Positions 1-55,919 are shown, numbered from the stretch's first letter. The stretch is 55,919 nucleotides of DNA from Candidatus Tectimicrobiota bacterium (GCA_016192455.1 JACPUC010000026.1:142902-198820), one strand, 5' to 3'. Notes: generated by a model from the sequence alone, not told the origin. Translations and numbers: made by a program.

Positions 1-1432
1 TCGGGTTCTTGTACCAGTCCTCGCGCTGCGCCGGGTTGCCTTGCAGGCTGAGGCGTTCGCTCATCTTCTCCCCCTTGCGCGGGTCGTAGAGGAAGATGGG
101 GAAGGCGCGGGAGTCGGCGGCCAGCTTGGCCTGGTGCATAGCCATGTCATCGGCCACGCCGTGCTCCGGCTGGCAGGTGGTGTAGCAGTTGATGACGGCG
201 GGCCCTTCATACTCGTTGGCGGCCATGATCGCCCGGTAGAAGTGGTTCGTGTGCGCCGCCGTCGTCTGCGCCACCAGGACGTCGGCGTGCATCATGGCGA
301 TGAGGCCGATCTCCTTGCGGCGCTCGGTCTTCCCCTGCAGCACCTTGCCGTGCATCGACATCTTCGTCTCTTGCCCTAAGAAGGTGCTGGTGGAGGCCTG
401 CCCGCCGGTGTTCGAGTAGACCTGCGTGTCGAGGATGAGGACGTTGATGTTCATGCCGGAAGCCAGCATGCGGGAGAGCGCCTGGAAGCCGATGTCGAGC
501 ATGGCCCCGTCGCCTCCCAGCACCCAGAGCTTCTTGTCGCGCCAGCCCATCTGGTTCCAGCGGGCGCGCACCCCCATGGCATCGGTCGGCGCGTTCTCGA
601 AGAGGGAGTTCGTCCAGCAGACGAGGTAGGGGTTGTACGGGTAGGTCGAGCCGTAGACGGTGTTGCAGCCAGTGGCAGCCACGATGCCCATGCTGTTCTG
701 ACCATGGACGAAACCGGTGGCGGCGAGCATCATGCGCAGCACCGTCGCCTCGCCGCAGCCCATGCAGGAGCCGGCGCCGCCGACGTAGAGGAGCGAGCGC
801 TCCGCCAGCATCATGTCGGCCAACACCTTCTCATTGATGTACTCGGGCGGGGTGGCCGGCAGCGCCTTGAAGAAACTGAAATCGCTCGCGTAGCGCTGCA
901 GCAGGGGTGGCGTCTTGGTGACCATCTTCAGGGCGGCGTGATCGCCGCAGGCTTCGACGCACTCGGCGCAGCCCTTGCATTTCGTCGGGTCGATGAAGAT
1001 GCCGAACATGCCCGGCGCCTTGCCCTCTTTTTGCGCCTTGGCATGGTACTTCGTGGTGACGGCGAACTGCTCCTTCAGGTGTTGCCTGGTCTCCGCATCC
1101 GCCACCGAAGCCAGCCGCTCCTCCAGCACCCCCTCCTCGACAACCTTGCCGAGAATGGCGGTATCGGGGCACTGGGTGACGCAGTCCATGCAGCCGACGC
1201 AGTTCTCCTGGATGAACTCCGGGATCTCCGGGGTAATGTAGCTGAAGTCGCGCATGGCGCCCGTGCCGGCGGGGACGAAGCTGCGAGCCACGCCTGTGTC
1301 GGCCGGCAGCTCTGCCTCGGCCGTGCCATCGTTGTAGGAGCCGATGATGCGCTCGAAGAAGTCGGCCACGTCCACGCTGACAGCCGCCAGCTGCTCATCC
1401 CGCTCGTCTATGTCGTTTGGAAGTGAACTCAC
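1..1432 (-). CDS. 2-oxoacid (pyruvate):ferredoxin oxidoreductase, C-terminal half (2x[4Fe-4S] ferredoxin + TPP-binding domains); partial, runs off the window end
   Basis: Not in the ORF track because no stop lies in the window. Read manually from GTG 1432 (purine-rich RBS upstream): MSSLPNDIDERDEQ...CVGCMDCVTQCP...CKGCAECVEAC...GAGSCMGCGE...ATGCNTVYGS...GGDGAMLDIG...DTQVYSNTGGQAS, which are PFOR/NifJ motifs. Confidence 0.92.
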   Translation of the reverse strand, partial: MSSLPNDIDERDEQLAAVSVDVADFFERIIGSYNDGTAEAELPADTGVARSFVPAGTGAMRDFSYITPEIPEFIQENCVGCMDCVTQCPDTAILGKVVEEGVLEERLASVADAETRQHLKEQFAVTTKYHAKAQKEGKAPGMFGIFIDPTKCKGCAECVEACGDHAALKMVTKTPPLLQRYASDFSFFKALPATPPEYINEKVLADMMLAERSLLYVGGAGSCMGCGEATVLRMMLAATGFVHGQNSMGIVAATGCNTVYGSTYPYNPYLVCWTNSLFENAPTDAMGVRARWNQMGWRDKKLWVLGGDGAMLDIGFQALSRMLASGMNINVLILDTQVYSNTGGQASTSTFLGQETKMSMHGKVLQGKTERRKEIGLIAMMHADVLVAQTTAAHTNHFYRAIMAANEYEGPAVINCYTTCQPEHGVADDMAMHQAKLAADSRAFPIFLYDPRKGEKMSERLSLQGNPAQREDWYKNP

Positions 1433-1505
1433 CTCGCAACCACCTTCCTGTTCAGCCTGATCCTCTCGCAGGCTGCATCGCGCCACCTCTGCTTGCGGCG
1501 CCGCC

Positions 1506-3485
1506 TTACGACACGACGCTGAGGCCGGTTACCGACGAGGCGCCGTGCTCCATCACCTCGGGGGGCACCTCGAACACCTCGTCGTAGCCGCGACGCACGC
1601 AGGTGAGGTTATCCTGGATGACCTGCTCGCCGCGGTTGCCGAAGTACTTGCGGAGCGAGCGCTCCACCCCCTCCATGAGCTGCTCGTCATCGAGACCCAT
1701 GGCGCGCTGGTAGGGGGTGACGCGCAAGAAGACCCCCAACAGGACGATCCCCTGCATACGCTGGATGAGGGAGGCGCTCGTGGCGGTCTCCTTGGCGATC
1801 TTCACCGTATCGAGGCCGAGCACCCGCACCTGCTTCCTGCGAATGAGCGACTGCGCCATGGGCGGAATGTCGGCCCACACCTCCTCGGGGGTGGTGCGCG
1901 ACGTCTGCACAAAGACGACGCCGTGATCGTCCAAACCACTCAGGGGATTGCCGAGGTTGAACGCATTCACATCGTTGAGGACGACGAAATCAACATGCTC
2001 CAGCTCGCAGTGGGTGCGGATCTTCTCCTGGCCGATGGAGAGGTAGTAGGTGGTGGGCAGGCCCTTTTTCTCGGAGCCGTACTTGGGATAGGCCTGCACC
2101 TCGAGTCCGAAGAGGTCCCCCGTCAGCGAGGCGATGATCTTGTTCGTCGTCACCGAGCCGTAGCCGCCCACCGAGTGCCCGCGCATGGAGAAGCTGCCCT
2201 TGGGCCGGATGTCCGGATCGCGGGTGCGCTTCAGGGCCAGCGGATGATCGATCCCCACGGCGAAGTAGGGAGCGCGGCTGCCGTTGCTGATGTGCTCGAA
2301 GATGGCGATGAAGTCGCCCGGTCGCACGTCCCGGCTGCCCAAGCCACCCGAGCCGGCGATGATCCGCGGCAGGCGGGTGATCGCCGGGTAGCCCTCGAGG
2401 CCGGTGAGGGCATCGGCGAAGGCGGCCTTCAGCTCGCACGCGAGGGGATTGGACTGCGCCAGGGGGTTGTCCATGCGCTCCAGCACAGCGATGCTCTGCA
2501 CATGTTTGAGGGCCTCGACGAGGCGCTGCGACGGGAAGGGACGGAAGCAGGTGAGGGAAACCACCCCGACCTTCATCCCTTCCTGGCTGCGCAGGTAGTC
2601 CACCGTCGCCGCCGCCGTCTCCATGTACGATCCCATGCCGATGATGGCGTACTCGGCGTCCTCCAGCCGGTAGGTGTCGAAGAAGTCGTAGCGGCGCCCG
2701 GTCAGGCGGTAGAACTCATCGAAGGCGCGCCGCAGCTTCGGCGCCACCTGATCGTAGAAGTAGCGCTGGGCGATCTTGCCCTTCATGTAGCTGTCCTGGT
2801 TCTGCACCACTCCCGTCATGATCGGGTTGTTGACGTCCATGAGGTTGCGCAGCTTGCCGGCGGGACTGCCAATGTACTCCTGCATCATCTCCGGTTCCGA
2901 CAACTGCACCTTTTCGACGGTATGCGTCGTCAGGAAACCATCCTGGACGTTCAGGAAGGGCGTCTCGGAGTCCTCGGCGGCGCGCCGGGCAATCAACGCC
3001 AGGTCGCCGGTTTCCTGCGCCGTGCGGGCGAAGAGCATGCCCCAGCCGCAGTCAGCCACGGCCATGACATCATCGTGACCGGCGTGCACGTTGAGCGAGT
3101 GCGAGGTGAGCGCGCGGGCGCCGATGTGGAAGACCGCCGGCAGGCGCTTGCCGGAGATGGTGTAGAGCACCTCCTTCATGAGCACCAGCCCTTGACCGGA
3201 GGTGAAGTTCGACACCCGCCCGCCGGCCAGGGCGAACCCCTCGCAGGTGGAGGCGGAACTGTGCTCCGACTCCAGTTCGAGGAACACCAGCGGCTCACCC
3301 CAGAGGTTGGTGCGCCCATTCGAGACTTCAATCTGGTAGCCCTGTCCCATGGTGGTTGAGGAGGTGATCGGATAGGCGCACGCTCCCTGGGTGATATGCG
3401 TCTCCACCCACACGACGGCGCCCGCGCCGTCCGTGGTGGTCGTAATTCCCGGATACGGAACCCGTTTGAGGTTTGCCTGTTCCAT
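1506..3485 (-). CDS. 2-oxoacid (pyruvate):ferredoxin oxidoreductase, N-terminal half (domains I-III)
   Basis: YPITSS, ESEHSSA, FTSGQGL, HAGHDD, QDGFLTTH, HSVGGYGSVTTNK, YGSEKKG motifs of NifJ-type PFOR. Confidence 0.93.
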   Translation of the reverse strand: MEQANLKRVPYPGITTTTDGAGAVVWVETHITQGACAYPITSSTTMGQGYQIEVSNGRTNLWGEPLVFLELESEHSSASTCEGFALAGGRVSNFTSGQGLVLMKEVLYTISGKRLPAVFHIGARALTSHSLNVHAGHDDVMAVADCGWGMLFARTAQETGDLALIARRAAEDSETPFLNVQDGFLTTHTVEKVQLSEPEMMQEYIGSPAGKLRNLMDVNNPIMTGVVQNQDSYMKGKIAQRYFYDQVAPKLRRAFDEFYRLTGRRYDFFDTYRLEDAEYAIIGMGSYMETAAATVDYLRSQEGMKVGVVSLTCFRPFPSQRLVEALKHVQSIAVLERMDNPLAQSNPLACELKAAFADALTGLEGYPAITRLPRIIAGSGGLGSRDVRPGDFIAIFEHISNGSRAPYFAVGIDHPLALKRTRDPDIRPKGSFSMRGHSVGGYGSVTTNKIIASLTGDLFGLEVQAYPKYGSEKKGLPTTYYLSIGQEKIRTHCELEHVDFVVLNDVNAFNLGNPLSGLDDHGVVFVQTSRTTPEEVWADIPPMAQSLIRRKQVRVLGLDTVKIAKETATSASLIQRMQGIVLLGVFLRVTPYQRAMGLDDEQLMEGVERSLRKYFGNRGEQVIQDNLTCVRRGYDEVFEVPPEVMEHGASSVTGLSVVS

Positions 3486-3801
3486 GTGCGGTGCAGCCTC
3501 TCAGTGCAAGCCTTTCGTCCTACCCCGGCAGCGGCGATCGCCTCTCTGCCCAACTCTCCGCAGGCGACTGCCTTGCCACGCCTCCTCTCAGTAGAACGCC
3601 AAAGCCCTCCGCTTCATTTCCCCGCGCCAGACGCTATCTCCGCCCTGAGGCTGACGCCTCGAAGCCGGGCTGCGCAGGGAGCGCCCTCGCCGCTTCCCGC
3701 CCGGCGGCTCTTCCTCGCCAACCCTCCCCCGGCATCCCAGCGCGGCGGCGCGCCCTCGTCGGCGGAAAACATCTCAAGTCTGGACTATTCCAACCCCATA
3801 A

Positions 3802-3830
3802 AAGTTAGGTTAGCCCGCATTGCTTGTCAA
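3802..3830 (-). promoter_or_regulatory. sigma-70-type promoter for the PFOR operon
   Basis: Minus strand TTGACA (3830-3825) - 17 nt - TAACTT (3807-3802). Confidence 0.6.
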
Positions 3831-4190
3831 TGACAGGTAATTTGCCGCCCGGATGACGCTCGCCTGCCGCCTCCTGCGGCCTGCCAGCCCCTCATCGCGC
3901 CGTCTCACCGCCAAGACGCTCCAAGGCCGATCCGTGCGGTTTCCTTGACCCCTGGCGCGGCGCGTGGAGCAGTTCTTCGCCGGCCCCCTCGGTCCTCATC
4001 GACATACAGGGTTATACTATCTCCAGGAGGCCGCGCCGGCTATCCTGCGAAGAGCGGCAAGAACGGCAAGACCTCATTCCAGAGCGCGGCCAAAGCGGCA
4101 TGCCCTGATGCAATCCGCGCGGCAGGCCACCTTTCGCGGCAGCGGCGGGCACTCTCAGCAGTACTCTCTCTTCGAGCAGAGAAGGCGCTC

Positions 4191-5015
4191 ATGATAGAAG
4201 CCAGGTGGCTTGGCAGGCGGGAGATCGGCGAGGTGCTGGCGCTCCAGGAGGCGGCCGCCGCGGCTCTCGCGCGGGCCAGGAGCCACGGGGCGGGCCTGGA
4301 CCCGGCTGACCCCGCGGGCGCCGGCCCCGGCGTGACCACGCAAGGGATGCTTCTCGTCGCCGAGCACCCCAGCGTCTATACCCTGAACGGCCGCCGCCAG
4401 CGCATCTCCGATGCCGACTGCCTGGCCGACCCCGAGCTGTTCTGGCGGCGCGTCGAGGCGGAGGGTATCCCCATCGTGCCGTGCGACCGTGGCGGCAAGC
4501 TCACCTACCACGGCCCCGGCCAGCTCGTCGTCTACTGCGTGCTGGACCTGGCTGAGGCGTTCCCGCAACGCGCCATGGGGCTGGAGACGCTCGCCGAAGA
4601 GATCCTGGCGCGCAGCCTGCGCGACTGTGGCATCACCGCCCTGCCGCACTGCGACGAGCCGTGGTGCAAGCGCAAGCACGGCCCCGCCCGCGGCGCCTGG
4701 GTAGACTGGCGGGGGGAGCGCAGGAAGCTCGCCTCCTGCGGCTTCCGCATCAGCAACCGCGTGTCGAAGTTCGGCTTCGCGCTGAACGTCTCGACCGACC
4801 TCGCCTACTTCGCGCCGATCTACCCCTGCGGCCTGCGCGGCATCCGCCTGGTAACGATGGAAATGGTCCTGGGAAGGATTCTGCCACTCCAGGAGGTGGC
4901 GCGCAGCCTCGTCCAGCACGCCGGGGCGGTGCTGGGAGCATCAATCCGCCTTCTTGGAAAGGAGAACGCCTCAGCTTGCGGTACGAATGTGCGGAGCGAG
5001 GATCAACGGTTGTGA
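4191..5015 (+). CDS. lipB: lipoyl(octanoyl) transferase LipB
   Basis: EHPSVYT, DRGGKLTYHGPGQLVVY, RKLASCG, GFALNV, IYPCGL (catalytic Lys/Cys). ATG 4191 preferred over the upstream ORF start. Confidence 0.88.
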   Translation: MIEARWLGRREIGEVLALQEAAAAALARARSHGAGLDPADPAGAGPGVTTQGMLLVAEHPSVYTLNGRRQRISDADCLADPELFWRRVEAEGIPIVPCDRGGKLTYHGPGQLVVYCVLDLAEAFPQRAMGLETLAEEILARSLRDCGITALPHCDEPWCKRKHGPARGAWVDWRGERRKLASCGFRISNRVSKFGFALNVSTDLAYFAPIYPCGLRGIRLVTMEMVLGRILPLQEVARSLVQHAGAVLGASIRLLGKENASACGTNVRSEDQRL

Positions 5016-5317
5016 GGAGGTTCTACCGAGGGACCACTCCTCCCCCGCGTCTCCGGCCCTGTTCTGGGGGGCGGCAGGCAGGCGCATCCTTGTCGCGCCA
5101 ACTGCAAGGCGGCTCGCCTGGTTGCGAGGCCTGAACCCGGAAGCGCGAACGGGTTTTGCCCTGGGAGAGGGAAGGAGAGACCTGTCTGCGTGCAGCGCGC
5201 AGGTGAGATGGGCGCGGGGAGCATGAGCTCCCCGCAGGCGTGGGAAAGAACGACACCTCTCTGAGGTGGTTCACCATCGCGGCAACCGCCGCCCGTCCGA
5301 GGCGCGACCTGGCGGCG

Positions 5318-5800
5318 CTACGCCGCCTGCGCCGCGCCTTGCAGCTTCTTCGCCGCGGCCAGGATCGACAGCACGATGTGGTGGTAGCCGGTGCAGCGGC
5401 AGAGGTTGCCGGAGATGGCGAGGCGCACCTCCTGCTCGGTCGGGTTCTTGTTCTCCCGTAGCAGCTCCTCGGCGCAAATGAGCATGCCGGGGGTGCAGAA
5501 GCCGCACTGCAGGCCGTGGTTTTCCCAGAAGGCCTCCTGCAGGGGGGAGAGCTTGCCGTCCTTGGCGAGGGACTCCACCGTCTCGATGGAGGTGCCGTCG
5601 GCCTGCACCGCGAAGGTCAGGCAGGAGCGCACGCCCACCCCATCGATGAAAACGGTGCAGGCGCCGCACATGCCATGCTCGCAGCCGACGTGCGTGCCGG
5701 TGAGGCCGATGTCCTCGCGGATGAAATCGCTCAGGAGCTTGCGCGCCTCCGCCTGGCCCTCGAACTTCTTGCCGTTGATTGTCAGGCTGATCGAATGCAT
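5318..5800 (-). CDS. xanthine dehydrogenase family 2Fe-2S small subunit (CoxS/HmfC-like)
   Basis: GCEHGMCGACTV, QCGFCTPG, GNLCRCTGY. Confidence 0.93.
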   Translation of the reverse strand: MHSISLTINGKKFEGQAEARKLLSDFIREDIGLTGTHVGCEHGMCGACTVFIDGVGVRSCLTFAVQADGTSIETVESLAKDGKLSPLQEAFWENHGLQCGFCTPGMLICAEELLRENKNPTEQEVRLAISGNLCRCTGYHHIVLSILAAAKKLQGAAQAA

Positions 5801-5807
5801 CGACACG

Positions 5808-6683
5808 TTACTTCCCTCCCTGCACCCGGCTGAGGGCTTTCTTAAGGGCACGCTCGGTGAAGACCTTCGACATGGCCCGGCGATACTCCGTGGAAGCGTG
5901 CATATCCCCTTCCGGCTCCACCTCTTCGCTGATCTTCTGGCCGGCCTCGCTGATGAGCTTGTCGGTGAGCTTCTGCCCCTTCAGCATCGCCTCGGCGTCG
6001 GGGGAGCGGTGCGGGAAGGGTCCCACGCCGATCAGCGCCAGGCGGGCCTCCTGGCACGTTCCCTTGCCGTTCATGGTCACCTGGGCGGCGCAGCCGACGA
6101 GGGCGAAATCGCCGTGGCGGCGCGCCAGCTCCACGAAGGCATACCCCGACCCCGGCTTGGGGAGCGGAAAGCGCAGCTCGGTGAGGACCTCGAAGGGCTG
6201 CAGGGAGGTCGTCAGGTAAGTGACGAAAAACTCATCCCAGGTGGTGGTGCGGCTGCCATCCGGCCCCTGGATGGTCAGCTCGGCGTCGCTCAGCACGACG
6301 AGCGCCGGGTACTCCGAGGCGGGGTCGGCGTGGGCGACGCTGCCGCCGATGGTGCCGCGATTGCGAATCTGCACGTGGCCGATCCACTCCGTGGCTTCCG
6401 TCAGCAGCGGGAATTTCTGCCGCACGAGAGCGGAGCGCTCGATGGTGCGCTCGCGCGTCAGGGCGCCGATCGCCAGCTTGCCGTCCTTTTCCCGGATGTA
6501 GTCGAGCTCGCTCACCTTGTTGATGTCGATGAGGTGGGACGGACGGGTGAGGCGGAAATTCAGCATCGGCACGAGACTCTGCCCGCCGGCCAGGATCTTG
6601 GCATCCTCTCCCGCCTCCTGGAGCAGGCTCACAGCCTCTTCCACCGTGCGCGCGGCGCGGTACTCGAACTTTGGCGGTTTCAT
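5808..6683 (-). CDS. xanthine dehydrogenase family FAD-binding medium subunit (CoxM/HmfB-like)
   Basis: MKPPKFEY, LAGGQSLVPMLNFR, IRNRGTIGGS, ARRHGDFA. Confidence 0.93.
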   Translation of the reverse strand: MKPPKFEYRAARTVEEAVSLLQEAGEDAKILAGGQSLVPMLNFRLTRPSHLIDINKVSELDYIREKDGKLAIGALTRERTIERSALVRQKFPLLTEATEWIGHVQIRNRGTIGGSVAHADPASEYPALVVLSDAELTIQGPDGSRTTTWDEFFVTYLTTSLQPFEVLTELRFPLPKPGSGYAFVELARRHGDFALVGCAAQVTMNGKGTCQEARLALIGVGPFPHRSPDAEAMLKGQKLTDKLISEAGQKISEEVEPEGDMHASTEYRRAMSKVFTERALKKALSRVQGGK

Positions 6684-6702
6684 GTCGCGCTCCTCTCTCA
6701 GC

Positions 6703-7137
6703 TCATTGAATCTTCTTTTCCATCGCCTTAAAGAACTGGTTGACCATGAGCTTGGTCACGCCGCCCAGCATGCGTTGGCCGATGCTGGCGACCAGGCCGC
6801 CGATCTGGGCCTCGCCGCTGTACAGGATATCCGTCTTGTCGCCCTTGTCCTCCAAGCTGATCGTGGCCTCCCCTTTCACGAAACCTGGAGCGCCGCTGCC
6901 CTCAACCTCCATGCGATAGCTGCTGATGGGGTGCTTTTCCAGGATGCGGACCTTCCCGTCGTAGGTCCCCTTCACCGACGCCACGCCGATCTTCAGGCGC
7001 GCCTCGAACTGATCGGGGGCCACCTCCTCCAGCCGTTCACATCCCGGCAGACAGGAGGCCAACACCTTCTGGTCGAGGAGCACGTCCCAGACCTTCTGGC
7101 GCGCGGCTTTGAACGTGTACTTGCCCTCCAGCTTCAT
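6703..7137 (-). CDS. CoxG/SRPBCC family accessory protein
   Basis: MKLEGKY...VWDVLLD...CLPGCE...GGLVASIGQRM pattern, located between the large and medium subunit genes. Confidence 0.85.
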   Translation of the reverse strand: MKLEGKYTFKAARQKVWDVLLDQKVLASCLPGCERLEEVAPDQFEARLKIGVASVKGTYDGKVRILEKHPISSYRMEVEGSGAPGFVKGEATISLEDKGDKTDILYSGEAQIGGLVASIGQRMLGGVTKLMVNQFFKAMEKKIQ

Positions 7138-7261
7138 ATTCGCCTCCGACTTGTCCTCGCCAGCGCATCCGTGGCATCGAGTTCTGCGCGGCGTCCTCGT
7201 CTCGTCTCTGGTGCGTGGGAAGCTCGTTTCCCTGTACGGTCGACGGCGGACGGCGCCCGCA

Positions 7262-9712
7262 TCAGGCAACCCCCTTCGCCTTCTGCTCCTGCAACAGCTT
7301 CCAGACCTTGTTCGGCGTCATCGGCAGCTCCCGCACCGCGATGTTGAGCGGCCGCAGCGCGTCGGCGATGGCGTTGGCAACGACCGCCGGCGCCGTCATC
7401 GTGCTGCTCTCTCCGCAGCCTTTCGAGCCGAGCACCGTAAACGGCGAGGGCGACACCACGTGACCGATCTCGATGGGGGGAGCCTCCATCGCCGTGGGAC
7501 AGAGGTAGTCCATGAAGCTGGCGGCAAGGAACTGGCCGGACTCATCGTACGCCATTTCCTCGTAGAGCGCCCCCGCCACGCCGTGCAGGGCGCCGCCCAT
7601 CACCTGCCCCTCGACGATCATGGGGTTGATAAGGGTGCCGACGTCGTGCACGGTGACGTACTTGTCGATGCGCACCTCGCCGGTGGCCGGATCGATTTCC
7701 ACCCCCATGACTTCGGCGATGAAGCCGTAGGTCTGCGAGGAGTCGACGCGATCCTTCTCATCGGGTGGTTTGGCGTTGGGGAAGTTGAACATGCAGGTGG
7801 CCTGGAGACCCGGCTCCAGCCCCTCCGGCAGCAGCGTCGCCGACCAGTGGGCCTGGCCGGCAATGCGCCGGATCGGCACGGAGCGTTCCGGCGACCCTTT
7901 CACAAAGACCTTGCTGTCCCGCACGTCCAGGTCCTGTGGATTCACCTCCAGCATGGGGGCGGCGATCTTCAGGACCTTCTCCTTCACCCGGCGCGCCGCC
8001 GTGGCCACGGCGCTCGCGCCCACCGAGGCGAAGCGGCTCGAGTAGGAGCCGGAGGTGATGCTCCAGGTGCGCGTGAAGGTGTCGAACTCGGTGATGACGT
8101 GCACGTCGCCGATCGCCATCCCCAGCTCATCGGCGACGATCTGCGACACGGCGGTCTCATGCCCCTGTCCTTCCGGCGTGGTGTTCACCATGCAGAACGC
8201 TTTACCGGAAGGATCGATACGCACCGAGCCGGTTTCCGAGGAGCCGGCCTTTGGGAGGTAGCCTTTGCGCGCGCGCTCTTCCGGCGTCCAGGCGACGGTG
8301 ATGTACGCCATGTTCGTCACCGAGGGGTCCACCGCGGTCGCCACGCCGATGCCGTAGAGCTTGCCGCTGGCGCGCGCCGCGGTCTGGCGCTTGCGCAGCT
8401 CGTCGTACTTCGCCATGTCGAGGGCGAGCCGCACCGACTTGGAGTAGTCGCCGCTGTCGTAGATGCCACCGGAGGGGGTGGTGTACGGAAAGGCGCCGGC
8501 GGGAATGAGGTTCTTCAGGCGCACCTCGGCGACATCCATCCCCAGGTCGTAGGCGACCTGATCGACGAGGCGCTCCAGGCCGAAGTAGAGCTGCTGGCAG
8601 CCGTAGCCGCGGTTCGGGCCGGTCAGTGACTTGTTCGTCATGACGGCGTACTGGTCCATCTTCAGGTTCTGGAAGAGGTAGGCGCCGCTGTAGTTGCCCG
8701 TGGCGCGGTAGAGGCAGGCGGGCTCCGGGGTGCGGATGTAGCCGCCGCAGTTGTCGTAAATCTTCATGCGCACGCCGAGGATGGTGCCGTCCTTCTTCAC
8801 TGCCGCTTCCAGGTAGGAGACGCGGTCGGTGCCGCTGGAGCTGGCGACGAGGTGCTCGCGCCGATCTTCGATCCACTTCACCGGCAGGCCGGTGACGCGG
8901 GCGCAGATCGCCATCAGGGTCATGTAGGGGTAGACGCTCGACTTGATGCCGAAGCCGCCGCCGATGTCGGGCGGCACGATGAAACGCAGGCGGTCCTCCG
9001 TCACCCCCAGGGCCCTGCACATCACCGGGTGCATGATGAAGGGACCGTGGAAGTTGGACCAGATGGTGTAGGCCTGGTTCAAGGGGTCCCACTGCGCCGC
9101 CGCGGCATAGCCTTCCACCGGCGTGGAGCCGTACTTCGGGAAGACGAGGCGCCCCGTCTTCACGATCAGGTCCGCCTCCGCCCAGGCTTTGTCGGTATCG
9201 CCGTAGTGCAGGACGCGGTGGTTGGCGACGTTGCTGCCGACGTTCTCATGCAGGATGGGGGCGGTGGGGTCCTCGACCGCCTTCTCGGGATCGAGGACGC
9301 AGGGGAGGGGTTCGTAGTCCACCTCGATGAGATCGCAGGCGTCCTCGGCCGTGTAGCGGTCCTTCGCCACCACCACCGCCACCGGCTCGCCGACAAAGAG
9401 CACCTTGCCTACGGCGCAACTGTAGTAGCGCACCGGCGCCGCGACGCCGAGGGGAAAGGCTTCCGAGAGCTCCGCAACCTGCTTGCCGCGCACCACCCCC
9501 ACCACGCCCGGCAGGGCTTCGGCCTTGCTTGCGTCGATGCCGCGGATGCGGGCGTGGGCATGCGGGCTGCGCAGGATCGCCGCCTGGTGCAGATTCGCCA
9601 GGTGCAGGTCGTCCACGTAGGTGCCGCGGCCCGTCAGGAGACGGGGGTCTTCCACCCGCTTCACACTCCGTCCCACCCATCTCTGCGCCGTCTCCGTTGT
9701 GGTTGCTGCCAT
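7262..9712 (-). CDS. xanthine dehydrogenase family molybdopterin-binding large subunit (2-furoyl-CoA dehydrogenase HmfA-like)
   Basis: RVEDPRLLTG, RSPHAHA, DIGGGFGIK, GPNRGYG, QGHET, SGSYSSRF, KGCGES. The active-site loop is not the CoxL AYxCSFR/AYxGAGR type. The HmfA likeness is recalled from motif pattern only. Confidence 0.88.
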   Translation of the reverse strand: MAATTTETAQRWVGRSVKRVEDPRLLTGRGTYVDDLHLANLHQAAILRSPHAHARIRGIDASKAEALPGVVGVVRGKQVAELSEAFPLGVAAPVRYYSCAVGKVLFVGEPVAVVVAKDRYTAEDACDLIEVDYEPLPCVLDPEKAVEDPTAPILHENVGSNVANHRVLHYGDTDKAWAEADLIVKTGRLVFPKYGSTPVEGYAAAAQWDPLNQAYTIWSNFHGPFIMHPVMCRALGVTEDRLRFIVPPDIGGGFGIKSSVYPYMTLMAICARVTGLPVKWIEDRREHLVASSSGTDRVSYLEAAVKKDGTILGVRMKIYDNCGGYIRTPEPACLYRATGNYSGAYLFQNLKMDQYAVMTNKSLTGPNRGYGCQQLYFGLERLVDQVAYDLGMDVAEVRLKNLIPAGAFPYTTPSGGIYDSGDYSKSVRLALDMAKYDELRKRQTAARASGKLYGIGVATAVDPSVTNMAYITVAWTPEERARKGYLPKAGSSETGSVRIDPSGKAFCMVNTTPEGQGHETAVSQIVADELGMAIGDVHVITEFDTFTRTWSITSGSYSSRFASVGASAVATAARRVKEKVLKIAAPMLEVNPQDLDVRDSKVFVKGSPERSVPIRRIAGQAHWSATLLPEGLEPGLQATCMFNFPNAKPPDEKDRVDSSQTYGFIAEVMGVEIDPATGEVRIDKYVTVHDVGTLINPMIVEGQVMGGALHGVAGALYEEMAYDESGQFLAASFMDYLCPTAMEAPPIEIGHVVSPSPFTVLGSKGCGESSTMTAPAVVANAIADALRPLNIAVRELPMTPNKVWKLLQEQKAKGVA

Positions 9713-10500
9713 CGTCAACGCTTCCTTCCAACCAAGGATTGGGCGCGGCACGCTGTCGCGCGTGTCGTCTCGGTCGCCCTTCATCTGCAACAGCGGGGTC
9801 GGCGCCGCCGCGCGGTGACCCACTCTCTCCGCTCTACCCCTCCTGCATCAGAGCTGTCCTGCACCTACGGCGCCTACGGTCGCGCCGCTCTTCAGCGGCC
9901 TAGGCTCCGCCAGCGCGCCCACCCCCGAGCACCCGCCCGGACCATGAACCCCATCACCCCGTCCACTGGCCACCGACACGCACCGGCCCGACCTTCCCAG
10001 AACCGGCGAGACAGTCCTTCAGCCTGCTGCCGCGCGCATTCCATGGCGGGAATGGAACGGAGGATGTTCTCGAATCTTCCCGACTATAGAGAAGTGGGCC
10101 GCGGATGACAAGTGCTATCGGCGACGCCGTCACCATTTCGCCTCGCGGCGCCTCACCGGCGCCGGCGCCGGAGGAGACCGCCGCACCTTCAGGGCTCCTC
10201 GGATCTTAATGAGACCTGGCCGGAAAGTCAAGTACTGGATAGTCCTCTACTTGAATAGTTCCCCCATGCCACGTTCTGGAATTGGGAGTCGCAAGCAGAC
10301 ATCCCAGCGCCGGCTTCCTCTCCACCGGGTGGTCGGGCCCCATCCTGCCACCAAGGCGCCTGAGCATCACCCCGCACCCCTTCGCCGCCCCTTGCCGCCT
10401 CGCTCGGTCCCCGGTCGCCCACACCTGCCTCCTTCCTTCCTTTCCCCTCCTGTTTCCCCTTCTTGCCACAGTACTGAAGAAATCCTTTGAAGCTGACACC

Positions 10501-10529
10501 TTGACACATTCTGGAGCCCTTCGTAGGAT
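10501..10529 (+). promoter_or_regulatory. sigma-70-type promoter for the CoA ligase / Fe-S pair operon
   Basis: TTGACA (10501-10506) - 17 nt - TAGGAT (10524-10529). Confidence 0.6.
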
Positions 10530-10704
10530 TGACCAGGGGGCGCCTTCTTTGGTGAGCTCTGCGGGAGAGGCAGAGGGAGAGAGGTCGAGGCGGAGCTTCA
10601 GAGCCAGGGGTGAGGCCGCATTCAGGGCAACGGGGGATCGCGGAGCAGGGCCGCCGGCTGCTGACGGGATGCGCCCTACCCGCAACGAGCAGGAGTCGAG
10701 AAGC

Positions 10705-12327
10705 GTGAAGGTTACCGCACACCTCCCGCCGGAACGGCTGCAGCGCTGCGTCGCCTCGCAGGATTGGCTGCACCTCTTCATGCATGAGTACGTGGATCGC
10801 TGGGAGCGGGAACGCCCCGAGCGCGTCGCCTTCACGGACGGCGAGCGCACCATGACCTGGCGCCAGGTGGCCGCCGTCACCCGCAGCCTGGCCCGCAGCC
10901 TGGCGGCGCTTGGGGTCGGCCGCGGCGACGTCGTCTCGGTGCAGCTCCCGAATATCCTCGAGTTCCCCCTCCTGCACCTGGCGCTGTCGCGCCTGGGCGC
11001 CGTGATCAACCCGGTCCACATGGCCTTTCGCCAGGCGGAGATCGCCGGCGTCGCCAAGCACGCCGAGGCGAAAGTTCTGATCTGCACCGACACGTACAAG
11101 GGTGTGAAGTACCTGGAGATGATCCAGGGAATGCGCGACCGCCTGCCGACGGTGCAGCATCTCGTGGTGCTCGGCGAGCCGCGGGGCGAGAGCTGTCACA
11201 GCCTCGCCTCCCTTCTCGAAGCGCCGGGGGGGCAGGAGCCGAGCCTTGTGCCCCTCGATGACGGCGCCGCGCTCGCCCTCTTCTACACCTCCGGGACCAC
11301 CGGCGACCCCAAGGGTGTCATCCACACCCATTTCGCCCCTCTCAGCAATGCCGGCTACTGCCTCGACGAATGGCACATGGACGAGCACACCGTCCTGATG
11401 ACCCTGGCGCCCTACACCTTTGCCTTTGGAACGTGGGCCATTTACTGCAGCGTTGCCCGCGGCATCACCCAGGTGCTCTTGGAGACCTTCGAGGTGGAGC
11501 GCTTCTGCGACAAGGTGCAGCGGCACAAGGTCAGCCTGCTCTACTGGTCGCCGGCGCACGCCATCATGGTTTTCGCCGACGAGACCTGGCGGCGGTACGA
11601 TTTCTCCCGCTTGGGCACCGTCCTCTTCAGCGGCACCTCGGTGCCGCCGTCGCTCGTCAAGCAGGTGGGGAGCAGGCTCGGCGGCAAGGTGATCGTGCTG
11701 TGGGGGATGTCGGAGTGCTACGGCACCCTCATCACCCGCCTGGAGGACGCCACGGAGATCATCGAGCGCACCGTGGGCCGCGCCGCGCGCGGCTGCGAGG
11801 TGGCGATCATCGACGCCGAGGGCAGGGAGGTGCCGCGCCGCGAGGTGGGCGAGCTGGCCCAACGCGGCGCCAACCTCTTCACCCACTACTACAAGAACCC
11901 GGCGGTAACCGCCGCCTCCTTCACCGCCGACGGCTGGTTCCGCTCCGGCGACCTGGCCACCATGGACGCCGCCGGCAACGTCACCATCGTCTCTCGCCTG
12001 AAGGATATGATCAACCGCGGCGGCACGAAGATCTACCCCGCGGAGCTGGAGGCGATGCTCATGGAGTACCCCAAAATCCAGGCGGCGGCCATCGTCGCCA
12101 TGCCGGACGAGCGGCTGGGCGAGAAGTCCTGCCTCTACGCCGTGCCGCGCCCCCGGCAAACCATCACCCTGGAAGACATCACCGCCTTCTTGAGCGAACG
12201 GGGCGTCGCCAAGTTCAAGTTTCCCGAGCGCCTGGAGATTCTTGAGCGCCTGCCGCTCAACCCTTCCAACAAGGTGGATAAGATGACGCTGCGGCGTTGG
12301 GCCGCCGAGGCCGCGGCGAAGACATAG
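10705..12327 (+). CDS. AMP-dependent acyl/aryl-CoA ligase
   Basis: YTSGTTGDPKG, WGMSE, GWFRSGD, RLKDMINRGG, KFPERLE...SNKVDK. GTG 10705 follows an AGGAG RBS. Confidence 0.9.
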   Translation: MKVTAHLPPERLQRCVASQDWLHLFMHEYVDRWERERPERVAFTDGERTMTWRQVAAVTRSLARSLAALGVGRGDVVSVQLPNILEFPLLHLALSRLGAVINPVHMAFRQAEIAGVAKHAEAKVLICTDTYKGVKYLEMIQGMRDRLPTVQHLVVLGEPRGESCHSLASLLEAPGGQEPSLVPLDDGAALALFYTSGTTGDPKGVIHTHFAPLSNAGYCLDEWHMDEHTVLMTLAPYTFAFGTWAIYCSVARGITQVLLETFEVERFCDKVQRHKVSLLYWSPAHAIMVFADETWRRYDFSRLGTVLFSGTSVPPSLVKQVGSRLGGKVIVLWGMSECYGTLITRLEDATEIIERTVGRAARGCEVAIIDAEGREVPRREVGELAQRGANLFTHYYKNPAVTAASFTADGWFRSGDLATMDAAGNVTIVSRLKDMINRGGTKIYPAELEAMLMEYPKIQAAAIVAMPDERLGEKSCLYAVPRPRQTITLEDITAFLSERGVAKFKFPERLEILERLPLNPSNKVDKMTLRRWAAEAAAKT

Positions 12328-12342
12328 AGAGGAGCGCCGTTC

Positions 12343-13302
12343 GTGGGAGCCCTACGCGTTGTCAAGAGAACGCCGCCGGGAGACGCGCCCGCGGCCCCTC
12401 CGGGGCATGACCCCGCGCACCCTCCAGCGCCTGCCTCCGGGCCTTCCCAGGAGGTTGTGCAGACCGTCGAACAGGAGCTGAAAGAGGTCGGCCACAAGGC
12501 CGGCGCCGCCGTGGTCGGCATCGTGGCGGCGAACGCCTTCGACGATCTCGTGCCGGAGGGGCATCGGCCGCGGGACCTGCTTCCCGGCTGCGCGAGCGTC
12601 ATCGTCGCCGGCGGCGTGGGACCCTCGGCCGGCCAGTGGCGCTCGCCTGATAACGAGACCATCGAGATCGTCGGCTACGACCTGCGCGAGAACGTGGCGG
12701 CGCACGTCATCGCCGATTACATCGAGCGCGTGCACGGCTACTACGCCATCCAGGCCCCGTCCCTCTCCCTGGAGGGCTGGAACCCGCCGATGAGCATGAT
12801 GCTGCCGGCGGAGCTGGCGGGCCTGGGCAATCGCAGCCTGGCGGCGCAGATCATCCTGAACCCCGAGTACGGCCTCCTCTACTACGCCGCCCTGCTGACC
12901 ACCATGCCGCTAACGCCGGATGCGCCGCTCGATGCCGAGGAGTACGCCTGCCCTTCGAAGGGCTGCGCCCAGATGTTCAGGAAGACTGGCACCACCCCCT
13001 GCCTGCGGGCCTGCCCCGATTGCCTCGACGGCGAGATCGACGCCAACGGTCGCATCGTCTGGAGCTCATACAACCGCGAGGTCTGCAGCACGCGGGCCCA
13101 GAACTACTCTCCCCAGGCGTTCCAGAAGATGCTCCTGCAGATCATCGAGGAAGAGGACCCGATGCGGCGCAAGATGATGATCTACAGCGAGTTCTTCACG
13201 CGCGCCATCTCCGCCGTCGGGTTCTACAAGGAGAGCATCGGCCAGTGCTTCGAGTGCATGCGCGTCTGCCCGGTGGGACGGGTGCAGCGCATGAAGAAGT
13301 GA
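12343..13302 (+). CDS. QueG/reductive-dehalogenase-like (predicted cobalamin + 2x[4Fe-4S]) protein, paralogue A
   Basis: GAAVVGI, P..LLPGC.SVIV, AELAGLG...ILNPEYG...LLTTMPLTPD.P, Cys set CPSKGC/CLRACPDC/C/CFECMRVCP. An alternative start at GTG 12457 aligns with paralogue B. Confidence 0.75.
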   Translation: MGALRVVKRTPPGDAPAAPPGHDPAHPPAPASGPSQEVVQTVEQELKEVGHKAGAAVVGIVAANAFDDLVPEGHRPRDLLPGCASVIVAGGVGPSAGQWRSPDNETIEIVGYDLRENVAAHVIADYIERVHGYYAIQAPSLSLEGWNPPMSMMLPAELAGLGNRSLAAQIILNPEYGLLYYAALLTTMPLTPDAPLDAEEYACPSKGCAQMFRKTGTTPCLRACPDCLDGEIDANGRIVWSSYNREVCSTRAQNYSPQAFQKMLLQIIEEEDPMRRKMMIYSEFFTRAISAVGFYKESIGQCFECMRVCPVGRVQRMKK

Positions 13303-13396
13303 GGGCGGAGCCGCCCGACCGTAGTCGCCGCGCCGCCCCCCCCAGACGCCGGACGGAACCGCCGGGACTCACCGGGATCCCGGCAAGGAATAGACC

Positions 13397-14245
13397 ATGA
13401 CGCACGAGGAGAAGATCAAGGAATTCGGCAAGCGAGCCGGCGCCCACGAGGTGGGGATCGCCGCCGCCGCGGACTTCGATGCCTACGCTCCCGAGGGGTT
13501 TCGTCCCACCGACCTTTTACCGGGCGCGAAAGCGGTCGTGGCGGCGGCCGGGGCGCCTCACAAGGCGGGCGACTGGATCAGCCCGAATCCCTTCACCATG
13601 GAGGCGACGAGCACCGCGGACCGCATCAACGGCGCGGGCCGGCGGATCACCTCGTTCATCGAGGAAGAGTTCGGCTACTACGCCCTCTACGTGCCGCCCG
13701 GGCCGCGCTCCGGGCACACGCCCTTCCTCAGCCTGCAGCTCTGCGCCGAGCTGGCGGGCTTGGGCACCCGCTCCATCGCCGGGCCGACCCTGCACGCCAA
13801 GTGGGGCATGCTCTACTTCACCGCCGTGGTCACCACGATGCCGCTGGCCGCCGACGGCCCCCTGCCGGAGCCGGTCTGCCCGGCGCCCGCCTGCATCGAG
13901 ATGTTCAAGGTCGAGCGGCGCACCCCCTGCACGAAAGTCTGCCCCGACTGCCTGCACGCCGACCTCGACGTGACGAAGGAGCGCGCCAACGGCCTCATCA
14001 AGCTGCGCACCTACGACCGCGAACGCTGCCACACCCGCTCGCAGGGCTTCTGGATCGGTGGTTTCCAGAAGGCCCTTGAAGAGGTGCTCAACGAGCCCGA
14101 CAAGGAGCGCCGCAAAATGATGCTTTACGGCGACTACTTCACCCGCACCTTGTGGGCGATCACCTTCTCGGCGCAGAACATCGGCCAGTGTTTCGAGTGC
14201 ATGCGCGTCTGCCCGGTGGGGCTTGAGGCGCGCATCTTGAAGTAG
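13397..14245 (+). CDS. QueG/reductive-dehalogenase-like (predicted cobalamin + 2x[4Fe-4S]) protein, paralogue B
   Basis: GAHEVGI, AELAGLG...LHAKWG...VVTTMPLAADGP, CPAPAC/CTKVCPDC/C/CFECMRVCP. Same architecture as 12343..13302. Confidence 0.75.
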   Translation: MTHEEKIKEFGKRAGAHEVGIAAAADFDAYAPEGFRPTDLLPGAKAVVAAAGAPHKAGDWISPNPFTMEATSTADRINGAGRRITSFIEEEFGYYALYVPPGPRSGHTPFLSLQLCAELAGLGTRSIAGPTLHAKWGMLYFTAVVTTMPLAADGPLPEPVCPAPACIEMFKVERRTPCTKVCPDCLHADLDVTKERANGLIKLRTYDRERCHTRSQGFWIGGFQKALEEVLNEPDKERRKMMLYGDYFTRTLWAITFSAQNIGQCFECMRVCPVGLEARILK

Positions 14246-14468
14246 CGGCTGGAGTGGCAACGAGCCCCTCCGCAAGCGCTTGGCGCGGGGAAGAACTCAG
14301 CCCTACCCTGGCGCCTCATCCTTTCCCTGCCAGTCCCCTGCCTGAAGCGCCGACGGTCCCAGACCCGGGTTCCCGCAACGATCCTAACAAACGCCCCTCG
14401 GTCCTCCTCCTTTGGCGCTCTCCTCATCTTGTACTCTCCTGTCTAACTACATCGAGTATCGATTGATG

Positions 14469-14484
14469 AGGCACACGCCTTGCA
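14469..14484 (+). promoter_or_regulatory. sigma-54 (-24/-12) promoter
   Basis: AGGCACACGCCTTGCA: GG(14470-71)-N10-GC(14482-83), close to the TGGCAC-N5-TTGCW consensus. Confidence 0.55.
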
Positions 14485-14500
14485 TAGGGTAGCATCAGAT

Positions 14501-14612
14501 CGAGCGCTCAACTCCGGGTGTGGGTTTTCGACACACGTCCGGCGCCCACAAGCACCTGGCGGTCCCCGCGGCAGGCCACACCCGCGGGGCGGACTTGCGA
14601 AATGAGCGCTCG
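14501..14612 (+). ncRNA. candidate structured RNA / leader (multi-stem junction)
   Basis: Closing stem CGAGCGCTCA (14501-10) / TGAGCGCTCG (14603-12) encloses CCGGGTGTG...CACACGTCCGG and CCCCGCGG...CCGCGGGG hairpins. No family recognised. Confidence 0.25.
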
Positions 14613-15006
14613 GTACGATCAGCAGGCAGGCGGAGAGAAGAGGAGTCCCTGCGTCCTGGCCGCGAGAACCGAGAAGCCGGGAGGAGCGGAGACGCCGTCG
14701 CCACTCTCCCGATGCGTGCTCCTGAAGGGGCGTCTCCGATAGGTTAGACGCTCAGAGCGTTAGAACATTGGCGAGGTAGCGGTCTGTCCTTGGCAGGCGC
14801 CGGCACAGGAGGCGGCGGTCAACTGTGACGGCATCCCGGGAGGCGCAGCTCCCAAGGTTTCAGCATGCGGCGGCACAGCGTCAGAGGGGCGGTCTCCCTG
14901 GTGATGAGATGGCCACGGGAGAAGGAAGGCGCCATCTTCTCTGATCCCTGTTCCTTCCTCGCTCTCCCGTCCAAGGAGAGGGACGCCGCCGAAAAGGACG
15001 TAGGAG

Positions 15007-17055
15007 ATGCCCAGCTCGCGGCGGCTTAAGCGCCTCATCCTCGGCATCAGCGTGGTGCTCGTCGCCATCACGGCGTTGGCGGTCTGGCAGTACTACGATG
15101 ACCTTTTGGCGCACGAGCATTACCAGCTTGTTATGGATCAACACCAGGCCCTGCATCAGGTAGGGAGCTCGTTGGCCGCGTATGTGGAAACCCTCCGCCG
15201 TGAAATCAGCGAGCTGACAACCAACGAGGCCTTTGTCCTCTTCCCCGAGGTGCGCCGCGGCGTCCTGCAGCAAAAGTTCACTTCCTGGCGGGACAGACAG
15301 GATCAGTTCTCCAACATCGCCATCGCCTTCATCAATGCGGCTGGACGGGTGGACATCGCTCTCCCCGAGCTCCCCAGCGCGGTGGAGGGAAGCTCTCTCC
15401 TTGAACGGCCCTACTTCCGCAAGGCGCGCCAGGATCTCCAACCATCGCTAAGCTTTGTGATGGAGAGCCTGGCGGGAGCCCGCTGGCTGACGATCGCCGT
15501 GCCGGCCGTCAGCTTCGAAGGAACCTTCGAGGGACTCATCCAGGTGATGATCCCCTTGAATTACCTGGTGAATCGGTTTTTCCTGCCAGCCCGACTTCGT
15601 CAGCATGGCGACATCCTCCTGGCCAACAAGGAGGGCAGGATTCTCCTGTATACCAAAGCGGAATCCATCGGCAAGAACCTGCGTGAAGGTACCGAAGAAC
15701 TGTCCGGCGAAGCGCGGCAGGCTCTTCAACGCCTGCTTCAAGAAGCCTTGGCGAACCTCTCAGGCCAGGCGATCCTTGAGTGGGATGCCGACGGGAAGGC
15801 GGCTCCGCTGCAGAAGTACGTCAGCTACGAACGCCTCCTCCTCCTGGAACAGGAATTCATCCTCTTTGCTGCCAATGGCGAAACCGACCTTGCGGGAGGT
15901 CTGCGAGGCTCCCTGTGGAGGTTCGTGCTCATCCTGACGGCCATCGCCGGGCTTGGCGTGGCGCTCGCTTCCATCGGCCTCAATGCCGTCGAGAAGCGCA
16001 CCGCCGCGGCCGACGCGCTTCGTGAGCGCGAGAACCTGGCTGAGCTGATGTCCATCATGGGCACGCGCCTCTACTTGATTGATCGGCGCATGCGCGTCCT
16101 CTGGTCCTTTACCGGCGGCGCCGAAAAGACCGCGGAGGGACCATGTCAAACCGTGATCTGGGGCCACAAGCGGCTGTGCGAGACCTGTTCCGTGCCCTTG
16201 GTCTTCGAGAGCGGCAAGACGCAGACGATGGAGTTCCGCGACGACGAACAGACTTGGTGGCGCGCCACGGCATTTCCGGTGCGGAGAGACGACGAGATCG
16301 TGGCGGTGTTTGAGCTCCTCGTCGAGATCACGGCCGAAAAGAGCCGCGAGATGGAGATGGAGCGGAGTCGCGTCATGGCGCAGCGGGCCGAGCAGCTCGC
16401 CATCGTCAGCCAGCTTGCCAGCGGCATCGTCCACGATGCCATCAACCCGCTCAACCTGATCTCCCTGCGGGCGCAGTCCCAGCTCCTGATGAACCCGACT
16501 GGAGAAGAGGCCGAGTTCCTGCACCGGGTCGTGGCAACCGTGGAACGCGTGGCCGGACTGCTCGACAAGTTGCGGCGCCTCTCCAAGACCCAGCATCCCG
16601 AGCGAACCGCTGTTGACCTTGTTGCGCTGGCGAGCCGCTGTCTCGAGCTGGTGCAACCCAAGCTGCGCGAAAAGGGAATCCAGGTCGTGCAGCACTTCCT
16701 CCACAACCTGCCGATGGTCCACGCCGATGCGAGCGCCCTGGAGCAGGTCCTGCTCAACCTCATCCTCAACGCTCTCGACGCCATGCCCGAAGGGGGCATC
16801 CTGACCCTTGCCGCTGAAGTGGAGGCGACGAACGGCCACAGGTCCGCCCTTCTCTCCGTAGCGGACACGGGAGTCGGCATTCCCGCGGAGAACCTGCGGA
16901 GAATCTTCGAACCCTTCTTCACCACGAAGGGCGAGAGGGGAACCGGTCTGGGGTTGTTCATGAGCAAGAGCCTCATCGAGGCGAATCACGGCGAGATACG
17001 CGTGGAAAGCGAACCAAACAAGGGAACCGCGTTCCATCTGGCGCTGCCGATCTGA
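15007..17055 (+). CDS. membrane sensor histidine kinase (TM-Cache-TM-PAS-like-HisKA-HATPase, NtrB-like)
   Basis: Two TM segments, H-box SGIVHDAINPL, N-box QVLLNLILNALDAM, DTGVGI, FEPFFTTK, GTGLGL. Confidence 0.92.
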   Translation: MPSSRRLKRLILGISVVLVAITALAVWQYYDDLLAHEHYQLVMDQHQALHQVGSSLAAYVETLRREISELTTNEAFVLFPEVRRGVLQQKFTSWRDRQDQFSNIAIAFINAAGRVDIALPELPSAVEGSSLLERPYFRKARQDLQPSLSFVMESLAGARWLTIAVPAVSFEGTFEGLIQVMIPLNYLVNRFFLPARLRQHGDILLANKEGRILLYTKAESIGKNLREGTEELSGEARQALQRLLQEALANLSGQAILEWDADGKAAPLQKYVSYERLLLLEQEFILFAANGETDLAGGLRGSLWRFVLILTAIAGLGVALASIGLNAVEKRTAAADALRERENLAELMSIMGTRLYLIDRRMRVLWSFTGGAEKTAEGPCQTVIWGHKRLCETCSVPLVFESGKTQTMEFRDDEQTWWRATAFPVRRDDEIVAVFELLVEITAEKSREMEMERSRVMAQRAEQLAIVSQLASGIVHDAINPLNLISLRAQSQLLMNPTGEEAEFLHRVVATVERVAGLLDKLRRLSKTQHPERTAVDLVALASRCLELVQPKLREKGIQVVQHFLHNLPMVHADASALEQVLLNLILNALDAMPEGGILTLAAEVEATNGHRSALLSVADTGVGIPAENLRRIFEPFFTTKGERGTGLGLFMSKSLIEANHGEIRVESEPNKGTAFHLALPI

Positions 17056-17267
17056 GCCGCCGACCCGGAAGTTCGGCAAAGCCCACCGCCGCCCCGCCAG
17101 GGGACACAGTCCCGCCGCGTCACCCCTGCCCCCGCAACGACAGCCCGCACCACTTGAACCAGCACCGCCGAGTTGTTATATCTAGGGATGGCGTGGAGGC
17201 TCGCGCGTGCCATTCCCCGGGCGCTGCGCGCGAGAATGCGCCCGGGACATTCTGAAAGGAGGCAGGG

Positions 17268-17531
17268 GTGGGGCTTTACCTGACCGACCCGGAACTCTAC
17301 AAGAAGTACAAGGATGAGGTGCTGAAACGCTCGCCGTCATTCCAGCGCAGCGACAAGCGCGCCATGAGCGACAAGGAGATCGCCGCCGAGCTGGGGTTGG
17401 AGGTGCGCGACGTGACGCAGATTCGCTGCATCGCCGAGCGCGACTGCTACCCGATCGAGATGTACCAGGAGTCGATGGACTTCAAGCGCGCCGCCGCGAA
17501 AGAGTATGCCGAGAAACGTTTGCGGTCGTGA
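17268..17531 (+). CDS. small hypothetical protein with HTH-like segment
   Basis: Strong RBS AAAGGAGG before the GTG, codon usage like neighbouring genes, MSDKEIAAELGLEVRDV resembles a helix-turn-helix. Confidence 0.65.
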   Translation: MGLYLTDPELYKKYKDEVLKRSPSFQRSDKRAMSDKEIAAELGLEVRDVTQIRCIAERDCYPIEMYQESMDFKRAAAKEYAEKRLRS

Positions 17532-17629
17532 ACGCTGCGGGCGCAATACCCCGGCAGGGAGCAGGGTGGCGGAAGCCGGCGGCGTGCAGGGGAGTCGCCG
17601 GCTCCACTGCCGGCGGTGCGCTGGGCGGT

Positions 17630-18544
17630 TTAATCACCTCGGCGCCGCAAGAGCCGCCGCCCTGCCGACTTCATGATCTCGGGCGCAAACCACGGGACGA
17701 CGTAGCGCCGATGAGAGAAAAAATACCTGAAATAGAACTTGGTCCACGGCCAAGAAAAGAATCTTCCTTTGCGCTGGTAAGGAGAGCCAGGCTTGGCGAG
17801 AAGGTAAGCAACATGCTCCTGCAAGGCAGGATGCACCCCTACGTGGATAGGTCCTAGATCCTTAAGAATAACCAAGCCCGCTCCGCTGATGATCTCCTCA
17901 TAGGTTCCCTTCCTGAGCTTCCAGGATAACTGCCTTCCCTCCACGTGGCGTCCAAAACCTTCCTCGTCGTCGTTATAGACGGGAATCTCGACGTAAGCCA
18001 GGCCGTCCGGAAGAAGGAGATCCCGCATGGTGCGAAACGCCGCCACGGGGTTTTCAAGGTGCTCGAAGACACCGAGACTCAGGACATAGTCGAAGCATTT
18101 CTTGAACTCCAGCGTCATCAAGTCAGCAACCACGTATTGCACCTTCTTCGTGCGCTGCTTCGCCACTTTGATGCCTTCGAGGGCAAAGTCGACGCCGAAG
18201 AGTTTCAGCTTTGCGGTCCTCTCCTTGTTTTGCAACAATTCCTCGATTACCGCGAGCGTGTACCCGCTGCCACAACCGAGATCGATCAGCGTTCCGGCCG
18301 GCGGACCCTGCCCCGCCCCTTCGCTGAAGGCCCGCAACGCCTGAAAGGCGAAACCCGGCTTGCCGTGATCATCCCAGCGATAGGGGCTGCGCCTCAAGTG
18401 GGCATCGTACCAGGCCACAAGGTTCCGCGCCTGGCTGCCACGTTGATAGCGTTCGAGCTGAGGATCAGGGGTGGCATGGTACGCGGCATAGAGTCGTGTC
18501 AGGCGCTCTTCGACGGCAGTTTGTTGCACCTCCAAGGTCCTCAC
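17630..18544 (-). CDS. class I SAM-dependent methyltransferase
   Basis: LIDLGCGSG, GVDFA, FDYVLSLGVFEHL, LLPDG. The start position is uncertain. Confidence 0.8.
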   Translation of the reverse strand: MRTLEVQQTAVEERLTRLYAAYHATPDPQLERYQRGSQARNLVAWYDAHLRRSPYRWDDHGKPGFAFQALRAFSEGAGQGPPAGTLIDLGCGSGYTLAVIEELLQNKERTAKLKLFGVDFALEGIKVAKQRTKKVQYVVADLMTLEFKKCFDYVLSLGVFEHLENPVAAFRTMRDLLLPDGLAYVEIPVYNDDEEGFGRHVEGRQLSWKLRKGTYEEIISGAGLVILKDLGPIHVGVHPALQEHVAYLLAKPGSPYQRKGRFFSWPWTKFYFRYFFSHRRYVVPWFAPEIMKSAGRRLLRRRGD

Positions 18545-18613
18545 CCGAAAGCCGATGTGGAGCCACGGTCAAGAGCCGGCTCGCACGACGACCCACAGGT
18601 CACGCCCGGGCCC

Positions 18614-19357
18614 CTACCCGATCGACTGCATCTCCTTCAGGCGCGGCTCGTGCAAGGGGATGACGAAATCGCCCAGGCGCTTTGCCTTCAGGGTGCTCGC
18701 GTACGCCAGCTCGGCGTTCAGGTGGATGCCGGGACAGATGACCGGTTGATAGGCGGCGATTTCCGGCGGCGGATTGAAGTTGATGTCGATGCTGCAGAAA
18801 CCGGAGATCACCGCCGCCCCTTGCGCCGTCTTCACCACCACCGCCTGGCAGGCTTCGGTGTGGCCGGGAACCGGCACGAGGTTGATGCCGGGAGCCACCT
18901 CGTACTCGCCCCGCACCGGATGGTAGTTCAGGTCCTTCCCGTGCTCGTTGAACCAGCGGTACATCTTCGCGGTGATGGGGTGCGGCGCGCCGGCGTGCCG
19001 CAGCTCGTCTTCCTGCACGATGATCTCGGCGTTGCGGCATTTTTGGGTGTTGAGAACGTGGTCGAAGTGCAGGTGGGTTTGAATGACGATCTCGACGTCG
19101 TCCGGCGTGAGGCCGTGCTTGCCGAGCAGGTCCTCGAAGGCGTGCACGTGCCGCCAGGGGGCGCCGAACTGTGAGTTGTTCCGCATATCCTCCTGCGAGC
19201 CCGCCGAGTCCACGATGATCGCCTTCTTCCCCCCCTCGATGAGGAAGGACACGGCGGGAACCGTCAGCATCTCGCCGGGATAGAGGAGGTAGGTAAAGAC
19301 CGACTTCGCCAAGGGTGTTTCAACCGTCACCATCGGGTGAATCTTGTAGTACGGCAT
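18614..19357 (-). CDS. metallo-beta-lactamase fold hydrolase (N-acyl homoserine lactonase family)
   Basis: QTHLHFDH (HxHxDH), PGHT, C-terminal PLHE. Confidence 0.88.
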   Translation of the reverse strand: MPYYKIHPMVTVETPLAKSVFTYLLYPGEMLTVPAVSFLIEGGKKAIIVDSAGSQEDMRNNSQFGAPWRHVHAFEDLLGKHGLTPDDVEIVIQTHLHFDHVLNTQKCRNAEIIVQEDELRHAGAPHPITAKMYRWFNEHGKDLNYHPVRGEYEVAPGINLVPVPGHTEACQAVVVKTAQGAAVISGFCSIDINFNPPPEIAAYQPVICPGIHLNAELAYASTLKAKRLGDFVIPLHEPRLKEMQSIG

Positions 19358-19482
19358 CGTGGGATCCTCATCGCTCTTCGCCGCTGCAACGGCGGCACCG
19401 CCGGGCGGGGAACCGTCGCCGGCTCCCCGCTGGGACGCTGCGCCGCACGCGCGCCGGCGCCTTCGCCGGGCGCCGCCTCCCC

Positions 19483-21819
19483 CTACCTCTTCTTCACCGT
19501 CTTCATGGCCGCCAGCACCCGCTCCGGCAGGAGTGGCAGCTCGGTGACCTGCACGCCGATGGCGTCGGCGACAGCATTGGCCACGGCCCCGGTGGTCGGC
19601 ACGATGGGAGGCTCGCCGATCCCCTTGCTGCCGTACGGCCCGTCGATGTTGTTCGTCTCGATGATGTCGAACTTGATGGGCGGCACATCGCAGCAGAGGG
19701 GAATCTTATAGTCGAGGAAGCTGGGATTCTGCATGCGGCCCTCGCCGTCGAATCCGACGCGCTCCGAGAGGGCGATGCCCAAGCCCATCACCGCGCCGCC
19801 CTCGATCTGACCTTCCACGCACATGGGGTTGATCGAGTAGCCCACGTCGTGGGCAGCGGCGAAATCGGTCACCTTGACGTTGCCCGTTTCGCCATCAACC
19901 TCCACCACCGCGGCCTGGGCGGCGTAGGAGAGCTGCGCCGAGACGAAGAGGCTCCCCTCCACCAGGCCATACTTGGGATCAAAGGGTGGGGCCATGGTGT
20001 TGAAGGAGCCGCGCCCGACGATGGGGCCAAGGGCAAACGGCGCCGCCTGGGCAACGATGGCGAAGGGAATGCCCTTCTCCGGCGTCCCCTTCACGAAGAT
20101 CATGCCCTGCGCGATGTCGAGGTCATCGGGGTTGGCTTCGATCATCGCCGCGGCGTTCGCCATGAGCTGGCGGCGCGCGTCCTGGGTCGCCTGGCGCAAC
20201 GCATGCCCCAGGTTGAAGGTGGTGCGGCTGCCCACGCCGCCGTAATCGAAGGGAGCAATCCCCGTATCGGAGGCGTGCACGCGCACCTGGCTCACATCGA
20301 CCCCCAGCTCCTCGGCGACGATCATCGGGGCCGTGCCGAAGGTCGAGCCGGTGCCGTGTTCGACGGTGCCGGTGGTGATGTGGACGGTGCCGTCCTGCTC
20401 GATGGAGACGAGGGCGCCGGTGCCGAACCCGACCGCCGTGATCCACCAGGCGCACGACAGGCCCCGGCCGACGAGCGCGCCATCGCCGCCCGCCGCCTTC
20501 GGCTGCTTCCAGCCGATGCGCTCGGCAGCCTTCACGAGACACTGCTTCAGCCCCACCGCGTGCAGCTTCTGGCCGTTATGGGCGATGTCCCCCTCCTCGT
20601 AGGCGTTCTTCAGGCGCAGCGCCAACGGGTCCATGCCGATCTTGCGCGCCAGCTCGTCCATGTGCGACTCGATGCAGAAGTTGAGCTGCGGGCCGGACGG
20701 GCCGCGCACCGCCGAGCAGCTCGGCTTGTTCGTGTAGACGCAGTAAACATCGATCTTCAGGTTCGCAATCTTGTAGGGGCCCGCCGCCGTCAAGGCGCCG
20801 AGGGAGCCCTGCACCGCTGAGAGCATGGACGTGAAGCCGGTATCGAAATAGATGGTGGCCTCCCGGGCGACGATGGTGCCGTCCTTCTTGATGCCCGACT
20901 TGACGTACATCTTGGCCGGGTGCCGCGGCTGCGCCATGCTGAACTCTTCTTCGCGGTTGAAAACGAGCTTCACCGGGCGCCCCGTCTTGCGCGCCAAGGC
21001 CGCCGCGTGCGGCTCCACCCAAGCCTGGCACTTGGCCCCGAAGCCGCCCCCGATGGCCGGCGCAATCACCCGTACCTGGGAGATCGGGATATCGAGGAAG
21101 GCGGCAACCGTCATCCGCACCACGTAGGGAACCTGGGTGGCGGTCCAGATTGTCACGCTGCCGTCGTCATGAGGCTGGGCGAGAACGCTGTGGTTCTCGA
21201 TCGGCGAGCCGTGCACCATCGGCGTGGTATAGACCCCTTTGACGACGACGTCGGCCTCCTTGAAGCCCTTCTCCACGTCTCCCTTGCGGACGATGCTGGA
21301 CCAGGAGCAGTTGCGGCGCGGGTTCTCCTTCTGCCACTGCCACACCGGCATCACTTTCGGGGAGGGGAGGCAGGCGTAGCTCTTCCACTTCTCGTGGATG
21401 AGGGGAGCGCTCGGCTTCATCGCTTGCTCGGCATCGAAGACGGCCTTCAGCGGCTCGTAGTCCACCTTCACGAGTTTCGCCGCCGCATCGGCCGTCGCCT
21501 GGTCCTCCGCCGCCACGATGGCGATGATGTCACCCTGGTAGCGCACCTTCTCCTTGGCGAAGAGGCGTTCATCCCAGATGAGCTCGCCGTGGAGGTGGTC
21601 CGGCACGTCCTTGTGGGTGACCACGCCGATCACCCCGGGGTGCTTCTCCGCCCGCGAAGTGTCGATGCGTTTGATGCGGGCGTGCGGATGGGACGAGTGC
21701 ACCAGTTTGGCGTACGCCATGCCCGGCAGGATCATGTCGCCCACGAACTTCGTTCTGCCGGTCGTTTTATCTACGGCGTCCAGTCGTGGGACGCGCGTGC
21801 CGAATACTTTCGTCGTCAT
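19483..21819 (-). CDS. xanthine dehydrogenase family molybdopterin-binding large subunit
   Basis: SSHPHARI, IGGGFGAK, SAVRGPSG, VGSRTT, EGQIEGG, SKGIGEP. Confidence 0.92.
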   Translation of the reverse strand: MTTKVFGTRVPRLDAVDKTTGRTKFVGDMILPGMAYAKLVHSSHPHARIKRIDTSRAEKHPGVIGVVTHKDVPDHLHGELIWDERLFAKEKVRYQGDIIAIVAAEDQATADAAAKLVKVDYEPLKAVFDAEQAMKPSAPLIHEKWKSYACLPSPKVMPVWQWQKENPRRNCSWSSIVRKGDVEKGFKEADVVVKGVYTTPMVHGSPIENHSVLAQPHDDGSVTIWTATQVPYVVRMTVAAFLDIPISQVRVIAPAIGGGFGAKCQAWVEPHAAALARKTGRPVKLVFNREEEFSMAQPRHPAKMYVKSGIKKDGTIVAREATIYFDTGFTSMLSAVQGSLGALTAAGPYKIANLKIDVYCVYTNKPSCSAVRGPSGPQLNFCIESHMDELARKIGMDPLALRLKNAYEEGDIAHNGQKLHAVGLKQCLVKAAERIGWKQPKAAGGDGALVGRGLSCAWWITAVGFGTGALVSIEQDGTVHITTGTVEHGTGSTFGTAPMIVAEELGVDVSQVRVHASDTGIAPFDYGGVGSRTTFNLGHALRQATQDARRQLMANAAAMIEANPDDLDIAQGMIFVKGTPEKGIPFAIVAQAAPFALGPIVGRGSFNTMAPPFDPKYGLVEGSLFVSAQLSYAAQAAVVEVDGETGNVKVTDFAAAHDVGYSINPMCVEGQIEGGAVMGLGIALSERVGFDGEGRMQNPSFLDYKIPLCCDVPPIKFDIIETNNIDGPYGSKGIGEPPIVPTTGAVANAVADAIGVQVTELPLLPERVLAAMKTVKKR

Positions 21820-21898
21820 TCCTTGCTCCTCCTGGAGAGTCAGCTTGCGCCGCCGCCGCTAGCCGCTGCGTTCCCCGGCGCCGCCGCAGCGTCCGCCG

Positions 21899-22360
21899 CT
21901 AGGCGGGGCTCGCCGCGGCCCGCACCGCTTCAACGATCTTGGCGTAACCGGTGCAGCGACAGAGGTTCCCCGACAACCCCAGCCGAATCGCCGCCTCGCT
22001 GGGCTTGGGATTGCGCTCCAGCAGGGCGGTGGCCGACATGAGCATGCCGGGGATGCAGAAGCCGCACTGCACCGCGCCGTGCTCGACGAACGCCTCCTGG
22101 AGAGGGCTCAGCTTGCCGTTGCTGGCCAGGCCCTCGACGGTGCGCACCTTCTTCCCCTGCGCCTCCCCGGCGGGGTAGATGCAGGAGTCCACGGTACGGC
22201 CATCGATGATGACCGTGCAGGCGCCGCAGTCCCCTTCCCCGCAGCCCTCCTTGGCGCCCGTCAGGCCCAACCCCAGACGCAGGGCGCTGAGGAGCGACTC
22301 CCCCGGCCGGACATTCACTTTGTGCGTGGCGCCGTTCACATTGAGCGTTATCGTGATCAC
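21899..22360 (-). CDS. xanthine dehydrogenase family 2Fe-2S small subunit
   Basis: GCGEGDCGACTV, QCGFCIPG, GNLCRCTGY. Confidence 0.93.
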   Translation of the reverse strand: MITITLNVNGATHKVNVRPGESLLSALRLGLGLTGAKEGCGEGDCGACTVIIDGRTVDSCIYPAGEAQGKKVRTVEGLASNGKLSPLQEAFVEHGAVQCGFCIPGMLMSATALLERNPKPSEAAIRLGLSGNLCRCTGYAKIVEAVRAAASPA

Positions 22361-22383
22361 GTCTCTCTCCCTCCTGCGGCAGG

Positions 22384-23256
22384 CTATCCGGCTTGAGCCA
22401 CCTTGGCGGCCTGCTGGAGTGCGCGCCGCGTGAACACCTCGACCATCTCGCGGCGGTACTCCGCAGAGCAGCGGAAATCAGTGATGGGCTTGCACTCCTT
22501 GGCCGCGGATGCGGCCGCCTCGCGGCAAAGGCCGTCGCTGAACGGCTGCCCGGTGAGCAGCTTCTCGGCCTTCTCGGCGCGCATCGGCACGGGGGCCACC
22601 GCGCCAAGGGCAATGCGGGCACGGGCAACGGCGCCGTTGCGCATGGTGAGGCTGACGCCGGCGCTCACCATGGCGATCTCGAGCTGGCCGCGCAGGCCGT
22701 GCTTCAGGAAGCAACTCCCGGAGGCGCGCGCCGGCGGCGGCACGAGCACCGCCGTCACCATCTCCCCGGCCCGCAAGGCCGTCTGGTTGGGGCCGACGAA
22801 GAACTTCTGCAAGGGGAGGGTGCGCGCGCCCGCCGGCCCGCTGATCTCGACCTGCGCGTCCAGGGCCAGCAGGGGCGGTCCCATGTCAGCCGATGGGGAG
22901 GCGTGGCAGAGGTTGCCGACAATGGTGCCGACGTTCTGCACCTGGCGCGCCCCGATGAGGCCGGCCGCCTGCGCCAGGATCGGGTAGTGCTCGCACACCA
23001 CCGCCCTCTCCAGCAGGTCGCTGTAAGTCACCAGCGGGCCGATACTGAGGCCAGCCTTGGCGGTGAAGGTGAGCTTCCGCAGCGCTGGGATGGCGTTGAT
23101 GCTCACCAGGTGCTCAGGGGTCACCTTCTCGGCGCGCAGCAGCACCATCACGTCGGTGCCCCCGGCGATGAGCTTGGCCTTCTTCCCATGACGCTTGAGG
23201 AGTTCGACTGCCTCTTTGACCGTTTTCGGCCTGTGGTACTCTTTCATCCCAACCAT
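22384..23256 (-). CDS. xanthine dehydrogenase family FAD-binding medium subunit
   Basis: IAGGTDV, QVQNVGTIVGNLCHASPSAD, DFRCSAEYR. RBS GAGGAGG. Confidence 0.92.
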   Translation of the reverse strand: MVGMKEYHRPKTVKEAVELLKRHGKKAKLIAGGTDVMVLLRAEKVTPEHLVSINAIPALRKLTFTAKAGLSIGPLVTYSDLLERAVVCEHYPILAQAAGLIGARQVQNVGTIVGNLCHASPSADMGPPLLALDAQVEISGPAGARTLPLQKFFVGPNQTALRAGEMVTAVLVPPPARASGSCFLKHGLRGQLEIAMVSAGVSLTMRNGAVARARIALGAVAPVPMRAEKAEKLLTGQPFSDGLCREAAASAAKECKPITDFRCSAEYRREMVEVFTRRALQQAAKVAQAG

Positions 23257-23459
23257 ACCTACCTCCTCAGACGTTCCAGTGGAGTGCCCTTCCCCCTGCC
23301 GCCGTGTTGACTACCCCGTCGGCTCCGACCATCGCTCGCCCCCTTTCGCAGAGGACCCCTCGCGCCTGCTCCTCCGCGCCGCCACCTCGGCGCCTGAAGA
23401 ATTTCCGCTCCTCCCTCTTCAGGCTTGCCGCACAAGACGGCGCCACCTCCTCGCGGCAG

Positions 23460-24752
23460 CTAGCCGGCGGCCGGCGCCAGCGCGGGCTCGGCGGCCTGCT
23501 CGCGGATGCAGAAGCTGACGGCTGCGGCGGCCAGGGCTACGAAGCCGGCGATGAGAAACGCCACGTCATACCTGCCAAGCGAGTCGTAAATCACGCCGCC
23601 GAAGAAACCGCCGAGAGCGGCGCCAAGTTGATGGATGAAGGTGATGCCGCCGAAGATCGCGCCGCTGTGCCGCAGCCCGAAGGCACGATGGGCGATGGCC
23701 GTGGTGAGCGGCACGGTGGCGAGCAAGCCGAAGCCGGCCACCACGCAGAAAAGAAAGATGGCGACGAGGCTCTGGGCGTAGACCAGGTAGAGCAGCGCCA
23801 GGCCACGCACGAGGTAGCTGACGCCAAGGGGCCGCGAGCAGCCGACGCGGTCCGAGATCGCACCCATGGAGATATTGCCGACGATGTTGGCCGCCCCCAG
23901 CAGGGAGAGGGCCTGGGCGCCAAGGCTGCTGGCGTACCCCTGATCCGTTACGAAGGCAGCGAGATGCGTGATGATGAACATCCAGGTGAAGCCGCAGGCG
24001 AACTGCCCGGACGAGAGGAGCCAGAAGAGCGGCGTCCGGGCGGCCGCCGTGGCGGTATAGGAAACCCCCTCGCCCACCTCCGCCGGGGCCGTCCGCCGCG
24101 GCGTGGCGGCGCGCCTCCCGGGCTCGACGCGAGGACGGTCCTGGATCGGGGCCCTCGACTGCCGCTGCGGCGGCGGATCAACGAGGACGAAGAGCGCCAG
24201 CGGAATGGCGATCAGGCCCAGGACGATTCCCTGGCCGACATACGTCGCGCTCCACCCCCAACTGACGATGCCGAGGTTGAGGACGGGGAACCAGAGGAAC
24301 GTGCCTAAAGAGGATCCCGCTGAGCTCACGCTCAGGGCCAGCCCCCGGCGCTCGTCAAAGAAGCGCCCCAGGAGGGTGAAGTGGGTCACGAACGAGGAGC
24401 AGCCCGAGCCGATCCCGACGCCGATCCCGTAGTAGAGGTAGAGCTGCCAGAGGCGTGTGACGGTTCCCAGGAGAAGACCCGAAAGCGCCATCACCACCAC
24501 CCCGAAGAGGATGACGCGGCGGGGCCCCACGCGGTCGGCCAGCCGGCCGACCAGGGGCAGGCTGATGCCGTAGACGAGCATGTTGATCGAGACCGCCAGG
24601 GAGATCGTCGAGCGGCTCCAGGGGAAGTCGCTTTGCAGGGGTTTGAGGAAGAGCCCAAAGGACGTCCACGTTCCCGCCCCGAAGAAGAGAATGAAGAACG
24701 AGCCGCCGACGAGCAGCCATCGCAAGCGCTGGTCCATGGTGCCACTCTGCAT
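23460..24752 (-). CDS. MFS transporter (OFA/MCT-like)
   Basis: About 12 hydrophobic segments, GRLADRVGPRR, FDERRGLA, GAISDRVG. The real start is about 24752, not the 25970 of the ORF track. Confidence 0.88.
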   Translation of the reverse strand: MQSGTMDQRLRWLLVGGSFFILFFGAGTWTSFGLFLKPLQSDFPWSRSTISLAVSINMLVYGISLPLVGRLADRVGPRRVILFGVVVMALSGLLLGTVTRLWQLYLYYGIGVGIGSGCSSFVTHFTLLGRFFDERRGLALSVSSAGSSLGTFLWFPVLNLGIVSWGWSATYVGQGIVLGLIAIPLALFVLVDPPPQRQSRAPIQDRPRVEPGRRAATPRRTAPAEVGEGVSYTATAAARTPLFWLLSSGQFACGFTWMFIITHLAAFVTDQGYASSLGAQALSLLGAANIVGNISMGAISDRVGCSRPLGVSYLVRGLALLYLVYAQSLVAIFLFCVVAGFGLLATVPLTTAIAHRAFGLRHSGAIFGGITFIHQLGAALGGFFGGVIYDSLGRYDVAFLIAGFVALAAAAVSFCIREQAAEPALAPAAG

Positions 24753-24885
24753 CGGTGCAACTTCCGGGCGCGGAGCCGCGGCGAGACAAAGCCCGCCTTC
24801 GTCGCAACCCCGATCCGCGGCGCGGAGGAGGCGGCACGGCCCAGCTCGCCACGCTGGCCGACTGGCTGTCGTGCGCGTTTCGTGC

Positions 24886-24914
24886 ATCGTAGTGAAGCGC
24901 CGGAACTCTGTCAA
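24886..24914 (-). promoter_or_regulatory. sigma-70-type promoter for the MFS gene
   Basis: Minus strand TTGACA (24914-24909) - 17 nt - TACGAT (24891-24886). Confidence 0.55.
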
Positions 24915-25112
24915 TATCCGCGGCGGAGCTTGCGCCGCGAAGCCGGGTTCGGTAGGCGATGCCGCCGGCGGCATTCCTCCTTGTCGAATCGGCTGAGATG
25001 GCGTACATTGGCCTGCACATTTCCTCAGGGTTCCCGTCGGCGTCAGGTCTGCGACGGCCGCGGTGCAGCTCGCTGCCGCCCTGGGTCGGAGGTCGCGAGA
25101 AGGATTGCCGGC

Positions 25113-27554
25113 ATGGCTACGCTTGAAGACCGCGCGGCGACGATGCAGTGGATCGGACAGAGTATCAAGCGCGTCGAAGATTCTCGTCTGTTGACCGGCA
25201 AGGGGAGCTACGTCGATGACCTGCGCATCCCGAACCTGCACCATGCGGCCATCCTGCGCAGCCCGCACGGGCACGCGCGCATCCTCGGCATCAGCAGTGC
25301 GGAGGCCCTGAAGCAGCCCGGCGTCGTGGCGGTGCTCACCGGCGAGGACGTCGCCGCCATGGCGCGGCCGTTCCCCACCGGCGTCGCCACCGAGGTCCAC
25401 TACTACCCCCTGGCGGTGGGCTCGGCCCGCTTCGTGGGCGAGCCGGTGGCGGTGGTGGTGGCCCGCACGCGCTATGAAGCGGAAGATGCGCTCGACTCCA
25501 TCGAGGTGGACTACGAGCCGCTGCCGGTCGTCACCGACCCCGAGGAGGCCACCGGCGAGTCGGCCCCCCTCCTGCACGACTACGCCGGTACGAACATCGC
25601 CAACCACCGCCTCCTGACGTACGGCGATCTGGAGCAAGCCTTCAGCCAGGCCGACCAGGTGGTGCGGGAGCGCTTCGTCTTCCCGAAATACGCCTCCACG
25701 CCGATGGAGACCTACGCCGTCGCGGCGCACCACAACCCCATCGACGGCACCTTCACCGTGTGGTCGAACTTCCATGGGCCGTTCATCATGCACCCCGTGG
25801 TGGCCAAGGCCCTGAAGGTTCCGGAGACCAAGCTGCGCTTCATCGTGCCGCCCGACATCGGAGGCGCCTTCGGCATCAAGGTGAGCATCTACCCCTACAT
25901 CGCTCTGCTGGCGCTGGCCGCGAAGAAAGCCGGCGTGGCGGTGAAGTGGATCGAGGACCGCCGCGAGCACCTGCTCGCCAGCTCCAGCGGCGCCGACCGC
26001 GTCTCCTACCTGGAGGCGGCGGTAAAGCAGGACGGGACCATCCTCGGGATGCGCGGGCGCATCTACGACAACGTCGGCGGCTACCTGCGCACGCCCGAGC
26101 CGGGCTGCCTCTACCGCCCCACCGGCAACTTCGTCGGCGCCTACAACTTCAAGAACCTGCAGCTCGACAACTACGCCGTGATGACGAATAAGTCGCTCAC
26201 CGGGCCGAACCGCGGCTACGGCTGCCAGCAGCTCTACTTCGGGCTGGAGCGCCTGATCGACCGCGTGGCGCGCACCCTGAAGCGCGACCCCGTGGAGGTG
26301 CGCATGCGGAACTTCATCCGCCCGGAGGAGTTCCCGTACACCACCCCCACCGGCGGCATCTACGACAGCGGCGACTACCCGGCCGCCATGCGGAAGGCGG
26401 TGGAGCTGGCGCGCTACGAGGAGCTGAAGAAGGAGCGCCAGGCGGCCCGCCGCGCCGGGCGGCTCTTTGGCATCGGCGTGGCCACCGCCGTCGATCCCTC
26501 CGTCACCAACATGGCCTACATCACCCTAGCGCTGGAGCCGGAGGTGCGCGCCCGCAAAGGATTCCTCTCGAAATCGGGATCGAGCGAATCGGCGACGATC
26601 AAGATCGACCCTCTCGGCAAGGTGAACATCACCCTCAGCACCACGCCGCAGGGGCAGGGGCATGAGACGGTGGTGGGGCAGATCGTGGCGGACGAGCTGG
26701 GGGTCTCCTTCGAGGACGTGCGCGTGACGACCCAGATGGATACCTTCACGAACCTCTGGTCGATCACCTCGGGCGCCTACTCGAGCCGCTTCGCCGCCGC
26801 CGGCGCCAGCGCCTTCGCGCTGTCGGCGCGCAAGCTGAAGGAGAAGGTGAAGGAGATCGCCGCCCACCTCCTGGAAGCCCACGGCGCCGATCTCGAAATC
26901 GAGAACGGCACCATCCGGGTCGTCGGCAGTCCCGAGAAGAGCATGCCGGTCAAGCAGGTCGCCGGCATCGTCCATTGGAGCCCGCACCTGCTGCCGCGCG
27001 GCCTGGAACCGAACCTCACCGCCACCGCCACCTTCAACTTCCCGAACGCCACGGCGCCGGACCAGCAGGACCGCGTCGATTCCTCCAACACCTACGGCTT
27101 CATCGCCGAGATCGTGGCGGTGGAAATCGATCCGGAAACCTGCGAGGTGAAGATCGTGCGCTACGCCTCGGTGCACGACGCCGGGCGCATCCTCAACCCC
27201 CTCATCGTGGAGGGGCAGATCATCGGCAGCATCGTGCACGGCATCGGCGGGGCGCTCTACGAAGAGCTGGCCTACGACGACAACGCCCAGCTCATGGCGG
27301 CCACCTTCATGGATTACCTCTGTCCCACGGTGGACGAGGTGCCGAAGTTCGACCTCGACCACCTCGAGTCGCCCTCCCCCTTCTCGATCCTCGGCGCCAA
27401 GGGCTGCGGCGAGAGCAGCTCGATGGTCGCCCCGGCGGTGATCGCCAACGCGGTGGAGGACGCCCTTTGGCACCGCGGCGTGCGCATCACCACGCTGCCG
27501 CTGTCGCCCAACCGCGTCTGGCACTTGTTACAGGCCGCCAGGCGACAGGGGTAG
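25113..27554 (+). CDS. xanthine dehydrogenase family molybdopterin-binding large subunit, HmfA-like paralogue of 7262..9712
   Basis: Shares identical blocks with 7262..9712 (YAVMTNKSLTGPNRGYGCQQLYFGLERL, GIGVATAVDPSVTNMAYIT, KGCGESS). Start ATG 25113. Confidence 0.9.
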   Translation: MATLEDRAATMQWIGQSIKRVEDSRLLTGKGSYVDDLRIPNLHHAAILRSPHGHARILGISSAEALKQPGVVAVLTGEDVAAMARPFPTGVATEVHYYPLAVGSARFVGEPVAVVVARTRYEAEDALDSIEVDYEPLPVVTDPEEATGESAPLLHDYAGTNIANHRLLTYGDLEQAFSQADQVVRERFVFPKYASTPMETYAVAAHHNPIDGTFTVWSNFHGPFIMHPVVAKALKVPETKLRFIVPPDIGGAFGIKVSIYPYIALLALAAKKAGVAVKWIEDRREHLLASSSGADRVSYLEAAVKQDGTILGMRGRIYDNVGGYLRTPEPGCLYRPTGNFVGAYNFKNLQLDNYAVMTNKSLTGPNRGYGCQQLYFGLERLIDRVARTLKRDPVEVRMRNFIRPEEFPYTTPTGGIYDSGDYPAAMRKAVELARYEELKKERQAARRAGRLFGIGVATAVDPSVTNMAYITLALEPEVRARKGFLSKSGSSESATIKIDPLGKVNITLSTTPQGQGHETVVGQIVADELGVSFEDVRVTTQMDTFTNLWSITSGAYSSRFAAAGASAFALSARKLKEKVKEIAAHLLEAHGADLEIENGTIRVVGSPEKSMPVKQVAGIVHWSPHLLPRGLEPNLTATATFNFPNATAPDQQDRVDSSNTYGFIAEIVAVEIDPETCEVKIVRYASVHDAGRILNPLIVEGQIIGSIVHGIGGALYEELAYDDNAQLMAATFMDYLCPTVDEVPKFDLDHLESPSPFSILGAKGCGESSSMVAPAVIANAVEDALWHRGVRITTLPLSPNRVWHLLQAARRQG

Positions 27555-27701
27555 CAGCTTGATCCGCTTCCACGCAGCGTTGCGCCCCCAGCCGCGCGGC
27601 GGCGCGCCTGCGAGATGCCCGTGACCATGTCCGCCCACCCAGGAGCCTGATCACCACGACACGTTGAGCCGCCGGAACATCAGCTCAGAGAGGAGAACGC
27701 G

Positions 27702-28760
27702 ATGATCGGACAGTACACCGCGCTGGCCATCCAATCGAATATCCCCGTGGCGCGCAGCCGGGAAGAATTCCCTGATCACATCAAGCATCTTGGAAAGATT
27801 CTCGACTCGGCCGTCAACACCCTGAACATCGAGTTCCCGGTGCGCTTGGCGGTGTTTCCGGAGGCCTCGTTCCAGGGATTTCGCGACGAGTACATCGATC
27901 AGGATCATGTGGACTATGTGAACCGCATGGCCATCGACATCCCCGGCCCCGAAACCGATCTCTTCGGCCAGAAGGCGAAGCAGTACAACACTTACATCGT
28001 GGCCACCGCCAAGGCGAAGCACCCGAAGTTCCCGAACCGCTTCTTCAACGTCGCCTTCATCGTCTCCCCCGAGGGCGAGGTGGTGCATCAGCACTACAAG
28101 TGCCAGCTCTGGGTGAAGGAGCACTCGACGACGCCGCACGACGTCTACGACAAGTGGGTGGAGCTGTACGGCGACGGCCTCGATGCCTTCTTCCCGGTGG
28201 CGAAGCTGCCCATCGGCAACATCGGCACCACGATCTGCATGGAGGGGAGCTTCCCGGAGCCGTACCGCGCCCTGGCGATGAACGGCGCCGAGATCATCAC
28301 CCGTGTCGCCTACCCCGAGCCGTGGGTTTCCCAGGGGCAGTGGGAGGTGCAGAACCGCGCCCGCGCCCTGGATAACACCTGCTACGTCGTCTCCCCGAAC
28401 CACGGCACGATGCTGCGGCGCCACGGCCGGGCTGACCAGATCGGCGGCGGCAACGGCGGGCAGACGATGATCGTGGACTATCGCGGCGTCGTCACGGCAA
28501 AGGTGAGCTACGCCACCGAGTCCTTCATCGGCGCCTCCATCAACCTCGCGGCCCTGCGCGAGCATCGCGCCAGGGCCAAGTTCTGCAACTTCCTGCCCTA
28601 CCTGAAGACGGAGATCTACCAGAAGGTTTACGAGCGTCCCATCTGGCCGAAGAACCTGGCGGCCCAGGAGCCGCCGGGGAAGCACGCCGAGGTGGAAGGC
28701 ATTTTCATGGACACCGTCACCGATCTGCAGAAGCGCGGCTGCTTCTTCAGCCCGGCGTAG
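27702..28760 (+). CDS. nitrilase-superfamily carbon-nitrogen hydrolase
   Basis: E-K-C triad: FPEAS, HYK, TICMEG; also NRARALDN. Confidence 0.88.
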   Translation: MIGQYTALAIQSNIPVARSREEFPDHIKHLGKILDSAVNTLNIEFPVRLAVFPEASFQGFRDEYIDQDHVDYVNRMAIDIPGPETDLFGQKAKQYNTYIVATAKAKHPKFPNRFFNVAFIVSPEGEVVHQHYKCQLWVKEHSTTPHDVYDKWVELYGDGLDAFFPVAKLPIGNIGTTICMEGSFPEPYRALAMNGAEIITRVAYPEPWVSQGQWEVQNRARALDNTCYVVSPNHGTMLRRHGRADQIGGGNGGQTMIVDYRGVVTAKVSYATESFIGASINLAALREHRARAKFCNFLPYLKTEIYQKVYERPIWPKNLAAQEPPGKHAEVEGIFMDTVTDLQKRGCFFSPA

Positions 28761-28810
28761 TGCTGCGTGCTGATCCCCGCCGGGGGCCGTGTTCGCCCGC
28801 CATGAAACCC

Positions 28811-28843
28811 AGCAGCGCCGGAGAAAACATCTCCGGCGCTGCT
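28811..28843 (+). terminator. perfect 14-bp hairpin downstream of the nitrilase gene
   Basis: AGCAGCGCCGGAGA-AAACA-TCTCCGGCGCTGCT. It lacks a clear U-tract. Confidence 0.4.
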
Positions 28844-29175
28844 TGTCGGCCGACCAAGCCCCGCCCCGCTGCATCCTCTTTCAGCCCTCTGGGGGCCCGA
28901 TTCTGAACGGCCCTCGCTCCAGCAGCCGCAACCGGCGGTCAGACGGCTCGCTCCAGCTCATCCGCCGGGCGGCAGCGCGCCGCATTGCGCAGCGACCCTG
29001 GCGCCCTGGCAGCCGCTCCCGACCTCGGCCAGAAGCAATTTCACAGTGTGAATTGAAACAACTCCTACCCACCATTCCCGGGGCTGTGATATAAAGATGG
29101 GCGGGGAGTGATGCCGCGCGCGCCCAAGCGCAAGCCGCGAAGCTCCCCTTCAGCACGTGCCCGAGCAGGAGGGCG

Positions 29176-29499
29176 ATGGAGGAGATCATGGGAATCGACA
29201 ACACCGATCGCACGCTGGCATCCAACCGGCTGGTCTTCGAGGTGCGGCGCGATATGGCCGCGTACCGTCGTTTCAGAGAGAACTTCGAGCTGGTCATGGG
29301 AGAGTATGGCCTCACGGAGGAAGAGAAAGAGGCTTGGCGCACCTTGGACCTCAAGAAGCTCGGCGACCTTGGGGTGCACCCGTACTTCCTGCCGCAGATC
29401 AGCCGTCTATTCCATGGAGGTGGTTACAACCACAATCGCAGCGAGGCATGCAAAGCCTATGCGGCGTCGGTGCTTGCCGGGCCCGCCGGCGACCAGTAG
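29176..29499 (+). CDS. extradiol ring-cleavage dioxygenase small subunit (LigA-like)
   Basis: NRLVF...RRF...YGLTEEEKEA...DLKKL..LGVHPY pattern, directly upstream of the LigB-like gene. Confidence 0.8.
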   Translation: MEEIMGIDNTDRTLASNRLVFEVRRDMAAYRRFRENFELVMGEYGLTEEEKEAWRTLDLKKLGDLGVHPYFLPQISRLFHGGGYNHNRSEACKAYAASVLAGPAGDQ

Positions 29500-29547
29500 G
29501 AGAACGAAAGGACGACCACGGCGACAACCGTGAGGAAGGAGGGAGTG

Positions 29548-30390
29548 ATGGGCGAGATCGTCCTCACCATCGCGCTGGCGCACGCTCCCGGCCTGACGGG
29601 CTGGCTGGACCAGGCGCCGCAAGACCAGCAGCAACGGCTGCGCGACGGCTACCAGGAGATGGGGCGGATTGTCCGCGCCGCCAAGCCCGATACCATCATC
29701 GGCCTTGCCAACGACCATATCCTGAACTTCCAGTTCGACAACCCGCCCAACTTCTGCATCGGCACCGCCGACATCTGGCACGGCCCGGCCCCTTGGTTCA
29801 AGGACTGGCTCAACGTCCCCGATTACACGGTGAAGGGGAATCGCGACCTCGCCCATACCCTGGTGCGCGAGGGAGACCGGGCCGGGGTTCGCTTCGCCTA
29901 CTCCGACTCGCTCCTCTTCGATGATAACTGGTCGGTGCCGCTCTTCTACCTCACCCCCGACCACGATGTGCCGCTCGTGCCCATCCACATGAACTGCATC
30001 CTGCCGCCCCTGCCCACCCCGGCGGAATGTTTTCGCGTCGGCGAGGTGATCGCCGAGATCGTGCGCACCCGTCGGCCGGCACGCGAGCGCATCATCCTCA
30101 TGGCGACCGGGGGTCTCTCCCACGATCCGGGTGGGCCGGCTTACTTCAATGTTGATGAAGCGTTCGACCGCTGGTTCCTCAGCCTGCTCGAGGAGGGGAA
30201 CCCCCAGCGTGTCCTCAAGGAAGCGACGATCGAGCGCATGAAGCAGGCGGGCGACGGCGGCACCAGCGAGCTCCTCGCCTGGATCGCGGCGATGGGGGCC
30301 GTCGGCGGGCGACGCGCCAGAACCATCTGCTACGAGCCGGCCGTGGAGCTGCGCTGCGGCATGGGTGGCGTCGTCTGGGAGATGGCGTAG
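29548..30390 (+). CDS. class III extradiol dioxygenase catalytic subunit (LigB-like)
   Basis: AHAP, NDH, ATGGLSHDPG, SELLAW (His/His/Glu iron ligands and catalytic His). Confidence 0.87.
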   Translation: MGEIVLTIALAHAPGLTGWLDQAPQDQQQRLRDGYQEMGRIVRAAKPDTIIGLANDHILNFQFDNPPNFCIGTADIWHGPAPWFKDWLNVPDYTVKGNRDLAHTLVREGDRAGVRFAYSDSLLFDDNWSVPLFYLTPDHDVPLVPIHMNCILPPLPTPAECFRVGEVIAEIVRTRRPARERIILMATGGLSHDPGGPAYFNVDEAFDRWFLSLLEEGNPQRVLKEATIERMKQAGDGGTSELLAWIAAMGAVGGRRARTICYEPAVELRCGMGGVVWEMA

Positions 30391-30510
30391 GCGCGCAACC
30401 GCGCGGCTGGTGCGAAGCCCCGCCACCAGCCGCCGATGCATCCACGGGCGGGCTGCGCCCTGGCGACCTGCGTCAGGTCGGTCTGGCGGATCGGCCCGTT
30501 GGGAGGTACC

Positions 30511-31143
30511 ATGCGTAACGTGCTTCCTGATCTGGCGGCAAGAGTTGACCCCAAGCACACCGCCCTGGTCGTCATCGACATGCAGAACGACTTCTGCGCT
30601 CCAGAGGGATACATCGACAAGCTCGGCCTCGACGTCTCGCGCTGCCAACAGGTTGCCGCGCCGCTGACCGACCTCGTCGAGACGGCGCGCCGAGCCGATG
30701 TGCCGGTGATCTGGGTGCAGGCCATCTACGACGAGGTCTACCTCGCCGCCCCCATGCTCGCCAAGCGCCAGGAGATGGGGGCGCGTTTCGGCTGCTGCGA
30801 GACGGGCTCCTGGGGGGCTGAATTCTTCGGCGTCAAACCGCTGCCCGGCGAGTTCGTGGTGCAGAAGCATCGCTACAGCGCCTTTTCGGGCACCGAACTC
30901 GATAGCCTCCTGCGCGATCACGGCATCAAGACCATCGTCGTCACCGGCGTGCAGACCAACGTCTGCGTCGAGTCCACGCTGCGCGACGGCTTCTTCCATG
31001 GCTACTACATCGCCGTGCCGCGCGACTGCGTCGCCTCGCACTCGCCGGAGCTGCACGACGCCACCCTGAAGAACGTCGATCTCTGCTTCGGCAACGTGAC
31101 GAGCGGCGCCGAGCTGCGGCGCCTCTGGAGCGGCGCTTCGTAG
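30511..31143 (+). CDS. isochorismatase/cysteine hydrolase family amidohydrolase (RutB/maleamate amidohydrolase-like), copy 1
   Basis: VIDMQNDF, KHRYSAF, TNVCVESTLRD (D-K-C triad). Confidence 0.9.
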   Translation: MRNVLPDLAARVDPKHTALVVIDMQNDFCAPEGYIDKLGLDVSRCQQVAAPLTDLVETARRADVPVIWVQAIYDEVYLAAPMLAKRQEMGARFGCCETGSWGAEFFGVKPLPGEFVVQKHRYSAFSGTELDSLLRDHGIKTIVVTGVQTNVCVESTLRDGFFHGYYIAVPRDCVASHSPELHDATLKNVDLCFGNVTSGAELRRLWSGAS

Positions 31144-31289
31144 TATCCAGTCATGCCGAAGGGAGTCGAACGGCCGGCGCGGCAGGCGGCGGTGGCGACG
31201 AGTTCACGTGCGGGAGTGCCGACGATTCCAGCCGGAGCGTCGCCGCCAACCTCTTGGTACGCCCAGGAACCAGTGGCAAAGGAGAGCCG

Positions 31290-31922
31290 ATGCGCGAGAT
31301 TCTCACGGAGTTGGCAGAGATCGTGAAGCCGGAGCATACCGCGCTGCTCGTCATCGACATGCAGAATGATTTCTGCGCCCCGGGCGGCTACGTCCAGGCC
31401 GTCATGGGCAAGGACGTGAGCGGCGCGCCGCGACTGGCCGAAATCATCATGGACCTGGTGGAAGCGGCGCGACGGCTGCGCATCCCCCCCATCTGGATTC
31501 AGGCCATCTACGATGATCACTACTTGCAGCCACCCATGATCGCCAAGCGCCTGCCGAGGGGGTCGGAGGTCTTCTGCTGCCGCACCGGCACGTGGGGCGC
31601 CGACTTCTTCGGGGTGAAACCGCTCCCCGGCGAGTTCATCGTGCAGAAGCACCGCTTCAGCGGCTTCAACGGCACGCCGCTCGATAACCTCCTGCGCGAC
31701 CACGGCGTCAAGACCATCGTCACCACCGGCGTGACGACCAACGTCTGCGTCGAGTCCACCCTGCGCGACGGCTTCTTCAATGGCTACTACACGGTCGTGC
31801 CGAGCGACTGCGTGGCGGCGAACTCGCCGGACCTGCACGCCTCCTCGCTGAAGAACATCGAGCTCTTTTTCGGCTACATCAGCACCAGCGCCGAGCTGCA
31901 GGAGCTGTGGGAAAGGGGCTGA
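31290..31922 (+). CDS. isochorismatase/cysteine hydrolase family amidohydrolase, copy 2
   Basis: VIDMQNDF, KHRFSGF, TNVCVESTLRD. Same length as copy 1. Confidence 0.9.
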   Translation: MREILTELAEIVKPEHTALLVIDMQNDFCAPGGYVQAVMGKDVSGAPRLAEIIMDLVEAARRLRIPPIWIQAIYDDHYLQPPMIAKRLPRGSEVFCCRTGTWGADFFGVKPLPGEFIVQKHRFSGFNGTPLDNLLRDHGVKTIVTTGVTTNVCVESTLRDGFFNGYYTVVPSDCVAANSPDLHASSLKNIELFFGYISTSAELQELWERG

Positions 31923-32220
31923 CGGGACATCCCAAAAGTTCAGTGACGAATTCAATGCGCTGGAGGAGGCATCGGCGAGGGGATTTTTTCGGGACCCTGG
32001 CTCCCCCACACCCCCATTCCCCGCGGCTGCGCGGCGGCTCGCCTAGGTAGGGTGCGCGAGGGGAGAAGGCCCCCTCGCGGACTTCGGTTTCGGGCGGGGC
32101 AAGCCCCGCCCCTACGATCAGCTCCCGCGGAGGGGCGCGAGGGACGAGGGTCCCGGCAAGGGTGCTCTCCCCGAATCAGCACCCCCATCAGACGATGGAA
32201 GGAACATCCGAGAGGCGACC

Positions 32221-32673
32221 CTAGCGCCCCGCCTCCGCTGTCTCCCAGGGGGCCTGCTCGATGCGCTGCGCAATATAGTCGGGGAGAGGGATGCCCTTGT
32301 GCGCATCGCCGAGGCCGCTGGTGCAGCAGTCGATCTTCTCGCCGCGCGCCACCTCCTCGCCGTTCTTGCTGAAGGAGAAGGTGAACGTCAGGCTCTTCGT
32401 GCCCTTGCGCTTCACCCAGACGTGGGTCTCGATGACATCATCGAACACCACGATCTTTTTGTACTCGCAGGTCGCCTTCACCACGGTCCAGTCGTAGTTG
32501 TACTTGCCGGTGGCTCCCCAGTGATCCACCAGCGGCCCCGGCAGGTTCAGCGAGCGGAAGAACTCCCCCTCCATCTCATCCATCCACTTGAAGTAGTTCG
32601 CAAAGAAAATGATGCCCGCGGCATCAGTCTCGTGGAACTGCACGCGGCGTGTGTGGCGAATTTCGTAGGCCAT
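32221..32673 (-). CDS. acyl-CoA thioesterase (4HBT/hotdog family)
   Basis: VQFHETDAAGIIFFANYFKW motif. Downstream of an aryl-CoA ligase. Confidence 0.85.
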   Translation of the reverse strand: MAYEIRHTRRVQFHETDAAGIIFFANYFKWMDEMEGEFFRSLNLPGPLVDHWGATGKYNYDWTVVKATCEYKKIVVFDDVIETHVWVKRKGTKSLTFTFSFSKNGEEVARGEKIDCCTSGLGDAHKGIPLPDYIAQRIEQAPWETAEAGR

Positions 32674-32896
32674 GCATTGCACCTTCTCAGACGTGTGGCG
32701 GTCGCGCGGGGGATGTCGGCCCCCCTCCCCGGTTGCACGCAGCTCGGCCTGCCGCCCGCTTCCCTGCACGGCGTCGCCGCGCCGAGCCGAGTACGGCGGC
32801 GAACCACTCCCCTCCTCCTGCGCATCCATGGAGAGCGGCGCAGCGGCAGGTGATTGAAAGGCGGGGGGCGCGCGTCGGCAGCGCACCCGCAGCCCC

Positions 32897-34543
32897 TCAG
32901 GACTGCGGGTGTTTCGCCTGCTCGCGCTGGCGCAGCTCGGTGCGGCGGATTTTGCCGGTCGGGGTGCGCGGCAGGTCGTCCACGAACTCGATGAGGCGAG
33001 GGTACTTGAACGGCGCCAGGCGCTCCTTGACGAAGCGCCGCAGCTCCTGCTTCAGAGGCTCCGCCGCCGCGGCCGGCTCCTTCAGCATGACGAAGGCCTT
33101 CACCACCATGCCGCGCTGCGAGTCGGGAGCGCCGATGACCGCCGCCTCGAGCACCCGCGGGTGCTGCATGAGGGCGTGCTCCACCTCCGGCGCGCCGATG
33201 TTGTAGCCGCCGCTGATGATCAGGTCGTCGTTGCGGCAGACGTAGGTGTAGAAGCCGTCCTCGCCGCGCCGGTACATATCGCCGGTGAAGTTCCACCCCT
33301 GGCGCACCACCGCCTGCTGGCGCTCCGGCTTGCGCCAGTAGACGATCCCCAGCGGGCCGCGCACGGCGAGCATGCCGGGTTCACCGAGGGGCACATCGTT
33401 GAGCTGTTCATCCACCAGCCGCACCTCGTAGCCCGGCACGGGCACGCCGGTGGTGCCGGCCTTGACGTGCCCCGGGCGGTTGCTGAGGAAGGTGTAGTAC
33501 ATCTCGGTACTGCCGATGCCGTCGAGGAGCTCGATGCCGAGGCGCTCCCGGTAGGCGTGGAAGAGGCTGGCGGGCAGCGGCTCGCCGGCGCTGATGCAGG
33601 CGCGCAGGCTGCTCAGGTCGTAGGCGGCGCCGAAGCCGGGATGCTGCAGCATGAAGTTGTACGCGGTCGGCACGGCGAAAAGCACCGTGATGCGGTGGCG
33701 GTGGATGGTCTCGAGCATCGTCTCGGGCGTGAACGTCCCCACCATCGAGGTGGCGGCGCCGAAGCGCAGCGGGATGATCAGCAACCCTCCCAGTCCGTAG
33801 GTGAAGGCCAGCGGCGGGTGCCCGCCGAAGATGTCATCCTGCCGAGGCTCGACGACGTGGCGGCCGAAGGCGTCCGCGATGATATTGTTATCGATATGGA
33901 AGTGGGCCGCTCCCTTCGGCTCGCCGGTGGTGCCGGAGGTGTAGGCGATGAGGGCGAGGTCGTTGGCATCGCAGAACACCGGGTCAAGCTGGTCCGACTC
34001 GGCCGCCTGCAGCTCGTCCAGCCGCAGGAAGCCCTCCCGCGCGGGACCCGTGGCGAGGCAGTGGCGCACCGTCGTGAAGCGGCCGCGGCCCCGCTCCACC
34101 TCCTCGGTGAGATCGCCGGCGCAGAGGATGGCACTCACCTCGGCGTCGTTGGCAATGTAAGTGAGCTCGTGGGCGCGGAACAGCGGCATGGTGGAGACGC
34201 AGACGGCGCCGAGGCGCAGCACGGCCAGCCAGGCGATGATGAAGTCCGGCTCGTTGCGGTAGCGCAGCAGCACGCGGTCAAGCCGCCTGATGCCGAGGCG
34301 CCGCAGGGCATTCCCCAGCCGGTTCACCGCCGCCGCAAGCTGGCCGTAAGTCATCGTGGTCTGCCGGTAGTAGACCGCAACCTTGTTCCCCCGCCCCGCC
34401 TCGAGGTGATCATCCAGCAGGTAGGTCACCGAGTTGAAGCGCTCCGGGTAGCGGAACTCCGGCAGGGGGTAGCGCCGCTCCGGCCACAGCTCCGGCGCCG
34501 GCAGAAACCGCTCCATGATCTCCTGCATCGTCTGCACGCTCAT
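32897..34543 (-). CDS. benzoate-CoA ligase family protein (2-aminobenzoate-CoA ligase-like)
   Basis: N-terminal LP..ELWP...LPE..YPERFN, YTSGTTGEPKG, PPLAFTYGLGG, DGIGSTEM, PFKYPR...TGKI. Confidence 0.87.
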   Translation of the reverse strand: MSVQTMQEIMERFLPAPELWPERRYPLPEFRYPERFNSVTYLLDDHLEAGRGNKVAVYYRQTTMTYGQLAAAVNRLGNALRRLGIRRLDRVLLRYRNEPDFIIAWLAVLRLGAVCVSTMPLFRAHELTYIANDAEVSAILCAGDLTEEVERGRGRFTTVRHCLATGPAREGFLRLDELQAAESDQLDPVFCDANDLALIAYTSGTTGEPKGAAHFHIDNNIIADAFGRHVVEPRQDDIFGGHPPLAFTYGLGGLLIIPLRFGAATSMVGTFTPETMLETIHRHRITVLFAVPTAYNFMLQHPGFGAAYDLSSLRACISAGEPLPASLFHAYRERLGIELLDGIGSTEMYYTFLSNRPGHVKAGTTGVPVPGYEVRLVDEQLNDVPLGEPGMLAVRGPLGIVYWRKPERQQAVVRQGWNFTGDMYRRGEDGFYTYVCRNDDLIISGGYNIGAPEVEHALMQHPRVLEAAVIGAPDSQRGMVVKAFVMLKEPAAAAEPLKQELRRFVKERLAPFKYPRLIEFVDDLPRTPTGKIRRTELRQREQAKHPQS

Positions 34544-34764
34544 GCGCTGCCATCCTGCTTCTAAAGCCCAGTCACGAGAGAGAACCTAGACGCGACGCGG
34601 AGCTTTACTATACCATAAGCGGCGGCAAGGCCCAAAACGGCGGGGCCGGCCCCGCGCCGACCGCACGGCGATGCCGGCAGGGCCATCACGGCGGCCCATC
34701 CACCGCGGACTCAGCGCCGGCGCTTACCACGCGCGCGCCGCGAATTTCTCAGAGGTGGTCTGAC

Positions 34765-35775
34765 ATGGACAGGACGATCGACATCCACTCGCACCTCTTC
34801 ACACACGAGTGCGCCGCCGCCTGCTCGCGGGTCGATGCCGACTGGCAGTTCTCCATTCAGGCCAATGAGCGCGGTCTGCACTACATCCATATCCGCGACC
34901 AGATCATCGGTCCCGTGCGGCCGGGCATGTTCGACCTGGCGGCGCGCCGGGAGGACATGCAGCGCAGCCGCCTCGAGCGCCACGTCCTCAGCGTCATGCC
35001 CTTCGCCTTCCTCTACCACGCCCCGGTTTCCTGCGCCATCGCCTTCTCCCGGCTGCAGAACGAGATGCTCGCCGCGGCGGTGCAGCGCCACCCGCGCCAG
35101 TTCGTCGGCCTCGCCACGGTGCCGCTCCAGGACCCGGACGCCGCCGTCAAGGAGCTGCACCACGCCGTGACGCAGCTCGGCCTGCGCGGCGTGGAGATCG
35201 GCACGAACGTGCAGGGCGCCTACCTCGACGACCCGCGCTTCTTCCCTTTCTACGAGGCGGTGCAGGACCTCCAGGCGCCGATCCTCGTCCATCCCCAGGA
35301 TGTGGCGGGAGGGGAGGCGCTGAACCCCTATTTCCTGCGCAACCTCATCGGCAACCCCCTGGACACGGCGATCGCCATGGCGCGCCTCATCCTTGGGGGG
35401 GTGATCGAGCGCTTTCCGCGCCTGCGCCTCTGCTTCGTGCACGGCGGCGGTTTCCTGCCGTACCAGATCGGGCGGCTGGACTTCGCCTACCGCTCGCGCC
35501 CGGAGCTGCAGGGAACCCTGCCGAAACCGCCGAGCGAGTACTTCAGCTCCCTCTACTTCGACACCGTTCTTTTCCACGAGCCGGCCATCGAGTACCTCAT
35601 CAACCAGGTGGGGGCCGACCACGTGCTCCTTGGCACGGATTACCCCTTCCGGCTCTCCGACCCCAACCCGGTGGCTACGGTGAACCGCTGCACGGGGCTG
35701 GGGGTTGACGAGCGCCGGGAGGTGCTTGGCCGCAACGCGCAGCGGTTCTTGAACCTTCCTGACGATGAGGCGTAG
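34765..35775 (+). CDS. amidohydrolase_2 family protein (ACMSD-like decarboxylase)
   Basis: DIHSH, VPLQD, LVHP, VHGGGFLP, GTDYPF. Confidence 0.87.
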   Translation: MDRTIDIHSHLFTHECAAACSRVDADWQFSIQANERGLHYIHIRDQIIGPVRPGMFDLAARREDMQRSRLERHVLSVMPFAFLYHAPVSCAIAFSRLQNEMLAAAVQRHPRQFVGLATVPLQDPDAAVKELHHAVTQLGLRGVEIGTNVQGAYLDDPRFFPFYEAVQDLQAPILVHPQDVAGGEALNPYFLRNLIGNPLDTAIAMARLILGGVIERFPRLRLCFVHGGGFLPYQIGRLDFAYRSRPELQGTLPKPPSEYFSSLYFDTVLFHEPAIEYLINQVGADHVLLGTDYPFRLSDPNPVATVNRCTGLGVDERREVLGRNAQRFLNLPDDEA

Positions 35776-35828
35776 CGGGCGCGCACGGCGCCGGTCGGCC
35801 TGGGCGCGGAGAGCACGCGGGAGCAGTG

Positions 35829-38042
35829 ATGAGCCTCGTCGTCCAGGGCGAAGTCGAGAACGTCGTCTACCGCAACCCGGAGAACAACTATACGGTGCTG
35901 CGGCTGCGCCTCGAGGGACGCCAGGGCCTCGCCACCGCCGTCGGGCACCTGCACGAGGTGGCGTGCGGGGAGTTCCTGCGGCTTACGGGCGACTGGGTGT
36001 CGCATAAGCGCTACGGCGAACAGTTCAAGGTGGAGCGCTATGAGACGGTGGCGCCCACCAGCCAGAGCGGCATCGAGCGCTTCCTCGCCTCCGGGCTCCT
36101 GAAGGGGATCGGCCCCGAGCTGGCCCGGCGCATCACGGCGGCGTTCGGCGAGCAGACCTTCGAGGTCCTCGACACGCAGATCGAGCGCCTCCTCGAAGTG
36201 GAGGGGATCGGCGAGATTCGCCTGGGCCAGATCGCGGCGAACTGGCACGAGCATCAGCAGACCCGCAGCATCATGTTCGGCCTGCAGGAGATGGGCGTCA
36301 GCATCGCCTACGCGACGCGCATCTTCAAGAAGTACGGCGCCGAGAGCCTAGCGGTGGTAAGCGCCAACCCCTACGTGTTGGCGGAGGAAATCTTCGGCAT
36401 CGGCTTCAAGCGCGCCGACGCCATCGCCATGCACCTCGGCATCGAGCGCGACGCGGCGCTGCGTCTGCAGGCGGGGGTCGTCTACACGCTGACACAGTTC
36501 GTCGAGGAGGGGCATGTTTACTGCCCCTACGAGACCCTCATCGAACGCGCTCAGAGCCTCCTCGGCTGCGAGCGCGAGGCGGTCGCCATGGCCGTCGCCC
36601 AGGAGGTGCAGGCGCGGCACCTCCTCATCGTCGACCTCAACCTCGACGCCGAGCAGCCGCAGGTCAACCACAAGGCCGTCTACCTCCCCTTCCTCTACCA
36701 TGCCGAGACGGCCATCGCCGAGCGCTTGGCGAAGCTCCTGCGCGCCGACTGCCCCCTCGTCATCGACGAGGAGGAGCGCGTCATGGCCGCCTGCCTCGAC
36801 GGCTGGTCGATTGAGCTGGCGCCGGCGCAGCGCCGCGCCATCGCGGCGGCCCTGCGGGAGAAGCTCCTCATCATCACCGGCGGGCCGGGCACCGGCAAGA
36901 CCACCATCGTCAACGCCATCATCACCATCTTCCAGGCCTACCGGGCGCGCATCCTCCTGGCGGCGCCGACAGGGCGCGCCGCCAAGCGCCTCACGGAGAC
37001 CACCGGCCGCGAGGCGCGCACCATCCACATGCTCCTCGAGTACACCTTCCAGGCTGGCTTCCAGCGCCACGCCAAGCGGCCCCTGGAGGCCGACCTCCTG
37101 ATCATCGACGAGGCGTCGATGATCGACACCTCCCTCATGCACCACCTCCTGAAGGCCATCCCCGCCCAGGCGCGCCTCATCCTGGTGGGGGACGTGAACC
37201 AGCTCCCCTCCGTGGGACCGGGGAACATCCTGCACGACCTCATCAGCTCGCAGCGCCTGCGTGTGACCGAGCTGCACGACATCTTCCGCCAGGAGGCCAG
37301 AAGCCTCATCGTCCTCAACGCCCACCGCATCAACGAGGGACGCCTACCCGTGTACGACGTGGAGGGGGGCGAGCGCCTGGCCGATTTCTTTTTCATCGAG
37401 GAGGAGGATGCCGCCAAGGTCCTGGAGGTCGTGAAACGCCTCTGCAGCGAGCGCATCCCGGAGAAGTTCCAGCTCCACCCGACGCACGACATCCAGGTGA
37501 TGACGCCGATGTACAAAGGGCTCGTCGGCGTCGACAACCTCAACAGCGAGCTACAGGCCCTCTTCAATCCCAATGCGCCACCGGTGGCGACAGGTCGCGG
37601 CAACCTGCGCCTGGGCGACAAGGTGATGCAGATTCGCAACAACTACGAGAAGGGGGTGTTCAACGGCGATATCGGCTGGGTGGCGGAGGTGCGCGGCGAG
37701 GATGAGCTGCTGCGCATTGATTTCGACGACCGCGCCGTGACCTACGAGTTCGGCGATCTCAATGAGGTCGTCCTCGCCTACGCCGTCTCCGTGCACAAGG
37801 CGCAGGGGAGCGAGTACCCCGCCGTCGTGCTCCCCCTTCTGCCGCAGCACTACCTGCTTCTGCAGCGCAACCTCCTCTACACCGCCGTGACGCGCGCCCG
37901 CCAGCTCGTCGTCATCGTCGGCTCCAAGAAAGCCCTGGCGATGGCGGTGCAGAACGACCGCGTCATGCACCGCTACACCGGCCTCGAGCGCTGGCTGCGC
38001 GAGGAGGTCGCGCCGCTCGCCGATCCGCAGCTCCTCCGCTGA
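35829..38042 (+). CDS. recD2: ATP-dependent RecD2-like DNA helicase
   Basis: N-terminal H.RYGEQF, HhH repeats (KGIGP, EGIG), TGGPGTGKTT, DEASM, VGDVNQLPSVG, HKAQGSEY, LYTAVTRA. Confidence 0.95.
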   Translation: MSLVVQGEVENVVYRNPENNYTVLRLRLEGRQGLATAVGHLHEVACGEFLRLTGDWVSHKRYGEQFKVERYETVAPTSQSGIERFLASGLLKGIGPELARRITAAFGEQTFEVLDTQIERLLEVEGIGEIRLGQIAANWHEHQQTRSIMFGLQEMGVSIAYATRIFKKYGAESLAVVSANPYVLAEEIFGIGFKRADAIAMHLGIERDAALRLQAGVVYTLTQFVEEGHVYCPYETLIERAQSLLGCEREAVAMAVAQEVQARHLLIVDLNLDAEQPQVNHKAVYLPFLYHAETAIAERLAKLLRADCPLVIDEEERVMAACLDGWSIELAPAQRRAIAAALREKLLIITGGPGTGKTTIVNAIITIFQAYRARILLAAPTGRAAKRLTETTGREARTIHMLLEYTFQAGFQRHAKRPLEADLLIIDEASMIDTSLMHHLLKAIPAQARLILVGDVNQLPSVGPGNILHDLISSQRLRVTELHDIFRQEARSLIVLNAHRINEGRLPVYDVEGGERLADFFFIEEEDAAKVLEVVKRLCSERIPEKFQLHPTHDIQVMTPMYKGLVGVDNLNSELQALFNPNAPPVATGRGNLRLGDKVMQIRNNYEKGVFNGDIGWVAEVRGEDELLRIDFDDRAVTYEFGDLNEVVLAYAVSVHKAQGSEYPAVVLPLLPQHYLLLQRNLLYTAVTRARQLVVIVGSKKALAMAVQNDRVMHRYTGLERWLREEVAPLADPQLLR

Positions 38043-38103
38043 GGCCTCGCCCGCCCCCGCCGCTCCCGACTGGTCACCCACTCCGCACCCGTGAGGCGCG
38101 CCG

Positions 38104-38132
38104 TTGACACTCCTCGTACCCCCCGCTAGAGT
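38104..38132 (+). promoter_or_regulatory. sigma-70-type promoter
   Basis: TTGACA (38104-09) - 17 nt - TAGAGT (38127-32), upstream of the 38290 ORF. Confidence 0.55.
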
Positions 38133-38289
38133 GACGGAGGGCGTCAGGCGCAGGAGAAGCTCCCTCGGCAGGCGGCCTCCTCCTGGCGAGGGCGCCGGAC
38201 ATGCCGCGCCGGCCTCGGGGAGCTGAGGCGGGGAACCCGCGGCAGGGAGTTCCAGGCGCCGCAGCGGCGTGGGCAAGGCGGAGGCGGCC

Positions 38290-38688
38290 ATGCCGATCTG
38301 GGTGCTACAGATCTTGCAGATTGTCGTCTGGCCTCTGGCGGTGCTGGGGGTGGCGTTCGTCCTGCGCTCGGCGGTTCTTGGCTGGGCGCGCAGCCGCTCG
38401 CAGGTGGCGCTCGGTCGCCGCCTGCGCGCGCACGTCGAGGCGCTGGAGCAGCGCCTGTCCGGCAACGAAGAGCAGGAACGCCTGGCAACCCACATCGCCG
38501 CGCAGTTCGACCCCTCCAGTGAAGCCATCCGCATCGCCAATGCCGTGGCGGAGATTCCCCCCGTGGCGCGGGAGAAGATGAAGCCGCGCCTGCAGGAATA
38601 CCTGGGCGAGGCGGTGCGCCGCAGCAGCCGACTGGCCGCCGGCTGCGTGGTCGAGACCCTGCGCAAGAGCGAGAACGGGATCAGGTGA
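38290..38688 (+). CDS. hypothetical membrane-anchored protein
   Basis: N-terminal TM (ILQIVVWPLAVLGVAFVL), GGAGG RBS, upstream promoter, GC3-rich codons. Confidence 0.6.
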   Translation: MPIWVLQILQIVVWPLAVLGVAFVLRSAVLGWARSRSQVALGRRLRAHVEALEQRLSGNEEQERLATHIAAQFDPSSEAIRIANAVAEIPPVAREKMKPRLQEYLGEAVRRSSRLAAGCVVETLRKSENGIR

Positions 38689-39036
38689 ACCGTGTCAGGA
38701 CGAAAGGGTTGCAACGCTGGTGGCATCGACGTAGACTAGGTTTTGTGCTGGCGCGCGGTTGAGTCCGCCGATGTGGATGACGCGAGGGAGGCGCGGCGGC
38801 CGTCAGGCGCCGGCATGGCGGCGTGGTCCCCCTTCCCGAGCGAATCCCACGGCCCAGGGGTGCGATGGCGGCTCTGTTGAAGCGCGCCGTAATGAGCTGA
38901 GGGGGGGCCCCTGCCTCGGTGGGAGGAGGAGCGAGGAGTCTGCTCGCCCTAGGGTGCGGCTGATTGTTCAGGTTGGCCATGGAATAGAGGCAGGGAAGCA
39001 GGCAGGTGGAAGTCCGTTTGCTCAGGGTGGAGTCCA

Positions 39037-39318
39037 ATGGAGCAAGTAGTGTTCGAGTTGGCTGGTGGGAAGTACTCGGTGCGTGAGACCTATTGGAATG
39101 ACGAGACGAAGGCGCTCTTTCGCATTATCAACGAAAAGGAGGGGCGAACGGAGGTTTCGGATTTCTACGTCAGCGCCAAGCGGCGGCGCGGCAAATCCAC
39201 CCCCCTCGAGGAGCTGATTGGCTTTCTGGAGAAGATCCTCAATCATTCAAAGTCGCGCGATCGACAACCGTTTCCTACACCGGGGCACGAGGAAGGGCGC
39301 GCGTTCACCTCGCGGTAG
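39037..39318 (+). CDS. small hypothetical protein
   Basis: GGAG RBS and globular-looking composition. No family recognised. Confidence 0.5.
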   Translation: MEQVVFELAGGKYSVRETYWNDETKALFRIINEKEGRTEVSDFYVSAKRRRGKSTPLEELIGFLEKILNHSKSRDRQPFPTPGHEEGRAFTSR

Positions 39319-39708
39319 CACCGGCACGCTCGATCCCATGGGAGCGTTACGAGGGCTGAGTCGGGACCAGTGAGCGCCCAGGGGTGAGAACCGCAGCATC
39401 GCTTCACCCTCGGCATGCCATCGGAGGCTGGTCCTGGCGTTAAGGTTCAACCACCCTGTTGCGCACGCTTTCCATTCCGGGGACAGCCCGCCGTTTTTGG
39501 GCCCTGATGCGGGAATGCGGGAACGGCGCCGCCCTCTGACAGCGCCGTTCCTTGATGCCTCTGCCGATCCTTGCAGTCTACAACCTGGCCTCCTCCCCAA
39601 AGCCCCTGTGGCAGTGGCGTCTCAACTAAGCCCACCCAGCTTTTCCCATCGAGGCGCACCGTCGAGATGGCGCTGGCCGGCCGCCGATGGCTCCCTCCGC
39701 GCCGCCCC

Positions 39709-40935
39709 TTACGCCTTCGCAGGGGCCTCCTGACCGCTGCTCACCGGCAGGGGCTCAACCTGGGCGCGATGCTGCCGTGCCGGGTAGGCGACAATGGTGA
39801 GCACCGCTCCCAGCACCAGGGCGAGGGCCGCGAAGTAGAAGATGACGCGGATCGACCAGGCATCGGCGACCAGCCCGGCGAGCGCGGCTCCCAGCGTCGA
39901 GCAGGCTAGGTTGGCGGTGAAGAGGAGCCCCACCAGGCTCCCTCCCAGCTCCTTCGGGGTCACGTCGAAGGCGGTCGCGAAGATCACCGGCCGGATCGAG
40001 TAGAGAAACACCCCAATCATAAAGAGCATGATCTGGAACGCGAGCCCCACGGGGGCCAGGCCCAGCAGCGCGACGCAGGCGCCGGCCGCGAAGAGACCGG
40101 CCACGAGGACCGGCCCCCGCCCGATGCGATCGGAGAGCCAGCCCGCCAGCGGCGCTGAGAAGAAGCTCGCCACGGTCAGGGAGGAGACGTAGATGCCGAG
40201 CTGCGTGGAGGAGAAGTTCAGCTCCCTGGCGAGGTAGAGCGGCAGGAAGGTGACGAGCACCACCTGGCCCACGGTCCGCAGCGCCGACACGCCCGCCATC
40301 GCCACCACCTGGCGATCCCGGACCATCGCCCGCACCGCAGTGCCATAGGCCCGCAGCGCCATCCCCTTGCCGTAGCCGGCGTCGCTGTCACGGATGATCA
40401 GGAAGAGCGCCGCGGCCATGATGAAGGCGGGGATCGCCATGAACTGCGTGGTGGTCCGCCACCCCATCGCCGCGATCATGGCGGTCAAAATGAGCGGCGT
40501 GAGGAAGTCGCCGGAGTTGGCTCCCAGCTCGTGCGCGGAGAGAGCGAACCCCTTGCGCTGCGGGTAGAGCGAGGAGAGCAGGGACATCGACGGCGAGTGC
40601 CAGAACGAGGCGCCGAATCCCAGCAGGGCCAGGCTTGGGAACACCCACAGGTAGGTCGGCGCAAAGCCAACCGTGAGGTAGCCCAGCGCCGGGATGAGGA
40701 GCGCCCCCATCATGAAGAGGCGTCGGGTGCCGAGCACATCGACGGCGACGCTGCTGGGGATGTTCAGGCTGGCGGCCATCAGGGAGGCAAAGGAGATGAT
40801 GAGGCCGCTCTGGAAGTAATTCAGCCCGAACTCCTTGGCGATGAACGGCACCACCAGGGCCAGGGCTGTGAAGTGCCAATGCTCCACCGCATGCCCAAAG
40901 GAGATGGCAAAGACCTTGGGTAGCTTCGTGCGCAT
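39709..40935 (-). CDS. MFS transporter
   Basis: About 12 TM segments, GWLSDRIGR, P.RKGFALS.H..G motifs. Confidence 0.9.
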   Translation of the reverse strand: MRTKLPKVFAISFGHAVEHWHFTALALVVPFIAKEFGLNYFQSGLIISFASLMAASLNIPSSVAVDVLGTRRLFMMGALLIPALGYLTVGFAPTYLWVFPSLALLGFGASFWHSPSMSLLSSLYPQRKGFALSAHELGANSGDFLTPLILTAMIAAMGWRTTTQFMAIPAFIMAAALFLIIRDSDAGYGKGMALRAYGTAVRAMVRDRQVVAMAGVSALRTVGQVVLVTFLPLYLARELNFSSTQLGIYVSSLTVASFFSAPLAGWLSDRIGRGPVLVAGLFAAGACVALLGLAPVGLAFQIMLFMIGVFLYSIRPVIFATAFDVTPKELGGSLVGLLFTANLACSTLGAALAGLVADAWSIRVIFYFAALALVLGAVLTIVAYPARQHRAQVEPLPVSSGQEAPAKA

Positions 40936-41228
40936 CGCTGCATTCCCCCGCTCTATCGTCTACCAGCCCACTGAAAACCTGCTGGCGCCCGTTTTCACTC
41001 CAGGAAGGAGAGATCGACCTTTCACCCTGCGGCTCCATGCCCGAGCGTGCATCAAGCAGCGCCTCGGTCCCAACCGCGGCGCTATTGTAGGCACGCTCCC
41101 CCAGGGGAAGCAAGCAACTTGCAGCCGGCGAGCGCCCCCACCGGCATAAAGAGAGAGCTGGCAACGAGTGTGGTCGCGGGAATGAGGGCAGCGCGGGGAG
41201 AGGGCTGCGGCCACCGCCTCCGCTGGGC

Positions 41229-43130
41229 CTACGCCGCATCTTCCTGGTAGCGCAGCGTCAGGCGTTCGAACTCATCAAGGAGCGCGCGGGTGCGCTCCTG
41301 CACTTGCCGCTGCACCCCAGCCAGCGTCGCGTCGTCCGCCGTCGCCGGCACGTCGGCGTTGCCGAAGCCGTAGATTTTCAGCTTCGGCTCGGTGCCGGAG
41401 GGTCGGATGACGATCTTCGTGAAGCCATCCTCGGAGAGCTGGTAGACCAGGACATTGCCGCGCGCGCCGACCACCACGCCGCGTTGGGCGCCGTCGCGCG
41501 GATCGCTGATGGCGCCGGTTTGACGGTCGATGACCGCCCGCAGCGGCAGCCCGCCGAGGCGCTGCGGCGGCTCGCGTCGCAGCCGTTCCATGACCCTGAC
41601 CATGGTGCGCTCCCCGGCGCTGCCGGTCATGAAGAAGTTGCGCGTCTCCTCGAAGAAGTAGCCGTACCTGCGGTAGAGCTTGTGGAGATAGTCATCAAGG
41701 GTTGCTCCCTCGGCCTTCAGCTCGGCCGCGAGCTCCGCCGTCAGCAAGGCCGCGCTCGCCGCGTCCTTGTCCCGCACCGCCGCGCCGCGCAGGTAGCCGA
41801 AACTCTCCTCGAAGCCGAAGATGAAGCGCTCTGGATCATCGAGCTTGCCGATGAGCTCGGCGATATACTTGAAGCCGACGAGGAGATCGCCGACCAGCCG
41901 CACCTGGAAATCGGCGGCGATGCGGGTGACGAGATCGGTGCTCACCATGGTCTTGACGAGCAGCCCATCTTTCGGCAGCCTGCCGACGTCGCGCAGGGTT
42001 CGCAGCACGTAGTGGCTGAGGAGCGCCCCGAGCTGGTTGCCGGAGAGGTGTCGCCAGGAGCCGTCCCGCAGCGGCACGGCGACGCCGAGGCGATCCGCAT
42101 CGGGATCGCTGGCCATGGCGAGGTCCGCATCGATCTCGCGCGCCAAAGCAATGGCCTCGGTCAACGCTGCCGGCGATTCGGGGTTGGGGATGTGCCCCGC
42201 CACGTTTGGGAAGTCGCCGTCCGGGGTGCTTTGGGCGGCCACCAGGTGCAGGTCCGTGAAGCCGGCCCGGCGCAAGACCGGGACCACATTGGTGACGCCG
42301 GCGCCGTGCAGCGGCGTGTAGACGAGACGCAGGCGGCGGCTGGCGCCGAGGGCCGTCGCCGCCACGGCGTCCACGTAGGCCCGGTCCACCTCCCGGGCGG
42401 CGCGCTCGGCGAAGCCGGGCGAGCCAACCGGCGCTGATGCCGCCGCCTCCTCGGCGCCCAAGAGGACGATGAGGCCGCGCTCGCAAGCCGCTTGGTACGG
42501 CAGGCGTTGGATGTCGTCGACCCGCTGCACCTCGTCGATGATGCCGGTATCATGCGGCGGCAGCACCTGCCCACCATCCCGCCAGTAGACTTTGAAGCCG
42601 TTGTCCGTGGGAGGGTTGTGCGAGGCGCTGATGACGATGCCGGCATCCGCTCCGAGGTGGCGCACCGCGAAGGAGACCTCGGGGGTGGAGCGGCAGCCAT
42701 CGAAGAGGTAGGCCATGAAGCCATGGGCGGCCACGATGCAGGCGCACTCCTCGGCGAAACGGCGGGCCTGGTGGCGGGTGTCGTGACCAATGACGATGCG
42801 GTGGCTCAGGGAGGCGCCGCTCTCCGCGTGCCCCCCGCTTTCCCGCCCTTGCTTCAGGAGGTAGCGCGCCAGGCCTTGCGCCGACTCGCCGATGGTGCGC
42901 AAGTTCATGCGATTCGGGCCGACCCCCATCTTCCCTCGTCTGCCGCCGGTGCCGAAGGGAATGATGGTGTAGAAGCTGTCGTTGAGTTCCTGCCAGTCCT
43001 GCGCGGCGATGAGCTGCTCGATCTGCTCCCGTTCCGCCGCGGGGGATGGCCGCCGCAGCCAGCGCCGCAGGGCCTCCAGGCTGCCCGCTTCGATGGCTGC
43101 GGCAGGAATCCGCGCGGTGATTTCCACCAT
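41229..43130 (-). CDS. phosphoglucomutase/phosphomannomutase family phospho-sugar mutase
   Basis: FGTGGRRG, SASHNP (phosphoserine), DPDADR, GFEESFG, RPSGTEPKLK. Confidence 0.93.
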   Translation of the reverse strand: MVEITARIPAAAIEAGSLEALRRWLRRPSPAAEREQIEQLIAAQDWQELNDSFYTIIPFGTGGRRGKMGVGPNRMNLRTIGESAQGLARYLLKQGRESGGHAESGASLSHRIVIGHDTRHQARRFAEECACIVAAHGFMAYLFDGCRSTPEVSFAVRHLGADAGIVISASHNPPTDNGFKVYWRDGGQVLPPHDTGIIDEVQRVDDIQRLPYQAACERGLIVLLGAEEAAASAPVGSPGFAERAAREVDRAYVDAVAATALGASRRLRLVYTPLHGAGVTNVVPVLRRAGFTDLHLVAAQSTPDGDFPNVAGHIPNPESPAALTEAIALAREIDADLAMASDPDADRLGVAVPLRDGSWRHLSGNQLGALLSHYVLRTLRDVGRLPKDGLLVKTMVSTDLVTRIAADFQVRLVGDLLVGFKYIAELIGKLDDPERFIFGFEESFGYLRGAAVRDKDAASAALLTAELAAELKAEGATLDDYLHKLYRRYGYFFEETRNFFMTGSAGERTMVRVMERLRREPPQRLGGLPLRAVIDRQTGAISDPRDGAQRGVVVGARGNVLVYQLSEDGFTKIVIRPSGTEPKLKIYGFGNADVPATADDATLAGVQRQVQERTRALLDEFERLTLRYQEDAA

Positions 43131-43394
43131 CTCAGTGCAAGCTCCGCCGCGGTCCTGCCGGCGACGCGCCAGCCGGCTCCTCGGCTCGAAGAAGGGCGCA
43201 GGTGTGGGGTGGGCACCTGCGGGCGCCGCCGCGGCGCGCTTTGAGTTCTGGGACCGCAAGCGGCTCCGACAGGCAGCCTGGCACTGAGCGACCGAGTGGA
43301 ATATAGCTTATGCCATCTCAGCGGCAAGCGGAAGGGGGCCGGCGGCCAGGGGCGGGGCAGGCAGGTCTGTCTGCCGTGCCGGTACGGGCAGGCG

Positions 43395-43637
43395 TTAGCT
43401 GGAAGGAGGAGGCTGCAGGCGCAGGCGCAGAAGTTCGCGCTTCATCTCGTCCTGGCGGCGCACCAGGAGACGAGCGCTGGAGTGGAGGAGCAGCCGGTGC
43501 AGGAGAGACAGGGCAAGGACAAGGACGACGGTCAGACCTGCCAACCGCGGCAGCCAAGCGCCGACCGTGCCGAGGTAGGGGCTCGCCCCTGACCACGAGA
43601 GCTTGAGTACAGCAAGGAGCAGGGTCTGGACGTCCAT
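43395..43637 (-). CDS. small hypothetical membrane protein
   Basis: Leu-rich hydrophobic ORF with a weak RBS. No family recognised. Confidence 0.3.
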   Translation of the reverse strand: MDVQTLLLAVLKLSWSGASPYLGTVGAWLPRLAGLTVVLVLALSLLHRLLLHSSARLLVRRQDEMKRELLRLRLQPPPSS

Positions 43638-44013
43638 ACCGTCCCGCCTTAAGGTTCTCTCGCGCGCGAGAGCATCATGACTCTCCTTGGCTCTGCCTCT
43701 CTGGTACTGCATCGGCAGAGCGTGCAGAACCTTGAGCGACACGCTGGGGCAGCCTACACTGTCGCCGGTCGCTTCTGCCTCTTTACCCTGTGTCGGGATG
43801 CCCCAGGGGCAAGCGCGGGCGGGGAGATGGCGGGCGCCGCAAAACGGAGATGCCGCCGGCGCCCATCCCTTCGAGAGCTACCGGTGGGATGCGTCGCGGC
43901 GCCGCAGGATGCGTGGTAAACGGAGGTGAGTCCAGGGGAATGTCTTCCCCATCCGGCGATGGGCGACGTTCCGAAGCTGTCCCAAGGAACGCCAGCGGAG
44001 AACGAGTTTAGCC

Positions 44014-44988
44014 ATGCAGGTGCAAGACCTCTTGCCCCGCTTCTCGCAGCAGTCGGTGATGGTGCTGGGTGATCTGGTGGTGGAGAAGTACGTTTGGGGC
44101 ACGGCGCGAGGTCTGGCGAATGATGCGCCCGTACCCGTGCTGCGGGTCGAAGGCGAGGAGTACCAACTCGGCGGGGCCGCGAACGTGGCGCGTCACCTCG
44201 CGGCCTTGGGGGCACAGGTGCGCCTCTGCGGCTTGGTGGGGTACGACGACGCGGCGCACGCCTTGCGGCGCTCGGTGCGCCAGTCCGGCATTGACACCAG
44301 TGGCATCTTCCCGGCCCAGGGCCGGCAGACAGCCTCCAAGGTCAGGGTGCTCTCGCACCAGCACGGCCAGCAACTCCTGCAGCTCGACTATGAGCCGCCG
44401 CGCAGCACCACGGACCTCGAGCGCGGCAGCCTGCGCACGTACATTGAAGCCACGCTGGAGAGCACCGACTGCCTGATCCTGTGCGACTACGAGAAAGAGA
44501 CGTATGGCTCGCTGGAGTTCGTCCAGGAGCTGGCGCGCCTGGCCGCCGCCCAGAAGGTCCTGACGGTTGCCGATGCTCACCCCGCCGGCGTGTCGCTGCT
44601 CCGTGACACGCACCTCACCTTGGTGAGCGATGCCGCCGCGCGTGACCTCCACGCCACGCTCTACGAGCACTCCGGAGTCAGCCGCGGGGAGCTGGCCCGC
44701 GACCTCCTCGAGTTCCTGCACTGCGGCGCGATCGTCCTCATCGACGCGGCAGAGGGGATGCTGGGGGTGCGCCAGGAGGGTGAAGCGGCGAGCATCCCCT
44801 GCAGCCTCGGTGCGCCGTTTTCGGTCCTCGGCCTGCGCGAGCCCCTGCTCGGCACCCTAACCCTCTGCCTCCTCGCGGGAGGCGATCTTGGCTTGGCCCT
44901 GCGCGTGGCTGGGCGTGCCGGCGCGAAGCTCGTCAGCAAACCCGGACCGGCGTCGCTGCGCCCCGAGGAGCTTTTGGACGATTCCTGA
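44014..44988 (+). CDS. HldA/RfaE domain I (heptose-7-phosphate kinase)-like PfkB protein with degenerate catalytic motifs
   Basis: VMVLGDL, APVPV, LGGAANVA, K.RV...QQLLQLDYE match RfaE domain I. The C-terminal DxxGAGD is absent. Confidence 0.75.
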   Translation: MQVQDLLPRFSQQSVMVLGDLVVEKYVWGTARGLANDAPVPVLRVEGEEYQLGGAANVARHLAALGAQVRLCGLVGYDDAAHALRRSVRQSGIDTSGIFPAQGRQTASKVRVLSHQHGQQLLQLDYEPPRSTTDLERGSLRTYIEATLESTDCLILCDYEKETYGSLEFVQELARLAAAQKVLTVADAHPAGVSLLRDTHLTLVSDAAARDLHATLYEHSGVSRGELARDLLEFLHCGAIVLIDAAEGMLGVRQEGEAASIPCSLGAPFSVLGLREPLLGTLTLCLLAGGDLGLALRVAGRAGAKLVSKPGPASLRPEELLDDS

Positions 44989-45187
44989 GGAGGCAACCGT
45001 ACCTCCTGGCAGGCAGAGCGCCGCTTGCTGGCGGCGGGCGTCCTCCGCGTGGCTGGAGTCTGGCCCACGCCGTGCGTGGCCGGCGGGCACCAAAGACATA
45101 CCACGCAGGGGGCGGTTGGGTGACCGGCTTCGGCATGCCGCGGCTCGGGTGAACTGCTGGCGAAACGGGCAAAAGGCCAGAATTTCA

Positions 45188-45216
45188 TTGACATCCATTC
45201 GCCATTCTGGTAGAGA
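45188..45216 (+). promoter_or_regulatory. possible sigma-70 promoter of the atp F0 genes
   Basis: TTGACA (45188-93) - 17 nt - TAGAGA with an extended TG. Confidence 0.4.
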
Positions 45217-45258
45217 GAGAAGGTCTAACCGCCGCCCAGCCATGAGCGGCGAATTCTT

Positions 45259-45522
45259 ATGGCTAAGAACCAGTGGCAGTCCTTCCGTCAGGTCTTTCGC
45301 CTTATTGGCGACTTCAGCACTATCGGGCTGCAACTCGTCATTTCAACCTGCCTCGGCTTGGCGGCAGGGTTCTATCTCGACCGTTGGCTGCGGACGCAGC
45401 CGATTCTGACGTTGGTGTTTCTCGTCCTCGGCATCGCAGCCGGCTTCATCAACATCTTCCGTACCCTGCAGCGGATTCCGCGACAGAAACGGAATGACCG
45501 AGAGGACGAGGACCGTGACTAA
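45259..45522 (+). CDS. AtpZ/AtpI family ATP synthase accessory protein
   Basis: G...G.YLDRWL.T.P...LVFL.LGIAAGF pattern, first gene of the atp F0 cluster. Confidence 0.85.
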   Translation: MAKNQWQSFRQVFRLIGDFSTIGLQLVISTCLGLAAGFYLDRWLRTQPILTLVFLVLGIAAGFINIFRTLQRIPRQKRNDREDEDRD

Positions 45523-45925
45523 GACGCCAGGAGAGCGTGGACGGACGCGCCTGCTGCGCACCCTCGAACGCCACGGCTGGATCTGGCTGGGGGTGCTTGT
45601 CGGCGCGACGCTGCTTTGGGGGCATTGGGAAGCAGCGGCGCGTTTGGCGTTGGGCGGCGCGATCAGCGTGCTGAACTTCCGCTGGCTCTGCTTCTTCTAC
45701 CAGCATGTCCTGCCGCGGCGCAGCCGCCGGTTGCACCTGCTCGCCGGCCTCGGTTACCTGGCGCGGTACGTGGTGATCGGCTTCCTCCTCTACCTGGCCC
45801 TGAGCAAGAACACCGTCGAGCTGCTGGCGCTCATCGCCGGGCTGTCGCTGATGGTCTTCGTCATTCCCGGCGTTGGCTTGTGGACCTTGCGGCATACGCC
45901 CCACGGTCAGTTTGAGGCTCGCTGA
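45494..45925 (+). CDS. atpI: ATP synthase I chain
   Basis: Four TM segments, LGG.ISVLNF, position before atpB. Alternative start GTG 45515. Confidence 0.75.
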   Translation: MTERTRTVTKTPGERGRTRLLRTLERHGWIWLGVLVGATLLWGHWEAAARLALGGAISVLNFRWLCFFYQHVLPRRSRRLHLLAGLGYLARYVVIGFLLYLALSKNTVELLALIAGLSLMVFVIPGVGLWTLRHTPHGQFEAR

Positions 45926-46605
45926 TGGAACATCCGCTGCTCTACCTCAACTACATCGTGAACTGGCTGGCCCCCGGCTTCCTGGATAAAGAGCACGTCA
46001 CGTATACGTGGTTCCTCATCCTCCTCTTCCTGGCCGCGGGGTTGCTGGTGCGGCGGCGCCTGGAGCGCGTGCCGCGCGGGGCCCAGAACGTTTTCGAGGC
46101 GGTGGTCGAGGGCATCACGAGCTTCATGGACACCACCATGGGGCACGGCGGCTCGCGCTACTTCCCCCTTATCGGCGCGCTGGCCTTCTTCATCCTCCTC
46201 TCCAATCTCATGGGGATCATCCCCGGCGGCATGTCCCCCACGAGCAACATCAACACCAACGCCGCCTGCGCCCTCACCGTCTTCCTCGCCACCCACTACG
46301 TGGGCTTCAAAACGCATGGGATCAAGTACGTGCGGCACTTCACCGGCCCCATCATCTGGTTGGCGCCGCTGATGATGCCGATCGAGATCATCGGTCACTT
46401 GGCCAGGCCTCTTTCTCTCTCGGTGCGTCTGTTCGGCAACATTCGAGGGGAAGACCTGGTAATCATCATCCTGGTGTCGCTCGTGCCCCTCATCGTGCCG
46501 CTGCCGATGTTTTTCCTGGCGATCTTCACCAGCATTATCCAGACGTTCGTCTTCTGTCTCCTGTCCATGATCTACATTGCGGGCGCCATGGAACACGCCC
46601 ACTAA
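45925..46605 (+). CDS. atpB: F0F1 ATP synthase subunit a
   Basis: VPRGAQN, SPTSNIN, RPLSLSVRLFGN, IQTFVF.LL. Confidence 0.96.
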   Translation: MEHPLLYLNYIVNWLAPGFLDKEHVTYTWFLILLFLAAGLLVRRRLERVPRGAQNVFEAVVEGITSFMDTTMGHGGSRYFPLIGALAFFILLSNLMGIIPGGMSPTSNINTNAACALTVFLATHYVGFKTHGIKYVRHFTGPIIWLAPLMMPIEIIGHLARPLSLSVRLFGNIRGEDLVIIILVSLVPLIVPLPMFFLAIFTSIIQTFVFCLLSMIYIAGAMEHAH

Positions 46606-46661
46606 ATCGACATCGGGTCTGCATCGCCCATTAAGCCGGTTGCATTGAAAGGAGGAACCTC

Positions 46662-47012
46662 ATGGCGAAGACATGGCTCGTCTCAACCCTCAGCGCGCTT
46701 CTGCTGACCTTCGTCGTGGTGCCGGCTGCTCTCGCGCAAGGGGCTGGGGAGAGCGGCAAGATCAGCTACTTCATCTGGGCCGCCATCGTCTCCGGTGGCG
46801 CGCTTGCCCTGGCGGCCATGGCGGGCGCTTTCGGCCAGTCCCGCGGCCTCTCTGCGGCACTCGACGGGATTTCCCGCAATCCGAGCGCCTCGGGGCAGCT
46901 CACCACCACGCTCATCATCGGCCTGGCCCTCATCGAGTCGTTGGTCATCTACGTGCTCGTCGTCAGCCTCATCCTCCTGTTTGTCGATCCCTTCAAGATG
47001 CTGGCTGGTTAG
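46662..47012 (+). CDS. atpE: F0F1 ATP synthase subunit c (with N-terminal signal-like extension)
   Basis: GISRNP loop, GLALIESLVIY. RBS AAAGGAGG. Confidence 0.95.
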   Translation: MAKTWLVSTLSALLLTFVVVPAALAQGAGESGKISYFIWAAIVSGGALALAAMAGAFGQSRGLSAALDGISRNPSASGQLTTTLIIGLALIESLVIYVLVVSLILLFVDPFKMLAG

Positions 47013-47255
47013 AGCAGCTAACGGGGGAGACCTCGCGAGGTCGGCGCTGCCGGCCGCGGACCGGCGCTGCGGCCCGCCCGACGCTTCTCGGGAGGCTAAC
47101 GGCGCCTGAGAGGCATCTTCCATGGGAACCGGGCTGAGCAACCTGTAGGGGACGACCGGGCGGGCGAAGGGCGAAGGCGGAGAGCGCAGGCCAGCGTTCT
47201 TCATCATGGAGGCTTCGCGAGAGGAACGAGAAGGCCCGGCATACGGAGGTGATGG

Positions 47256-48662
47256 ATGGCGCGCAAAGCCCCAACAGAACCGATCTACTATGACCGAGAG
47301 GTCGAGACCATGCCCCGCGAGCAGAAGGAGGCTATGCGCCTGCAGAAGCTGCGCAGCCTGCTGGAACACCTGCTTGCCAGCAATGGTTTCTATGGCCCAC
47401 GCCTAAAGAAGGCAGGCGTGAGGCCGCAAGCCATTACGTCGATCGCCGAGTTCCGCAAGCGCGTGCCGGCGACCTTGAAGCAGGAGCTCGTGGCCGACCA
47501 GGAGGAGAACCCTCCGTATGGCAAGCGGCTTGGCGTTCCCGAAGAGCAGCTCGCGCAGATTTTCATGACCAGCGGCACCTCCGGCATCGGCCAGGAGGTC
47601 AGCCCGCTGTCGAAGAGCGACACCTACCACGCGGCGCTGGGATTCGCCTTTCAGCTCAACGCCGGGGGCCTGGCGCCGGGCGACATCTCGGCGCACATGT
47701 GGCCCGTGGCCACGATGCCCGGCGGGCTCGCCGCCCTCGAGGGGCTGCGCATGCTGAAGACGAACCCGATGATCCTCGGCATCTTCGACACCAAGAAGAA
47801 GCTCCAACTCATGGTGCGGTTCAACGTGCACCACCTCTTCACCACGCCCGCCTACCTCACGCGCCTGGCGCTGCTGGCGCAGGAGATGGGCATCGAACCG
47901 CGGCGCGACCTGTCGCGCCTGAAGGCGATCACCCTCTCCACGGAAGCCTTCCCCCCCATCTGGGCGCACAACATGGAAGCCTTCTGGGGCGTGCCCCTGC
48001 AAGACTGCTACGGCTCCACGCAGCTCGGCACGGTGTTCGCCTTCACCACCGAGCGCGGGGTGGCGCCGGGCGGCGCGCGGGGCGTCTACCACACCCTCGA
48101 CCACATGGGGATTGTGGAGATTGTCGATCCGCAAAGCGGCGAAGAGGTCCCTTACGGGGAGTACGGCGAGCCGATCGTCACGCCGCTCTGGCGGGAGGCG
48201 TCCCCGGTGCTGCGCTTCCGCTCGGGAGACCGGGTGCGGCGCCTACCCCCGACCAGCGAGATCGACGGACGCACCTGCGACACCTGGGAGATGGGAACGA
48301 TCTCCCGCCTCGACGACATGATCAAGATGAAGGCCACCAACATCTGGCCCTCGACGATTGATGAAGTCCTCTTCGCTCATGCCGAGATCGATGAGTACAA
48401 CGGCCGGGTCCTCATTGATGCCCAGGGCCGGGAGCGGGTGCAGATCAAGCTGGAGTTCAAAACCCACATCACCTCTGAGAGCGTCAAGCAGGCGGTGCTG
48501 GCCAAGCTTCCCAGCCAGCTCCGCGAGAAGACCGGCATGACGATCGAGGTGGAGGCGGCGCCTTTCGGCACCATCGAGCGCTTCGAGTACAAGGCGCGGC
48601 GCTGGAAAGACGAGCGCATGAGCGGCCTCGAGGGAGTCCGCTTCCGCGACAAGGCCGTGTAA
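47256..48662 (+). CDS. phenylacetate-CoA ligase (PaaK/AcsA-like) family protein
   Basis: EVETMPRE, FMTSGTSG, YGSTQ, PVLRFRSGD, RLDDMIKMK..NIWP. Confidence 0.85.
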   Translation: MARKAPTEPIYYDREVETMPREQKEAMRLQKLRSLLEHLLASNGFYGPRLKKAGVRPQAITSIAEFRKRVPATLKQELVADQEENPPYGKRLGVPEEQLAQIFMTSGTSGIGQEVSPLSKSDTYHAALGFAFQLNAGGLAPGDISAHMWPVATMPGGLAALEGLRMLKTNPMILGIFDTKKKLQLMVRFNVHHLFTTPAYLTRLALLAQEMGIEPRRDLSRLKAITLSTEAFPPIWAHNMEAFWGVPLQDCYGSTQLGTVFAFTTERGVAPGGARGVYHTLDHMGIVEIVDPQSGEEVPYGEYGEPIVTPLWREASPVLRFRSGDRVRRLPPTSEIDGRTCDTWEMGTISRLDDMIKMKATNIWPSTIDEVLFAHAEIDEYNGRVLIDAQGRERVQIKLEFKTHITSESVKQAVLAKLPSQLREKTGMTIEVEAAPFGTIERFEYKARRWKDERMSGLEGVRFRDKAV

Positions 48663-48925
48663 AAGCGTGGCGTCGGTCGCTCCGGTGGCAGGGCCTTCTC
48701 GGGGCGGGCCTCCCCGAGAAGGCGGCGAAAGCGGCCCGACCAGCATCTCGAAGCATGTGGGCCTCCCCGGCGCTCCATTGCCACCGAGGAAGTCCACCCT
48801 ACCGAGCAGAGGCTGCGCGTTTCCTGCCTCATCTCCTTCCGCGCCAGGGTCCGCGACGCGCAGTGCATCCCATTGCTGAACCGTTGAACTTCGTGAGCGC
48901 GATCGCCTCGTCGTTCGTCATCTGC

Positions 48926-49612
48926 ATGCCGCTGGCATCGGCTCGGCTGAGCTGGGGCCACCTCTTCGGCAATCAGGCCCCCGTGGAGCTCGAGGTCGGC
49001 TTCGGCAAGGGGATGTTCCTTCTCAGCGAAGCGGCGGCGCGCCCACAGGTGAATTTCGTCGGCCTCGAGGTGGCCGGCAAGTACCACCACCACACCCTCC
49101 AGCGCGTGGAAGGGCGCCGGCTCCAGAACGTGCGGCTGATCCACGGCGAGGCGGGCGAGGTGATCAGCCGGCATGTCGCGGATACCAGCCTGCAGGCCAT
49201 CCACATTTACTTCCCCGACCCCTGGCACAAGAAGCGCCACAAGAAGCGCCGCCTCTTCGGGCCGGGATTCCTCTACCATGCCGCGCGCACCCTGCGCCGC
49301 AACGGAGCGCTCTACATCGCCACCGACTACGCGGAGTACTTCGACTCCATCGTGGAGCGCGTCGAAGCATGCGGCTACTTTGGCCGTCTGCTCCAGAGCC
49401 CTTTCGTGGAGCGCTGGCAAGCCTCGTTCCGAGAAGGCCGAAAGACGACGGCCTGCGGCACGGCGCCGGCGGAGCAGCCGCGCCTTCCCCAGTCCCCCCC
49501 GCCGCCGGGTGGCGCGCAGGCCGCCACGGACCTCCCCCTCACACACTATGAGCGCAAGTATCGCCGCGAGGGGCGCAGAATCTACGCCGCTCACTACGTG
49601 GTGCAACGGTGA
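48926..49612 (+). CDS. trmB: tRNA (guanine-N7)-methyltransferase
   Basis: LEVGFGKG, FPDPWHKKRHKKRR, ATDY..YF, THYERKY. The start is uncertain (alternative GTG 48863). Confidence 0.9.
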   Translation: MPLASARLSWGHLFGNQAPVELEVGFGKGMFLLSEAAARPQVNFVGLEVAGKYHHHTLQRVEGRRLQNVRLIHGEAGEVISRHVADTSLQAIHIYFPDPWHKKRHKKRRLFGPGFLYHAARTLRRNGALYIATDYAEYFDSIVERVEACGYFGRLLQSPFVERWQASFREGRKTTACGTAPAEQPRLPQSPPPPGGAQAATDLPLTHYERKYRREGRRIYAAHYVVQR

Positions 49613-49925
49613 GGCGTCCTGAGCGGCGGCCCGTCTTTGCTCCGCCCGCGAGTTGCTCCCCTCTGCCGTGAGCGCCAGGCTGCGTCCTCCAGGTTGCGCA
49701 GGGGCGACCCGCAGCTCATATGTTCGCTTGACGGCGCCAACCACGGAGGCCGGTCGGATGGTTCGCAACGAGGGTGGCAGCCTGCCCGCCTGAGTTTCGG
49801 CGACCCGCCAGAAGGGGTCTGGAGACCAGTGGAGGATCGGCCCCGCGCCTCCCCTCCTGGCCCTGCCCAACGTCCCGCTGCCCCACTATCCGTCCCATCC
49901 TCTGGTAAAACGAAGGAGATGCATC

Positions 49926-50510
49926 ATGGAGATGCCGCGCAGCAACCTTCCACACCCGCAGCCGCTCGCCGGCTGGACCGGGAATCCCCTGCAAGGTGTT
50001 CCGCCGCCTCGTTACGCCTCACCCTACGCCGCCGGCGCCGCCCTTGGCGGCGTCCTCCTCCTCACCTTCCTGGTGATGGGGCATGGGCTGGGCGCCTCCG
50101 GCGCGTTCGCCCGCCTCGGCGTGGCCCTGCTCGGCTTGGCGGCGCCCGCGGCAACGAAGGCGCACGCCTACTTTTCGCTCTACCTCTCTCCGGACCGCTC
50201 CACCCTGAATGCCTGGATCGTCTATGAGGTAGTCGGCGTTCTCGTCGGCGCGTTCGTCAGCGGCCTGCTTGCCCGCCGCCTGAGGTGGGAGGCGGTACGC
50301 AGCCCCAACGCGCACCGCAGGCTGCGTCTGCCGCTGGCCCTGGTCGGCGGCGTCCTCGTCGGCTTCGCGGCGCGCCTGGCCGGCGGCTGCACGAGCGGCA
50401 TCGGCCTCTCCGGAGGCGCCGTCCTGGCGCTTGCCGGCTGGCTCTTCATCCTCTGTTTCTTCGCCGGCGGCTACCTTGCGGCCGCCGCGGTGCGGAGGGA
50501 ATGGCAATGA
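49926..50510 (+). CDS. YeeE/YedE (TsuA) sulfur-compound transporter family, half 1
   Basis: PYAAGAALG, GLGASG, GG.LVGFAARLAGGCTSG.GLSG. Confidence 0.88.
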   Translation: MEMPRSNLPHPQPLAGWTGNPLQGVPPPRYASPYAAGAALGGVLLLTFLVMGHGLGASGAFARLGVALLGLAAPAATKAHAYFSLYLSPDRSTLNAWIVYEVVGVLVGAFVSGLLARRLRWEAVRSPNAHRRLRLPLALVGGVLVGFAARLAGGCTSGIGLSGGAVLALAGWLFILCFFAGGYLAAAAVRREWQ

Positions 50511-51109
50511 TGCCCCTGACCTCGCTGAACTTCTTCTCCCCCTGGCTGGCAACCCCGGCCGCCCTCCTCCTCGGCTTCGGCTTCGGCTTCTGGCTGGAAC
50601 GCGGCGGCCTCGGCAACGCCCGCAAGCTCACCGGCATGTTCTACTTGACCGATTTCGTCGTCGTGCGGGTCATGTTCAGCGCCGTGGTGGTCGCCGCCTT
50701 TGGTCTGGCCCTCTTCCAGGCGCTGGGCATTCTCGACCTGAAGCTGGTCTACCTCCCCCCCCTGGCACTCGGCGGCATCATCATCGGCGGCCTGCTCATG
50801 GGTATCGGGTTCGTCACCGGCGGGTATTGACCGGGAACCTCGGCCGCGGGCGCGGCCACGGGGAAGTGGGATGCCCTGGTGTTTATCGTGGGGATGGTGC
50901 TCGGGGTGTGGGGGTACGGCGCCGGCTATGCGCTCTTCGGGCCGCTGGGAGAGGCGGGTGATCTCGGCGTCATCACGCTGCAGGGCTTGCTGGGACTACC
51001 GACTCTGGTCGTGGTGGTGGCGGCGGCGGCCCTCGCCCTGGTTCTCTTCTGGCTCAGCGCGCGCCTCGAGCGCCCCGCCCGGCAGGAGAAACTCCCTGTC
51101 CAGCAGTAG
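50507..51109 (+). CDS. YeeE/YedE family transporter half 2, probable selenoprotein (Sec at TGA 50828-50830)
   Basis: ATGA overlap with half 1. GFGFGFWLERGG...D..V.RVMFSA...GG.LMGIGFVTGGY-TGA-PGTSAAGAATG.WDALVF continues in frame to TAG 51107-09, giving about 200 aa. Confidence 0.85.
50838..50863 (+). promoter_or_regulatory. bacterial SECIS-like hairpin
   Basis: GGCCGC(50842-47)-GGGC loop-GCGGCC(50852-57), extendable by CCTC/GGGG. The loop starts with G, 17 nt after the UGA. Confidence 0.65.
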
Positions 51110-51281
51110 ACTTTGCCGCCGCCGGGTGGTCATTTCAAGGGACTACGGCGAGGAGTTGGGGCTCCTCCGCGGAGAAATCGTGATTGCAAAGCTCCCCCCA
51201 CCTCGGACGTGGGTGCAGCGAGGTGTTCAATCGTCAGGATTTCCGCGCCGCAGTGCTCCGCCGTCGGATGGCAAGACTGGT

Positions 51282-53414
51282 CTACTCTTCCTCCACCTTC
51301 CGCACCTCGCAGAGATGCCCGATCAGCCACGAGGTTCCCTCGATGGGATCGTACGGCGGTCCGTCGGGGATAACCATGCTGATGTTGCTCTCGAAGCAGC
51401 CGTAATCGGGGGCTGGTTTCTCCGGGTACCACCAGTAGCCGTAAGCGGAAACGACGTCCGGCGGCACGTTTTCCGTCACCTTGGCTCTCTGCTTGCACCG
51501 TCCAAATCCCGTCTCGATCCAAACCCAATCACCCTCGCGGATGCCACGCTCGGCGGCGGCGCGCTGGTGAATCTCGACGGTGGCGACCGGCTTGGTTTTG
51601 CGCAGCGAGGGGGAGTGGCGCTGGCGGCTGTTGAAGAACCGTGCCTCGCGCGGGGCGATGAGCTGAAGCGGATAGGCGCGCCGAACGTCCGAACCGGGGG
51701 CGGGGCTCCGGGGCAGCTCGTGGTGCACCGGCAGGGGTTCGTAGCCGTACCGTTCAAGGAGGGTGGAATACAATTCCACCTTTCCGGTCGGGGTGTTGAA
51801 ACCGTGCTCTTCGTAAGCCTTGTACTTGATGGGAATGGCGAGCCGCCGCTGTTTCTTGAGGTCGTCGAACCTCATGTTCAGGCCGCTGACCTGAAAATCG
51901 AGAAACTCCTCGACACTGTTCCACGGGATAAAATCGTGCGGCAGAAGCTTGCGCGCCCGCATCTCCTTGGCCAGTTCAATGAAAATCTTGTTATCGTCCC
52001 AGGCTTCGCCCAGCGGCTCGATCGCCCGTTCGCTTGCCGGGATGTGCAGGGAATGCCACTCCGGTCCAATCTCCTCGCGCTCCAACCACGTAACCGCGGG
52101 GAGGAAGACGTCGGCCAGCTCCGTGGTGGGCGTCTGGAAACAGTCCACGGCAACGATGAGGTCGAGTCGGCGGAAGGCTTCCCGGACACGCTGTGGGTCG
52201 GGGGTGTTCAAGGCGTAGTTGTTGCCCGTGACGATGGCTCCCTTGACGCCGGAGTGGGCGGAGAGCATCTCGTCGATGACCAGGGAGTTATGACTGGTGG
52301 CCCCGACGCCGTTGGGACCGGTCCAGAGTGGAAACTCCCGAGCCCCGCGGGCCTCCGCCTCGATCGCTGCCGGCAGCCGCCACGCCTTGCCGAAGACCAT
52401 CTCTCCCCTGGACACGAACCCGTCAAGCCGCTTGGGGAGGAGGTTGCCTCCCTGTACGTCGATGTTCCCCGACAGGGCGACCAGCAACGTGATGCCGCGA
52501 CAGGCTTGCGTGGAGTTGGGTTTGCGGGTCAACCCATTGCGGGCAAACATGCAGGCCGGCTTGGTGGTGGCGTACAGCCGCGCCGCCTGCACCAAGCTTT
52601 CAGCCGGAACGCCGGTGATCCGTTCCACCTCACCGGGCGGGTACTTCTGAACGTGTTCCCGTAGCTGCTCGAAGCCGTAACACCAAGCCTTGACGAACGG
52701 CGTATCGTAGAGTTCTTCGTTGATGATGACGTGCATCATGCCCAGCGCCAGGGCCCCATCAGTTCCTGGCCGCACGGGCAGCCACACGTCCGCGCGCCCC
52801 GCCACCGTGGTTTTGCGCGGGTCCACGACGATGAGTTTGGCGCCCCGGTTGCACCCTTCGACGATCTTCTTCCAATAGGGGGGATGGGAAGCCTGAGGAT
52901 TGGTCCCCCACAGGAGGTAGCAGCGGCTGTGATCCAGGTCGTGATAGGCGAAGTGCGTGATCGGGCCCCCGACGGTCACATGATCCGCGACCATTCCCGG
53001 CCCTTCACACCACAGCGGCGTGGTGCTGACGATGTCGGGGCTGCCGAGCGAGCGGGTGAACAGCGTCGACATGATGCACCGGGAGGTTCCAGGGTATCCC
53101 GCGAACGCCACGATGGCTTTCGGGCCGTGTGCGCGGATGATCTGTTCGAGCCCATCGGCAACCCGCGTCAGCGCTTCGGGCCAGGTGATGCGGACCCATT
53201 TCCCTGCTTCCCGCCCGCCCTCTTTCCACAAGGGCGAGGTGACGCGCTGGGGTGAGTAGGTGACTTCGTGAGCATTCGCTCCCTTGATGCAGATGCCACC
53301 TCGATAGACGGGGTCTTCGGGGTCGCCCCTCAGCCCGCGGATGCGGCCCTCCGCAACATCCACCTCCAAATGACAATACATATAACAGTCGCTGCAAATG
53401 CTGTGGCGGATCAT
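51282..53414 (-). CDS. Mo/W-bisPGD oxidoreductase (DMSO reductase family, acetylene-hydratase-like, cytoplasmic)
   Basis: N-terminal CxxCxxxC...CIKG [4Fe-4S] motif, WGTNP, VVDPR, RPGTDGALALG, ADVFLP, FNTPTGKVEL. No TAT signal. Confidence 0.88.
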   Translation of the reverse strand: MIRHSICSDCYMYCHLEVDVAEGRIRGLRGDPEDPVYRGGICIKGANAHEVTYSPQRVTSPLWKEGGREAGKWVRITWPEALTRVADGLEQIIRAHGPKAIVAFAGYPGTSRCIMSTLFTRSLGSPDIVSTTPLWCEGPGMVADHVTVGGPITHFAYHDLDHSRCYLLWGTNPQASHPPYWKKIVEGCNRGAKLIVVDPRKTTVAGRADVWLPVRPGTDGALALGMMHVIINEELYDTPFVKAWCYGFEQLREHVQKYPPGEVERITGVPAESLVQAARLYATTKPACMFARNGLTRKPNSTQACRGITLLVALSGNIDVQGGNLLPKRLDGFVSRGEMVFGKAWRLPAAIEAEARGAREFPLWTGPNGVGATSHNSLVIDEMLSAHSGVKGAIVTGNNYALNTPDPQRVREAFRRLDLIVAVDCFQTPTTELADVFLPAVTWLEREEIGPEWHSLHIPASERAIEPLGEAWDDNKIFIELAKEMRARKLLPHDFIPWNSVEEFLDFQVSGLNMRFDDLKKQRRLAIPIKYKAYEEHGFNTPTGKVELYSTLLERYGYEPLPVHHELPRSPAPGSDVRRAYPLQLIAPREARFFNSRQRHSPSLRKTKPVATVEIHQRAAAERGIREGDWVWIETGFGRCKQRAKVTENVPPDVVSAYGYWWYPEKPAPDYGCFESNISMVIPDGPPYDPIEGTSWLIGHLCEVRKVEEE

Positions 53415-53710
53415 CCCCTGTCCTCCGTTCCGCGGCCTCCCCCCCTGCATCTTGCCTCGCCCGCAGGCACTACGTCAAACCCTTGAGCGCCGAAATCCTT
53501 CCTCAAATCATTGGTAGAGTACATCCCCTTCTCCTCACTATGTCAAGTCTAACTAATCCTCGGTACGGTTGCAGGGTGCGCATCGCTTGCGCCGGGGGCG
53601 CGCAGAGTGCTAGGCTAGAGCAACGCCGTCCTTCAACCCTGGAAGCCGCGGCACCCCCTGCCGGCATGCCGCGCATCACCCCCGCCGCCAGGCTGGAGAG
53701 GAGGATCATC

Positions 53711-54799
53711 ATGATCGAACGCTACACCGCCATGGGCTTGCAGACCAGCGTCTGGTACATCGAGACGCGCGCCGACTGCAAGCGCAACCTCGAGCATATC
53801 CTCGAGTGCATCGACTCAGCGTACTGGGTGGGCTCAACGGAGTTCCCGGTGAAGCTCATCTGCATCCCCGAGGGCGCCATCCAGGGATTCACCGACTCCA
53901 CCTTCGACTGGGAGCAGGCGAAATCCGCCCGCGAGCTCTTCTGCGAGCTGCCGGGGTGGGAAACGGACATGCTGGCCACCAAGGCCAAGGAGCTGGACAC
54001 CTACATCATGTCGCAGTTGCGGGTCAGGAAGCCGGAGTTCCCTGACTACTACTTCAACGTCGCCTTCATCATCAGCCCCCAGGGTGAGATCATCTACCAG
54101 TACCACAAGCTGCAAGTCTTCGTGGGCGAGCCCTCGACGGTGCCGCACGACGTCTGGGACAAGTGGGTGGAACTCTACGGCGAGACCATGGACGCCTTCT
54201 TCCCCGTCTGCGACACGGAGATCGGGCGCATCGGCGCGGTCATCTGCATGGACGCCTTCTTCCCGGAGACGTCGCGCGGCATGGCGATGAACGGCGCCGA
54301 GGTCCTCTACATGCCCTCCACCTACGACCCCTACGTCGGCAACGACTGGTACGAGATTCAGCGCCGCTCGCGCGCCATCGACAACTCGCTCTTCGTCATC
54401 GCGCCGAATACCGGCCAGCGCTACCTGCACAAGCACTCGGCGGCGCCGGTAGACATGTTCGGAGGCGACTCGATGATCGTGGACTACAAAGGCCAAGTCC
54501 TCTCGCGCCACCGCTCGGCCGCCGACTCTTACGTCAGCGCCGTGATCGACATCGAGGCGCTGCGCGACTGGCGCATCAACAGCCGCTTCCCGAACACCAT
54601 GAAGGACCTACGCACCGAGCAGTTCAAGCTCATCTACGAAGAGCCGGTGTTCGAGAAGAACATGGCCCTGCACAAGCCGAAGGGGCGGCGCGCCGAGCGC
54701 GAGCCGTACTTTGCGCGCAGCATCCAACGTCTGGTTGATCGCGGCATCTGGAAGCGCCCGCGCTACCAGCGCACCGACCGCACCACGCTGAAGGACTGA
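53711..54799 (+). CDS. nitrilase-superfamily carbon-nitrogen hydrolase (paralogue of 27702..28760)
   Basis: IPEGA, YHK, VICMDA triad. Shares PHDV.DKWVELYG...DAFFPV and AMNGAE with the first copy. Confidence 0.88.
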   Translation: MIERYTAMGLQTSVWYIETRADCKRNLEHILECIDSAYWVGSTEFPVKLICIPEGAIQGFTDSTFDWEQAKSARELFCELPGWETDMLATKAKELDTYIMSQLRVRKPEFPDYYFNVAFIISPQGEIIYQYHKLQVFVGEPSTVPHDVWDKWVELYGETMDAFFPVCDTEIGRIGAVICMDAFFPETSRGMAMNGAEVLYMPSTYDPYVGNDWYEIQRRSRAIDNSLFVIAPNTGQRYLHKHSAAPVDMFGGDSMIVDYKGQVLSRHRSAADSYVSAVIDIEALRDWRINSRFPNTMKDLRTEQFKLIYEEPVFEKNMALHKPKGRRAEREPYFARSIQRLVDRGIWKRPRYQRTDRTTLKD

Positions 54800-54959
54800 G
54801 CCGCGTGCCGCGCCAGCAGCGCGGCGCGCGCGGCACGTTGCCGCGGCAGAATCCCCACGGGGGAGGCGCGACGCGCCGGGCGCTTCCCCTCTCTCGATCG
54901 TAGGACGCGAACTGTCCCGCGCCAGTGGGACGGTTCTCACTAGAGAAAGGGGGTCGGCA

Positions 54960-55919
54960 ATGCGATCCCGCTGTTTCCTGTGGAATTTCCTGATCGTGGC
55001 CCTCGGTCTCGCTCTTAGCTTTGTGCCGCTACAAGCGGCTTCCGCCGCAAGCGACGAGGTGGTGATCGGCGTGCCGCTCCCGACGAGCGGCTACATGACC
55101 TACTACGGCAGCCAGCAGCTCCAGGCCACGCAGATGGCGGTCGAGGATATCAACAAGGCAGGTGGCATCAAGGGCCGCAAGCTTCGCATCATTCACTATG
55201 ACACTGCGAGTAAGCCCCAGGAGGCGATTACCGCGGTGCGCAAGCTCATTGAGCATGACAAGGTGTTGGCCCTTGCCGGTCCGCTCCTCAGCAGCTCAAC
55301 GCGGGTGGCGTTCCCGGTGGCCAACCGCGCCGGGGTGCCCATCGTCTCGTCCGCCTCCTCAGCACCCGGCATCGCCGCCGACAACCGGCCGTGGTCTTTC
55401 CGCAACACCGCCTTGGAGGCCGATACCGCCCGCCCCGCCCTCGAGTACTGGGTGAAACACTTCAAACTCAAGCGCGTGGCGATCATCGTGGATACCAAGG
55501 ACTTCGTCAGCAAGTCCTACGGCACGGAGGTGGTCCCGGCCCTGCTGAAGGAGTTCGGCGTCGAGATCGCTGATACGGTGAGCCTGCAGTCGGGTGACGT
55601 CGATTTCAGCGCCCAGGTCACCCGCGTGAAGCAGATCAACCCTGAGGGCATCGTGCTAGCGGCGCTCTACAATGAAGCGGCGGGCATCGCCCGCGAGGTG
55701 CGGCGGCAAGGCATGACCCAACCGTTCTACGGCGGCAACCCCCTTGCCGGCCCAGGCTACGTGGAGCGTGGCGGCAAGGCCGTGGAAGGCACCATCGTCG
55801 CCAGCGGCTTCTGGGCCGATGATCCGAAGCCGGAGATCGCCGCCTGGGTGAAGCGCTTCAAAGATCTCAGCCCGCAGCACTCGGCGCCACACGAGGTCGC
55901 CCTTTACCAGTACCAGACG
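54960..55919 (+). CDS. ABC transporter substrate-binding protein (branched-chain amino acid/LivJ-like); partial
   Basis: Read manually: MRSRCFLWNFLIVALGLALSFVPLQAASAA signal, VIGVPLPTSG, AVEDINKAGGIKGRKL, DFSAQV. Runs off the window end. Confidence 0.9.
   Translation, partial: MRSRCFLWNFLIVALGLALSFVPLQAASAASDEVVIGVPLPTSGYMTYYGSQQLQATQMAVEDINKAGGIKGRKLRIIHYDTASKPQEAITAVRKLIEHDKVLALAGPLLSSSTRVAFPVANRAGVPIVSSASSAPGIAADNRPWSFRNTALEADTARPALEYWVKHFKLKRVAIIVDTKDFVSKSYGTEVVPALLKEFGVEIADTVSLQSGDVDFSAQVTRVKQINPEGIVLAALYNEAAGIAREVRRQGMTQPFYGGNPLAGPGYVERGGKAVEGTIVASGFWADDPKPEIAAWVKRFKDLSPQHSAPHEVALYQYQT

Follow-up and report, generated by a model that had tools for sequence, protein, structure and literature searches.

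A predicted selenocysteine codon in one half of a split YeeE/YedE-type membrane channel

Introduction

A 55,919-nt stretch of DNA from Candidatus Tectimicrobiota bacterium (GCA_016192455.1, JACPUC010000026.1:142902-198820; here called the window and numbered from its first letter) carries two overlapping genes of YeeE/YedE type, the second of which contains an in-frame TGA at positions 50828-50830. Does this triplet terminate a short protein, has it inactivated a gene, or is it a codon for selenocysteine (Sec)? The initial annotation, made from the sequence alone, favored the last of these, i.e., a transporter split into two subunits, with UGA at a conserved cysteine position and a SECIS-like hairpin directly behind it. 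Here, the two genes, the TGA, and the hairpin are compared with their relatives in other genomes.

Results

An in-frame TGA at the position of an invariant cysteine

The second gene of the pair (half 2; 50507-51109, plus strand), which encodes a PmpB-like subunit of 200 codons, starts with ATG and ends with TAG (51107-51109). Its frame contains a single internal stop, TGA 50828-50830, which is codon 108 and stands in the context GGY-TGA-PGTSAAGAATGKWD. Translation confirmed that the ORF track breaks at this TGA and that the frame is open to 51109. The ORF lists cut half 2 in two, a piece of 107 aa and one of 76 aa starting with GTG (50879-51109, plus strand), the latter being the C-terminal part of half 2 and not a separate gene. 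Counting stop codons over the long six-frame ORFs of the window carries no information in DNA this rich in GC. Read through the TGA as one selenoprotein, half 2 comprises 200 residues with G-G-Y-U-P-G-T-S at positions 105-112, and it matches the N-terminal part of the Pfam family PF04143 (Sulf_transp; profile positions 7-160) with 54.5 bits (cut-off 27).

A search of a protein collection with the read-through half 2 yielded 485 matches at E ≤ 0.001, nearly all of them ∼200 aa long. From the 120 matches listed of these 485, 40 full-length homologues were taken and aligned with the query; the ∼200-aa homologues share 40-52% identity with half 2 across the full length. In 40 of 40 aligned homologues, the column of the TGA is occupied by cysteine, just as had been presumed. 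Invariant residues flank codon 108 on both sides, G99, G101, and G106 before it, and P109, G110, T111, G119, D122, G129, G133, F181, and E188 after it. Used as the query against the protein database, the 107-aa N-terminal piece produced four matches: the cluster of the window's own protein, a truncated and a distant Cys form, and an odd chimera.

Both pieces of half 2 show up as ORFs, and they could be taken as two real genes, one for a 107-aa protein ending at the TGA and one for a separate 76-aa protein beginning at GTG 50879. However, the 48 nt from the TGA to this GTG encode the invariant residues P109, G110, T111, G119, and D122, that is, the most conserved motif of the family (PGT..G..D), none of the 40 aligned homologues is split at this point, and a channel made of three pieces would have no pathway residue. 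That two separate proteins are made has, consequently, next to no likelihood.

The upstream gene encodes the other half

The first gene of the pair (half 1; 49926-50510, plus strand) encodes a PmpA-like subunit of 194 aa, which matches the C-terminal half of PF04143 (profile positions 177-309) with 83.2 bits (cut-off 27). Its Cys155 (codon 50388-50390) lies within the motif GGCTSG at the position corresponding to Cys293 in full-length YeeE (see below), and all 20 of the half-1 proteins that were aligned have this cysteine. The genes are on the same strand, and the TGA stop of half 1 overlaps the start of half 2 (ATGA). Jointly, the halves amount to one YeeE-type protein, the C-half of which is encoded before the N-half. 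A unit of two subunits, half 1 with Cys and half 2 with Sec, had been suggested at the outset; it agrees with these Pfam ranges and also with the heterodimer that has been proposed for PmpA and PmpB (PMC11582611).

The TGA is present in contigs from other studies and the genome encodes the Sec machinery

As an error check, assembled contigs of four runs (X1, X4, X5, and X6) from three groundwater studies were compared with the window over positions 50300-51200. A 12.8-kb contig of X1, which may be the window's own source, spans the whole region with one difference, at 50477, and two contigs of X4 cover it as well, the one difference from the X1 and X4 contigs not being at the TGA. Contigs of X5 and X6, from two other studies, are ∼93% alike to the window and cover 50828-50830. 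No difference at the TGA, such as the TGC or TGT that would betray a sequencing error, was listed in the contigs of these four runs and three studies, a comparison in which assembled contigs drop rare variants, some contigs end within 10-30 nt of the codon (where differences may go unlisted), and seven differences lie outside those listed. Separately, an apparent joint from 50357 to 50837 with 37 other letters, found with X1 and X4 contigs (80% likeness, side of 21), was rejected as a cross-match to the GC-rich DNA of other organisms.

The assembly encodes what is required for Sec synthesis and insertion: selB (366 bits) with selA adjoining it (596 bits), selD (389 bits), which has an in-frame TGA of its own, and, on contig 8, tRNA-SeC(tca). 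Thus, the search for selA, selB, selC, and selD in the genome, advised at the outset, found each of them, with selD itself in a Sec-containing form.

TGA recurs at the same codon in other genomes

In a 40-genome sample, the members of which have only the domain in common with the source genome, TGA was found at the same codon in one (G031; context GFALLGG-TGA-PGQS) of the seven other genomes with a match. Species genomes were scanned with a degenerate DNA pattern demanding TGA at the site of codon 108, and the resulting stretches, at least 119, were translated through the TGA and scored against the profile of the half-2 alignment. At least 38 further genomes harbor strong half-2 homologues with TGA at this codon (E between 4e-84 and 6e-33); three weak, short matches (E ∼1e-6) were dropped, and 78 stretches were unrelated. 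The at least 38 genomes are MAGs assigned to Acidobacteriota/Terriglobia, Calditrichaceae, KSB1, Latescibacterota, Krumholzibacteriia, Nitrospirota, Chloroflexota, Spirochaetota, Deltaproteobacteria/Desulfobacterales/Syntrophaceae, and "Rickettsiales." Counting G031 and the source genome, at least 40 species genomes have the Sec form of half 2. Of 301 genomes sampled from the phylum of one of the Acidobacteriota MAGs (that behind locus L037), 31 match and only the chosen centre has TGA, so that Sec forms are in the minority among the genomes sampled.

The relatives have either TGA or TGY at this codon, an alternation that had been named at the outset as a check. In a maximum-likelihood tree built quickly from 110 half-2 proteins (36 Sec and 74 Cys), the Sec label has to change 12 times, at least four of these changes being forced by well-supported branches, compared with 30.4 changes for shuffled labels. 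Cys and Sec were thus interchanged repeatedly. Half 2 of the window forms a long unresolved branch near L056, so that the tree is uninformative as to the origin of its Sec form.

With these data, it can be judged whether the TGA arose in a former Cys-form gene, by nonsense mutation or by an error in sequencing or assembly, so that no full-length protein is made any longer. Gene callers indeed stop the product at 107 aa, and the hairpin of the window, taken alone, is not significant (see below). A decayed gene is, however, difficult to reconcile with the same TGA in the contigs of three studies, with its recurrence at this codon in at least 39 other genomes, with coding that is fully conserved downstream, and with a complete Sec machinery; moreover, the pair is the only PF04143 locus that was found in the assembly. 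We consider a pseudogene or an error extremely unlikely.

A hairpin behind the codon is more frequent in Sec than in Cys forms

Bacterial SECIS elements consist of a stem-loop shortly 3′ of the UGA, with a G opening the apical loop. RNA folding of the region behind codon 108 gave such a structure, a SECIS-like hairpin at 50838-50863 (plus strand). Its apical stem of 6 bp (50842-50847 with 50852-50857; GGCCGC/GCGGCC) encloses the loop GGGC (50848-50851), and a lower stem is possible between 50838-50841 and 50860-50863. The hairpin occupies nt 14-29 past the UGA, or nt 15-30 as counted from the U of UGA, its stem pairing nt 15-20 with nt 25-30. Half 2 therefore presents, within nt 15-30, a 6-bp stem and a loop opening with G, and the GC-rich stem with G-led loop that had been placed 11-27 nt after the UGA was located about right. 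The genome's own selD carries a 6-bp stem at nt 15-20 and 24-29 with the loop GGG, i.e., in the same placement as the hairpin of half 2.

Folding the region, which had been recommended as a check, did yield the hairpin, but on its own it is no better than chance in this GC-rich DNA (z = +0.78; 155 of 200 shuffled sequences fold as well). Its weight comes from comparison across sequences, for which nt 11-48 past the codon were surveyed in 39 distinct Sec-form (TGA) and 36 distinct Cys-form (TGY) sequences. A hairpin of at least 6 bp, starting 11-24 nt past the codon, was present in 35 of 39 Sec forms, as opposed to seven of 36 Cys forms. When at least 5 bp were demanded, the counts were 37 of 39 and 18 of 36, respectively, and with a G in the first two loop positions in addition, 34 of 39 and 12 of 36. 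The mean z of the folding energy was -1.37 for the Sec forms (n = 39) and +0.03 for the Cys forms (n = 36); the corresponding Mann-Whitney p of 1e-7 overstates the contrast and is not a true probability because the sequences are related.

The stems of the Sec forms vary by lineage (GGUGGC/GCCAUC, GGUCGC/GCGACC, GUGCUG/CAGCAC, GGUAGC/GCUACC, and others) and sit in several registers, which is why RNAalifold returned no consensus structure for an ungapped alignment of 36 sequences. The loop is GGUC in 19 of 39 Sec forms; GGUC is also the loop of E. coli fdhF. Among the close relatives of the window, the X6 sequence has G>A at 50855, a mismatch within the apical stem, and both X5 and X6 have C>G at 50839, which breaks a pair of the lower stem. 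Over 49600-51300, an Rfam search by E-value identified no RNA family, its two matches being at chance level (E 0.55 and 0.8).

Read-through of the UGA might also place another residue there, instead of Sec or besides it, either by near-cognate insertion of Trp or Cys or through Cys-tRNA-Sec when selenium is scarce, which would result in a Cys-like protein. Misreading of this kind does occur at Sec codons. Nevertheless, a positioned SECIS-like hairpin specific to the TGA forms, together with the dedicated Sec machinery, argues for decoding as Sec and makes such read-through very unlikely as the explanation for this codon.

Residue 108 aligns with an essential cysteine of YeeE

The profile of the half-2 alignment matches YeeE chains of Spirochaeta thermophila (PDB 8j4c, 8k1r, and 6leo; E between 6e-6 and 5e-5). 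In the profile alignment, the Cys/Sec column falls on C91 of that protein (..LAGGC91ASG..), and a weaker, symmetric match falls on C293. The column of the third pathway cysteine, C22, is occupied by Leu (in ERGGLGN), and the pair in the window has no equivalent of C22. The Cys293-type position is filled by Cys155 of half 1; the Cys91 column is filled only if the TGA is read as Sec.

In YeeE of S. thermophila, C22, C91, and C293 line the narrow centre of an hourglass at intervals of ∼7 Å, and replacing C91 or C293, but not C22, with alanine abolishes function (PMC7449682). In the E. coli protein, all three cysteines are essential and serine is no substitute; transient S-H-S hydrogen bonds with thiosulfate were proposed by the same authors (PMC7449682). 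Short proteins of the PmpB type correspond to the N-terminal half and carry the Cys91-type cysteine, those of the PmpA type to the C-terminal half with the Cys293-type cysteine (PMC11582611). The conserved cysteine in G(Y/x)CPGT to which a use in sulfur-oxyanion transport had been ascribed can thus be identified, by alignment, as the Cys91 position of S. thermophila YeeE.

Gene neighborhood of the Sec forms

A Cys-bearing half 1 (..R/GGCTSG..) lies directly upstream of half 2 in all 28 Sec loci with at least 900 nt of upstream sequence. Among the scan loci, it was found upstream in 31 of 38, the other seven being cut too near the gene. Nine of these loci, from MAGs of Acidobacteriota and Calditrichaceae, encode a fusion in which a cytochrome b561 domain precedes half 1 (PF01292 + PF04143). 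Clustering the neighbors of 39 Sec loci, for which 4.5 kb per side or less, often shorter, was available, revealed a TtrB/DsrO-like 4Fe-4S subunit near 15, a PhsA/PsrA-like molybdopterin subunit near 13, NrfD near seven, and a multihaem/cytochrome b protein near seven. In Chloroflexota and KSB1 loci, the Sec half has a C-terminal rhodanese-like domain; in the Acidobacteriota loci L037, L066, and L109, a rhodanese-like ORF follows half 2, confirmed by Pfam for L037.

No neighbor of the TtrB/DsrO-like, PhsA/PsrA-like, NrfD, multihaem, or rhodanese type was found on the same strand in the window. According to Pfam, the pair is accompanied there by a PaaK-like AMP-binding ligase, a TrmB-like methyltransferase (Methyltransf_4), a convergent molybdopterin oxidoreductase (51282-53450), and, beyond it, a CN hydrolase. 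Among these four neighbors, there is neither a TusA/YeeD nor a rhodanese gene, in agreement with the earlier observation that no YeeD/TusA partner is adjacent, and TusA (PF01206) had no match in the whole assembly, which is 88% complete.

Discussion

A probable selenocysteine-containing half-channel

Taken together, positions 50507-51109 very probably constitute one selenoprotein gene, mis-called at its Sec codon, within a split YeeE-type pair. Sec would actually be inserted at UGA 50828-50830, as judged from the comparison of sequences. We propose a split membrane channel of YeeE/YedE type, one half of which is encoded by 49926-50510 and the other by 50507-51109. The hairpin at 50842-50857 would recruit SelB and tRNA-Sec, and the UGA would be decoded as Sec. 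The halves would then pair into a pseudo-symmetric unit equivalent to full-length YeeE, in which Sec108 would occupy the central, essential Cys91 position of the conduction path and Cys155 of the partner the outer Cys293 position. The cargo would most likely be a sulfur species (thiosulfate, sulfane sulfur, or polysulfide sulfur), possibly a selenium species, that is moved across the cytoplasmic membrane, and the selenol, which is more nucleophilic and has a lower pKa, would take the place of the cargo-contacting thiol. We infer both the heterodimer of the two halves and the direction of transport; for the substrate and the role of the selenol in the pathway as given here, the chances appear about even.

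A more far-reaching reading, which we regard as rather improbable, is that Sec108, beyond hydrogen-bonding the cargo, forms transient Se-S or Se-Se bonds, which would turn the split channel into a covalent chalcogen relay for sulfane sulfur or selenium species. Elsewhere, such a relay would be built into a respiratory module comprising the cytochrome b561-fused Cys half, the TtrB/DsrO-like and PhsA/PsrA-like proteins, and the rhodanese-like one with its C-terminal Cys. If this were true, selenium would serve to relay across the membrane whatever a periplasmic sulfur or selenium reductase produces.

Whatever the cargo, half 2 is called as a truncated product of ∼107 aa in the source genome and in at least 39 other species genomes, and selenoproteome counts consequently miss this selenoprotein. 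With respect to mechanism, published work on YeeE has left open whether its pathway cysteines engage in hydrogen bonding with thiosulfate only or in sulfur transfer. A Sec that occurs naturally at the central position would make this question directly accessible, since the Sec, Cys, and Ser variants could be compared in the existing complementation assay.

Comparison with known systems

The closest systems of known function are YeeE/TsuA of S. thermophila (6LEO, 6LEP, and 8J4C) and YeeE of E. coli, which take up thiosulfate (PMC7449682). By profile, the fold of half 2 is homologous (E 6e-6), residue 108 aligns with C91, and the cysteine of the partner is of the C293 type. Unlike the pair in the window, with its two chains of ∼200 aa and a Sec, these importers consist of one chain of 330-350 aa that contains three pathway cysteines, and they need the TusA-like YeeD (PMC7449682). 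The pair does not belong with the full-length importers: the gene is split, the C22 column holds Leu, and no TusA-like partner is adjacent. Consistently, the scores against the NCBIfam models were far below the cut-offs (20.5 bits versus 400 for TsuA, NF052577, and 39 versus 645 for NF041049). YedE/FdhT (NF033796) is of the same superfamily and is likewise linked to selenium use; however, it is a putative transporter and no selenoprotein, and the window's proteins reach 18.2 and 48 bits, where the cut-off is 350.

More similar in layout are PmpA and PmpB of Serratia sp. ATCC 39006 and its relatives, also encoded by adjacent genes for a C-half (Cys293-type) and an N-half (Cys91-type) (PMC11582611). 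The pair in the window shares these features, with one pathway position in each half, a likeness drawn from the published description. PmpA and PmpB are, however, ∼130 aa long and both carry Cys (PMC11582611), whereas the proteins of the window have 194 and 200 aa, with Sec in half 2. No characterized member of the ∼200-aa split subfamily was found in the literature consulted.

As a selenoprotein family, YeeE/YedE has been catalogued before, in Table 1 of PMC13188914 (2026) and in a table of PMC9312934 (2022). The locus is hence hidden in annotation, as initially claimed, but not as a kind, the family being already listed (PMC13188914). The entry in PMC13188914 has one Sec, in the motif GUxSG, with WP_012471001.1 as the example and with Zhang & Gladyshev 2008 and Peng et al. 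2016 as references. YeeE, YedE, COG2391, and DUF395 are absent from the main texts of PMC2398784 and PMC5029168, the sources cited for this entry, which must therefore rest on their supplements. A literature search pairing COG2391 with selenocysteine found nothing, and for YeeE with selenoprotein or selenocysteine, the relevant hits were only the two reviews.

The GUxSG form was surveyed by searching for PF04143 in 401 genomes from the phylum of a Desulfobacterales MAG (that behind L123); 264 of these had matches, and 150 of the 611 matches were listed. Among the matches listed, 12 TGA-containing loci were examined, and seven of them have the TGA at a pathway-Cys column. Five (L180 and L186-L189) have Sec in half 1, in ..GG/DG-U-PSGHG.., which corresponds to G-U-x-S-G, and the half-2 frames examined for these loci have GYCPGT. 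The remaining two are full-length forms, one with GG-U-NIG of the C293 type (L184) and one with KG-U-ATS of the C91 type (L182). In the other five of the 12, no TGA was found at a pathway-Cys motif; in the two that were traced (L178 and L185), the TGA is outside the half genes or a stop codon.

The catalogued GUxSG form and the pair described here are alike in belonging to the same Pfam family, in the predicted use of Sec for a pathway cysteine, and, in the examples examined, in the split two-gene layout. They differ in the subunit concerned. The GUxSG form has Sec in half 1 (..AGGUPSGHG.., Cys293-type) and GYCPGT in half 2, whereas the window has Cys in its GCxSG-type motif (GGCTSG) in half 1 and Sec in half 2, in G-Y-U-P-G-T-S (Cys91-type), and is thus no member of the GUxSG form. 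That the catalogued motif represents Sec in the other subunit fits the motifs of the loci examined, by which it was assigned. In each pair examined, there appears to be one Sec: Sec half 2 is accompanied by Cys half 1 in 28 of 28 loci, and Sec half 1 by Cys half 2 in five loci, going by the half-2 frames examined. According to PMC13188914, differing Sec positions define distinct subfamilies, and its table lists only GUxSG for YeeE/YedE. The Cys91-type site in half 2 is, then, a further Sec site in a known family, additional to the entry in that published inventory, and the YeeE/YedE family would use Sec at either of its two pseudo-symmetric pathway cysteines.

Conservation of the UGA codon in relatives

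The second half-gene of the split YeeE/YedE transporter (half 2, PmpB-like; 50507-51109, + strand) retains its TGA at 50828-30, the proposed Sec codon, in relatives that are ~93% alike and stem from two other groundwater studies (contigs X5 and X6). Within the SECIS-like hairpin (50838-63), both relatives carry a C>G exchange at 50839 in the lower stem, and X6 alone carries a G>A exchange at 50855 in the apical stem, which replaces Ala with Thr. A protein-database match, P0124 (116 aa, encoded on a 747-nt contig), shares ~37 identical residues with half 2 (roughly residues 29-65), flanked on both sides by sequence unrelated to it; P0124 may reflect either contig chimerism or rearrangement of a copy. 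The selD gene of the source genome itself contains Sec, and no match to the TusA family was found in this assembly. The genome is the only member of its phylum among those compared.

Gene neighborhood and domain fusions

Convergent to the transporter pair, the window encodes a molybdopterin oxidoreductase of 722 aa (51282-53450, − strand). Its top NCBIfam matches score below the cut-off, at 324 bits for Fdh-alpha and 281 bits for PhsA; inspected by eye, the start of the product shows no obvious signal peptide. Among the neighboring ORFs of the 39 TGA-bearing half-2 loci, a PhsA/PsrA-like molybdopterin subunit forms a cluster in 13. In MAGs of Acidobacteriota and Calditrichaceae, a cytochrome b561 domain is N-terminally fused to the Cys-bearing half 1 as a single PF01292-PF04143 protein (L037:741-2147, + strand; also L028, L082, L103, L105, L109, L114, L066, and L125). 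All five loci inspected (L028, L037, L066, L082, and L109) contain a gene for a TtrB/DsrO-like 4Fe-4S protein 5′ of this fusion, and L037, L066, and L109 contain an ORF of rhodanese-like sequence 3′ of half 2, ending on ...GRGC(T/S) in L037 and L109. Judging from gene layout, the Sec-containing channel looks to be joined with a respiratory reductase module at the b561-fusion loci.

A C-terminal rhodanese-like domain (PF00581) extends the Sec-bearing protein, half 2, in MAGs of Chloroflexota and KSB1 (L104:5629-6531, − strand; L107:2887-3876, + strand; also L065, L048, L089, and L077), the last residues being GGGCG (L104, L065, and L107), GGG (L048 and L089), or GGCS (L077).

UGA codons in other family members

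TGA and Cys forms of half 2 coexist in one Nitrospirota MAG, that of locus L111 (C10:75280-75867 and C13:35919-36485). Among the 150 listed of 611 PF04143 matches, two full-length proteins carry TGA at a pathway-Cys column: L182 (genome G636) in KG-U-ATS, a C91-type position, and L184 (genome G550) in GG-U-NIG, a C293-type position. Neither conforms to GUxSG, the Sec motif catalogued for YeeE/YedE in PMC13188914.
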